From IMG/VR virus record IMGVR_UViG_3300032294_001287, positions 1-39,506 of that record: 39,506 bases of DNA. The stretch is one strand, 5' to 3'. Source of the DNA: a virus (taxonomy: Duplodnaviria; Caudoviricetes). Below, piece after piece: positions 1-39,506 of this stretch (the stretch's first letter is position 1; each line of letters opens with the position of its first letter). The translations under genes were made by a program, and so were the position numbers. The notes under the pieces were generated by a model. That model worked only from the letters and a program-made list of their open reading frames with translations, did not search any database and was not told where the DNA came from.

Positions 1-3000
1 ATCAAAAAAAGCATTGCTTCCTAGTTGTGTTTGCGAAATTGCATCAGTTCTACCAAGCAAAAATGAACCAGAAACCCCAATTTGTGTAGCAACAAAAATA
101 CTCCCCCACGCACTCGGTGTTACGCCAAGACCGAGGTTGCCGGAAGAGGTTAACCTCATTTGAACAGTATCACTTGTTAAAAACGCTAATGTATTTGCAA
201 CAGACGTACCTATACTTGTCAATCCACTTGCATTAACGATTTTAAAATCTGCTCCTGCATTAAGAAAATAAGCCGAAACATTTGATGGAGCGATTCTTAC
301 ATCTAAACCAGCAATCGGGCTAGCCGTCCCAATCCCCACATTGCCGCCGGAGGTGATGGTCATGCGGGGGGAGCCGCCTGCATCAAAGAATAATGCTTTA
401 CCTGTATCCCCCCCAACTACCAATCCATTGGATGTGTTGTATGCATACCCAATAAGCGAGCCGCCTGTTTGCCAAGTTATCTGACCGCCAGATGTGCCAT
501 TTACCGAAAGCGTTGAATAGCCACTTGTTGAGTTTGGCGTTGCCGTCCCTATCCCCACATTGCCGCCCATAAAGGCAGTAGTTACGCTAGATATTCCAGA
601 GCGAGAAATTTCAATAGCATTAATACCATTTGTTGCAGAATCGTTTAAAGCCCTTACCCTAAATGTCCCACTAGTGACTAGGTTTTGAATAGCCCAAAGT
701 TTAGTATCTGTTGTATTTCCTGCTTGATTTAACCAAAAAGCATTTTGATCATTAGACTGAATAGTTGCAGCAGATAGTATACCATTAGCGGGTGCTGTTG
801 ATGTAGTTCCAACTGACAAACCGCTGTTGCTTCCCAACGTCATCGCCTGCGTGAATGATATCGCATTGCCAGCTGTGCCGGATGGGGCGGTGTACCAAAG
901 ATGTTGACTCTCAAATTGTGCATATCTACTTGCAAAACTATTAGAAACATATATCCAACTTGTGCCATTAAAATATGCGTTTCTTGTATAACCATATACA
1001 CTTGATGCATAGGTGCTATTTTCAAAAGCTTGACTTCCGCTTACCCACGCACTCGGATCAACACCAAGCCCAAGATTTCCGGATCCGTTTTCCCTTAGTG
1101 AACTATCTACAACAACAGTACTATTTGTCCAGCGTAAAAATCTATTCGCCGTACCTGTTTGATGTTGCAGCGTTCCATTTGTTACTACAACAATACCGCT
1201 ACCCAATGCGCCAACTGTTAAGTCGCTAACTGTTAGTGAAATGCTTGAAAGGTTATTACCCCGAACGAGTTGGCCATCACTGTTAGCTGTAATAAAAGCC
1301 TGACCTGTTCCTGCTAATGCAGTCAATCTAGCGTTTCCGCTTATTTGCAAAGCATTTGCTGTATCATCAACTGCGCCATTGATAAGAATACGCATGGTGT
1401 TTTTTGGTATTGCAAGTGCATTACCTAAATATGTACCGTTGTTATATGCGCCAATTCTGTAATTAGTATTAGCATCGAAACCTGTATCAAAATGCCTAAC
1501 ATTTGCAACGGTGAAAATAACAGTTGAAGCGTTTTGCGAAGCTGTGTTTATTACAAGTGAAACGCCATTGTTTGCAGCTGACCCATCAAGTGTTACAAGT
1601 CGGCTTCCATCGTCACTAAGTAAGCTGTTTCCAATAGTCGATGTGCCTGTGAATTTTGCTATCGTTCCGCTTGTCCCAGTACCAGTCACAGGGTTAGTCA
1701 ACGCATTCTGCTTATTGTTAAACGTAGTCCAATCGGTTGAACTAAGCAAACCATTCTGCGAGCCACTAGCAGTAGCAATAGCAATCGTAATCGTTCCGCT
1801 GCCTGTTACAGGCGTATTGCCAATAGTCACGCCGCTTGTCGCACTAGATAAGCCCACACTTGTAACCGTACCAACCGACCATGAACGATCAGCTGATAAA
1901 TCGAATGCAGTTCCGTTAATAGTAAGCGTACGAGTCGATGCAACACCGCCAAGACCTGCGAGCGTGTACGTTGGCACGTTAAGTGTACCTCCGCTATATG
2001 TAGCCGAGCCGCTGTTGCCTGTTGTTGTTAGTGTGATTGCAGCCCTAGCGCGCGCGTCGGTATAGTAAAGATTCGTTCCCTCATTTATGTGGCTAGTTGA
2101 TAGTGATACCGCGCCTGTGAATCCGTTTACAGAACTCACCGCATCTGTATTGTCAACCTTATCCCACGCAGTACCGTTAAAGATAGCCCAATCACCTACG
2201 CGCCAATCGCTCTTGCCATCAAGTGTAGTAGTACCCGAAACGTCAACGATATAGTAATGCCCCTTAGTGCCTGTACCGCTTGCAAGTGTTGGTGTGTTGG
2301 TGTTTGCATTCCATGTTCCTTGAAACATAACGCCGCCGACCATTGCGCTAATTTGATTTTGTATCTTGCCAAACGCTTGCAAGATACTATCAGTTGATGC
2401 TATCGTGCCGCCGCCTGTTAAGTTAAGTCCAGTAAGCACCTTGCCAATCACCGCGCTGTTGGTAAGCGTTGCAGATGCGCTACCCGGCCCCGATGCTGTC
2501 ACCTCGCCTGTAAGGGCTGTAATGTAGTTGCCCGCCGCTTGATATTGCGGTACATTAAGCGTTGCACCGACAAGCGTTGCCGCGCCTGAACTGCCCGATG
2601 TAGTAAGGGTTAATGCGTTTTGTTTGTTATTAAACGTAGTCCAATCGCTCGAAGATAGCAAACCAATAGTCGAGCCGCTTGCCGTAGCGATGTCAATAGT
2701 AATGTTTCCGCTGCCAGTTACAGGTGTTGAGCCGATTGTAACGCCTGTGGTGCTAGTTGTTAAACCTACTGAACGCACGCCATCTGTAATGCCGTAGCCG
2801 TTTAAGGTTGTGGGTGTGTTTGTAATCTTTGACCATGTAAGCGCGGTAATCCACGCTGGGTTTGAATATGTGCTATCTGTACGCACATCGCCAACAGTCC
2901 ATGAACGATCAGCACTTAAATCAAACGCAGTTCCGTTAATAGTCAGCTGCCTTGATGTGGGTACGCCACCCAGACCAGATAGTGTATATTGAGGTACGTT

Positions 3001-3894
3001 AAGAGTGCTACCAACTAGTGTTGCAGCACCACTAGAACAAGATGTGGTTAATGATAAAGCGTTCTGCTTGTTATTAAAAGTCGTCCAGTCTGTGGATGTA
3101 AGATAACCATTAGCAGAACCTGACGCTGCACCGATTAGATTGAATATATCTCTATTCTTCCAAAGATTCGTAGCCGTGTCTCGCCATAAAACATCTTTAC
3201 TTCCGTAAGTTCCAATAAGTACATCGTGAAGCTCTTCAAGCTCAAACCCGTTAACAACATGAACAAAGATCTCTCCATTGTTTTGGTTGGCTCTGGTAAC
3301 AACACCAAGATAAACTAAGTGTGCTGGAGCAACTGGCTTATTCGCCAGACCAAACAGAAGGTTACCATTGGTACCCAACCAAACAGGATCACCAGCCTGA
3401 GCTGTAGATGTATTTATTCCTGTAAGCTTACCTTCTGTAATAACAAAACCCTGTCCATTGTTTGACAGGTTCTGCGACAGAAGTCCAAGAGTCTTTGATG
3501 ATGTAGCATCAGAAGTATTAGAAGCCTTACTAACCACAACATTCGTACCATCAGCACCACTGATGTAAACCGCCTGACCCTTATTAATACTCTCGCCAGC
3601 TTTTACATTTTGTCTTATGTCTGTGGTGAAGTTATCAATCCATTCAGTATTATAGTTAGTTCCGTCTACCTTAGCAAGTATCTGACCTGCAGATCCACCA
3701 ACAGGAACTGCAGCAGCAGCGATGGCTGCATCGATATCGCTACGAAGCTCAGCGCCAGTTCTGTATTTAACTACGCCATTATCAATAACGATAAACCTGT
3801 CAGTATCTGTCGTTGCATTGGCAACAGAATTAAGTGTGGCTGTGCCATCAACAATAAGTCCCGCCTTTGCTAGTATGTTACTTAAAAACTTCAT
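1..3894 (-). CDS. Tail fibre / receptor-binding protein, >1298 aa, 3' end beyond the window edge
   Basis: ATG at 3894 (MKFLSNILAKAGLIVDG...). No stop found by hand translation down to position 1, which explains its absence from the ORF track. Contains GNVGIGT/GNLGLGV repeats, WYTAPSGTAGNAISFTQAMTL, three DWTTFNNKQNAL repeats and PTTLNGYGITD; Gly/Thr/Ser-rich. Confidence 0.88.
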   Translation of the reverse strand, partial: MKFLSNILAKAGLIVDGTATLNSVANATTDTDRFIVIDNGVVKYRTGAELRSDIDAAIAAAAVPVGGSAGQILAKVDGTNYNTEWIDNFTTDIRQNVKAGESINKGQAVYISGADGTNVVVSKASNTSDATSSKTLGLLSQNLSNNGQGFVITEGKLTGINTSTAQAGDPVWLGTNGNLLFGLANKPVAPAHLVYLGVVTRANQNNGEIFVHVVNGFELEELHDVLIGTYGSKDVLWRDTATNLWKNRDIFNLIGAASGSANGYLTSTDWTTFNNKQNALSLTTSCSSGAATLVGSTLNVPQYTLSGLGGVPTSRQLTINGTAFDLSADRSWTVGDVRTDSTYSNPAWITALTWSKITNTPTTLNGYGITDGVRSVGLTTSTTGVTIGSTPVTGSGNITIDIATASGSTIGLLSSSDWTTFNNKQNALTLTTSGSSGAATLVGATLNVPQYQAAGNYITALTGEVTASGPGSASATLTNSAVIGKVLTGLNLTGGGTIASTDSILQAFGKIQNQISAMVGGVMFQGTWNANTNTPTLASGTGTKGHYYIVDVSGTTTLDGKSDWRVGDWAIFNGTAWDKVDNTDAVSSVNGFTGAVSLSTSHINEGTNLYYTDARARAAITLTTTGNSGSATYSGGTLNVPTYTLAGLGGVASTRTLTINGTAFDLSADRSWSVGTVTSVGLSSATSGVTIGNTPVTGSGTITIAIATASGSQNGLLSSTDWTTFNNKQNALTNPVTGTGTSGTIAKFTGTSTIGNSLLSDDGSRLVTLDGSAANNGVSLVINTASQNASTVIFTVANVRHFDTGFDANTNYRIGAYNNGTYLGNALAIPKNTMRILINGAVDDTANALQISGNARLTALAGTGQAFITANSDGQLVRGNNLSSISLTVSDLTVGALGSGIVVVTNGTLQHQTGTANRFLRWTNSTVVVDSSLRENGSGNLGLGVDPSAWVSGSQAFENSTYASSVYGYTRNAYFNGTSWIYVSNSFASRYAQFESQHLWYTAPSGTAGNAISFTQAMTLGSNSGLSVGTTSTAPANGILSAATIQSNDQNAFWLNQAGNTTDTKLWAIQNLVTSGTFRVRALNDSATNGINAIEISRSGISSVTTAFMGGNVGIGTATPNSTSGYSTLSVNGTSGGQITWQTGGSLIGYAYNTSNGLVVGGDTGKALFFDAGGSPRMTITSGGNVGIGTASPIAGLDVRIAPSNVSAYFLNAGADFKIVNASGLTSIGTSVANTLAFLTSDTVQMRLTSSGNLGLGVTPSAWGSIFVATQIGVSGSFLLGRTDAISQTQLGSNAFFD

Positions 3895-3895
3895 A

Positions 3896-5089
3896 TTACT
3901 TTCTGATTATTACTCTGTATTGATTTGTAGTTGGCGCAGTTGCAAAAACAAACTGTACCGTGTTCACCCCGTTTCTGATAGTATCAACAAATACAGTCTC
4001 ACCTGTAGCAACCTCAACTACCTCAACCTCTACATCCAAAGTATTCAATGAGTGGGTGACAGTGATCGTGGTGGCAGAACCATTACCGACATTAGCCACA
4101 TACTTACCGCCAGTGATCTGAGCAGCGATGTAGTTAACAAGATCGGTCTGGTTTGTGATAGTACCAGTGATGTTTCCCCACACAGCACCCGGGGCGAATA
4201 TGCCCACATCGTATGGCTGGATGGGAAGGTTGGTTGGAGTGTACGCAGGGATCTGATAGTTGTTCAGGATCCTGATAAGATCTCTGATATCCTCATAGAT
4301 GCCATCAGTCTGAACGATGAGAACCCTGTCTATAATATGTTTGAATAATGCCTGAGCAAACTCGAAGTCTTCCTTCAGCTGATCCTGCTCCTGACACTCA
4401 TTAGCAGCCTGATCCCACTTAACCTTAAGGTCGTGGATCTGATCTACCAAAGTCTGTGGTGTCGGTGGTGTTGCTGCGTAGGTAGTATATGTCTTAGTGA
4501 GTATATCTCTTATAGTTAACCAAGCAGATGTCTGGCTGGTGTATATAAGCGTAGCATAAAATGTTACCGTATAATTGGCGTCGAAGTAGCTGTTATTGAA
4601 TCTAAGATCGATAGATGCCCCCGAGCCGGTCAGCGTTCCTGTAGGAGTGCTGACAACAGACCAAGATCTTGTAATTGTATTTGTGTATCCGCCAATAGCG
4701 TAGTTAGTGCTATCTATAATGTCAAGGTCTGGGGTGAACACGTCGAAGTCGTCAACGATGTTCAACACCTTCGGGGTGTACTGAAAATTAAACTGCCTAG
4801 TAAAAGTAGTCACCACCAGATCGGTAGTGATAACCTCGTATATAATATTGTAGTTCCCGCACTGAACGCCACCGTCAGCTGCAGGATTCATGTTGTAAGA
4901 AAAGGCGCCCCCTGAGCTGGTAATGTCAGGCGTACTAAAGCTACCAGTCCTAGTGTAACCATCTGGTGTGGTAATGATAAACCTTCCAACTGCGCCGGCG
5001 GGTAGAGTTGATGCGTCAGTTAGTATTAGTATAGGGGCGCCAGAAAGGTCGAACCTTACGTTAAACGATAAATTGTTGATAGTGGGCAT
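3896..5089 (-). CDS. Putative virion structural (tail-associated) protein, ~397 aa
   Basis: Thr-rich, beta-type composition, C-terminal GNGSATTITVTHSLNT motif, abuts tail fibre gene. Start moved to ATG 5089, just downstream of a promoter-like box. Confidence 0.6.
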   Translation of the reverse strand: MPTINNLSFNVRFDLSGAPILILTDASTLPAGAVGRFIITTPDGYTRTGSFSTPDITSSGGAFSYNMNPAADGGVQCGNYNIIYEVITTDLVVTTFTRQFNFQYTPKVLNIVDDFDVFTPDLDIIDSTNYAIGGYTNTITRSWSVVSTPTGTLTGSGASIDLRFNNSYFDANYTVTFYATLIYTSQTSAWLTIRDILTKTYTTYAATPPTPQTLVDQIHDLKVKWDQAANECQEQDQLKEDFEFAQALFKHIIDRVLIVQTDGIYEDIRDLIRILNNYQIPAYTPTNLPIQPYDVGIFAPGAVWGNITGTITNQTDLVNYIAAQITGGKYVANVGNGSATTITVTHSLNTLDVEVEVVEVATGETVFVDTIRNGVNTVQFVFATAPTTNQYRVIIRK

Positions 5090-5143
5090 CTTCGTGCAAA
5101 ATTGCAAACAAAGCCAGTCATTAGCCTAAAAAAGACACCATAG

Positions 5144-5175
5144 AAAAAACCCCCGAGCTAGATAACTCAGGGGGT
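5144..5175 (-). terminator. Intrinsic terminator
   Basis: ACCCCC(T)GAG/CTCGGGGGT hairpin followed by T6 on the minus strand, downstream of 5204..6037. Confidence 0.65.
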
Positions 5176-5203
5176 AGAACCAAACAATCCAAACTAAGAG
5201 AGA

Positions 5204-6037
5204 CTATTTTTTGGACTTTGACTGTATAGTCTGATAGACCTTTTCACCTTTTGGATTTGTCTCGCAGTACGAGATCAGTTCCTCTACATTGTCTCCACCG
5301 GTAGTCCTTGATACAACAAGGATAACCTCACCTGTGGGCCAAGAAAACTTGGATTGCTCGGCATCAAAGCTGATCACACCCTTTGTGAGGGCACGATTTA
5401 TGGTAGCCTTCATTACAGCCTGCTTGTTGTTGATAAGATCTAAAAATGCCTTAGGATCCTTATCAGCCAATGTTTCTAGAGTATTTCTCAAAACGTCAAC
5501 CTTCTTAGAGTCATCCTGACCAATGGCAGCGATGTAGGTGCGAACCTCTTCAGCGCTCAGGTCAGCAGCAGCGTTCAGGGCCTCACGCTTAATGTTACGT
5601 GTACGGCGCTCAACCTCTACCTTAGACTCCTCGTCAACCAGCTCAAACAACATTTCTTTAGTTGTGTCGCGGTTAGGGTTAGATACGTTGTAATTACATA
5701 AAGACAGGTAGGAGTGAATCTCCTGATCCTGACCACGGCCACCGGAGAGTATCAAGTACCCACCCTGATTGCCATAAAAATAAAGATCGTGGAACGTGTG
5801 AACACCGCTGGCATTCACAGACTTAACTGCAGCAATATCTACATAATCCTGCTTTACGTCATCCCATATCTGATCGATAGGCGGGATCTGCCTTACCGAA
5901 GGAATCGCCGGTTTTGACTCATCCATCGGATTTCGTTCTGTTGTGTAAACCTTGTAGACAGCCTGCTGCCCGGGTTTTAATTTCGTTTTGTCAATAAGTT
6001 CTTTACTGACATTGTTGTAAAGTTCTGTCTTTCTCAT
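5204..6037 (-). CDS. Hypothetical protein immediately downstream of the major capsid gene
   Basis: 277 aa ORF with A-rich start context; function unknown, head-module position only. Confidence 0.6.
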   Translation of the reverse strand: MRKTELYNNVSKELIDKTKLKPGQQAVYKVYTTERNPMDESKPAIPSVRQIPPIDQIWDDVKQDYVDIAAVKSVNASGVHTFHDLYFYGNQGGYLILSGGRGQDQEIHSYLSLCNYNVSNPNRDTTKEMLFELVDEESKVEVERRTRNIKREALNAAADLSAEEVRTYIAAIGQDDSKKVDVLRNTLETLADKDPKAFLDLINNKQAVMKATINRALTKGVISFDAEQSKFSWPTGEVILVVSRTTGGDNVEELISYCETNPKGEKVYQTIQSKSKK

Positions 6038-6060
6038 CTTAGTTTATTTATTGGTTATTA

Positions 6061-6092
6061 ATAATAAGGAGGAGGATTTCTCCCCCTCCGTT
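6061..6092 (-). terminator. Intrinsic terminator / stabilising hairpin after the major capsid gene
   Basis: GGAGGGGGA-GAAA-TCCTCCTCC hairpin followed by TTATTATT on the minus strand. Confidence 0.65.
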
Positions 6093-6099
6093 ATTTTAT

Positions 6100-7416
6100 C
6101 TATTTCAACTTGAAAGTCTGAGCACCGCCCAAAAGTTCCAAACCTTGGATAGATTCGTAGTGGATTTCCAACACGCTACGCTCATTGGTAGGTACAGGAG
6201 CCAAACCACCGAGAAGGATTTCACGGTATTTGAAATCTGTGTTACCTTCCGCCATGAAGCGAACACGCATGCGGTCAACCAGCTGACCATCGTTGGTCTT
6301 GATCTTGGTAGCAGGGATACCGTAAGCAGAATCCTTAGCGTTATAACCGCCAGTGAAGTTTACGATATTCTTGTGGTCAAGGATAGGCAAATACTTCTTG
6401 TGGAAAGTACGGCCATACAACTTAACGCTGTCAATACCCAGATCCAGATTCTTACCGATGTCGAAACGAGCAGCCTGAGAAACGATAGCACCGTTACCAA
6501 GAGCATTGAAGTAGTTATCCCACAGAATATTCTGAGTGGTACCTACGAACAAGAAGTACTCTTGAGGGGTACGGTCGCGGTTCAACTGCTGAGTTAAAGC
6601 TACTAAGTCAGCTTGGTTAAGCTGTCCAGCAGTAAGCAAGCTAAGGTCTTTACCCATGCTAGTTACATACTGATCCATACCCATAGTGGTCTGTACAGGC
6701 TTACCTTCTCCGTCAACTAACACAGGGTTAGCATCAGAGAACTGAGTAGAGCTCTTACGTCCGAAGATCATAGAGGCAGAGATGTCGCTACGGAACTTCA
6801 TCAGAGACTCGTGCTGTCCTTTGTACATGAAGTAAGGCTTACCCTGAAACTCAACTTCTACCTTAGAAGCCTTCTGGATGTCAGTAACTTCAAACTTACC
6901 CTTGAAGATCTGAACTTGGTTTGCATACTTAGTTGCACCCCAACGCTTAGAAGAAGGAGAAAGTGAACCTTCACCAGAAGCATTTGAGAAGAAGCTCAGC
7001 TTGTCAGCAGTAGTAAGAGTTAAAGCAGAAGCGTCAACGCTACGGATAACTACAGTGTTGCCAGCTCCTTTAGAAGCTACGAAACCTACTCCACCGTTAG
7101 GGAAAAGAGCAAGTTCACCAGCGTTTACATAAGCGTAAGCAGCGCTGTCAACAGCAGCAGTGATCTGAGCAGGAGTACCAGTTACACCAGAACCAGTTAC
7201 GGCAGAAGGTGTAGCGAGAACATAAAGTTCTTCGTTCACGAAGTGATGATACTCAGGAACGCTAGTGATAACTGAACGACCAGTTAATTCCATTACATCC
7301 AAGAAGCTAGCTTCTTCGTTGGTGATGTCAAGAACCTTATTAAGGATCTCACGCTGATCGAGAAAATTGATTGAGGAAACGTACTGTTTGTTTAAGTTTC
7401 CAATAGTACCGGGCAT
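6100..7416 (-). CDS. Major capsid protein
   Basis: 438 aa, order portal-scaffold-MCP, NQVQIFKGKFEVT and TTMGMD segments typical of capsid proteins, followed by a terminator. Confidence 0.8.
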   Translation of the reverse strand: MPGTIGNLNKQYVSSINFLDQREILNKVLDITNEEASFLDVMELTGRSVITSVPEYHHFVNEELYVLATPSAVTGSGVTGTPAQITAAVDSAAYAYVNAGELALFPNGGVGFVASKGAGNTVVIRSVDASALTLTTADKLSFFSNASGEGSLSPSSKRWGATKYANQVQIFKGKFEVTDIQKASKVEVEFQGKPYFMYKGQHESLMKFRSDISASMIFGRKSSTQFSDANPVLVDGEGKPVQTTMGMDQYVTSMGKDLSLLTAGQLNQADLVALTQQLNRDRTPQEYFLFVGTTQNILWDNYFNALGNGAIVSQAARFDIGKNLDLGIDSVKLYGRTFHKKYLPILDHKNIVNFTGGYNAKDSAYGIPATKIKTNDGQLVDRMRVRFMAEGNTDFKYREILLGGLAPVPTNERSVLEIHYESIQGLELLGGAQTFKLK

Positions 7417-7436
7417 AATAATTTGTTTTTAAAGAG

Positions 7437-8417
7437 TTATTTAACAACTCCCCTGTTAGCAAACGCCTGCAGAAGTCCGGACGTAAAGTCCCCCGAACCG
7501 TCAGTAGGCACATCGTTCGCAGGGGCGATTTGCGGATTTTTGATCTCCTTCGTCACCTCTGATCTACCCAGCGTCTTCCCGAAATTGATGAGCGCTCGTT
7601 CAAAAAGCTCGGGGTTCTGTGAGTAGGCCGCAGTCTTATACCAACGATCATAGTCAAGCTGACCGTTATCGTTAGCAAACTGGGTAAAGAAAAGATCGTT
7701 ATTGATGGTCATGTCCAACAACCTGTTGGCTTCAGGCAGCTCGTAATTAAACTCGCCGTCTTGAGTCTTGATGGCAATCTTCTTGCCCTCTAAAAGACTC
7801 TTTGTGGCCTGATGGCTTTTAACTTCTTGCTCAAATTTCTGCAGCAGTTCTATAGACTCCTGCTCATCGTTTGAGGCTACCGGTTCCGGGGCCGTAAAGT
7901 TTTTCTGCCACTCAGCATAGTTGTAGCGAAGTTTGGATGCTTCAGCCTTGAGTAACTCTCTACCAAGTTCTGAATCTTCCTCTCCCCACTCATCAGCGTC
8001 AAGTTTGTACTTATCGACAACCTGAGTTTTATACAAGCGATCAAATGCTTTCTCGCTTATGTCCGGATACTGTTCACGGAGATTACGTCTCATAATCTCT
8101 TCATCGGACAACTTTTGGAAGTCGATTGTTTTGGCCTGAAGGTATGGTGTGACATCACCAGTCTTTTCGTAATATTCAACCAGTCCCTTGATGAAATCAT
8201 CCTTGAACTGGTAATCAGGAGCAGCCTCTTGCTTCACCTCTGGCTCAACAGTTTCTTGAACTGTAGTTTCTTGAACTGGCTCAGCACTTTCAACTGGCGC
8301 AACCTCTTGGGCTGGCTCAGTAGTTTCTTGTTGTACCGGTTCTGCGGTTGGTTCTTCTGAACCTACAAGCTTGAAGTCTTCCGGCTTAGCACCTGAAAAG
8401 TCTAAATTCTCTGACAT
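7437..8417 (-). CDS. Putative capsid scaffolding protein
   Basis: Acidic low-complexity (E/P/Q/T) N-terminus, helical body, between portal and MCP. Confidence 0.6.
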   Translation of the reverse strand: MSENLDFSGAKPEDFKLVGSEEPTAEPVQQETTEPAQEVAPVESAEPVQETTVQETVEPEVKQEAAPDYQFKDDFIKGLVEYYEKTGDVTPYLQAKTIDFQKLSDEEIMRRNLREQYPDISEKAFDRLYKTQVVDKYKLDADEWGEEDSELGRELLKAEASKLRYNYAEWQKNFTAPEPVASNDEQESIELLQKFEQEVKSHQATKSLLEGKKIAIKTQDGEFNYELPEANRLLDMTINNDLFFTQFANDNGQLDYDRWYKTAAYSQNPELFERALINFGKTLGRSEVTKEIKNPQIAPANDVPTDGSGDFTSGLLQAFANRGVVK

Positions 8418-8517
8418 AGTTTTCTATTTGGTTTGTGATCCCCCGAACGGGGTTGGTTTATAACCGGCAAAGTTTTCAATAACTATTGAAAATATTGTAA
8501 AATTTAGGGGGTGGTTA

Positions 8518-8553
8518 TTAAAGAAGGGCTGCAGCCTTATCAACTGCAACCCT
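8518..8553 (-). terminator. Intrinsic terminator after the portal gene
   Basis: AGGGTTGCAGTT/GGCTGCAGCCCT hairpin followed by TCTTT on the minus strand. Confidence 0.6.
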
Positions 8554-8560
8554 ATCTTAA

Positions 8561-10993
8561 TTACATCATCTGATCTTCATCTTCTTCCTCTTCCATCACT
8601 TCCTCTTCTTCCATAACTGGCTCCTCTTGAGGAATCATGTTCTGAACCATTGGCTCGACCATAGGCTCCTCAACTTGCTCTTCCATGATTGGCGGAGTGT
8701 AAATCTCAGAAACCTCTATATCCTCATCAGGCTGCCCCATTCTTAACTTGGTAACAGACTTCTTACCCTTGTTCTCTTCCTTCTTGGTTTCGATCTTACC
8801 ACCCTGACGGATCTGCTCAAGCTGTAACTCATAAGAGTATTTCAACTTCATAAGCTCCATATCAAGCAGCTTCTCCTTCTCGATGAGAACAGACTTAACC
8901 TCTGCCTCAACCTGAAGCGTCTGCTGCTTAGCCTGCTCGGCAACCATCGCAGACTCCTGCTGAACTTGTGCATTCATCTGCTGCTGTCTCATAGCCTGCT
9001 CCTCAGCTTCCTTGCGGCGCTTCTTAATCTTGTACGCCAACAGCTGCTGTGCAACCTTTACATTATCAGTATTCTGAATAATGATGGCGTCCTCAATATC
9101 TAGCAGTCCACCAGCCTGACCTGCTGCAACCTGCTGCATGAGCATGGCTCTCTGTTCGTCAGTTGGTTTATCTTCTAAGAATATACCAAACTCATAAAGA
9201 GCTACATTCGGAGAAAGCTTAAAGAATTTCATTGTAGTTCCGCCAAGAGAACGAATATATCCCTGAACAGTTCCACCCTCTGCAACATCCTGAATTCTCA
9301 AGATGATATCGTTAGATAAGGACTCAAGAAGCTTCTTCTCGCCAGACACTATATTGTACAGAGAGTTGTTAGTTCCCTCGTATGCTAACTTGGCAACAGT
9401 TGTAAGCGCTCTAGGATCAGGAGTAGAACCGTCTGTGAATTCATTCATTCCAGTAATATCACGAAGCATCTGAATGTGATTCTGGATTAACTGCCAGTAG
9501 TTCATAGCGTCACGACCAAGGCCGTTCTCCAATTCTTCAATTGGCTTATAGTTGGTCATACGTCCCTGCTGGTCTGCCTTGCGATACACAAGAACACCAC
9601 GCTGGTTGTACAGGTCAAGAACCTGCAAAGGCTTAAGTTTAGATCCGCCTTTACCCAACGGAATATCCTCCAATGCACCCATCTCAATCATGATACCCTT
9701 CGGCCTAGACTGGTTGATAACATTCTGAAGACGATACCATGCAAGCTGAATAGCATCCGCGATCGGGATGATCTGCTCCATCATTCCGTATGCTTTCATG
9801 TCCCAGAACTCTGGTGAGAAAATATGGAATGACATCTTCGTATCCATCAGACTTGACTTAGCTCTCTTCATGTTTGTGCAGAGACCGTAGTCGAATATGT
9901 AGTTAGTGTCAATAATCCAACGACACTTATAAACAACCTTGTAGGCTACGCGCTCGAACTTTTCTTTGCGCCTGTTTCTATCTTCATACTTGGCACGAGC
10001 ATATATCTTATTACCACGCCTGTCAATGCGCTGCTCATATACCATCTCGTTGACTGAGAAGAACTCAAGGTCGAGAATGCGTAAGTTAAACTTGTCATAA
10101 CCTCTGTTGTAAATTGATAGTGAAGAAGGCCACTCACGAGGGTTACCAAACTTACCAAGAACATTCTTTGCAATATCCTGATACTCCTCCTCGGTAAACT
10201 GATCACCAGCCATTTGCTTCAAATCAGCAATGGTCATCTCGATTACCTCTCCAATATATGAAGCATCTGTGAAGTCGTTGTTCTTACACTGGTTAATAAT
10301 AATGTTTCTGGGGTTTACAGTACGAACCTTTATGGCGCCATTAGAATCTATATATTCTTTGTAACCAGCAACACCGTAGTCAAAAAGATCAGCACGAATC
10401 TTATCACGCATCTTGTCGATAGAGTTCTGCTCAAGCACAAGCTTGATAGCCTGCTCAGCTTCTACAGCCATCTGGTGCTTAAAGGTGTAGTTCATCTGGA
10501 TCTCCAGCTCCTCCATATCCTTAGCCTCTTCTGGACTAAGTTGTAATGCCGGAAGCTCAAGTAATGATGGATCCATCTTCTCGGCCTGCTCACGCATCAA
10601 CAGCTTTGCCTTTGCTCTTGCGAAGTAATCCTGAGTCTCCTCAGCTGCAATAGAATCAACTGGTGTGGCTGTGATGTTGTAGTCAACCTTAGAAAGTTTG
10701 CCAAGGGCGATCCTTCTAAACTTTGGTACGATAGGTACGATACTCCAGTCAATGTTGAGCCACGTTTCTGTTGACTCCTGTTCAATACCCATGAGGGGCT
10801 TGTACTTATTTATCGACTGGTTACCGTGGGCATACTGCTTGTATACCTCATACTTGTAGCGAGCATTATAAAATATCTCGCCGGGGTTTTCATTGTTCCA
10901 GCTGCCCCAAGCTGCTTTTGCAAATTGCATGATCCAATCTTTTCCCTTTTGTCTTGGGTCGATCAGATGCGACGGAAATTGATTTGTGTTCAT
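8561..10993 (-). CDS. Portal protein (large type)
   Basis: 810 aa directly downstream of TerL; NIDWSIVPIVPKF and MLRDITGMNE segments, Q-rich coiled-coil then acidic tail, as in large portals of Bacteroidota phages. Confidence 0.8.
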   Translation of the reverse strand: MNTNQFPSHLIDPRQKGKDWIMQFAKAAWGSWNNENPGEIFYNARYKYEVYKQYAHGNQSINKYKPLMGIEQESTETWLNIDWSIVPIVPKFRRIALGKLSKVDYNITATPVDSIAAEETQDYFARAKAKLLMREQAEKMDPSLLELPALQLSPEEAKDMEELEIQMNYTFKHQMAVEAEQAIKLVLEQNSIDKMRDKIRADLFDYGVAGYKEYIDSNGAIKVRTVNPRNIIINQCKNNDFTDASYIGEVIEMTIADLKQMAGDQFTEEEYQDIAKNVLGKFGNPREWPSSLSIYNRGYDKFNLRILDLEFFSVNEMVYEQRIDRRGNKIYARAKYEDRNRRKEKFERVAYKVVYKCRWIIDTNYIFDYGLCTNMKRAKSSLMDTKMSFHIFSPEFWDMKAYGMMEQIIPIADAIQLAWYRLQNVINQSRPKGIMIEMGALEDIPLGKGGSKLKPLQVLDLYNQRGVLVYRKADQQGRMTNYKPIEELENGLGRDAMNYWQLIQNHIQMLRDITGMNEFTDGSTPDPRALTTVAKLAYEGTNNSLYNIVSGEKKLLESLSNDIILRIQDVAEGGTVQGYIRSLGGTTMKFFKLSPNVALYEFGIFLEDKPTDEQRAMLMQQVAAGQAGGLLDIEDAIIIQNTDNVKVAQQLLAYKIKKRRKEAEEQAMRQQQMNAQVQQESAMVAEQAKQQTLQVEAEVKSVLIEKEKLLDMELMKLKYSYELQLEQIRQGGKIETKKEENKGKKSVTKLRMGQPDEDIEVSEIYTPPIMEEQVEEPMVEPMVQNMIPQEEPVMEEEEVMEEEEDEDQMM

Positions 10994-11002
10994 CTCGAAC
11001 TT

Positions 11003-13003
11003 TTAAATTTTTCTAGGTCTAAAATAATCTGTCACCTCTCTCACTTCGGTTCGTTCTTTCTTTGTTGCCACCGCCTTTGATGCCATCAAACAATAGCTTG
11101 CCGCCATCGCGATGTCAAACTTGGTAGTATTGTTTAGGTCAAACTCCAGCCAATCTTTAATTAGATCTTTGAAGTAGACTCTGTCTATGTAATTATTCAC
11201 GTACTCCTCAGTCAGCTCAGCCCCATACTGGTGGCTTCTTGTTGTGGCAGCTATCCCGGGCATAGCCCTGTCAGGTAACCACATCAGGAAGTTCCCGTAT
11301 CCCCTCTCCTCGAAGTATCCTTGCAGACCGATCTTGTTGTTTTCGTACAGGATCTGACATCCGTAGTACACAGCCATCTTGATCATGTCCTCGTAGAATA
11401 TGCTCACTATGTCTGGCCGGTATACATACTTACACACAAAGGCGTTGTCGTATATATCCCCCGAACTCACAGGGTTGTGCTTCTGAAGAACTATACCAGC
11501 GCCGTTAGACCTTCTGTTGTCCTGAGTTACAGAGTGATCAATCGGGTCAACACCAGCACAGAATGCCATCGTGTTGTTAGGATAGAAGTGCTCACCACGT
11601 CGATAAATCTTATTAGAATGAGACTCATCTTTGAATAGCTTTGCAACTTCCCACCTGCCATCTTTACTAGGCTCCCATATAACTCTTGTGTCCCTCTCAC
11701 CATTCTCCCAAACAAAGTTTCCTCTGGTGGTTACGTTATCCTTCCAGCTCAACCTATCAAGCCTTTCGTTAAGCTTCATGGAATCATAGAGACACTTGTC
11801 GCCATCAATTCTAAAAGCCTCTTCAATAGTGAAAGGATTCTTTCTTATGATAGAACTAAGCTGACGTGGGTCATGAGCAAAACCTTTTCTCATGTTGAGG
11901 TAGTAGCTCATACCCCTCTCGCTGTCTTCGTTTCCATACTCATCGAAGAACGTAGACTCGTGTGCGCCAAAGAACAACCTGTACAAACCAGACGTTGTCC
12001 TACCGTTAGGGTCACGCTTATTCTGATCAGAGTTAACCCATATGTCTTTCGGCCCTTGACCTGTAACATCTAGGTCTTCGATGGTGGAAGTAACAAATGC
12101 TTTACCAACCCATCTTCCATCCTGATCCATACAGTATCGAACTACGTTCCATGTGTCCCACACATTTGATCTTTGTGGCTTACCAAATTCATCAAGCGTG
12201 TAAGCGTAAAGAGCATTACCATCGTAGTGGAAAGACTCAGACGAACCGAAGTTGATTGTACTTCTAAGCTCATCTCCCTTCAACATCTCTTCAGCATTCT
12301 TACCCTTTACTGTAGGCTTAAAGAATCTTATCTCTTTTTTAGGGCGCAAACCTTGAGACGTGTCGTATACCGGCTTGAAAAAATGAGGCAGGTTTACGAA
12401 GTAGTTAACAACCTTATTGAAAAGAACTTTTGCGTCTTCGTCAGTCTTACTCTGCATACCGCCTATCTTATCTAGACCAAGGCTAACCCTGTCTAACAAC
12501 CAAGCAGCTGAGATGTAAGACTTACCACCGCGTCGTCTGGAGACATATACAAGTCCACCAGCTCGGGGGTCTTCCTCTACTGAACGCAAGCAGTAGAATA
12601 TCTTTCTGTCAGTATTCCTGTAATCCATATAGCCTACGTTGGTAACACACCAATTCAGGTAGTACCAATGGGCGCCAGTTATGTAAACAGGAACACCGTT
12701 ATTCATAAACCAGTATCCACACAACCTATACTGCCACAGTTTCTCTCTTATCGATTCAAGCTCAGGATCAAAGTGTTCAGGATCATCCTTCTGCTTTGTA
12801 AGCTCCTTAGATCTTTTCTTATCATAGTCAATAGGCAGCTCGTATCTCTGGAACTTTTGTTCCTTCTTCTTGGTAGATGATGTGAATACGCCAACCTCAA
12901 CCAGCTCGCCAGTGATACGGTCAACACCGTAACCAACCGGCGGAACCCAGCATTCGATTCCGTTTATAACCTCAAGCGTTCCTCCATCTACCTTCTTATA
13001 CAT
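11003..13003 (-). CDS. terL: Terminase large subunit
   Basis: Walker A-like SRRRGGKS, Walker B YTLDEFGK, RNase H-like nuclease motifs AGVDPID and FDIAMA. Confidence 0.92.
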   Translation of the reverse strand: MYKKVDGGTLEVINGIECWVPPVGYGVDRITGELVEVGVFTSSTKKKEQKFQRYELPIDYDKKRSKELTKQKDDPEHFDPELESIREKLWQYRLCGYWFMNNGVPVYITGAHWYYLNWCVTNVGYMDYRNTDRKIFYCLRSVEEDPRAGGLVYVSRRRGGKSYISAAWLLDRVSLGLDKIGGMQSKTDEDAKVLFNKVVNYFVNLPHFFKPVYDTSQGLRPKKEIRFFKPTVKGKNAEEMLKGDELRSTINFGSSESFHYDGNALYAYTLDEFGKPQRSNVWDTWNVVRYCMDQDGRWVGKAFVTSTIEDLDVTGQGPKDIWVNSDQNKRDPNGRTTSGLYRLFFGAHESTFFDEYGNEDSERGMSYYLNMRKGFAHDPRQLSSIIRKNPFTIEEAFRIDGDKCLYDSMKLNERLDRLSWKDNVTTRGNFVWENGERDTRVIWEPSKDGRWEVAKLFKDESHSNKIYRRGEHFYPNNTMAFCAGVDPIDHSVTQDNRRSNGAGIVLQKHNPVSSGDIYDNAFVCKYVYRPDIVSIFYEDMIKMAVYYGCQILYENNKIGLQGYFEERGYGNFLMWLPDRAMPGIAATTRSHQYGAELTEEYVNNYIDRVYFKDLIKDWLEFDLNNTTKFDIAMAASYCLMASKAVATKKERTEVREVTDYFRPRKI

Positions 13004-13614
13004 TACCTCACAGCTTTTGACTCAGGGCTCAACCTCTTCTTAATCATGATCGCCATCTCAAGATCTTGGTCTCCTCCCGTTAGTTCAGAATAATATCTAT
13101 CTAGTCTTTTGTGTATATCATCCATCGCCTCAAGAAGTTTAGTCTTGATAGTGATGGCACTAAGCGCATCCTTATCTGCCTCTCCACCTACCTCTGCCAT
13201 GATCCTCCTCTGGTACTCGTAGAAGCTCTGCTCGTTTGTTACTATCATCGTCCACAGCCTACTATTCTGGTAGGTCATGTAGGTTGAGATAGACTCGAGG
13301 AGTTCCTCAAATGGAACCACCTTTTGGCCTTCCTCTGTTGTTACAGTCTCTGTTAGCGTTTTAAGATTCTCTATTTTAGAGATGTCTTTATCTGCGTCAT
13401 AGCCTGCAATAACAGCGGCAAACTCTTTTCTCTTGTTTACATCTGGGTAGTACTTCCTGAGTGGACTGTTCTGATCATACATAAGCAGAACGTACCTAAT
13501 CATCTTGTCATCCCTATCGCCAATAATCTGACTTAGCTTTGGGTACTCAGTAAGCAGCTTCCTCTTTATCAGAGGATTGAATTCCATCTGTAAGTAGTCT
13601 TTCTCTGGTATCAT
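13003..13614 (-). CDS. Hypothetical protein, candidate terminase small subunit
   Basis: Helical ~203 aa protein overlapping the TerL start by 1 nt. ATG 13614 forms an ATGA overlap with the upstream stop. TerS is a positional inference. Confidence 0.45.
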   Translation of the reverse strand: MIPEKDYLQMEFNPLIKRKLLTEYPKLSQIIGDRDDKMIRYVLLMYDQNSPLRKYYPDVNKRKEFAAVIAGYDADKDISKIENLKTLTETVTTEEGQKVVPFEELLESISTYMTYQNSRLWTMIVTNEQSFYEYQRRIMAEVGGEADKDALSAITIKTKLLEAMDDIHKRLDRYYSELTGGDQDLEMAIMIKKRLSPESKAVR

Positions 13615-14234
13615 GCCCAACTCTTTTTCCACCAGTGTATCCCATACGTCTGGTCTGTTATACAATCTTCGCTATATCCCTCATTCCAGTTGAACGGATA
13701 GAATGCCCTCTTCGGCATTAGCCACAGCCCGTCAACATTTATGGTGTTGTTCATATCTTCCACGGTAAGGTCTCTACCTAAAAGTCCTTTTACATAGTCA
13801 GTGTGAGACCAAACTCCACAACCAACCTCTGTAGGAACAATGTATCCCTTCCTACCTTCTATTACATCAAAGAATCCATTCAACATGTTCTTGTGATGCT
13901 CGCTACCTTTGTGACCTCCTGTTACTGCTGCGTTCACGAATACAGGCTCTCCTTCCATACATATGAAAGCCTCATAATCATAGAACACATCTATTGGTTT
14001 GATCAGCTCAACATCACAGTCTAGATATATTCCCCCGAACTCTATCACTGCCCATATCCTCAAGAAGTCAGAAAGTATTGACCACTTCTTATTATCTCTG
14101 TAACCAATTAGAGAAGGATACTGATCATACGGAAGCATAGTAGAGTCCCACTTTTTAATTGGGGCACAGCCATACTTCTCCCAGCTTTCCAGATAAGAGT
14201 AACCAAGATCACCTTCCTTGAAATAGTGTATCAT
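13611..14234 (-). CDS. Glycosyltransferase, GT32/OCH1-like DXD-motif family
   Basis: MIHYF N-terminus, SDFLRIWAVIEFGGIYLDCDVE, AFYP and IHWW..SW motifs. Confidence 0.88.
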   Translation of the reverse strand: MIHYFKEGDLGYSYLESWEKYGCAPIKKWDSTMLPYDQYPSLIGYRDNKKWSILSDFLRIWAVIEFGGIYLDCDVELIKPIDVFYDYEAFICMEGEPVFVNAAVTGGHKGSEHHKNMLNGFFDVIEGRKGYIVPTEVGCGVWSHTDYVKGLLGRDLTVEDMNNTINVDGLWLMPKRAFYPFNWNEGYSEDCITDQTYGIHWWKKSWA

Positions 14235-14764
14235 GGCTTAACTTTATAAATAACCTTGTCAATGAACTCTACCTCTTTAGTCTCGGATAGGGCCTTATAA
14301 AACTCATAGTCTCCGCCATACTTAAACTTCCAATCAGGCAAACCTCCGGGCTTATACACTCCGCATGGTGTGCCAATGTTAGTGTACTCTATGGCGTGGT
14401 GTCTTGGTATCCGCTGTTCTCCGTGTAACATCTGGAACACATACAGCTTATCTTCTGTACAATGTTCCCTGATCGTGAACACAGCATCCTCAACAAATAC
14501 ATCGTCATCATCGCCATTTATCAGATAGTCCCCGGGTAGAACATTCTGCCAGAAAGTTCTGGATCCGTGCCCCCAGTGGCCCATCGGGCTGGCGTTCTTT
14601 ATTTCTATGACAGTGGCAGCGGTGTTGTAACTAACGGCATTCCTTGGGCAATCCCATATTACCGTTAAGAAATCCTGATCAGTAAGCTGTGGAGCTATAC
14701 TGTCTATCATTCTCTGAAGCGACAACCTCCCAACCGTTGCTATCACCACGTTTAACCTCTTCAT
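14231..14764 (-). CDS. Glycosyltransferase family 2 (GT-A fold)
   Basis: NVVIATVGRLSLQRMIDSI N-terminus, GDDDD (DXD) motif, GGDYEF. Confidence 0.8.
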   Translation of the reverse strand: MKRLNVVIATVGRLSLQRMIDSIAPQLTDQDFLTVIWDCPRNAVSYNTAATVIEIKNASPMGHWGHGSRTFWQNVLPGDYLINGDDDDVFVEDAVFTIREHCTEDKLYVFQMLHGEQRIPRHHAIEYTNIGTPCGVYKPGGLPDWKFKYGGDYEFYKALSETKEVEFIDKVIYKVKP

Positions 14765-15725
14765 ATATCTCTTTTCTTAGTTTGGCGTAATCTTTAAGAT
14801 TGTAGTTCTCTTTGCAGAACTTATAGTTATCCTCACCCCTCTTCTTTCTATAATCCTCATCAGTAACAAGCTTTGTTACCACATTAATAAATTCTTTCTC
14901 TCCTGAGAAATAATCAACATCCATTCCCAGATAGGGATCACATTTAGCGACCACAACAGGCATCTTCATAGATCCGTACTCAACCGCCTTAAGGTTACTC
15001 TTCAGACTGTTAAACTTTGTTTCCTTACTCGGAAGAATTCCGATTTCGCCAACATAATTTAACATGTACGTCTCAGCATCTGACCAAGGAGTAGTCGTGT
15101 GTGGTATCAAACCGCCAGCCGTAAGGTTGTCAATCAACCTTGTAAACAGCGGGCTCTCATGGTATCCAGCTATAACTATCTCTATCGGCAGGTGTGCCAG
15201 CTTCTTCATAGCGCCAGCAATCGTTGACGTATTAGAGTAATTCATTACAGTACTAGCATACAGCAACCTAACCCTGTCTGCAGGCTTTGACGGCCTGTAA
15301 ACAAACTGCCCCTCCCCGAAAGGAAGGGCGTTTGGCAGAACATAGCAGTTTGGATTTAGTTTGGTTGTCTCATGCATCAGCCGTTCATTCGTACAAATGA
15401 CAGCGTCAGCGTTCGCTATATGGTGCCTGATCTGCAAGGCTATATTTGACCTAGTCCAGAACTCGTACTTCGGGTGATCCTTTGGTACTTCCCACCAGTC
15501 GTCGTTATCTACAATAATCTTAAACCCGTACTTATCTCTCATGGAACTCAGGAACGCCGGAGCCATCACACTATGCCTGCTGTAATGCAGGATATCACAC
15601 CACTCCAGATCATCCTCGTTAATGTTTCTAACAACCTTAACCTCGGCGTCTAATGTCTGGTTCGGTGTGTACACCCTATGATAGCTAGAGGCGTCTAGGT
15701 TTTTCACATAAGAAAGTACACGCAT
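14679..15725 (-). CDS. Glycosyltransferase, GT-B fold (GT4-like)
   Basis: SSYHRVYTP, IIVDNDDWW, ADAVICTNERL, YVLPNAL, FNSLKSNLKAVEYG. Start at ATG 15725; 3' end overlaps the GT2 gene by 86 nt. Confidence 0.8.
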   Translation of the reverse strand: MRVLSYVKNLDASSYHRVYTPNQTLDAEVKVVRNINEDDLEWCDILHYSRHSVMAPAFLSSMRDKYGFKIIVDNDDWWEVPKDHPKYEFWTRSNIALQIRHHIANADAVICTNERLMHETTKLNPNCYVLPNALPFGEGQFVYRPSKPADRVRLLYASTVMNYSNTSTIAGAMKKLAHLPIEIVIAGYHESPLFTRLIDNLTAGGLIPHTTTPWSDAETYMLNYVGEIGILPSKETKFNSLKSNLKAVEYGSMKMPVVVAKCDPYLGMDVDYFSGEKEFINVVTKLVTDEDYRKKRGEDNYKFCKENYNLKDYAKLRKEIYEEVKRGDSNGWEVVASENDRQYSSTAY

Positions 15726-15731
15726 TAATTG

Positions 15732-15739
15732 CAAAATTA
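15732..15739 (-). promoter_or_regulatory. Bacteroidota -7 promoter box (TAATTTTG)
   Basis: Exact TAnnTTTG match, intergenic, 6 nt upstream of the GT-B start codon. Confidence 0.55.
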
Positions 15740-15779
15740 TTGGGGGTGGAGTTCGGGGGCTTAAAAAAGACGGGGTGAA

Positions 15780-16010
15780 TTAAGACTCCATCAGTGTGGC
15801 AAAATCGTCTATGTTCATGTCTATATCATGCTCCTCACCAGACTTGGTACGTATGTGGGTAGTCCCCCTTGTTCCAGCTTCGCCGGTATCCATGGTGTAG
15901 GATATCTCGGTCTCGTGGAATGACTCAATCTGGAACGGGTTGATATACAGGTCACAGAAGTAAACCCTGCCGTTTTCAACAAAGTACGAATCGATCTTAA
16001 TGTATCTCAT
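15780..16010 (-). CDS. Hypothetical protein
   Basis: 76 aa, ATGA-coupled to the SPFH gene. Confidence 0.6.
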   Translation of the reverse strand: MRYIKIDSYFVENGRVYFCDLYINPFQIESFHETEISYTMDTGEAGTRGTTHIRTKSGEEHDIDMNIDDFATLMES

Positions 16011-16528
16011 GCTTTAAATATTGTAAATACTCTTGTGGTGGTGAAGTCGGATCGGTACACCCTTCTTACTGATATACCCATATCCTCCATAGGTCTCTTA
16101 AGGGCAGACTTAACGTCTGTAAGCTTAGACTTACCGCTTATCTCTTCCCATGTGTAGTCCGCCAATATATCTGACACCACACCTCTAGATATGTCATGTG
16201 CGTTAGATAGGGCGTCATTAACATCAATCAGGAACTTTCTAACGTCCTGAATCTGGTACTCAACAGCTACACCGATAACCACAGTCTTCTGGTCTCTTGT
16301 TGTGATGTTGATCTCATGGATGTGAAAAGTATCGATAGATGTCATCGTTGTGTGAGCCTCATCAATTAGCGGCCACTTCCAGTTGATACCCTTGTCTAAT
16401 GTCTTATGATATTTACCCAATCTAAAAACTACACCGCCCTCATAATCACGAACAATTACAAAAGGGAAGACATGGTTGCTGAGCTTCTCAACGATCCAGT
16501 CGATTAGTTTAATTACGCTCTCGAACAT
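16007..16528 (-). CDS. SPFH / Band 7 (stomatin-like) domain protein
   Basis: IVRDYEGGVVFRLGKYHKTLDKGINWKWPLID and ITTRDQKTVVI..AVEYQIQD are stomatin/HflC-type signatures. Confidence 0.85.
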   Translation of the reverse strand: MFESVIKLIDWIVEKLSNHVFPFVIVRDYEGGVVFRLGKYHKTLDKGINWKWPLIDEAHTTMTSIDTFHIHEINITTRDQKTVVIGVAVEYQIQDVRKFLIDVNDALSNAHDISRGVVSDILADYTWEEISGKSKLTDVKSALKRPMEDMGISVRRVYRSDFTTTRVFTIFKA

Positions 16529-16902
16529 TTTAGTGCCTCCCAGTTGTTTTTATATTTTAAATGATTCTTACCGTTAAACGATATATTGGATTTCTCCTCG
16601 TTAGGGAATATATACCAACAGTTCTCAGGTAAAACATATACAGCGAAGTAGTCAATCTCAGACTTCTTATAAACCGTACTGTTACCCTTTATCAACATCG
16701 CCCTGTAAGAACCGTTTCCAACTCTCTTTTTCGTAACACACTTTATCTGAACCTTTGTAAAATTCCCGTTATACTCAACCACTCTATCGTAAACCGTACC
16801 GGGGTGAATCGGCCTGTTGACCACGAGGCCAACAAGAACTGAGTTCGCATCAAATAGAAACTCAGCATAGTCTCCGATTCTATTGTTAAGGTTAGTATTC
16901 AA
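16513..16902 (-). CDS. PD-(D/E)XK endonuclease (PDDEXK_5-like)
   Basis: IGDYAE, YDRVVE, KVQIK, YKKSEIDYFAVY motifs. Confidence 0.75.
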   Translation of the reverse strand: MNTNLNNRIGDYAEFLFDANSVLVGLVVNRPIHPGTVYDRVVEYNGNFTKVQIKCVTKKRVGNGSYRAMLIKGNSTVYKKSEIDYFAVYVLPENCWYIFPNEEKSNISFNGKNHLKYKNNWEALKCSRA

Positions 16903-17389
16903 TACAGTGTGCCTTTTCTATTGGAAGGAATGCGTTAACTCTCTTGGCCGTTCCTCCGTTGCAGGTGGCCTGAGTGACGGTAGCTCTTGAATCGTATTCT
17001 AGAATTACCTCGCCATTGTTATCCGTTACCTTCCAGATCAGTATTACGTTTTCTTTTAATAGGTTTACAATCACAAAGAATGGTACGCTGGTTATAAAGC
17101 TCAGACTCTTACCGTGGTGGATCTTCTCCTCGGTGATCAGGTATCCGCCATTTCTACTTAAGTAACTTCTTGTAAGCGGAACAGAGCCTGCCATCTCTCT
17201 TGACTTAATCTCTGCCACTCCTGTTATCGTCGGAACACCATCTATGTCTCTAGCTATAATCACATCAGACTTTGAATCTTTGGCGGACATTGATATGATC
17301 TTATATCCGAGATCCTCAAGGATCTTCTGAGTATTTAGCTGGTGACCGATGAACACCTTACCTCTCTCTGTTTCGCAGTCCAATCTCAC
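16892..17389 (-). CDS. Putative PD-(D/E)XK-family nuclease
   Basis: SDVII...VAEIKSR motif. Confidence 0.55.
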   Translation of the reverse strand: MRLDCETERGKVFIGHQLNTQKILEDLGYKIISMSAKDSKSDVIIARDIDGVPTITGVAEIKSREMAGSVPLTRSYLSRNGGYLITEEKIHHGKSLSFITSVPFFVIVNLLKENVILIWKVTDNNGEVILEYDSRATVTQATCNGGTAKRVNAFLPIEKAHCIEY

Positions 17390-17820
17390 TTAGAAGCTTG
17401 TTCAGTATTTCCTCCGTCTCCTTTATTTCCTTTTCTATTTCTTCCCAGCTTTTTCTTTGTACTCTGTACGGTATCTGTATCGACAGCTGTATCAGAAACA
17501 GATTGATCGTTATTCCCTTCGACCAGATCGTCCACTCGTGCGTCCGTGTCGTTAGGCAGTTGATTCTTGTGGCTATCATTGCGTTGTTTTTGTAGTTTAA
17601 GAATCATATCTAGATAGTGAAGAACACCTTTAATACCTAGACGCTCGTATGCCTTTCGGATCCTACGTTCGTGGTTGATCTCGTGTACAACTATGTTCGG
17701 GTATCTAACCATATCTCCCTCCTCATTATAGTCCTCATAGAAACCAGACACAGTCTGTTCGTATACTGGCGGAAGACGTTCAGATATCTCTCTGATGTAT
17801 TTAGCTGTTTTCTTTTTCAT
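17386..17820 (-). CDS. Hypothetical protein
   Basis: 144 aa, overlapping its neighbours' ends; low-complexity C-terminus overlaps ORF 17358..17579. Confidence 0.55.
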   Translation of the reverse strand: MKKKTAKYIREISERLPPVYEQTVSGFYEDYNEEGDMVRYPNIVVHEINHERRIRKAYERLGIKGVLHYLDMILKLQKQRNDSHKNQLPNDTDARVDDLVEGNNDQSVSDTAVDTDTVQSTKKKLGRNRKGNKGDGGNTEQASK

Positions 17821-18370
17821 GTATTAAAAGAATGTTGAAGTTGTACATTACGTATACTATCTCACCTTCGATCTCGTTCTCGAACATACCAACCTCCTCG
17901 AAAGTGACGTATGCGCCATTAGGAATTTCTGGGTCATTGGATGCGAACACGTATCCTCTGTTTACCTTAATAGTTTTGTGTGAGTCTGGTATGATGATGA
18001 ACTCACTCTCTTTCTCATCTTCTTCTTTTTTGATTAAGATGTGCTGACCAAGTGGAATAACTTTACCATCTCTGGCAACGGCAATAGCACTGAACATGTC
18101 AACCATCCAGTACTCCTTACCATCGTGCTCGATCATGTTGGAGTCATCCATCAAAACGGTGTACGTCATGTAAAGCCTGTCTCCAGCTTTAATGTCATAA
18201 GCGAGACCGTCATTAGGAAGTCTGATAGGAGCTGACTGTACTATACCATAAGGGAACACGTTCCACTCAGGACTATATGTCGTATCCTTCCAAAGCTTTC
18301 CGCCATTGAAGTCTACCTCATCTTGGTATCGCTTTTCTACTTTTACGATTACTTTCGTAGGTGAAATCAT
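17801..18370 (-). CDS. GroES-like co-chaperonin (apparent tandem domains)
   Basis: GIVQSAP...IKAGDRLY...DGKEYWMV in the first half; IPLGQHILIK...IIIPDS...GYVFA in the second. Confidence 0.65.
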   Translation of the reverse strand: MISPTKVIVKVEKRYQDEVDFNGGKLWKDTTYSPEWNVFPYGIVQSAPIRLPNDGLAYDIKAGDRLYMTYTVLMDDSNMIEHDGKEYWMVDMFSAIAVARDGKVIPLGQHILIKKEEDEKESEFIIIPDSHKTIKVNRGYVFASNDPEIPNGAYVTFEEVGMFENEIEGEIVYVMYNFNILLIHEKENS

Positions 18371-18429
18371 AACTCTAAAATAGAGAGTCGCCTTGTACTA
18401 GCAAGTGGTGAGTTATACACTAATTGTGA

Positions 18430-19065
18430 CTATCCTAAGAACTGTCTAGACATCCAGCCGGTATTTCCGTTTACAGAAACAAATGCCCATTCGCCTTGCT
18501 CTTGGATAATTCTTACTTTAGTGTTCGCTGGAATTATAGATCTCGAAGTAAAGTTTTTACCGGGGCCTTCGCGTAGATTTAATCTGGCGAGTGTGCGAAG
18601 CTCTTTTCCGGTTTTAGGTAGAGATATTGTAGAAAGCCATTCACGAACAGAGAACGATGGACAGGCCTTGATCCATTCGTTTGGTTCGATAACGCCGTTT
18701 CTATTTTTGTCTGGCGAGAAGTCTCTGTGTCCTAGTATGATTGCGCCGGGGAATTGGTTTGTTAGTTCTCTGATAAGAGTCTCCATAGCAGCGAGCTGCT
18801 CGGGGGTTCTATTGTCAACCGGCTTACCAGACTTATCTACCCCACCTATGTAGGAGATATGAATAGAGTTAGCATTATGTCCGGCTACTCCATTTGTAGG
18901 GGTGGCGTAATCTGACAGGTTATGTACGATACCTTTGGCATCTATAATGCGGTGGTATCCGGGTCGCTTCCATCCTATGGATCGCCAGTAATTCCTAATA
19001 GTGTCAATGGTCTGCGTCTGCGGACTAGCAGTGCAGTGGACTACGATGTGGGTTATCTTTCTCAT
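18430..19065 (-). CDS. Endolysin: N-acetylmuramoyl-L-alanine amidase (Amidase_2) with C-terminal SH3b domain
   Basis: IVVHCTA, PGYH, GHNANSIHISYIGG, GHRD, KACPSF; C-terminal LNLREGPG...GEWAFV...GWM. Confidence 0.93.
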   Translation of the reverse strand: MRKITHIVVHCTASPQTQTIDTIRNYWRSIGWKRPGYHRIIDAKGIVHNLSDYATPTNGVAGHNANSIHISYIGGVDKSGKPVDNRTPEQLAAMETLIRELTNQFPGAIILGHRDFSPDKNRNGVIEPNEWIKACPSFSVREWLSTISLPKTGKELRTLARLNLREGPGKNFTSRSIIPANTKVRIIQEQGEWAFVSVNGNTGWMSRQFLG

Positions 19066-19325
19066 GAGTTCTTGCGTCTCTCGATGAACTCAGAGTGTTT
19101 GGATTCTAAAAAATAACGGTGTTGTTTTTTGTCGCCATACTCTAAATGACAAGACCTGCACACCGCCATCAGATTTTCGATCTTGTCTTTAGCTTTGCTG
19201 CCGCCCATACCACGACAATCAATATGGTGAATGTCCACAGCACGGGAGCCACAGACCTCGCAAGAAACAAAATCATCAGCAACATAGCCGAAAAAATCAA
19301 GGTAGATTTTGACATGCTTTTTCAA
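19062..19325 (-). CDS. Small HNH endonuclease
   Basis: CEVC...DIHHI...ENLMAVCRSCH; TTG start overlapping the upstream stop. Confidence 0.85.
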   Translation of the reverse strand: MKKHVKIYLDFFGYVADDFVSCEVCGSRAVDIHHIDCRGMGGSKAKDKIENLMAVCRSCHLEYGDKKQHRYFLESKHSEFIERRKNS

Positions 19326-19501
19326 TTCCAGATAAAGTTGATGGAGAAGAAGATCAGGCCGACCTGAATTAGTTTTGCTTCATGGTAGCATTCACACAGG
19401 TCACAATACTTTTCTAGTGTCATAGAAAAGATTCCCAAACTAAACTCTTGTGGTAGTATATCGATTCCTATATCGAGTCTACCTATACTGATTATATACA
19501 T
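19322..19501 (-). CDS. Small hypothetical protein (59 aa), not in ORF track
   Basis: MYIISIGRLDIGIDILPQEFSLGIFSMTLEKYCDLCECYHEAKLIQVGLIFFSINFIWN; TTGA overlap with the HNH start. Confidence 0.6.
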   Translation of the reverse strand: MYIISIGRLDIGIDILPQEFSLGIFSMTLEKYCDLCECYHEAKLIQVGLIFFSINFIWN

Positions 19502-19524
19502 AGGCTAGTATTTAGATCCAACCA

Positions 19525-19785
19525 AGAGAATCGAGAGCATGGTTAGCCCATCGATTCTGCTTTCGTTTACAAAGGCTGAGCACCTGAGTCCCCCCTTCGA
19601 ACGTCCCCAACTGAACACCGAGTCGCTGGGTTTGAGAGCTACTTTAAGATGGATCGGCCCACCTGCAGACATACCCTTCCTCTCTTTGCATCTGGGTTGC
19701 GCCATCGTCTGCTGCCCACTCTTGCGCTGATTGCAGTTCGCAAACTGCAAACACCCCCGAGCCGTAGTATTCCCGAAAGGGGTGA
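19525..19785 (-). ncRNA. Candidate structured RNA / long 5' leader of the leftward operon
   Basis: GC-rich, begins right after a TAGTTTTG box. Stems CACCCC/GGGGTG, TTGCAGTT/AACTGCAA, GCAGAC/GTCTGC, GGTGGG/TCCATC, AGAATCGA/TCGATTCT. Confidence 0.5.
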
Positions 19786-19789
19786 AATG

Positions 19790-19797
19790 CAAAACTA
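19790..19797 (-). promoter_or_regulatory. Leftward -7 promoter box (TAGTTTTG)
   Basis: TAnnTTTG match at the head of the ~19.5 kb leftward gene block. Confidence 0.6.
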
Positions 19798-19835
19798 TCA
19801 AAACTCTTGTATATAGATCCGAGTTAATCACAAAC

Positions 19836-19844
19836 TGTGGATAA
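19836..19844. promoter_or_regulatory. DnaA box (TTATCCACA on the minus strand)
   Basis: Perfect consensus TGTGGATAA between divergent promoters; degenerate inverted partner TTAATCACA just upstream. Confidence 0.45.
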
Positions 19845-19870
19845 CACAATAAAATAGAGTTTTCTCGTTT

Positions 19871-19878
19871 TATCTTTG
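19871..19878 (+). promoter_or_regulatory. Rightward -7 promoter box (TATCTTTG)
   Basis: TAnnTTTG match upstream of the tRNA-like gene and three ORFs. Confidence 0.6.
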
Positions 19879-19894
19879 GAGAGTAGTGTGTTAC

Positions 19895-19924
19895 CCGCTG
19901 CCGTTTCTACGGCGGTGGTTTTTT
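19895..19924 (+). terminator. Promoter-proximal intrinsic terminator / attenuator
   Basis: CCGCTGCCGT-TTCT-ACGGCGGTGG hairpin followed by T6. Confidence 0.6.
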
Positions 19925-20041
19925 AGTCAGGTGGCGAAATTGGCAGACGCAGGGTTTAGTGTTGCTGATGTAGATAGGCAACTTGTCACGCAGCGAGATA
20001 GCGTACCCTTTCTATTGTAGGTTCGACCCCTACCCTGACTG
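19925..20041 (+). tRNA. tRNA-like RNA with a ~49 nt structured insert replacing the anticodon loop; no assignable anticodon
   Basis: Acceptor AGTCAGG/CCTGACT, D-arm GCG-AAATTGGCAGA-CGC, T-arm GTAGG-TTCGACC-CCTAC, stem AGGGT/ACCCT enclosing the insert. Confidence 0.7.
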
Positions 20042-20042
20042 C

Positions 20043-20261
20043 ATGAAGTATTACGTTTACGAAGGAGGTGTCGACCATAAGGGTCGCCAAACATTTGAGC
20101 TTGACTTTGCTTTCTCAGACAGAGAGCAGGCAGTGGAGAGGTGCGAGGATATCGCCAAAAGGATTCAGCTCGGGGGATATGTAGAAGCCATCGGCTACAG
20201 AGAACACCTATGGGTAGACAAAGAAGACAGAGTAACACTATCTAAACTAATAGAAGTATGA
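20043..20261 (+). CDS. Hypothetical protein (72 aa)
   Basis: Start moved to ATG 20043 (MKYYVYEGG); the upstream part of the track ORF lies in the tRNA-like gene. Confidence 0.6.
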   Translation: MKYYVYEGGVDHKGRQTFELDFAFSDREQAVERCEDIAKRIQLGGYVEAIGYREHLWVDKEDRVTLSKLIEV

Positions 20262-20473
20262 CACAGTTTAACCTTAAGGAAGCCCTAGAGGGCAAGCCAG
20301 TAGTAACCAGAGAAGGTAAAGAAGTAAAAATCGCCGGCTACTCAGAATCGGCTGAAGAAAACTACCGCATCGCCGGTTGGGTGGATGGATGTGTAAAGGG
20401 GTGGTACGAAGACGGCGGATACCTAAGAGGGTTTGAAAGTAACCTAGACCTGTTCATAAACCAAAGACCATGA
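20258..20473 (+). CDS. Hypothetical phage protein
   Basis: FNLKEALEGKPVVTREG N-terminus resembles a recurrent small phage protein type; ATGA-coupled. Confidence 0.65.
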   Translation: MTQFNLKEALEGKPVVTREGKEVKIAGYSESAEENYRIAGWVDGCVKGWYEDGGYLRGFESNLDLFINQRP

Positions 20474-20652
20474 AGGAAAAGATAGACAAACTGTCCGCCC
20501 AGATAGACAAGCTGGTAAAGCGGAAGGAAGAGGCAGACGCCAAGAGCGATAAACTCAGGAGGGAGATAAGCAAACTCATGGCCGAGTATGAGCGCCTGTC
20601 AGAGATCATGTTCACCGGCAGGGTGTTCAGGAGTGAGACCCAAGAGATTTAG
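20470..20652 (+). CDS. Small coiled-coil hypothetical protein
   Basis: 60 aa, heptad pattern, ATGA-coupled. Confidence 0.6.
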   Translation: MKEKIDKLSAQIDKLVKRKEEADAKSDKLRREISKLMAEYERLSEIMFTGRVFRSETQEI

Positions 20653-21148
20653 AGGCTGATAGGGGGCCTGTAATAAAAACGATGGCAAAGTCGCCAAAGA
20701 ATAAAGAGGCCAAGGACGGGGCTGAGAATGCTCCTAATGCAAAAACTCGAGACTTTTACCTTAACACACACATAAAGAAAAAGTGTGGGGTTTGTGAGGT
20801 CGGAGGGGTGGGGTTATGCATATATACACTGGGGTCGGCTGCCATTTGCGAAACGCGAAACGCGAATCGGGTGGGTGCAATTTTACCCTTTCTGAAATCG
20901 ATTTTTGGGTTTCGATATAAGGGTCGGTTATATCGGACATATACCAAACCCAATACCACACTACATTCCATAACATATGGGTAAGAAAGTAATTCATCCC
21001 CACCACATTTGTGGAGGAAAAGATAAAGCGAATTGTACTATGAAAACCAAAGAGAGAAAGCGGAATGGAGGGCGAAATGTGGGCGCGTTTGTGTGCGTGA
21101 CAAACCCCAATAACCCCTCCTCCTCCCCTCTCACCCCTCAACCCAATT

Positions 21149-21472
21149 ATGCTGATCGATAAACATTTCCTTTTAATTGATGGCGCGATACGGAAAGTGT
21201 CGAAGCGTTTCGCTGTTCCCTCCCTTACCCGCTCCCATCTCTTTTGCCTTTACATTGTCAAGCGGTCACACCTCCCTCCCTCCTCTGCATTCCTCCTACG
21301 CAAGTCCAAGGAGTACCACTACGATGCAGCAGAAAACACGATCTACAAAGCACTACGCGAACTAGTCCAATATGAACTACTCTCCCTTGTCGATGGCAAG
21401 TTTTCTATTACTCCCCTAGGTAGGGAATACGTTAACGCGTTGCGACGATACTTGCTTAACAAACGTCTTTAG
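21149..21472 (+). CDS. Putative winged-helix DNA-binding protein
   Basis: TIYKALRELVQYELL...FSITPLGREYV is a typical wHTH recognition helix and wing ending. Confidence 0.6.
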   Translation: MLIDKHFLLIDGAIRKVSKRFAVPSLTRSHLFCLYIVKRSHLPPSSAFLLRKSKEYHYDAAENTIYKALRELVQYELLSLVDGKFSITPLGREYVNALRRYLLNKRL

Positions 21473-21617
21473 CTGCTCTCCTCTATACGGCATTTTTATG
21501 CCCCCGAACTGCCCTCCTTTGGGCATTAACAAAACTTTAACATTTCGCTACACTCTTACTCTCCCAAGCATTTGAGCTGCTAAATCTGTTTAGCACTGGT
21601 ACTTTTTCAAAAATAAA

Positions 21618-21650
21618 TTTGGAATTCGGTTATGCGTTGCCGTATGTTTG
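21618..21650 (+). promoter_or_regulatory. Full-consensus Bacteroidota sigma-A promoter (putative major early promoter)
   Basis: TTTG (21618-21) - 21 nt - TATGTTTG (21643-50), with an AT-rich tract upstream. Confidence 0.8.
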
Positions 21651-21654
21651 CAAA

Positions 21655-21975
21655 GTCAAACGGAAACGGGTAACCGAAAAATTTGACAAAGTTCTTTTCA
21701 TCGCTGCTGCACACCCGACCTAATTAAGTCGCTTAGTCCCTGCGGTATGGTTACGATACGAGCATGAAGAATGCCAAGTAACTCGAGGTTGACCCCCTCG
21801 GCGCATAATATCAGTCCCTGTGTGGTATCACTAGACTACGCTTGTAAGATGTGCGCCAAACCTCGGTAGTTCCGAGTTAGGGTGTTGGGGTTGCCAAACC
21901 GAAAGGAGTAACCTACTGCCGAGATCCCATTGAGGTCGATTTATCACCTCTTTGCCCTCTAAGTGCATAAGTAAA
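21655..21975 (+). ncRNA. Structured leader / candidate ncRNA between promoter and ribozyme
   Basis: No credible sense ORF. Stems GTCAAA/TTTGAC, CGAGG/CCTCG, GGCGCATA/TGTGCGCC, CTCGGTAGT/ACTGCCGAG, GGTTGC/GTAACC enclosing CC-GAAA-GG, GAGGT/ACCTC. Confidence 0.6.
21689..21697 (+). promoter_or_regulatory. boxA-like antitermination element
   Basis: AAGTTCTTT right after the first leader hairpin GTCAAA/TTTGAC, resembling rrn boxA (GCTCTTT core). Confidence 0.4.
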
Positions 21976-22030
21976 AAGCGTCTGCGGATATGCTGTCCGC
22001 ACTGATGAGCCACGGCATGGCGAAACGCTT
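21976..22030 (+). ncRNA. Hammerhead ribozyme, type III
   Basis: Stem III AAGCGT/ACGCTT; GTC cleavage triplet (cut after 21982); stem I TGCGGATA/TGTCCGCA; core CTGATGA; stem II GCCA/TGGC; GAAA. Loop I TGC is complementary to GCA in loop II. Confidence 0.93.
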
Positions 22031-22042
22031 AAACTAACAAAA

Positions 22043-22225
22043 ATGATTAAGGTAAAGTATGAAAATTCTTGGTACGGATATCAAGGTCGGGACGGCTTTG
22101 CATTGTATGTAGATGGCAAAAAAATGCATATAGGTTTATTCGTGTCAGTATCTGCATTGAGGGATTATTGGAGGGCATATATGCCAATGTTGTCAGCGGG
22201 AATGATACCACATCAGTATCAGTAA
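22043..22225 (+). CDS. Small early hypothetical protein
   Basis: First ORF after the ribozyme, A-rich start context. Confidence 0.6.
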   Translation: MIKVKYENSWYGYQGRDGFALYVDGKKMHIGLFVSVSALRDYWRAYMPMLSAGMIPHQYQ

Positions 22226-22232
22226 CTGCCCC

Positions 22233-22276
22233 GAACTGCGATGGTCTTAACATTGGTTCGAGTCCAATGGCAGTTC
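22233..22276 (+). repeat. Mini-tRNA-like element, copy 1
   Basis: GAACTGC-GATGGTCTTAA-CATTGG-TTCGAGT-CCAATG-GCAGTTC. Confidence 0.75.
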
Positions 22277-22291
22277 CTTAAACACACACAC

Positions 22292-22396
22292 ATGAAAAAA
22301 GTGATCCTCTTTTTCGCCCTCGTGATATGCGTTAACGCTATCGGTTGGCACTATTCAGCACACAAACAATGTATACATCTAAACACACACAAATGA
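22292..22396 (+). CDS. Small hydrophobic peptide (34 aa), not in ORF track
   Basis: MKKVILFFALVICVNAIGWHYSAHKQCIHLNTHK; ATGA overlap with next ORF. Confidence 0.5.
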   Translation: MKKVILFFALVICVNAIGWHYSAHKQCIHLNTHK

Positions 22397-22584
22397 GAGT
22401 ACGCAAACCTTTGGCAGTAGTTAGCTGCCGTCCCGAACAAAAGCCCATCATCAGGCAGAGAGCATTCAGCACCCATGCTCGCATTAAATACCTAGTTCAG
22501 CAGCTAGGTCTTGACCCCCTCCAGTATCAGAGAGAAGCAAAGCTAAGATGCCTATTCCGTGAACTACAAACCCAAAGCATATGA
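22393..22584 (+). CDS. Small basic hypothetical protein
   Basis: MRVRKPLAVV..., ATGA-coupled at both ends. Confidence 0.5.
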   Translation: MRVRKPLAVVSCRPEQKPIIRQRAFSTHARIKYLVQQLGLDPLQYQREAKLRCLFRELQTQSI

Positions 22585-22655
22585 AACAGCTAATTCAGTT
22601 ACTTATTGCCCTAGTGGTAGCTATGTACCTTATCGGCTTATTGCAGTCCATTTAA
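22581..22655 (+). CDS. Single-TM peptide (24 aa), not in ORF track
   Basis: MKQLIQLLIALVVAMYLIGLLQSI; stop 6 nt before mini-tRNA copy 2. Confidence 0.5.
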   Translation: MKQLIQLLIALVVAMYLIGLLQSI

Positions 22656-22661
22656 GCCCCC

Positions 22662-22709
22662 GAACTGCCCCCATTCTGATGGCATCTCGTTCGTGACGAG
22701 AGGCAGTTC
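22662..22709 (+). repeat. Mini-tRNA-like element, copy 2
   Basis: GAACTGCC-CCCATTCTGATGGCA-TCTCG-TTCGTGA-CGAGA-GGCAGTTC. Confidence 0.75.
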
Positions 22710-22730
22710 CTCATCAAAAACTCACACACT

Positions 22731-22925
22731 ATGACTATTTACGATGCGTGTTCTATCGTGGAGGGATTCTGCGGATATGAACCTACTGAAGAAGAGCAAC
22801 TCCAAGCGTGGTCTTACCTGATTAAATCAGGCGATGCATGGAAATTGCAAGGATGGTATGGCAGAAACGCCTCCTACTTAATTGATGCGGGATATATTTC
22901 TAAATCAGGCGAAGTTTTAAACTAA
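22731..22925 (+). CDS. Small hypothetical phage protein
   Basis: EEEQLQAWSYLIKSGDAWKLQGWYGR resembles a recurrent small phage protein type; AAAAACTCACACACT start context. Confidence 0.7.
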   Translation: MTIYDACSIVEGFCGYEPTEEEQLQAWSYLIKSGDAWKLQGWYGRNASYLIDAGYISKSGEVLN

Positions 22926-22939
22926 AAAACTCAAACATT

Positions 22940-23134
22940 ATGAACTATTCATTCTACCTATTCAGCAAGTTATTTGACGTTTATCACACCACCGAAGCCC
23001 CATACGATGAACTATTTGAGGAGGTAAAAGCAATGTACAAAGATTGGCTAGTATGGGATGTTGACAATGGTAAAAATATAGGCGAATACGAGTCTATGTG
23101 CGAATATCTCGCTACGACTGCCCCCGAAATTTAA
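22940..23134 (+). CDS. Small acidic hypothetical protein
   Basis: 64 aa, shared AAAAACTCA start context. Confidence 0.6.
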   Translation: MNYSFYLFSKLFDVYHTTEAPYDELFEEVKAMYKDWLVWDVDNGKNIGEYESMCEYLATTAPEI

Positions 23135-23152
23135 TAACTCAAAAACTCACAT

Positions 23153-23314
23153 ATGTCATACCAATTTATCGCCCACTTTGATGGCAGAGAAATATCAAAG
23201 GAATTCGACAGCATCGAGCAATGCCTTCGTGAAGCAGAAAATATGCAGCTACTGGGCTGCGAATATGTCGAGGTGCTGATTAACAATGAAACTTATTGTG
23301 AATACGAAAACTAA
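23153..23314 (+). CDS. Small acidic hypothetical protein (53 aa), not in ORF track
   Basis: MSYQFIAHFDGREISKEFDSIEQCLREAENMQLLGCEYVEVLINNETYCEYEN. Confidence 0.6.
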   Translation: MSYQFIAHFDGREISKEFDSIEQCLREAENMQLLGCEYVEVLINNETYCEYEN

Positions 23315-23320
23315 AATACC

Positions 23321-23503
23321 ATGAAAATGTACCATCACGTAATCGAAGAGGGTCACTACGGCAATGTTGGAACTCATGGCTACTACGATAAAATCGAAGA
23401 TGCCAAAAAAAGAGTAGCGGAATTGCAAGATATGTTCCCAAAGATGTTCTTCTATGTCTACTCATCGCCAAGCAAAAGTGAACCCGAATTTATCACCATC
23501 TAA
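23321..23503 (+). CDS. Small hypothetical protein
   Basis: 60 aa, tightly packed in the array. Confidence 0.6.
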   Translation: MKMYHHVIEEGHYGNVGTHGYYDKIEDAKKRVAELQDMFPKMFFYVYSSPSKSEPEFITI

Positions 23504-23514
23504 ACTCAAACACT

Positions 23515-23667
23515 ATGGTAAAAGTATATTTTGAAACGGGAAGCTATGCAGAACTAGTAGCGACATTCGACAGCGAAGAAACCTACGATGCCTGCTTTAG
23601 CGCACTGGAAGCACTAGCAAAAAAGAACGGATTTGAATTTGTCACTGAAAGCGTAGAGGACTTATAG
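23515..23667 (+). CDS. Small acidic protein (50 aa), paralog A; not in ORF track
   Basis: MVKVYFETGSYAELVATFDSEETYDACFSALEALAKKNGFEFVTESVEDL. Confidence 0.75.
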   Translation: MVKVYFETGSYAELVATFDSEETYDACFSALEALAKKNGFEFVTESVEDL

Positions 23668-23673
23668 TCCCCC

Positions 23674-23719
23674 GAACTGCCCCATACCGATGGCATCTCG
23701 TTCGTGACGAGAGCAGTTC
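23674..23719 (+). repeat. Mini-tRNA-like element, copy 3
   Basis: GAACTGC-CCCATACCGATGGCA-TCTCG-TTCGTGA-CGAGA-GCAGTTC (canonical 7+5 bp coaxial geometry). Confidence 0.75.
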
Positions 23720-23737
23720 CACACTAAAACAAACACT

Positions 23738-23887
23738 ATGATTGAAGTCTATTTTGAAACCAAAGGCTACGCAGAATTAGTAGCAGTATTCTACAATGAA
23801 GATGCCTACATGTCTGCTCTCCCATCGCTACAAGAACAATGCTTGAAGATGGGTTTTGAAAATGTAACTGAATCAGTAAACCAATAA
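23738..23887 (+). CDS. Small acidic protein (49 aa), paralog B; not in ORF track
   Basis: MIEVYFETKGYAELVAVFYNEDAYMSALPSLQEQCLKMGFENVTESVNQ, aligns with paralog A without gaps. Confidence 0.75.
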   Translation: MIEVYFETKGYAELVAVFYNEDAYMSALPSLQEQCLKMGFENVTESVNQ

Positions 23888-23898
23888 AACCACACACG

Positions 23899-24123
23899 AT
23901 GCTTACAATTTCACAACAACGAGAAATCGACAACGCAAGAGCAGTTCTAAAAAGTTACGGCTATTATGTTGAAAACCTTTGGCACATTGAAGATGTGTTT
24001 CCAAAGCATGATTGCACCGATGATGAGGCATACGATATCCTTGATGAAGCTATGCAAAATGACGCTACATATGAGCAGATATGGATGTCTATTGATTACG
24101 CAATTGATAAAGTAAAAAAATAA
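23899..24123 (+). CDS. Small acidic hypothetical protein
   Basis: 74 aa, array start context. Confidence 0.65.
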   Translation: MLTISQQREIDNARAVLKSYGYYVENLWHIEDVFPKHDCTDDEAYDILDEAMQNDATYEQIWMSIDYAIDKVKK

Positions 24124-24134
24124 AACTCACACAC

Positions 24135-24341
24135 ATGAACCAACTATTTTCAATAAGCGGATATTGGAAAGATGACAAGTCCGAATTCTCCGACTACATC
24201 GTTTCTTCCAGTGATGACATAGGCGAAGATGATGACATCTTTTTCTATGGACTATCCGAAAGTGAACTATCCGAAGCGGTAACGCTGGGAGAAAACACCG
24301 CACACGAATTTGTTATCACCCATTACGAACCGATAAACTAA
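24135..24341 (+). CDS. Small acidic hypothetical protein
   Basis: 68 aa, AAAACTCACACAC start context. Confidence 0.65.
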   Translation: MNQLFSISGYWKDDKSEFSDYIVSSSDDIGEDDDIFFYGLSESELSEAVTLGENTAHEFVITHYEPIN

Positions 24342-24347
24342 ACCACC

Positions 24348-24644
24348 ATGACACTACTACAAAAAATCGAATCAGTAAGACAAGAAGCCATCGAAAAGAT
24401 AAAGCGAAACGGAAGCCAAGTTCTATACGATGAAGCGAAGCATGACCTATATGACCTGCCACATCATCACGATACGGACAAGTACGGAAACTACAATCAG
24501 TTCGCTATCGTCTCTTACTTTGTAGACGGCGATGACATTGTCTTTAAGGGTAAGGATGTAGAGGAGGTTTTTGAGGAGAGAGATTTCCATGTAGCAGAAC
24601 TAGACACCGACTCTCTTGCATATATAGCAGACGAGTGGATATAA
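24348..24644 (+). CDS. Acidic hypothetical protein
   Basis: 98 aa; stop 6 nt before mini-tRNA copy 4. Confidence 0.65.
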   Translation: MTLLQKIESVRQEAIEKIKRNGSQVLYDEAKHDLYDLPHHHDTDKYGNYNQFAIVSYFVDGDDIVFKGKDVEEVFEERDFHVAELDTDSLAYIADEWI

Positions 24645-24650
24645 TCCCCC

Positions 24651-24693
24651 GAACTGCGATGGTCTTACAAAGGTTCGACTCCTTTGGCAGTTC
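24651..24693 (+). repeat. Mini-tRNA-like element, copy 4
   Basis: GAACTGC-GATGGTCTTA-CAAAGG-TTCGACT-CCTTTG-GCAGTTC; T-stem shows two compensatory base-pair changes versus copy 1. Confidence 0.75.
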
Positions 24694-24712
24694 CTCACTA
24701 AAACAAACAACA

Positions 24713-24877
24713 ATGGCATACAACATTAATTACCTCACCGCAGATGGTGAAATCATTGACGAAACTCAAGTTGATGAACTAAATGACGAGTTGATCTGGG
24801 ATTTATTCAGAGAGTTTGGTCATACCAAATCAGAAGGTATTTACTACGAGGTTGAAGAAGTTGAAGAGGATGAATAA
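24713..24877 (+). CDS. Small very acidic protein (54 aa)
   Basis: Start moved to ATG 24713 (MAYNINYL), downstream of the mini-tRNA element. Confidence 0.6.
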   Translation: MAYNINYLTADGEIIDETQVDELNDELIWDLFREFGHTKSEGIYYEVEEVEEDE

Positions 24878-24916
24878 CCCCCGAACCAATTTAATAACCA
24901 ATAAAAACTAGAAAAA

Positions 24917-25093
24917 ATGCACCCACTACTTGAAGCAAAACTGAAAAATAAAGAACTTATTGATGCAGTTATTGACCAAATCCTGAAGGATGTAAACGAT
25001 GGAGATACAACTGCCGTTTGGGTTCTATTATCCAACATGCCATATGACGAATTACTCCAATTCCTTCCCGAAGAAGAGTGGAGTAAATATTAA
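24917..25093 (+). CDS. Small hypothetical protein (58 aa), not in ORF track
   Basis: MHPLLEAKLKNKELIDAVIDQILKDVNDGDTTAVWVLLSNMPYDELLQFLPEEEWSKY; flanked by CCCCCGAAC on both sides. Confidence 0.6.
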   Translation: MHPLLEAKLKNKELIDAVIDQILKDVNDGDTTAVWVLLSNMPYDELLQFLPEEEWSKY

Positions 25094-25133
25094 ACACCCC
25101 CGAACCAATCCCAAACGATAAAAACTCAAAGCC

Positions 25134-25403
25134 ATGTATACCTACTACCGCAAGTCAGACCAAGTGACCATCCCCGACAACTCCTCATCCAAATGTGATT
25201 GCGGAGAATCATCGGCACTAAACATTGACTACGAAACAAAAGTTATCACGTGTGATGCTTGCTACAGCGAAGCACCAATGCATCAGCAGTGGAACGATGC
25301 AGATATTGTATCTCAATTCGGCGCAAAGGTAGCATCCAACACCTATGATTTTTGGAATGAAACATATTTTATAAATCCTAACCAATCATTGACCCATCTA
25401 TGA
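25134..25403 (+). CDS. Putative zinc-binding small protein
   Basis: CDC...CDAC. Confidence 0.55.
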   Translation: MYTYYRKSDQVTIPDNSSSKCDCGESSALNIDYETKVITCDACYSEAPMHQQWNDADIVSQFGAKVASNTYDFWNETYFINPNQSLTHL

Positions 25404-25657
25404 AGATAACAGCTACCGCACCATCAGCCCTATATCTTGGCTGCCTACGAATGTTCGGGATGCCTTTTGAAAAGCAAACCGATGGCACGTTCACCGCTGA
25501 AAAATGTTTCGCATCTGAAAGGGATGCAAAGGACTACCTAAGACAGCGAGCAAAGCACTACAGCATGGGAGAAGATTATTTGGAAGAATCATTCGAAGAT
25601 ATTGAAAGCTACGGATGCTTGCGCCTTGACCATGTGACCGCATACATCGAAAAATAA
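25400..25657 (+). CDS. Hypothetical protein
   Basis: 85 aa, ATGA-coupled. Confidence 0.6.
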   Translation: MKITATAPSALYLGCLRMFGMPFEKQTDGTFTAEKCFASERDAKDYLRQRAKHYSMGEDYLEESFEDIESYGCLRLDHVTAYIEK

Positions 25658-25676
25658 CACACTAAACCAACACACT

Positions 25677-26042
25677 ATGAACATCAGAAAATTTATTGCA
25701 CTTGCAATGTCAAATGGAGGAGGCAGCTACTGCCTATTCACTGGCGAATGTAACCCGAAGGAAGGTTACATGGTCAGCTTAAAAGGTCACGAAAATAGCG
25801 TGAATGAACTGAATTTCGAGAGTGTTCAAGAGTACTTCTCTCGCAATGCTCACCTCTTAACTATGCCCGATCATTACTTCGGTTTGTGGAAGAATGGTGA
25901 CGAGTGGGTGATGGATGTGTCGGTAAACGAGACCGACCTACACAAAGCAATTGAACTTGGCGATAACAACGATCAGAAAGCATTGTGGGATTGCGCCAAT
26001 AGTGAGGAGGTATGGATTCAGAAAATAAAAAATGTAGGATAA
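25677..26042 (+). CDS. Hypothetical phage protein
   Basis: GG.S...GYMVS...FGLW...MDVS...AIELG...Q.ALWD pattern resembles a recurrent phage protein type. Confidence 0.7.
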   Translation: MNIRKFIALAMSNGGGSYCLFTGECNPKEGYMVSLKGHENSVNELNFESVQEYFSRNAHLLTMPDHYFGLWKNGDEWVMDVSVNETDLHKAIELGDNNDQKALWDCANSEEVWIQKIKNVG

Positions 26043-26043
26043 G

Positions 26044-26124
26044 ATGCAAAAGTATACTGACGATATAAACCGATTTATAGTACTAACATTTATCGCAGCC
26101 ATCATCATGGCGCTGATAATTTAA
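26044..26124 (+). CDS. Single-TM peptide (26 aa), not in ORF track
   Basis: MQKYTDDINRFIVLTFIAAIIMALII fills the gap between two ORFs. Confidence 0.4.
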   Translation: MQKYTDDINRFIVLTFIAAIIMALII

Positions 26125-26134
26125 ACCCCAAACC

Positions 26135-26419
26135 ATGATTAAAGCAGTAATCACCCTGATGGATAACTCGGATAGGTTATCAATCATCTTTCAGCAAAAC
26201 CATGTCACCCGACATATCGAGTTCAACAAGCGAACTGAAGGTGTGACATCAAACCAACAATCAGACAAGCAGCTTGCCTACCTACTGGCATCGATGGTGT
26301 GCGACAAGTACCACATCAAAGCCAATGGTCAGCTAGTGGACGTAAAGTATAGCTTGGATGTTGCAGAGGAAGAGAAGAAACGTCTAGAGCAAATGGGATC
26401 AAGTGTTGTGATAGTTTAG
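26135..26419 (+). CDS. Hypothetical protein
   Basis: 94 aa, A/C-rich start context. Confidence 0.6.
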   Translation: MIKAVITLMDNSDRLSIIFQQNHVTRHIEFNKRTEGVTSNQQSDKQLAYLLASMVCDKYHIKANGQLVDVKYSLDVAEEEKKRLEQMGSSVVIV

Positions 26420-26429
26420 GTGTATGGTA

Positions 26430-26507
26430 AGTCAGGTGGCGTAATTGGTAACGCCCTAGCCCTACTCTAAAGGGTAGAAGATACAGGTTCGAATCCTGTC
26501 CTGACTA
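26430..26507 (+). tRNA. Atypical tRNA; anticodon ambiguous (TCT Arg by loop position, CTA amber by CT-NNN-AA register)
   Basis: Acceptor AGTCAGG/CCTGACT-A, D-arm GCGT/ACGC, T-arm ACAGG-TTCGAAT-CCTGT, extended bulged anticodon stem CTA(G)CCCT/AGGGTAG, loop ACTCTAA; no encoded CCA. Confidence 0.75.
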
Positions 26508-26522
26508 CTAAATTAAAACCCA

Positions 26523-26744
26523 ATGAGAACAAAGTTTACAATGATTATGAACAAGGAGCCAGTCGATATCTATGTCGAAGGCTATGCAGATGGCGAAGAG
26601 TACGAACTGGAAAAACTGATCGCCAAATTTGGTCACAAGGAAGTGCTTCGCATACAAGATAAGGTAGAGCATGGACTGCTCGCCAATACCGAGTTGAGCG
26701 AAGCTATTTTATCACAATCAATCAAAACCCTATGCACGAAATGA
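26523..26744 (+). CDS. Hypothetical protein
   Basis: 73 aa, starts 15 nt after the tRNA. Confidence 0.6.
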   Translation: MRTKFTMIMNKEPVDIYVEGYADGEEYELEKLIAKFGHKEVLRIQDKVEHGLLANTELSEAILSQSIKTLCTK

Positions 26745-26959
26745 ACAAGATTATGAAGCTAGTCAGGGAGGGTGTCTCCTTCTCATGGAGATTCGACTAC
26801 CCTAAAGCCCCCGAACTGGGAGATTTACGAGGAACATTCTACACCAACGAGGTGGAGAAGATATCATTCCTCACACAAAAATTCGCTGAACAAGCACTCT
26901 ACAACGATAATAGGGTAACCTATATGGTTGAGGGCGAACTCGTAAAAATATACTGGTAA
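26732..26959 (+). CDS. Hypothetical protein
   Basis: 75 aa, coupled to neighbours; start may be ATG 26741. Confidence 0.55.
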   Translation: MHEMNKIMKLVREGVSFSWRFDYPKAPELGDLRGTFYTNEVEKISFLTQKFAEQALYNDNRVTYMVEGELVKIYW

Positions 26960-27028
26960 TGACCTTTAATGAATGGATGGCGCACATACACCGAGAACTC
27001 GGCTACCCCGAACATAAAATCAGAATCT

Positions 27029-27226
27029 ATGAACAAGCAAGCAAAAGTAAAGTACTTATTCAGGCAAATCAACAACGGACTATCCCAGTTAGAAACCCTT
27101 CCAAGAGCAGACCGAGTAGCAACCATCGAAGGGTTGAAGCAGATCAATGAGGAACTATGTGATTATGTTGTTGAACTTGTAAAACGAAACGAAAATGAAC
27201 AAAGAACAATTCGAGAAGCTAATTAA
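27029..27226 (+). CDS. Hypothetical helical protein
   Basis: MNKQAKVKYLFRQ...; overlapping ORF 26959..27150 (MTFNEWMAHI) may also be real. Confidence 0.45.
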   Translation: MNKQAKVKYLFRQINNGLSQLETLPRADRVATIEGLKQINEELCDYVVELVKRNENEQRTIREAN

Positions 27227-27536
27227 TGAAACCCATGACGTGACCGGCATTGACGTACTGAAGACCAAATCTCGCAGGGTTGAGGTGGTGGATGCAAAGG
27301 TTGCTGTGGTTAACATCATGCGTAAATTCTATGGGACTTCCATGCAGCTTACCGCAGATATGCTGAGGTACACACACCACACAACGATCCTCCACCACGA
27401 GAAGGATCACTCAACAAGGTATCGGTTCCGCCCCCAGTATGCGGATGTGTACGATGAGCTGTGCAAGCGATGCGTATCTAGGAACACCGCCATTAATGTT
27501 GGCGAACTTATTAAAATCATGAAAGAAATTGTATGA
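27195..27536 (+). CDS. DnaA C-terminal (domain IV)-like HTH protein
   Basis: KSRRVEVVDAK...SMQLTADML..THHTTILH parallels DnaA domain IV R.R....AR...S...IG..F..DHTTV.H. Confidence 0.65.
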   Translation: MNKEQFEKLINETHDVTGIDVLKTKSRRVEVVDAKVAVVNIMRKFYGTSMQLTADMLRYTHHTTILHHEKDHSTRYRFRPQYADVYDELCKRCVSRNTAINVGELIKIMKEIV

Positions 27537-27748
27537 AAGAAATTATGAACGCCCAAGAGGCAGCCGAATTCCTCGGCTATAAACTATCTTACTTGTATAA
27601 GCTGGTGTCGGAAGGTTCAATACCTTACCTTAAACCACGAGGCAAACTTTACTTTGAGAAGGACTCACTGGTAGGTTGGATAAAGTCAGGGTATAGCATT
27701 ACAAATGCAGATCAAAAGTCAGTATATAACCTTACGGAAAAGAAGTAA
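27533..27748 (+). CDS. Excisionase-like helix-turn-helix protein (HTH_17)
   Basis: MNAQEAAEFLGYKLSYLYKLV...IPYLKPRGKLYF...L..WI; adjacent to attP and integrase. Confidence 0.85.
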   Translation: MKEIMNAQEAAEFLGYKLSYLYKLVSEGSIPYLKPRGKLYFEKDSLVGWIKSGYSITNADQKSVYNLTEKK

Positions 27749-27976
27749 ATTTTGTTACTCTATTGTACCTCGTTCCATTTTTCCCACCATAATGTATTGA
27801 TATTCATATCAGAACTGCGGTGGTTTTATTCCTGTTCTGGGCACGAGGTAGGTTGTATAACAAGTTCTTTCTCAGCGTATTGCCATTGTAAATCAACGAG
27901 TTATTTGACTTGGTTGGATTTTCGTTTTCTTTATTTTACCTTAGTGTACAATATTTTGTTACTCATTTGTACCTCG
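27749..27976. other. Putative attP site
   Basis: 24 bp direct repeats ATTTTGTTACTC(TA/AT)TTGTACCTCG at 27749-72 and 27953-76; IHF consensus AATCAACGAGTTA at 27891-903; tRNA-3'-end-like core TTCCTGTTCTGGGCAC at 27829-44; lies between xis-like gene and int. Confidence 0.7.
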
Positions 27977-27979
27977 ACT

Positions 27980-29008
27980 ATGGTTACGCTAAGAAAAAGA
28001 AAGAACAAAGATGGCAGCACATCGCTGCGATTAGACATTTACTACGATGGTATTCGTAGAGTAGAGACATTAAAGCTGAAGCTCATTGTCCCCCGAACTG
28101 CCCAAGATCGGGAGTACAACCGAAGAGCGCTTCGTGATGCCCAGTCCATCGCCATGCAACGAGCAAGGGAGATCGAGTCTGGGCATTACAATTTGTCCTC
28201 CAACCCAGTGGTTGCAGACTGGATGCAAAGCTACATCGATTCCTACACAAAGAAGGATAAGAGGAACATGCAGGGCGCACTCAATAAGTTCATCGAGTGC
28301 AATGGTCGGATCACATTCAACTCCCTCAACCCAGCAGCAATCGATAAGTACATCGATCACCTTGAGTCCAACCAAGCAGGTGAAGGAGCGAAGTCCTACT
28401 TCTGCAGGTTCAACAAGATGGTCAAGCATGCATACAAGCTCGGCATCATCAGGGTAAACCCCATCCTTCTGACTGACAAGAGGGTCAGAGGCAGGGCTTC
28501 CAAGAGGGACATCCTTACACTTGATGAGGTTCGTAAACTTAAGAGCACTCCCCTATCAAACGATCATGTAAGACGTGCAGCACTTCTAAGCTGTGTTACT
28601 GGTCTTGCTTGGGTCGATGTTATGGAGCTGAAGTGGGAACACATCAGAGATGGAAGGATAGTAAAGGTTCGGGAGAAGCTTACAGCAGACAACGTAGAGG
28701 TTATTGTTCCATTAAACGATACCGCTATAGAACTACTCGGTGCTAGGGGTGAAGGCTATGTATTTGATCTCCCTTCAGCCAATGGCGCCAATAAATTACT
28801 AAAGGGTTGGGTTAAACGTGCCGGCATAGATAAGAGGATCACGTGGCACAATCTGAGACATTCATTCGGAACCAACCTTATCTACAATGGGGTCGACCTT
28901 CTCACCACATCCAAGCTGCTTGGTCATCAGACTACCAAGCACACCATGAGGTATGTAGACGCAGCAGAAGACATGAAATCAAACGCAGTAAAAAAGATAG
29001 AACTATGA
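27980..29008 (+). CDS. int: Tyrosine integrase, Bacteroidota type (arm-binding, core-binding and catalytic domains)
   Basis: MVTLRKRKNKDGSTSLRLDIYYDG arm-binding N-terminus; TGLAWVD, ITWHNLRHSF, SKLLGH, TMRY. Confidence 0.92.
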   Translation: MVTLRKRKNKDGSTSLRLDIYYDGIRRVETLKLKLIVPRTAQDREYNRRALRDAQSIAMQRAREIESGHYNLSSNPVVADWMQSYIDSYTKKDKRNMQGALNKFIECNGRITFNSLNPAAIDKYIDHLESNQAGEGAKSYFCRFNKMVKHAYKLGIIRVNPILLTDKRVRGRASKRDILTLDEVRKLKSTPLSNDHVRRAALLSCVTGLAWVDVMELKWEHIRDGRIVKVREKLTADNVEVIVPLNDTAIELLGARGEGYVFDLPSANGANKLLKGWVKRAGIDKRITWHNLRHSFGTNLIYNGVDLLTTSKLLGHQTTKHTMRYVDAAEDMKSNAVKKIEL

Positions 29009-29121
29009 AGCATGTAATATTATTCTTCGCACTGGTAGTGCCAGTCACACTTATGATCGCATCATCGATCATCATTTTATTTCAAATAGGACTCTCTAAA
29101 ATCAAGAAATTATGGTCATAA
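29005..29121 (+). CDS. Single-TM peptide (38 aa)
   Basis: MKHVILFFALVVPVTLMIASSIIILFQIGLSKIKKLWS; ATGA-coupled to int. Confidence 0.5.
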   Translation: MKHVILFFALVVPVTLMIASSIIILFQIGLSKIKKLWS

Positions 29122-30242
29122 TCAAGCAATCTGGCTACTATTACGCTAAAGTAAAGATAGATGGCAGAGAGAAGCGATACTCTCTTGGTGTTAAGCACAT
29201 CTCCGCAGAAGGTAAGGAGCTCGCCAAGAAAATATACTCCGATACTGGAAGTATTGACGAGGTTCGTAAGGCTTTGCAGTCACAGACAGAAGACCTTGCC
29301 AGCCTAGCCATGAGGTTTGTCGAGAACATGCCCAACAAGAAGGGTAAACCATATTCCCCAGCCAGCATCAGGACGTATCTAAACGTAGCCAAACATCTTG
29401 CATCGTTCGCTGACGAGTACAAGCCCATAGACCTTAATGACTACAATCTTGAAGGCGAGTACGAGATCAAGAGGCGCAAGGCAGACCAGTTTACTGCATA
29501 CTTCTATGCGTTCGATGATTGGATGACAGATCGTGGTCTTGAGATCACATCTCGTGAGCCCATCATGAGCGTTGTCAGTGTGTTTGTGCGCCACTGGGCA
29601 GAGCATTACTTCCTCAACCTGCCAAAGGTTCCCAAGCTTGAGAAGGTGGAGAAGCCAGTCATTGTTCTCGACCCCAGCTTCTACCAGAAGTTCATGGCGG
29701 ATGATCTATACTACAAACTAGACTCAAACATGAAGGTAGTTTGGGAGGTAGCAGCAACGATCCTAGCATCTACTATGAGGATCAGCGACGTGATGTCTAT
29801 GAAACCTTCAGACTTAATACAAGGCGATCAGATGATGTTCAGCAAGGTCACTTCTAAGACTGGTGAAGCGTGTGAGCTTCCAGTACCTGATCGACTGGCG
29901 AATATCTACAAAGACAACCTAAAGAACGGCAGCGTATTCTCAGGAGAGCTGAATAGGTCTTACATATACGACAACCTCAGAGTCCTTTTCGCCATGTATG
30001 AAGAGCTTCATGTGGACTACTCGGTGCTGGGTGTGACTAAGCCAATGTACGAGTGGGTAACACCACACATGCTTCGCAAGACAGCGATCACTTCCTACCT
30101 ATACTTTGGTGTGAGCGAGATGCACGTCAAGCATGCGTCATCGCACAGCAAGGACAGCAAAGCATTCAGAAGGTACACCAAGGTTATAGAGACAAGGTTC
30201 AAGTCAGACTTTCTTGGAGTTCACCAGCGAATGGGAATCTAG
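29112..30242 (+). CDS. Second, divergent tyrosine recombinase
   Basis: STMRISDV (Arg), TSKTG (Lys), TPHMLRKT (HxxR), ASSH, FRRY (Tyr); YSPASIRTY core-binding segment. Confidence 0.85.
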   Translation: MVIIKQSGYYYAKVKIDGREKRYSLGVKHISAEGKELAKKIYSDTGSIDEVRKALQSQTEDLASLAMRFVENMPNKKGKPYSPASIRTYLNVAKHLASFADEYKPIDLNDYNLEGEYEIKRRKADQFTAYFYAFDDWMTDRGLEITSREPIMSVVSVFVRHWAEHYFLNLPKVPKLEKVEKPVIVLDPSFYQKFMADDLYYKLDSNMKVVWEVAATILASTMRISDVMSMKPSDLIQGDQMMFSKVTSKTGEACELPVPDRLANIYKDNLKNGSVFSGELNRSYIYDNLRVLFAMYEELHVDYSVLGVTKPMYEWVTPHMLRKTAITSYLYFGVSEMHVKHASSHSKDSKAFRRYTKVIETRFKSDFLGVHQRMGI

Positions 30243-30536
30243 CAGTCTGTCTACCATCTTCTTTAACCTGTCAAGCTCTTCCTTTAGAGCTTTGTTTTCA
30301 GATGCTATCTGAGACTTGCTTACGTCTGCACTAACGCCGTCTATTATGTAGTCGTATGGTATGCCTAGCTTGTGTTTTATCCTCCTAAGAACCTCGAAAT
30401 TTGGGGTATAAGCGCCATTCTCAATAGCACCTATACTTCCGGCAGTTAGTCCAACAATTTTAGCCATGTCTTTTTGTGTCAGCCTAGCGTTGAGGCGAAT
30501 CTCTCGCATTCTCTCCGCTATGTCTAGATATTTCAT
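30204..30536 (-). CDS. XRE/Cro-C1 family repressor with C-terminal coiled coil
   Basis: REIRLNARLTQKDMAKIVGLTAGSIGAIENG..TP; the only credible minus-strand gene in the right arm, divergent from the replication genes. Confidence 0.88.
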   Translation of the reverse strand: MKYLDIAERMREIRLNARLTQKDMAKIVGLTAGSIGAIENGAYTPNFEVLRRIKHKLGIPYDYIIDGVSADVSKSQIASENKALKEELDRLKKMVDRLLDSHSLVNSKKV

Positions 30537-30575
30537 GCTGCTAATGTGCATAATTCCGAGCATAACTCCAAGCTT

Positions 30576-30592
30576 TAGATTAAATAAATCTA
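30576..30592. promoter_or_regulatory. Candidate repressor operator
   Basis: Inverted repeat TAGATT-N5-AATCTA in the divergent intergenic region. Confidence 0.35.
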
Positions 30593-30619
30593 TTATAGTT
30601 TATAGATCTTTGTAATAGA

Positions 30620-30865
30620 GTGACAAAGTACGACTATAAGAACAATCAATTGGTAGCCCAAGGCGATGTATATCAACTAGATGAATATCGCAAATGGTTA
30701 CTATCTAATCATCAAAACCTGTGTGCCGGTCACTTCGTTCGTGCCATCCACACCTCCGAGGGTACACGATTCACCTTCGACTGGCAGTCGATCTTCCATC
30801 TGGCTGAGGTATACAACTTTTTAAACGATTTTATAAATGAAAGAACTAATCAACAAACTAAGTAA
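30620..30865 (+). CDS. Hypothetical protein
   Basis: 81 aa, GTG start, first gene after the repressor intergenic region. Confidence 0.55.
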   Translation: MTKYDYKNNQLVAQGDVYQLDEYRKWLLSNHQNLCAGHFVRAIHTSEGTRFTFDWQSIFHLAEVYNFLNDFINERTNQQTK

Positions 30866-31511
30866 GCCTGTGTCCTATCAGTGGAGGGTTCAGAGCAGAA
30901 GCAAAGACAAGTCGAAAGCAATATGCACAGCATACATCGACGCAAGAGACGTAATGAAAGTACTTGACGAGCACTGCGAGTGGGAAGTACAATACAAAGA
31001 GCTGGCTGGTTTCCTGTTTGCCGGTATCGGTATCAAGCTAGATGGTCAGGTAATGTGGAGATGGGACTGCGGTCAGCGGATCGAAGACAACCCACAGGAT
31101 CAGATGTACGAACAGGCAGGTAAGTCTGCAGCGTCTGATGCATTCAAACGTGCAGCGGTTATGTGGGGTGTGGGACGATTCCTGTACGATATGGAAACCG
31201 TTACACTTCCGTGCGACCAGTATGGTAATCCAGTAGACAGTTCTGGTAAGCGTATCTGGGACTTAACAAGGCACATCAATTCTCTCAGCGGATCAGTCAA
31301 AGCTTCTGAATCTGTTTCTGTTACCAATGAATCCAAGCCACAGCTTGATCAAGCTAAGTACGACAGCATGGTTAAGTTTATTACTGATGGTAAGTGGAAG
31401 CAGGTTGAGGCATCACTCAGCAAGTATGCACTCTCTGAATCACAGAAGAAAGTTCTCACGCAATTGATCGCCTCATCTAAGTCAGAGGCACTTAAGAAAT
31501 CCGTAAAATAA
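30837..31511 (+). CDS. Rad52/Rad22-like (Sak-type) single-strand annealing protein
   Basis: AYIDARDVMKVLD, KSAASDAFKRAAVMWGVGRFLY. Confidence 0.88.
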   Translation: MKELINKLSKPVSYQWRVQSRSKDKSKAICTAYIDARDVMKVLDEHCEWEVQYKELAGFLFAGIGIKLDGQVMWRWDCGQRIEDNPQDQMYEQAGKSAASDAFKRAAVMWGVGRFLYDMETVTLPCDQYGNPVDSSGKRIWDLTRHINSLSGSVKASESVSVTNESKPQLDQAKYDSMVKFITDGKWKQVEASLSKYALSESQKKVLTQLIASSKSEALKKSVK

Positions 31512-31530
31512 AAACATCCAAATCTGTAAA

Positions 31531-32517
31531 ATGAAGGGATTAAAACTAACGCCCACAGCCAAGCTAAGCGAGGCTGAATGGCAAACTCTGCGCCAGTCTT
31601 TTGTAGACCGAGGTATGGTAGGCGGATCAGATGCCGGTACACTGCTCGGACTCAACAAATATAAAAGCCCAATCAATCTTTACTACCAGTCAATTGGTAT
31701 CAACAGCCTACCAAGTAAGATGAATGGCGCCATGCTTCACGGTAAGCAGCTGGAAGACTACGTTGCTTCTTGCTGGCAGTACTATGATGGAACCGAGGAC
31801 GGATGGGTGGCAAACACACTCGCCGACAATAAGATTAAAAAGTATAAGAAATACAAGTACATCGTAGAGAATCCGAAGTATCCTACCCTGTTTGCAAACA
31901 TTGATGGCATCATCACTAAGCACCCAGACAGAAAGGGTAAGGGCATTCTTGAGGTGAAGACTATCTCTGGATACTCTGCAGACTCATACGAGGCTGGTCT
32001 TCCCCCGAGCTACCTCCTTCAGGTGCAGCACTACATGCTCGTTACTGGGCTTAAGTATGGCGAAATAGTATACCTAAAAGATGGACGCGACCTAGGTGTT
32101 GTACCCATCGAGGCAGACAGAGATATTCAGGATATGATACTTGGCGCAGCTGAGGAGTTCAACAGCAGGGTTATGGCAGCTAAGTCTGTACTCTCTGGAT
32201 TGTTTGATGAAAACGAAAGGCTTCAAGCTGCATCAGAGTTCGAGCCAGATGCTGACAACAGCATGGCGTTTAATGAATTCATTTCAGAAAAGCACAAGGC
32301 TCGGGAGAACGAGGTTTCCATTGATGGAACAGACGAGCACGAGCAGTGGGCCTACACATATGTTGAGCTATCCGCCAAGCTTAAAGAGGTTGAGTCAGAG
32401 AAACAGCTCTACCAGAACAGACTCAAGCAGGCTATGGAAAAGGAAGGTGCAACAAACATGAACCTTCCGAACGGGAAGATCTCATGGAGAAAACAATTCA
32501 ACGTAAGACTAAAATAA
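31531..32517 (+). CDS. YqaJ-like (lambda-exonuclease family) recombination nuclease
   Basis: VGGSDAGTLLGLNKYKSP, HGKQLE, ANIDG, LEVKT, QVQHYM. Confidence 0.92.
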   Translation: MKGLKLTPTAKLSEAEWQTLRQSFVDRGMVGGSDAGTLLGLNKYKSPINLYYQSIGINSLPSKMNGAMLHGKQLEDYVASCWQYYDGTEDGWVANTLADNKIKKYKKYKYIVENPKYPTLFANIDGIITKHPDRKGKGILEVKTISGYSADSYEAGLPPSYLLQVQHYMLVTGLKYGEIVYLKDGRDLGVVPIEADRDIQDMILGAAEEFNSRVMAAKSVLSGLFDENERLQAASEFEPDADNSMAFNEFISEKHKARENEVSIDGTDEHEQWAYTYVELSAKLKEVESEKQLYQNRLKQAMEKEGATNMNLPNGKISWRKQFNVRLK

Positions 32518-32523
32518 ATACTA

Positions 32524-32913
32524 ATGATCAAGCTTAACGAATTAGAAAAGGCAATGAAGGGTCAATTCATATGGGACAGATCAGGATTAAAACCAATGCA
32601 GGTTCTTGAAGAGTATGAAGGAAACAAAGAACTGGCTAGAACAATATTCGTAGGTCTTGCAGACATGTATGGATTCGATGGACTAGACGTGATGGAATAT
32701 GTAGACTGTGGATATGATTCTTACAGACACAAGCTGTCACAGTTTAGAGAGATGTATAAAGCTGGTTTAGACAGAGATGACAAAGGAGAACTTAAAAACT
32801 ACGATGATGGAGTGACAAAGTTCTACACTAAGGTTAGACTCTGCCTGTCAGCAATCAAGTTCCAGACTGGAAGAAATGCATTTCTAAACATTGAAAACTA
32901 CATAATCATATGA
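32524..32913 (+). CDS. Hypothetical protein, possibly a degenerate HTH
   Basis: 129 aa; ELARTIFVGLA weakly recalls DnaA domain IV. Confidence 0.55.
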   Translation: MIKLNELEKAMKGQFIWDRSGLKPMQVLEEYEGNKELARTIFVGLADMYGFDGLDVMEYVDCGYDSYRHKLSQFREMYKAGLDRDDKGELKNYDDGVTKFYTKVRLCLSAIKFQTGRNAFLNIENYIII

Positions 32914-33485
32914 CGCTAATATTCGACAGTAACATTGCAAAGAAGCTCAGCCTAAACCCTACCCAGTATCTGGTGGCACAGGCTTGTGCAAACTATGCGC
33001 CAATGATGAAGTCGACCAGCGCCATACATCAAGAGCTTAACATGGCGTCGTCTTACTGCAGCACAGCTGTCAGGCATCTGGTAGATGTCGGACTCCTTGA
33101 GGCTGCTGCAAACGGATCATACTACCCAACACCAAAGTGGTACATCGCCCATGATGGTGATGATGTTGAGGTGGTGTCATCCAAAGATAAAGAGGCAGCT
33201 CAGGTGATTGAATACTTCAACGATATCAATGGCACCAAGTACCAAATACCAGCCAATGTGGATCTAGTTTCTAGGCTGATGAAGACTAACCCTAAGCTTA
33301 CTATAGACCACTTCAAGAGTGTCATAGTACACAAGCACAGAACGTGGGGAACGGACGAGAAGATGGCGCAATACAACCGACCATCAACACTATTCTCTTC
33401 TAAGTTCATGCGCTACCTAGACGAGGCTAACCACTACTGGATGACAGAGAGTAAAAGATCAACAATAAACTGGCTATCACAATGA
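32910..33485 (+). CDS. Putative replication initiator (N-terminal wHTH plus conserved phage C-terminal domain)
   Basis: VIEYFN...DHFKSVI..K...W...KMAQYNRPSTLF..KF..YL resembles Phg_2220_C; precedes primase-helicase. Confidence 0.75.
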   Translation: MTLIFDSNIAKKLSLNPTQYLVAQACANYAPMMKSTSAIHQELNMASSYCSTAVRHLVDVGLLEAAANGSYYPTPKWYIAHDGDDVEVVSSKDKEAAQVIEYFNDINGTKYQIPANVDLVSRLMKTNPKLTIDHFKSVIVHKHRTWGTDEKMAQYNRPSTLFSSKFMRYLDEANHYWMTESKRSTINWLSQ

Positions 33486-35215
33486 CACACTACGACAGAC
33501 TAACACAGCTAGGCATAGAGTGCCGCAACACCTCCGGAAACCAGAAGGTGGTGTGCCCATTCTGTTCCTCCAGCAGGAAGAACAAGAGGGACAGGTCTCT
33601 CTCTGTTGATGTTGTGAATGGCTTATATAACTGCCATCACTGTTCAGCATCTGGGAGTGTTGCTGTTTACGAACCTAAGAAGGAGTACATAAAGCCAGCC
33701 CCCGAGCTGCGTCAGCTTAGTGAGTCTGTCATCAAATGGTTTGAATCAAGAGGCATCACATCCTACACACTGCAGAGGTACAAGATTACAGAGGGGGTAG
33801 ACTACATGCCACAGGTTAATGGAGAGGTTAAGACTATTCATTTTAACTATTTCTATAATGAAGAACTTATCAACATTAAGTACCGAGATCGTGATAAGAA
33901 TTTTAAGCTGGTCAGCGGCGCTGCTCTATTACCTTATGGTATTGACGTGGCTCTCGATAATTCTACCGATGTGCTGGTTATATGTGAAGGTGAGATCGAT
34001 GTTCTCTCGCTTTACGAAGCTGGTATAAAGAACGCAGTATCTGTACCTAATGGCGCCAGCAAGGGTAGCCAGAAGCTAGAATGGCTGGAAGAATTCTACC
34101 ATGTGTTTGAAGGCAAGAAGATTGTCATCGCCACAGACATGGATGAGGCTGGCATATCTCTACGCAATGAGCTTGCAAGAAGACTAGGCAAGGATCGATG
34201 CAAGATTATGGAGATGCCACACAAGGACGCCAACGAGACGCTACTTAATGATGGCAAGGATGCGCTAGTAGAGTGTTACAATAACGCCAAACCATTCCCC
34301 ATTGAAGGTATAGACGACGCATCATCTGTTTACTCAGACCTGATTAATCTATACGAGCATGGTGTACCAAAGGGATACAGCTCTGGTTGGGATATGGACA
34401 CAGACTGGATTGTTCAGCTCGGTCAGGTTAACCTAATCACAGGCATACCCGGGCATGGTAAATCAACATGGCTTAAGAACCTAGTCTACAGACTTGCTGA
34501 GAGACACGGACTGAAGTCATTCATCTACTCAGCTGAGGAGGCGAACACTGCATTTGCTATCTCTGATCTTCTTCAGATAGCTACCGGCAAAACATTCTTT
34601 GAATCTCCAAAGAGGATCGCCAAGTATGATATAGATAAGTGGATGCCATTCATGCAGGATCACTTCAAGTTCTACCGCATGGCTGATAACGACATGACTA
34701 TCGACTCAATCATTGAGAAGGGTAAGCAGATGGTTAAGCAGTTTGGTGTGAACATCATGGTGATCGACAACATGAGCACGGTTGAGAAGTCTATGTCCAA
34801 AGAGTCAGACACTAGACACCACCAGATTAAGAACATGCTGAATGATGTAGCATCATTTGCTAGAACATACGACGTGGCAGTGTTCCTTGTGGCCCACCCA
34901 AAGAAGATGCAGGAGATGAAGGCTGGCATCTACAGGGTTCCCAATGGCTACGATGTTGGTGACAGCTCACACTGGTACAACCTAGCAGACAATGGACTCA
35001 CTGTGTACAGAAACTTCCAGACTGGTCAGTCAGAAATACACAGGTGGAAGGTAAGGTTCAAACACTCTGGTAAGGTTGGCACTTCATACTTCAAGTTCAA
35101 GGTAGACACTGGAGTATTCGAGTCAACAGAGAAAGTAAACGATGGATCAGACACTTCAAAATTTGTAGGACAATCATATGAAAAAGAATTCACCGCCCTC
35201 CCAAGTCCTTTTTAA
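33482..35215 (+). CDS. Primase-helicase (T7 gp4/Twinkle-like)
   Basis: Zn finger CPFC...CHHC; TOPRIM ICEGEIDVLS, SVPNGA, DMDEAG, KDANE; helicase TGIPGHGKS, VIDN, LVAHP. Confidence 0.93.
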   Translation: MTHYDRLTQLGIECRNTSGNQKVVCPFCSSSRKNKRDRSLSVDVVNGLYNCHHCSASGSVAVYEPKKEYIKPAPELRQLSESVIKWFESRGITSYTLQRYKITEGVDYMPQVNGEVKTIHFNYFYNEELINIKYRDRDKNFKLVSGAALLPYGIDVALDNSTDVLVICEGEIDVLSLYEAGIKNAVSVPNGASKGSQKLEWLEEFYHVFEGKKIVIATDMDEAGISLRNELARRLGKDRCKIMEMPHKDANETLLNDGKDALVECYNNAKPFPIEGIDDASSVYSDLINLYEHGVPKGYSSGWDMDTDWIVQLGQVNLITGIPGHGKSTWLKNLVYRLAERHGLKSFIYSAEEANTAFAISDLLQIATGKTFFESPKRIAKYDIDKWMPFMQDHFKFYRMADNDMTIDSIIEKGKQMVKQFGVNIMVIDNMSTVEKSMSKESDTRHHQIKNMLNDVASFARTYDVAVFLVAHPKKMQEMKAGIYRVPNGYDVGDSSHWYNLADNGLTVYRNFQTGQSEIHRWKVRFKHSGKVGTSYFKFKVDTGVFESTEKVNDGSDTSKFVGQSYEKEFTALPSPF

Positions 35216-35522
35216 GGAGAACTGGAAGGCAACAAGATCAGGAGGCAAGCTCCTAGAGTGGGTTCCTGACAGGTCGGGGGAAGACATACTTGTCCCTGCA
35301 AAGCTTGATGAGATAACACCCGGCAGGTTATTATACATGAGGGGTGTATGGAAGCCAAGGGAGTTTTACCCAACACGCTTTCACCATTCGATGAGTTGGA
35401 ATTCAGTAAAGGAATTATATAAAACAGGAAGGATATGGCGCTTAACGCAAGAAACAAAGGACACGCTTACGAGCTATGGGTACGAGACTTCTTTCGCAGA
35501 CTCGGATGGACAAGATCAGTAA
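35178..35522 (+). CDS. Hypothetical protein
   Basis: 114 aa, overlaps both neighbours. Confidence 0.5.
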   Translation: MKKNSPPSQVLFKENWKATRSGGKLLEWVPDRSGEDILVPAKLDEITPGRLLYMRGVWKPREFYPTRFHHSMSWNSVKELYKTGRIWRLTQETKDTLTSYGYETSFADSDGQDQ

Positions 35523-35776
35523 GCTCAAGATCTGAATCAAAGAACAAGGACGATCAAGGTATCGACCTGTGCTTTACAGATCCTTTTAATATCCAGTGCA
35601 AAGCTGTAGAAAAACTCGGCAGCCTTCACGATGTATTAAACTCCATGCCTAACGATGAAAACTACAACATCGTATTCCACAAGCGCAACCGCAAGGGAAC
35701 AATAGTCGCCATGAAACTTGAAGACTTTGAAGAGCTGCTTGAAATGCTTATCAAAAACCAAATCATAAACCCATGA
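35435..35776 (+). CDS. Holliday junction resolvase-like PD-(D/E)XK nuclease
   Basis: ARNKGHAYE, GIDL, NIQCK, VFHKRNR. Confidence 0.7.
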   Translation: MALNARNKGHAYELWVRDFFRRLGWTRSVSSRSESKNKDDQGIDLCFTDPFNIQCKAVEKLGSLHDVLNSMPNDENYNIVFHKRNRKGTIVAMKLEDFEELLEMLIKNQIINP

Positions 35777-35916
35777 ATCTCTCAATCGAAACAGGGAAGA
35801 TCGATGTATTCTTCGTGACTCCCATCATCTCACTCATCCATTACCCGGGCGAGAAGCTCGAGCTTGGTGCGTATCTATTCAATTATTTTTTAACCATAAA
35901 TCTCAAGTATGAGTAA
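35773..35916 (+). CDS. Small hypothetical protein (47 aa), not in ORF track
   Basis: MNLSIETGKIDVFFVTPIISLIHY...; ATGA-coupled, fills the gap. Confidence 0.5.
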   Translation: MNLSIETGKIDVFFVTPIISLIHYPGEKLELGAYLFNYFLTINLKYE

Positions 35917-36172
35917 CCAGCAATCCGCCGGAGCGGCGTGGAAGAAGACCGTTCAAACATCTAACGGCCCAGTAGAAATCCTGTCAATCACCATTGGCGA
36001 CAAGCGCTACAGCGCATGGCCCAACTCCTTCAAGAAGGAAGGTGAGAAGACCCCAGACTATCGTCTTAGAGAGGATAACTACGAACCAAAGGTAAGTCCT
36101 GAAGTAGCAAGAGAGGCTGCTATCAACAATCAAAGGTTGAAGCAAATCCAAAGCGAAGACTTACCATTCTAA
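35909..36172 (+). CDS. Putative single-stranded DNA-binding protein
   Basis: GAAWKK...PNSFK...PDYR and acidic EDLPF C-terminal tail. Confidence 0.6.
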   Translation: MSNQQSAGAAWKKTVQTSNGPVEILSITIGDKRYSAWPNSFKKEGEKTPDYRLREDNYEPKVSPEVAREAAINNQRLKQIQSEDLPF

Positions 36173-36176
36173 ACCA

Positions 36177-36201
36177 AGGGGGAGGGAAACCTCCCCTCTT
36201 T
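36177..36201 (+). terminator. Hairpin / weak intrinsic terminator
   Basis: GGGGAGG-GAAA-CCTCCCC followed by TCTTT, after the SSB-like gene. Confidence 0.5.
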
Positions 36202-36212
36202 AAAAACCTTTT

Positions 36213-36506
36213 ATGCTAGTACTAACATCACACGAAACAAACGAAGACGCAATACACATTGACTACCACATTGAAGAGAACGAAGGAATCATGTCACTTG
36301 TATACTCATCCGCATTCAAGTGTCCCGGTGACGAAGCTGCACTGCTTGATGATAACGGCGACTGCATTAAGATAACTGTAGGCGATTGTGAGATCACTCT
36401 TGACTACGACGAGGCAGAGCAGGTTCTTGCACTTATGCTTGCATCATACACCAAGGCTGGGCAGAAGATGAAAATATTAAAAACTGAAAACATAGTAAGC
36501 ATATGA
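36213..36506 (+). CDS. Hypothetical protein
   Basis: 97 aa, ATGA-coupled to the kinase. Confidence 0.55.
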   Translation: MLVLTSHETNEDAIHIDYHIEENEGIMSLVYSSAFKCPGDEAALLDDNGDCIKITVGDCEITLDYDEAEQVLALMLASYTKAGQKMKILKTENIVSI

Positions 36507-37054
36507 TTTGGGCACTGAGTGGATACGCAGCAACGGGTAAAGATACAGTAGCATCTATTGTGCAGAGTATCATACCTGACTTTCAAAATAAAAAGTTCGC
36601 CGACAAACTAAAACAGATTGCCTCTGTAATGACTGGACTACCAGCAATACACTTTGAGGATCGCGATCTAAAAGAGTCACAGCTGGATGAGATGTGGGGG
36701 ATGACAGCTCGGGAGTTCTTGCAGAAGCTTGGCACTGACGCCATCAGAACACACCTCCACCCTAACGCATGGGTGAATGCTTTGATGTCTGAATACAGGC
36801 CGCCAAAGATGTCTGAATACAACCCATCCAAGTGGATCATCACAGACGTAAGGTTCCCTAATGAGGCGCAAGCTATCAAGGAAAGAGGTGGTGTGGTTGT
36901 GAGAGTTAACCGCCCGGGATTTGGCCCAGTAAACGGACACAAGAGTGAGACCGCCATGGACGATTGGGAACATGACTACATTATAGATAATGATGGAGAC
37001 ATATACAAGCTAAGACAAAAAGTAGAAAACTTTCTTTTATGGTTGAAGAACTAA
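36503..37054 (+). CDS. Deoxynucleoside monophosphate kinase
   Basis: SGYAATGKDT P-loop, FADKLK, REFLQKLGTD, ITDVRFPNE, HKSE. Confidence 0.92.
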   Translation: MIWALSGYAATGKDTVASIVQSIIPDFQNKKFADKLKQIASVMTGLPAIHFEDRDLKESQLDEMWGMTAREFLQKLGTDAIRTHLHPNAWVNALMSEYRPPKMSEYNPSKWIITDVRFPNEAQAIKERGGVVVRVNRPGFGPVNGHKSETAMDDWEHDYIIDNDGDIYKLRQKVENFLLWLKN

Positions 37055-37182
37055 AGCAGATGTACGTATCCCTCTCCCGAGCCGTCGAGGAAGGCAACGA
37101 ACTAAAGATAGGAATCGTAATCGGTCAGGTGTTATCTAAACTAAACGAACTAATCAATGAAGCTCACAGGCAGCCAGAGTGA
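37039..37182 (+). CDS. Small hypothetical protein (47 aa), not in ORF track
   Basis: MVEELKQMYVSLSRAVEEGNELKIGIVIGQVLSKLNELINEAHRQPE. Confidence 0.45.
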   Translation: MVEELKQMYVSLSRAVEEGNELKIGIVIGQVLSKLNELINEAHRQPE

Positions 37183-37450
37183 ATCGATGGAGCTACTATA
37201 CTCCTCAGTGAATAACGCAATCATGTATGCAGAGGATCTGTCTATGGATGTAAGGATAAAGCCTGCCATGATCCAGTTCCTAAATAAGCTAAGGTGGATA
37301 AAGACCAACATCGACATAAGGATACCGGCAGACAGGAGGAAGGAAGCAGAGTCTAGGGACACCCTGTTCTATGACGAGCTTCTCAGGATGGCTACGCTTC
37401 TTAATCAAGAACAGAAGGATAAGCTAGAAGAATTTTTAAAAACAATATAA
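37157..37450 (+). CDS. Hypothetical protein
   Basis: 97 aa in the operon. Confidence 0.6.
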   Translation: MKLTGSQSESMELLYSSVNNAIMYAEDLSMDVRIKPAMIQFLNKLRWIKTNIDIRIPADRRKEAESRDTLFYDELLRMATLLNQEQKDKLEEFLKTI

Positions 37451-37452
37451 CC

Positions 37453-37653
37453 ATGCCAGACATTACAATGTGTAGCGGAAAGGATTGCCCCTACAAAGAA
37501 AACTGTTACAGGTTCACAGCTAAACCCTGCGAATACCAATCTTACTTTTCTACCCCGCCAATTAAGGATGGGAAGTGTGACTACTTCTGGGGAGAGAATG
37601 CTGAGTCTATTTGGAATAACTTAAAAGATATCACCAATGAAGGCGACGATTGA
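37453..37653 (+). CDS. Small Cys-rich phage protein
   Basis: MPDITMCSGKDCPYKENCYRF...CDYFW. Confidence 0.7.
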   Translation: MPDITMCSGKDCPYKENCYRFTAKPCEYQSYFSTPPIKDGKCDYFWGENAESIWNNLKDITNEGDD

Positions 37654-37861
37654 GTTCAACCTGCCAGAGGAAGAGACAGAACACAGGCGAATGCTTAAGG
37701 CTGTCGACCTTGTGATCGCCATCAACCAGATGGATCTCTTTCTTAGGAATAAGATCAAGTACAACGAGCTTAGCGATGACGCGTCAAACGCTTTCAGGTC
37801 AGCTCGGGAGGAGCTTCACAGCATACTTAACGATTACAACATAAACCTTGAAGAGCTATGA
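37637..37861 (+). CDS. Small hypothetical phage protein
   Basis: MKATIEFNLPEE N-terminus, a recurrent small phage protein type. Confidence 0.65.
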   Translation: MKATIEFNLPEEETEHRRMLKAVDLVIAINQMDLFLRNKIKYNELSDDASNAFRSAREELHSILNDYNINLEEL

Positions 37862-38049
37862 ATAAGCTAGTACAACGCAGATACAAATGCAAGTGCGGCC
37901 ACGAGCTGAAGGATTACGTGTGGGACAGCGATGTCCACAGCAAGACATTCCAATGCCCAGACTGTGGTGATACGCTAGGATTTAATAACATAAAGGTGGA
38001 GAAGGTGGGCAAATCAGCAGCCATCAGAACGCCAACTAAAAACAGATAG
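37858..38049 (+). CDS. Zinc-ribbon protein
   Basis: CKCG...CPDCG. Confidence 0.65.
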   Translation: MNKLVQRRYKCKCGHELKDYVWDSDVHSKTFQCPDCGDTLGFNNIKVEKVGKSAAIRTPTKNR

Positions 38050-38050
38050 T

Positions 38051-38335
38051 ATGGAAAATAAAAGATGTCCAAACGTGTCACATGTTGTCATGTGCGACTG
38101 CAAAGATGAGTGTGCCACCCTTAAGTCATTCATAATTTCAATGACACCAAAAGAAAAAGCAGAAGAGTTGGTAACTAAATTCCAGCAAAGCAGAGATGCA
38201 GAAGATTATAATGATGTTAGGGATATTCATGCCGCAATAAGATGTGCATTAATAGCAGTAGATGAGATACTAAGATATGTAGACCGAGACATTCGGTTCT
38301 GGTTAGAAGTAAAAGATGAAATAGAAAAACTATAG
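38051..38335 (+). CDS. Hypothetical phage protein (MTPKEKAEELV type; start may be 38140)
   Basis: MTPKEKAEELV...CALIAVDEIL...W.EVK.EIEKL. Confidence 0.6.
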   Translation: MENKRCPNVSHVVMCDCKDECATLKSFIISMTPKEKAEELVTKFQQSRDAEDYNDVRDIHAAIRCALIAVDEILRYVDRDIRFWLEVKDEIEKL

Positions 38336-38491
38336 CAGTAAGATAATGTGCAATAAACTGCACATTAAGCAGTGTTTTTGTCCCTTATGACGGATGTTAT
38401 ACATATAAGTGCTATAGACTGCACTATGATTAGGTTTAAAAACGAACCAAAATTTATACTCACAGTATCATTATAAACAAAAAAACAAACT

Positions 38492-38719
38492 ATGAAACAA
38501 ACAGCAGTAGAATGGTTGATTAATAGAATTGCAGAAAAGGAATTACGAACAGAAATAGAATGGAAAGAAATATTTGAACAAGCCAAAGCAATGGAGAAAG
38601 AGCAGATTGAGAATGCTTATTGGGATGGAGGTCAAGATGTACCTACTACAGAAAAAATATGTGAACAATACTACGCCCAAACCTATAACCAAAACCAACC
38701 CTCACCCCCTAAACCTTAG
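38492..38719 (+). CDS. MKQTAVEW-type small protein, copy 1
   Basis: MKQTAVEWL...AKAMEKEQI..AY...YY.QTY. Confidence 0.7.
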   Translation: MKQTAVEWLINRIAEKELRTEIEWKEIFEQAKAMEKEQIENAYWDGGQDVPTTEKICEQYYAQTYNQNQPSPPKP

Positions 38720-38722
38720 TAT

Positions 38723-38941
38723 ATGATACAGACAGCAGTAGAATACATAATAGATAAAGTCAAGTCAACAGAATGGCAAGATATGTTTATATGGCATAAA
38801 GAAGAAGTATTTGAACAAGCTAAAAAATTAGAAAAGGAGCAGATAATGAATGCTTATAATGATGGAAGAATATGTATAAAGCCATTAGATGTAATGGTTG
38901 AAGAAGAATACTACAACCAAACCTATAACCAAAACAAATAA
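38723..38941 (+). CDS. MKQTAVEW-type small protein, copy 2
   Basis: MIQTAVEYI...AKKLEKEQI..AY...YYNQTY. Confidence 0.7.
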   Translation: MIQTAVEYIIDKVKSTEWQDMFIWHKEEVFEQAKKLEKEQIMNAYNDGRICIKPLDVMVEEEYYNQTYNQNK

Positions 38942-38944
38942 CCT

Positions 38945-39181
38945 ATGAACAAAGAAACAAAATGGACACTTGAATCAATTAAGATTGAATTAATTAGATG
39001 GGGTGATGATGTTGGAAAATATAAGGGTACAATAGTTTTTAGAAACGAAGATGCAGACCAATTTACTTTTCAATTGAACCCTACTTTAGCTAACGCTTAT
39101 TTAGAGTTAATTAAAGACACAGTTTTGTTGTCAGCTAATCAGTTAGTAGAAAAATTAAAACAATCATTAGAAAACAAATAA
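38945..39181 (+). CDS. Hypothetical protein
   Basis: 78 aa, flanked by 19 bp direct repeats. Confidence 0.6.
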   Translation: MNKETKWTLESIKIELIRWGDDVGKYKGTIVFRNEDADQFTFQLNPTLANAYLELIKDTVLLSANQLVEKLKQSLENK

Positions 39182-39184
39182 CCT

Positions 39185-39412
39185 ATGAAACAAACGGCAG
39201 TAGAATGGTTGATTAAGGAAATTAAAAACTTTGATAGTGGTCGTAGCGAATACTATAGTAAAGTAGCAATCTATAATCACGCTTATAGAATGGAGAAAGA
39301 GCAGATATTTGATGCATGGGATAGCGCATTAATAAACACCCACATTGCAAGCAACTCTATTGGTGTGCCTTACGATAAAGAGAAATACTACAACGAAACA
39401 TATAACAAATGA
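39185..39412 (+). CDS. MKQTAVEW-type small protein, copy 3
   Basis: MKQTAVEWL...MEKEQI..AW...YYNETY. Confidence 0.7.
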   Translation: MKQTAVEWLIKEIKNFDSGRSEYYSKVAIYNHAYRMEKEQIFDAWDSALINTHIASNSIGVPYDKEKYYNETYNK

Positions 39413-39506
39413 TCACCAACGAGCAGAATGTTTTAAACGCCAACATCCCCAACCTTAAACTAAAGGTTCGTAGGAGCTGGCTTACCAAGAAAGAAGAAGA
39501 TCGAAA
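39409..39506 (+). CDS. Partial ORF running off the window
   Basis: ATGA-coupled start MITNEQNVLNANIP..., open to the end. Confidence 0.5.
   Translation, partial: MITNEQNVLNANIPNLKLKVRRSWLTKKEEDR

Follow-up and report, generated by a model that had tools for sequence, protein, structure and literature searches.

Short tRNA-like elements were found in the spacers between small early genes of a phage known from an IMG/VR virus record (IMGVR_UViG_3300032294_001287) and of its relatives; the observation is confirmed and extends across the clade. The window, i.e., the whole stretch of 39,506 nucleotides analysed here, comes from a Bacteroidota-type phage. Since hammerhead ribozymes fill the same spacers and share with these elements a downstream leader that element-free genes do not have, the elements, called mini-tRNAs hereafter, are likely cut marks. 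We consider it probable, judging from sequence, that they mark in cis the places where the host RNase P and RNase Z cut. A preliminary description of this DNA had proposed that self-cleavage plus tRNA-processing enzymes punctuate one early transcript. This is now the best-supported reading, given the same slot and the same leader, with both the cutting and the enzymes being putative.

The array opens, on the + strand, with a candidate promoter, TTTG-N21-TAtgTTTG, at 21618 to 21650. It fits the pattern TTTG-N21-TAnnTTTG, which we take to be the Bacteroidota promoter consensus; a hammerhead core is preceded by this pattern at locus L039 and in 10 other whole contigs, too. Behind the first hairpin lies the word GTTCTTTTCA (21691 to 21700, +), presumably a boxA-like element; of the 11 whole contigs having the promoter, 9 show GYTCTYT 19 to 52 nt downstream of it. 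Both elements lie where the preliminary description had placed them, and we keep its consensus names as assumptions. A non-coding leader (21655 to 21982, +) follows, with predicted release by a hammerhead. It had been described as a structured RNA of ~325 nt. The leader is present, but a single structured RNA was not recovered: the stability of the 325 nt is not unusual (folding z of -1.17), covariation is limited to the 3' modules (12 of 25 pairs, 5 sequences), and the leaders of relatives, 221 to 636 nt long, are alike in patches only. As judged by folding and comparison, rather than a single conserved RNA, it is a variable mosaic of hairpin modules. The large RNAs of Rfam (GOLLD, ROOL, RAGATH, and others) gave no match in the window at an E value of ≤1 and none in 6 related loci at an E value of ≤5. 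A conserved antisense hairpin against the leader was also considered and rejected, with only scattered matches in 24 contigs.

The type III hammerhead lies at 21975 to 22031 (+), with a predicted cut after C21982. It is a full-length match to RF00008 with an intact core (CUGANGA, GAAA, NUH, and three stems), and its score of 45.3 bits (E value of 6.6e-7) is below the Rfam cutoff of 48.5 bits. RF00008 matched 13 of 24 related records at an E value of ≤0.01 and none of the 24 above the cutoff. The earlier assignment is thereby upheld for place and core, with self-cleavage as a prediction.

Between this hammerhead and an atypical tRNA, 20 small ORFs of 24 to 121 amino acids are found (22043 to 26419, +), with A/C-rich and G-poor leaders. 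The sole family match among the array ORFs scanned was that of ORF 22731-22925 to phrog_3908 (DUF7417). Sigma-70 promoters and terminators inside the array were ruled out, both being at chance level (14 versus 15.4 and 8 versus 6.0 by chance, respectively). Four mini-tRNAs interrupt the ORFs, all on the + strand. The first (22233 to 22276) has a helix of 7+6 bp, the linker GAUGGUCUUAA, and the loop UUCGAGU, with the AUG 15 nt past the helix; the second (22662 to 22709; 8+5 bp) and the third (23674 to 23719; 7+5 bp) both have a hairpin linker and the loop UUCGUGA, with the AUG at +21 and +18, respectively; and the fourth (24651 to 24693; 7+6 bp) has the linker GAUGGUCUUA and the loop UUCGACU, with the AUG at +19. 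They are 43 to 48 nt long, with folding z values of -2.3 to -4.6. Neither ARAGORN nor RF00005 detected any of the four, and they showed no Rfam match and no extra stem like the Ro60-binding one. With the anticodon arm absent, none has the makings of a decoding tRNA. Two further spacers carry the word CCCCGAAC without a device, one at 24879 to 24916 (+), possibly a lost element, and one at 25098 to 25133 (+). A device is present in just 5 of about 20 window spacers, which counts against the cut-mark reading.

The fifth device is a full-size tRNA-like unit at 26430 to 26507 (+; 51.2 bits), without CCA. Its anticodon arm is distorted, with a bulged stem and a minimum-free-energy loop of ACUCUAA in place of a 5-bp stem, a 7-nt loop, and U33. 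Because of this distortion, the "Pyl/CUA" call of ARAGORN is not credible. Amber suppression or recoding was rejected on the same ground and also because several ORFs end in TAG and reading with code 11 leaves the late genes open. The tiny ORFs, the four mini-tRNAs, and this odd tRNA were thus all recovered at the positions and on the strand first reported, as was the missing (mini-tRNAs) or distorted (26430 to 26507) anticodon arm. The claim that the unit ends at this tRNA did not hold: an ORF starts 16 nt past it, and no + strand terminator was found downstream, so that it is rather one more spacer device than the end of the unit. A sixth tRNA-like unit, overlooked in the preliminary description, was found at 19925 to 20040 (+), directly before ORF 20043 and downstream of a terminator-like hairpin (19894 to 19924). 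It has the same acceptor stem as the unit at 26430, D-like and T arms, and a long insert replacing the anticodon arm. Across the clade, full-size units have inner lengths of 35 to 116 nt and loops of 4 to 8 nt. Downstream of the array, the window encodes a tyrosine recombinase (29112 to 30242, +; PF00589), and a homologue follows the array in 18 of 20 other contigs of the clade. An integrase at 27980 to 29008, unlike this recombinase, is absent from the relatives.

The host is only inferred to be a member of the Bacteroidota, because no named phage matching the window's leader or capsid was found and the best terminase matches, mostly to Flavobacterium and Cellulophaga phages, are just ~30% identical. 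One genome scan gave a single host candidate, an actinobacterial MAG, which looks like a chance match and was discarded.

As the preliminary description had predicted, the architecture recurs in related phages. There, 96 distinct mini-tRNAs were collected from 22 genomes, with up to 7 copies per genome; these counts come from related genomes and are not independent samples. Seven high-GC matches (L004, L005, L017, L018, L026, L034, and L041) were excluded because the context was absent. Each element combines an acceptor/T helix of 13 bp (63/96) or 12 bp (33/96) with a T-loop and a D-loop-like GG, the GG being in the linker in 86/96 and G53-C61 being present in 78/96. Linkers are of at least five types, and the ATGG linker is coupled to the loop UUCGANU in 39 of 40 cases. 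Among 72 candidates chosen by the outer motif alone, 59 had a perfect T-arm with an NNCG loop, versus a mean of 0.48 and a maximum of 3 in an interior-shuffled control. Covariation is strong: 335 of 335 cells were paired, with double changes at 8 of 13 pairs, a result reached in 0 of 500 shuffles. A perfect 6-bp T-stem, not demanded by the pattern, was present in 20 of 21 out-of-sample copies, and a sequence-agnostic scan returned 109 elements on the early-sense strand, 5 on the opposite strand, and 2 in Markov controls. No Rfam match was obtained for the family. The word CCCCGARC is missing from 30/96 mini-tRNAs, and their 5' acceptor strands are of 36 different kinds; therefore, it is the shape and not the sequence that is kept. 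We likewise rejected CCCCGAAC as an essential part of an RNA signal, since this polar word is absent from 30/96 and is also scattered through coding DNA in all frames. With a covarying helix and covarying or invariant elbow bases, the elements have the full or partial tRNA shape by which tRNA-like structures are defined (PMC10424219), the tertiary fold being inferred.

The position of the mini-tRNAs is equally regular. They always occur singly in their spacers, in register with the AUG and never in arrays of their own. The distance from helix end to AUG peaks at 19 nt (35/96) and is 18 to 20 nt in 58/96, and the register follows the helix end in both 12- and 13-bp elements. The early regions of two other phages, Synechococcus phage MinM2 and Pelagibacter phage HTVC104P, contained none of this type. 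An analogous but separate family with an 11-bp helix occurs in cultured Streptomyces and Mycobacterium phages; Lannister, phiHau3, and Damien are among the cultured phages that have it.

The main evidence for cutting comes from 11 type I hammerheads, called by core pattern and folds, which occupy the same spacers in 7 genomes; RF00163 matched 1 of 5 type I records, below the cutoff. Their predicted cut lies 19 nt (7/11) or 20 nt (2/11) before the AUG. The predicted hammerhead product and the downstream side of the mini-tRNAs have a leader in common, YUMAYC-AAA, with the AUG 19 nt on. It starts right after the mini-tRNA helix and is lacking in element-free genes; its first base is a pyrimidine at frequencies of 0.97 and 1.0 behind the two devices, compared with 0.38 in 120 element-free ORFs. 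In four gene families, members from different phages have different devices, a mini-tRNA or a type I hammerhead, and one genome (G029) has a leftover CCCGAACTGC followed by a hammerhead. At the level of sequence, then, the structure, covariation, elbow bases, strand, and position of the mini-tRNAs, the interchange with hammerheads, and the shared leader can be regarded as demonstrated.

In the mechanism that we propose, a presumed single early transcript would run from the promoter, and the mini-tRNAs would act in cis as mimics of the tRNA elbow (acceptor, T-arm, and D-loop remnant, without the anticodon arm). The probable agents are RNase P for the 5' foot and RNase Z for the 3' foot, the enzymes being named from substrate shape only. 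A conserved C follows the helix, and the cut is predicted before or after it, no more than 1 nt from the helix end. Like a gene block behind a type I hammerhead, the downstream block would thereby receive a leader that is short and unstructured. The main product would be a new 5' end ~18 to 19 nt before the AUG, exposing the A-rich initiation region used by Bacteroidota ribosomes, and RNAs of 43 to 48 nt may be released as by-products. Acceptor/T hairpins are cut by bacterial RNase P, to which the elbow is bound (PMC11143913), and RNase Z cuts CCA-less trailers and is blocked by a C at the second base after the helix (PMC7479834). That CCA follows the helix in 1/96 mini-tRNAs and that the second base is U in 76/96 fits RNase Z. 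Several features count against this mechanism. The hairpin models cut by RNase P have a 3' RCCA (PMC11143913), which the mini-tRNAs do not; two thirds of the helices have 13 bp against a 12-bp ruler; T-loop position 58 is not A in 17/96; and the T-loop has 6 nt in 14/96. Moreover, RNase Z, for which the identity of the discriminator reportedly does not matter (PMC7479834), does not explain the near-invariant C directly past the helix (91/96).

There is a small chance that the mini-tRNAs stay uncut and serve where they are as insulators or stabilisers, e.g., by stopping exonucleases, holding the next initiation region in a single-stranded state, or recruiting a factor that binds the tRNA elbow. 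The fixed distance to the AUG agrees with this, and so does the A at -12/-13 in the mini-tRNA leader, as unstructured initiation regions and an A at these positions favour translation in Flavobacterium (PMC6847099). However, a plain hairpin would suffice for such a role, yet the elbow nucleotides are kept, and the first six leader bases are those of the hammerhead product and are missing from element-free genes. Slightly less likely still is a real cut made by another agent, either the element itself as a new small self-cleaving ribozyme or a different nuclease, encoded by the phage or by the host. New ribozyme classes have been found in hammerhead slots (PMC6765202), and the conserved C and the AUG register at the helix end of both 12- and 13-bp elements fit RNase Z imperfectly. 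Nevertheless, the conserved bases are all those of the tRNA elbow, the five or more linker types share no catalytic core, and the same slots are taken by full-size tRNA-like units with free anticodon arms.

Most defences that target tRNAs cut the anticodon arm, which the mini-tRNAs lack. It is therefore improbable that released, CCA-tagged mini-tRNAs act in trans as decoys for such defences, a role suggested in the preliminary description that fared poorly here, or titrate tRNA enzymes. Hammerheads, which release no mimic, can replace them, and their single occurrence per spacer, at least five linker types, and cis tie to the downstream start codon also speak against it, despite up to 7 copies per genome, a strong promoter, the free RNAs that would result if RNase P and RNase Z both cut, and the precedent of Mycobacterium smegmatis YrlA, an RNase P substrate that acquires CCA (PMC4201824). 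Least likely of all, the elements could act in the DNA as borders of cassettes, for instance as hairpins of the attC type or as hot spots of recombination, and so shuffle the small genes. GAAC...GTTC ends, the conserved tyrosine recombinase after the array, the start of 66/96 elements inside the polar word, and gene adjacency kept elsewhere in 9/37 element versus 26/58 plain spacers (P = 0.052) would fit, and the rarity of G-U pairs (none in 87/96, with the scan permitting one at most) is a point against the RNA reading because DNA hairpins would show the same. Against this, those ends vary, the word is missing from 30/96 and found throughout coding DNA, the T-loop and D-loop bases are RNA signatures, and hammerheads fill the same slots. 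Nor was the AAC...GTT core of attC sites found consistently, with 36 acceptor strands among 96 elements and many without AAC/GTT; the adjacent, conserved recombinase matched only PF00589. The cut-mark reading is compatible with shuffling by homologous recombination at the repeats, which may occur as a side effect.

In mitochondrial tRNA punctuation with its t-elements, and in mascRNA and menRNA of MALAT1 and NEAT1, tRNA-shaped but non-decoding marks direct RNase P and RNase Z cuts in long transcripts. The mini-tRNAs resemble these as tRNA-shaped, non-decoding, putative cut marks; unlike them, they sit in a bacterial virus operon, are 43 to 48 nt long, are interchangeable with ribozymes, and in the main type have neither a D-stem nor an anticodon arm. 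In phage T7, structured spacers are the sites at which host RNase III divides a single early transcript into gene blocks, but they are double-stranded hairpins and not tRNA elbows. Tandem and intergenic hammerheads of phages and prophages lie between small early genes, and processing of polycistronic RNA has been proposed for them; in HF1/HF2, a hammerhead lies 13 nt before the start codon, with a 5' end mapped near the cut (Perreault 2011, PMC3088659; PMC6765202). As far as compared here, these accounts mention neither tRNA mimics nor a shared downstream leader. YrlA Y RNAs of bacteria and phages have a tRNA-like domain (D, T, and acceptor), and one is cut by RNase P, but they are stand-alone RNAs beside rsr with a Ro60-binding stem, whereas mini-tRNAs are repeated spacers (PMC4201824); no Ro60 family was found among 54 window proteins scanned against PHROGs. 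Theta ribozymes pair a ribozyme with a tRNA in Bacteroidota phages, where few CCA ends are encoded; they are HDV-like and trim the trailers of real tRNAs, in contrast to the hammerheads and non-decoding shapes described here (PMC10879173). The C4 RNA of P1/P7, a phage non-tRNA transcript processed by host RNase P, is a single regulatory RNA and not repeated operon punctuation (cited in PMC11143913). No description of mini-tRNAs was found in a literature search that lay outside the Weinberg 2017 supplement and part of the Fremin 2023 data.

The purpose of the many intergenic self-cleaving ribozymes of phages is still open (PMC6765202). A second kind of device, followed by an identical leader at an equal distance, suggests that they serve to give translation defined 5' ends, an idea that swapping the devices would test; direct tests are possible in the cultured Streptomyces and Mycobacterium phages with their analogous elements. 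We put forward more tentatively a general tRNA-punctuation code of phages, in which elbows of Bacteroidota-type phages and actinophages would be interchangeable with ribozymes and give each early gene block a standard 5' end, being the smallest natural substrates of RNase P and RNase Z and filling the cell with CCA-accepting mimics. If cut as predicted, the mini-tRNAs would bring tRNA punctuation to a bacterial system as very small natural substrates of RNase P and RNase Z, and they may serve in Bacteroidota as tools for insulation or multiplexed RNA release.

The window is part of the genome of a tailed phage. Its minus strand carries the portal, terminase and structural genes and its plus strand a block of small genes; other genes encode two tyrosine recombinases, a repressor, Erf/RecE and a primase-helicase. 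A 63-kb related record (G001) is identical to it across 39,255 bases. The closest named terminases are about 30% identical and belong mainly to Flavobacterium and Cellulophaga phages. The form of the promoter and the G-poor leaders fit Bacteroidota, the putative host group. At 38470-39415, short paralogous ORFs form three or four repeats whose starts are shared (repeat families D2, D6, D8, D10 and D13). Each part of the early region claimed in the preliminary description, from the promoter to the atypical tRNA, was found in the window.

The four mini-tRNA elements of the window (minis; 22233, 22662, 23674 and 24651) lie a few bases 3' of a stop codon, with the helix ending 15 to 21 nt 5' of the next AUG. 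Each is a single coaxial helix of 12 to 13 bp (acceptor plus T-stem) capped by a 7-nt loop, with a linker of 10 to 15 nt standing where the D and anticodon arms would be. Among 72 distinct candidates selected by the outer motif only, 59 had a perfect T-arm with the loop NNCG, versus 0.48 after the interiors were shuffled; of the 13 misfits, 7 were a 6-nt-loop variant and 6 looked like chance. In the main type (26 copies), 335 of 335 cells were paired and 8 of 13 pairs showed double changes, which no shuffle matched. A 6-bp T-stem, which the search pattern left unspecified, was present in 20 of 21 new copies from metagenome loci. A shape-only scan of 1.37 Mb from 27 sources gave 109 minis on the early-sense strand versus 5 on the opposite strand and 2 in Markov controls, an enrichment that is partly circular because 103 minis lay within early windows drawn around already known elements. 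In total, 96 distinct minis from 22 genomes were collected. Their linkers are recognizable D-loop remnants (ATGGT and AGTGG) or small hairpins, and 86 of the 96 contain GG; in the elbow of a tRNA, these bases are the pairing partners of the T-loop (PMC10424219). The minis are a real, uncatalogued family of RNA elements.

A polar DNA word overlaps the start of 66 of the 96 minis; CCCCGARC is missing in 30. CCCCGAAC has 16 copies in the window versus 0.56 by chance, and across 20 clade contigs its strand counts are 243 and 63; it is present in coding DNA in every frame, independently of gene direction. CCCCCGA(A/G)C is likewise overrepresented in the clade (348 versus 88 by strand, 20 contigs), for example, at 1259, 7491, 8441, 11459, 14033 and 28091 in the window and also inside genes in all frames, and had no copy in three outgroup contigs. 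The word is a DNA signal separate from the minis, presumably Chi-like given its resemblance, and may encourage the exchange of cassettes (P = 0.052). That the minis themselves serve as borders of DNA cassettes is improbable, an explanation kept alive by the conserved recombinase adjoining the array. A second, Arm-type integrase (27980-29008) sits between the array and this recombinase; it was found in none of the 20 other clade contigs and was present in an outgroup record (G020).

Pattern scans and a terminase search point to one clade. The expectation that related phages carry the same elements was borne out by a covariance-model search for minis covering 30 of 79 terminase loci: a match was obtained in 14 of 17 records with a terminase identity of at least 52%, and in none of 13 records at 35 to 47% identity, four of them >90% complete; these counts are not independent because some records are near copies. 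The three misses were G003 (array at the contig end), G017 (32% complete) and G009, which does hold a mini with one mismatch. The type III hammerhead (21975-22031 in the window) was matched in 13 of 24 records, a count with the same limitation. Upstream of it, a promoter, a first hairpin, a boxA-like word and 220 to 640 nt recur in this order. The sequence between the boxA-like word and the hammerhead is a patchwork across relatives, and the folding z scores of 13 leaders ranged from -3.2 to +1.5 (25 shuffles each). The 3' part of the window leader (21655-21982, plus strand) consists of an internal-loop hairpin, a CCGAAAGG hairpin and a GAUUUAUC hairpin and covaries in five genomes. Given the boxA-like word, the leader may plausibly act in antitermination of the rRNA type.

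Thirteen longer tRNA-like units, two of them in the window (26430 and 19925), lie on one strand throughout and keep the acceptor, D-like and T arms around an inner part of 35 to 116 nt. The unit at 19925-20040 sits directly behind a terminator-like hairpin and has a long insert replacing the anticodon arm; the insert differs in its counterpart in the related record G031 (29058, re-oriented). The units of three other relatives (G003, G007 and G008) have the same acceptor stem as that at 26430, T-loops of GGCAGGA or GGCAGAU and anticodon loops of 4 to 8 nt.

Streptomyces phage Lannister, reached through a homologue of ORF 22731, has a different elbow element in its early spacers, in seven copies. 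Similar DNA was found in 135 phage records (113 Streptomyces, 19 Mycobacterium and 3 Gordonia). At six actinophage loci (L247, Lannister; L248; L249, Damien; L250; L251, phiHau3; and L252), an outer stem was present on 36 of 38 plus-strand T-arms, with a total nearly always of 11 bp. This second family has a 5+6 bp helix, a linker like ACCGGCAGACA and the loop TTCGAGT followed by AC, with up to nine copies interspersed with the small genes in cultured actinophages; it is unannotated in the records seen and gave no credible Rfam match. Two copies in Damien share the ATGGT linker with the mini type of the window. Synechococcus phage MinM2 (L245, 258-6852) has structured spacers of another kind repeated between its small genes, with CCCTCGCG...GCGTGG stems and a TCCGGTTCAG..TGAACC palindrome; these belong to no Rfam family. 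No description of tRNA-mimic spacers in phage operons turned up in the literature searched; published supplementary data may include the motif with no function assigned.

In spacers of the same kind, seven genomes carry 11 type I hammerheads whose core is complete (three folded), of which only one was scored by Rfam, weakly. The AUG follows the predicted hammerhead cut by 19 nt in seven cases, 20 in two and 22 in one, with none found in one; after the mini helix, the distance peaks at 19 nt (35/96) and is 18 to 20 nt in 58 of 96, with a second group at 14 to 16 nt. Y-U-M-A-Y-C-A-A-A stands directly 3' of both devices. The leaders of 120 device-free early ORFs have the A run in common with these but lack the first six bases. 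For four protein families, the gene follows a mini in one phage and a type I hammerhead in a different one. Read most simply, the two devices would yield the same 5' end. A type I hammerhead needs the downstream cut only, so creating the new 5' end is probably the purpose. UGAUGAG in the hammerhead core is the complement of CUCAUCA, the common mini trailer; this is probably a coincidence.

Among host enzymes, those recognizing an elbow on an acceptor/T helix are RNase P and RNase Z. Bacterial RNase P makes stacking contacts with the elbow and cleaves acceptor/T hairpins (PMC11143913), and RNase Z cleaves CCA-less trailers 3' of the discriminator, is inhibited when C or CCA stands at that site and, for two archaeal enzymes, requires a mature 5' end (PMC7479834). 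The mini trailers suit RNase Z: CCA is present in 1 of 96, and the second position is U in 76 of 96. In no mini do the bases immediately flanking the helix pair with each other (0/96), so both feet stay open. Given these substrate rules, the trailer fit and the open feet, the predicted order is RNase P and then RNase Z. Misfits to this model are the lack of RCCA, a 13-bp helix in two thirds of the minis, variant T-loops and a conserved C not accounted for. Comparison among genomes makes a strong case that the minis would punctuate the transcript, and they quite probably mark cuts by host RNase P and RNase Z. RNase P would cut at the mini and RNase Z would follow, freeing an RNA of 43 to 48 nt and leaving a downstream mRNA with an 18- to 19-nt leader. 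This leader would carry A residues at -12/-13, which help initiation in Flavobacterium (PMC6847099).
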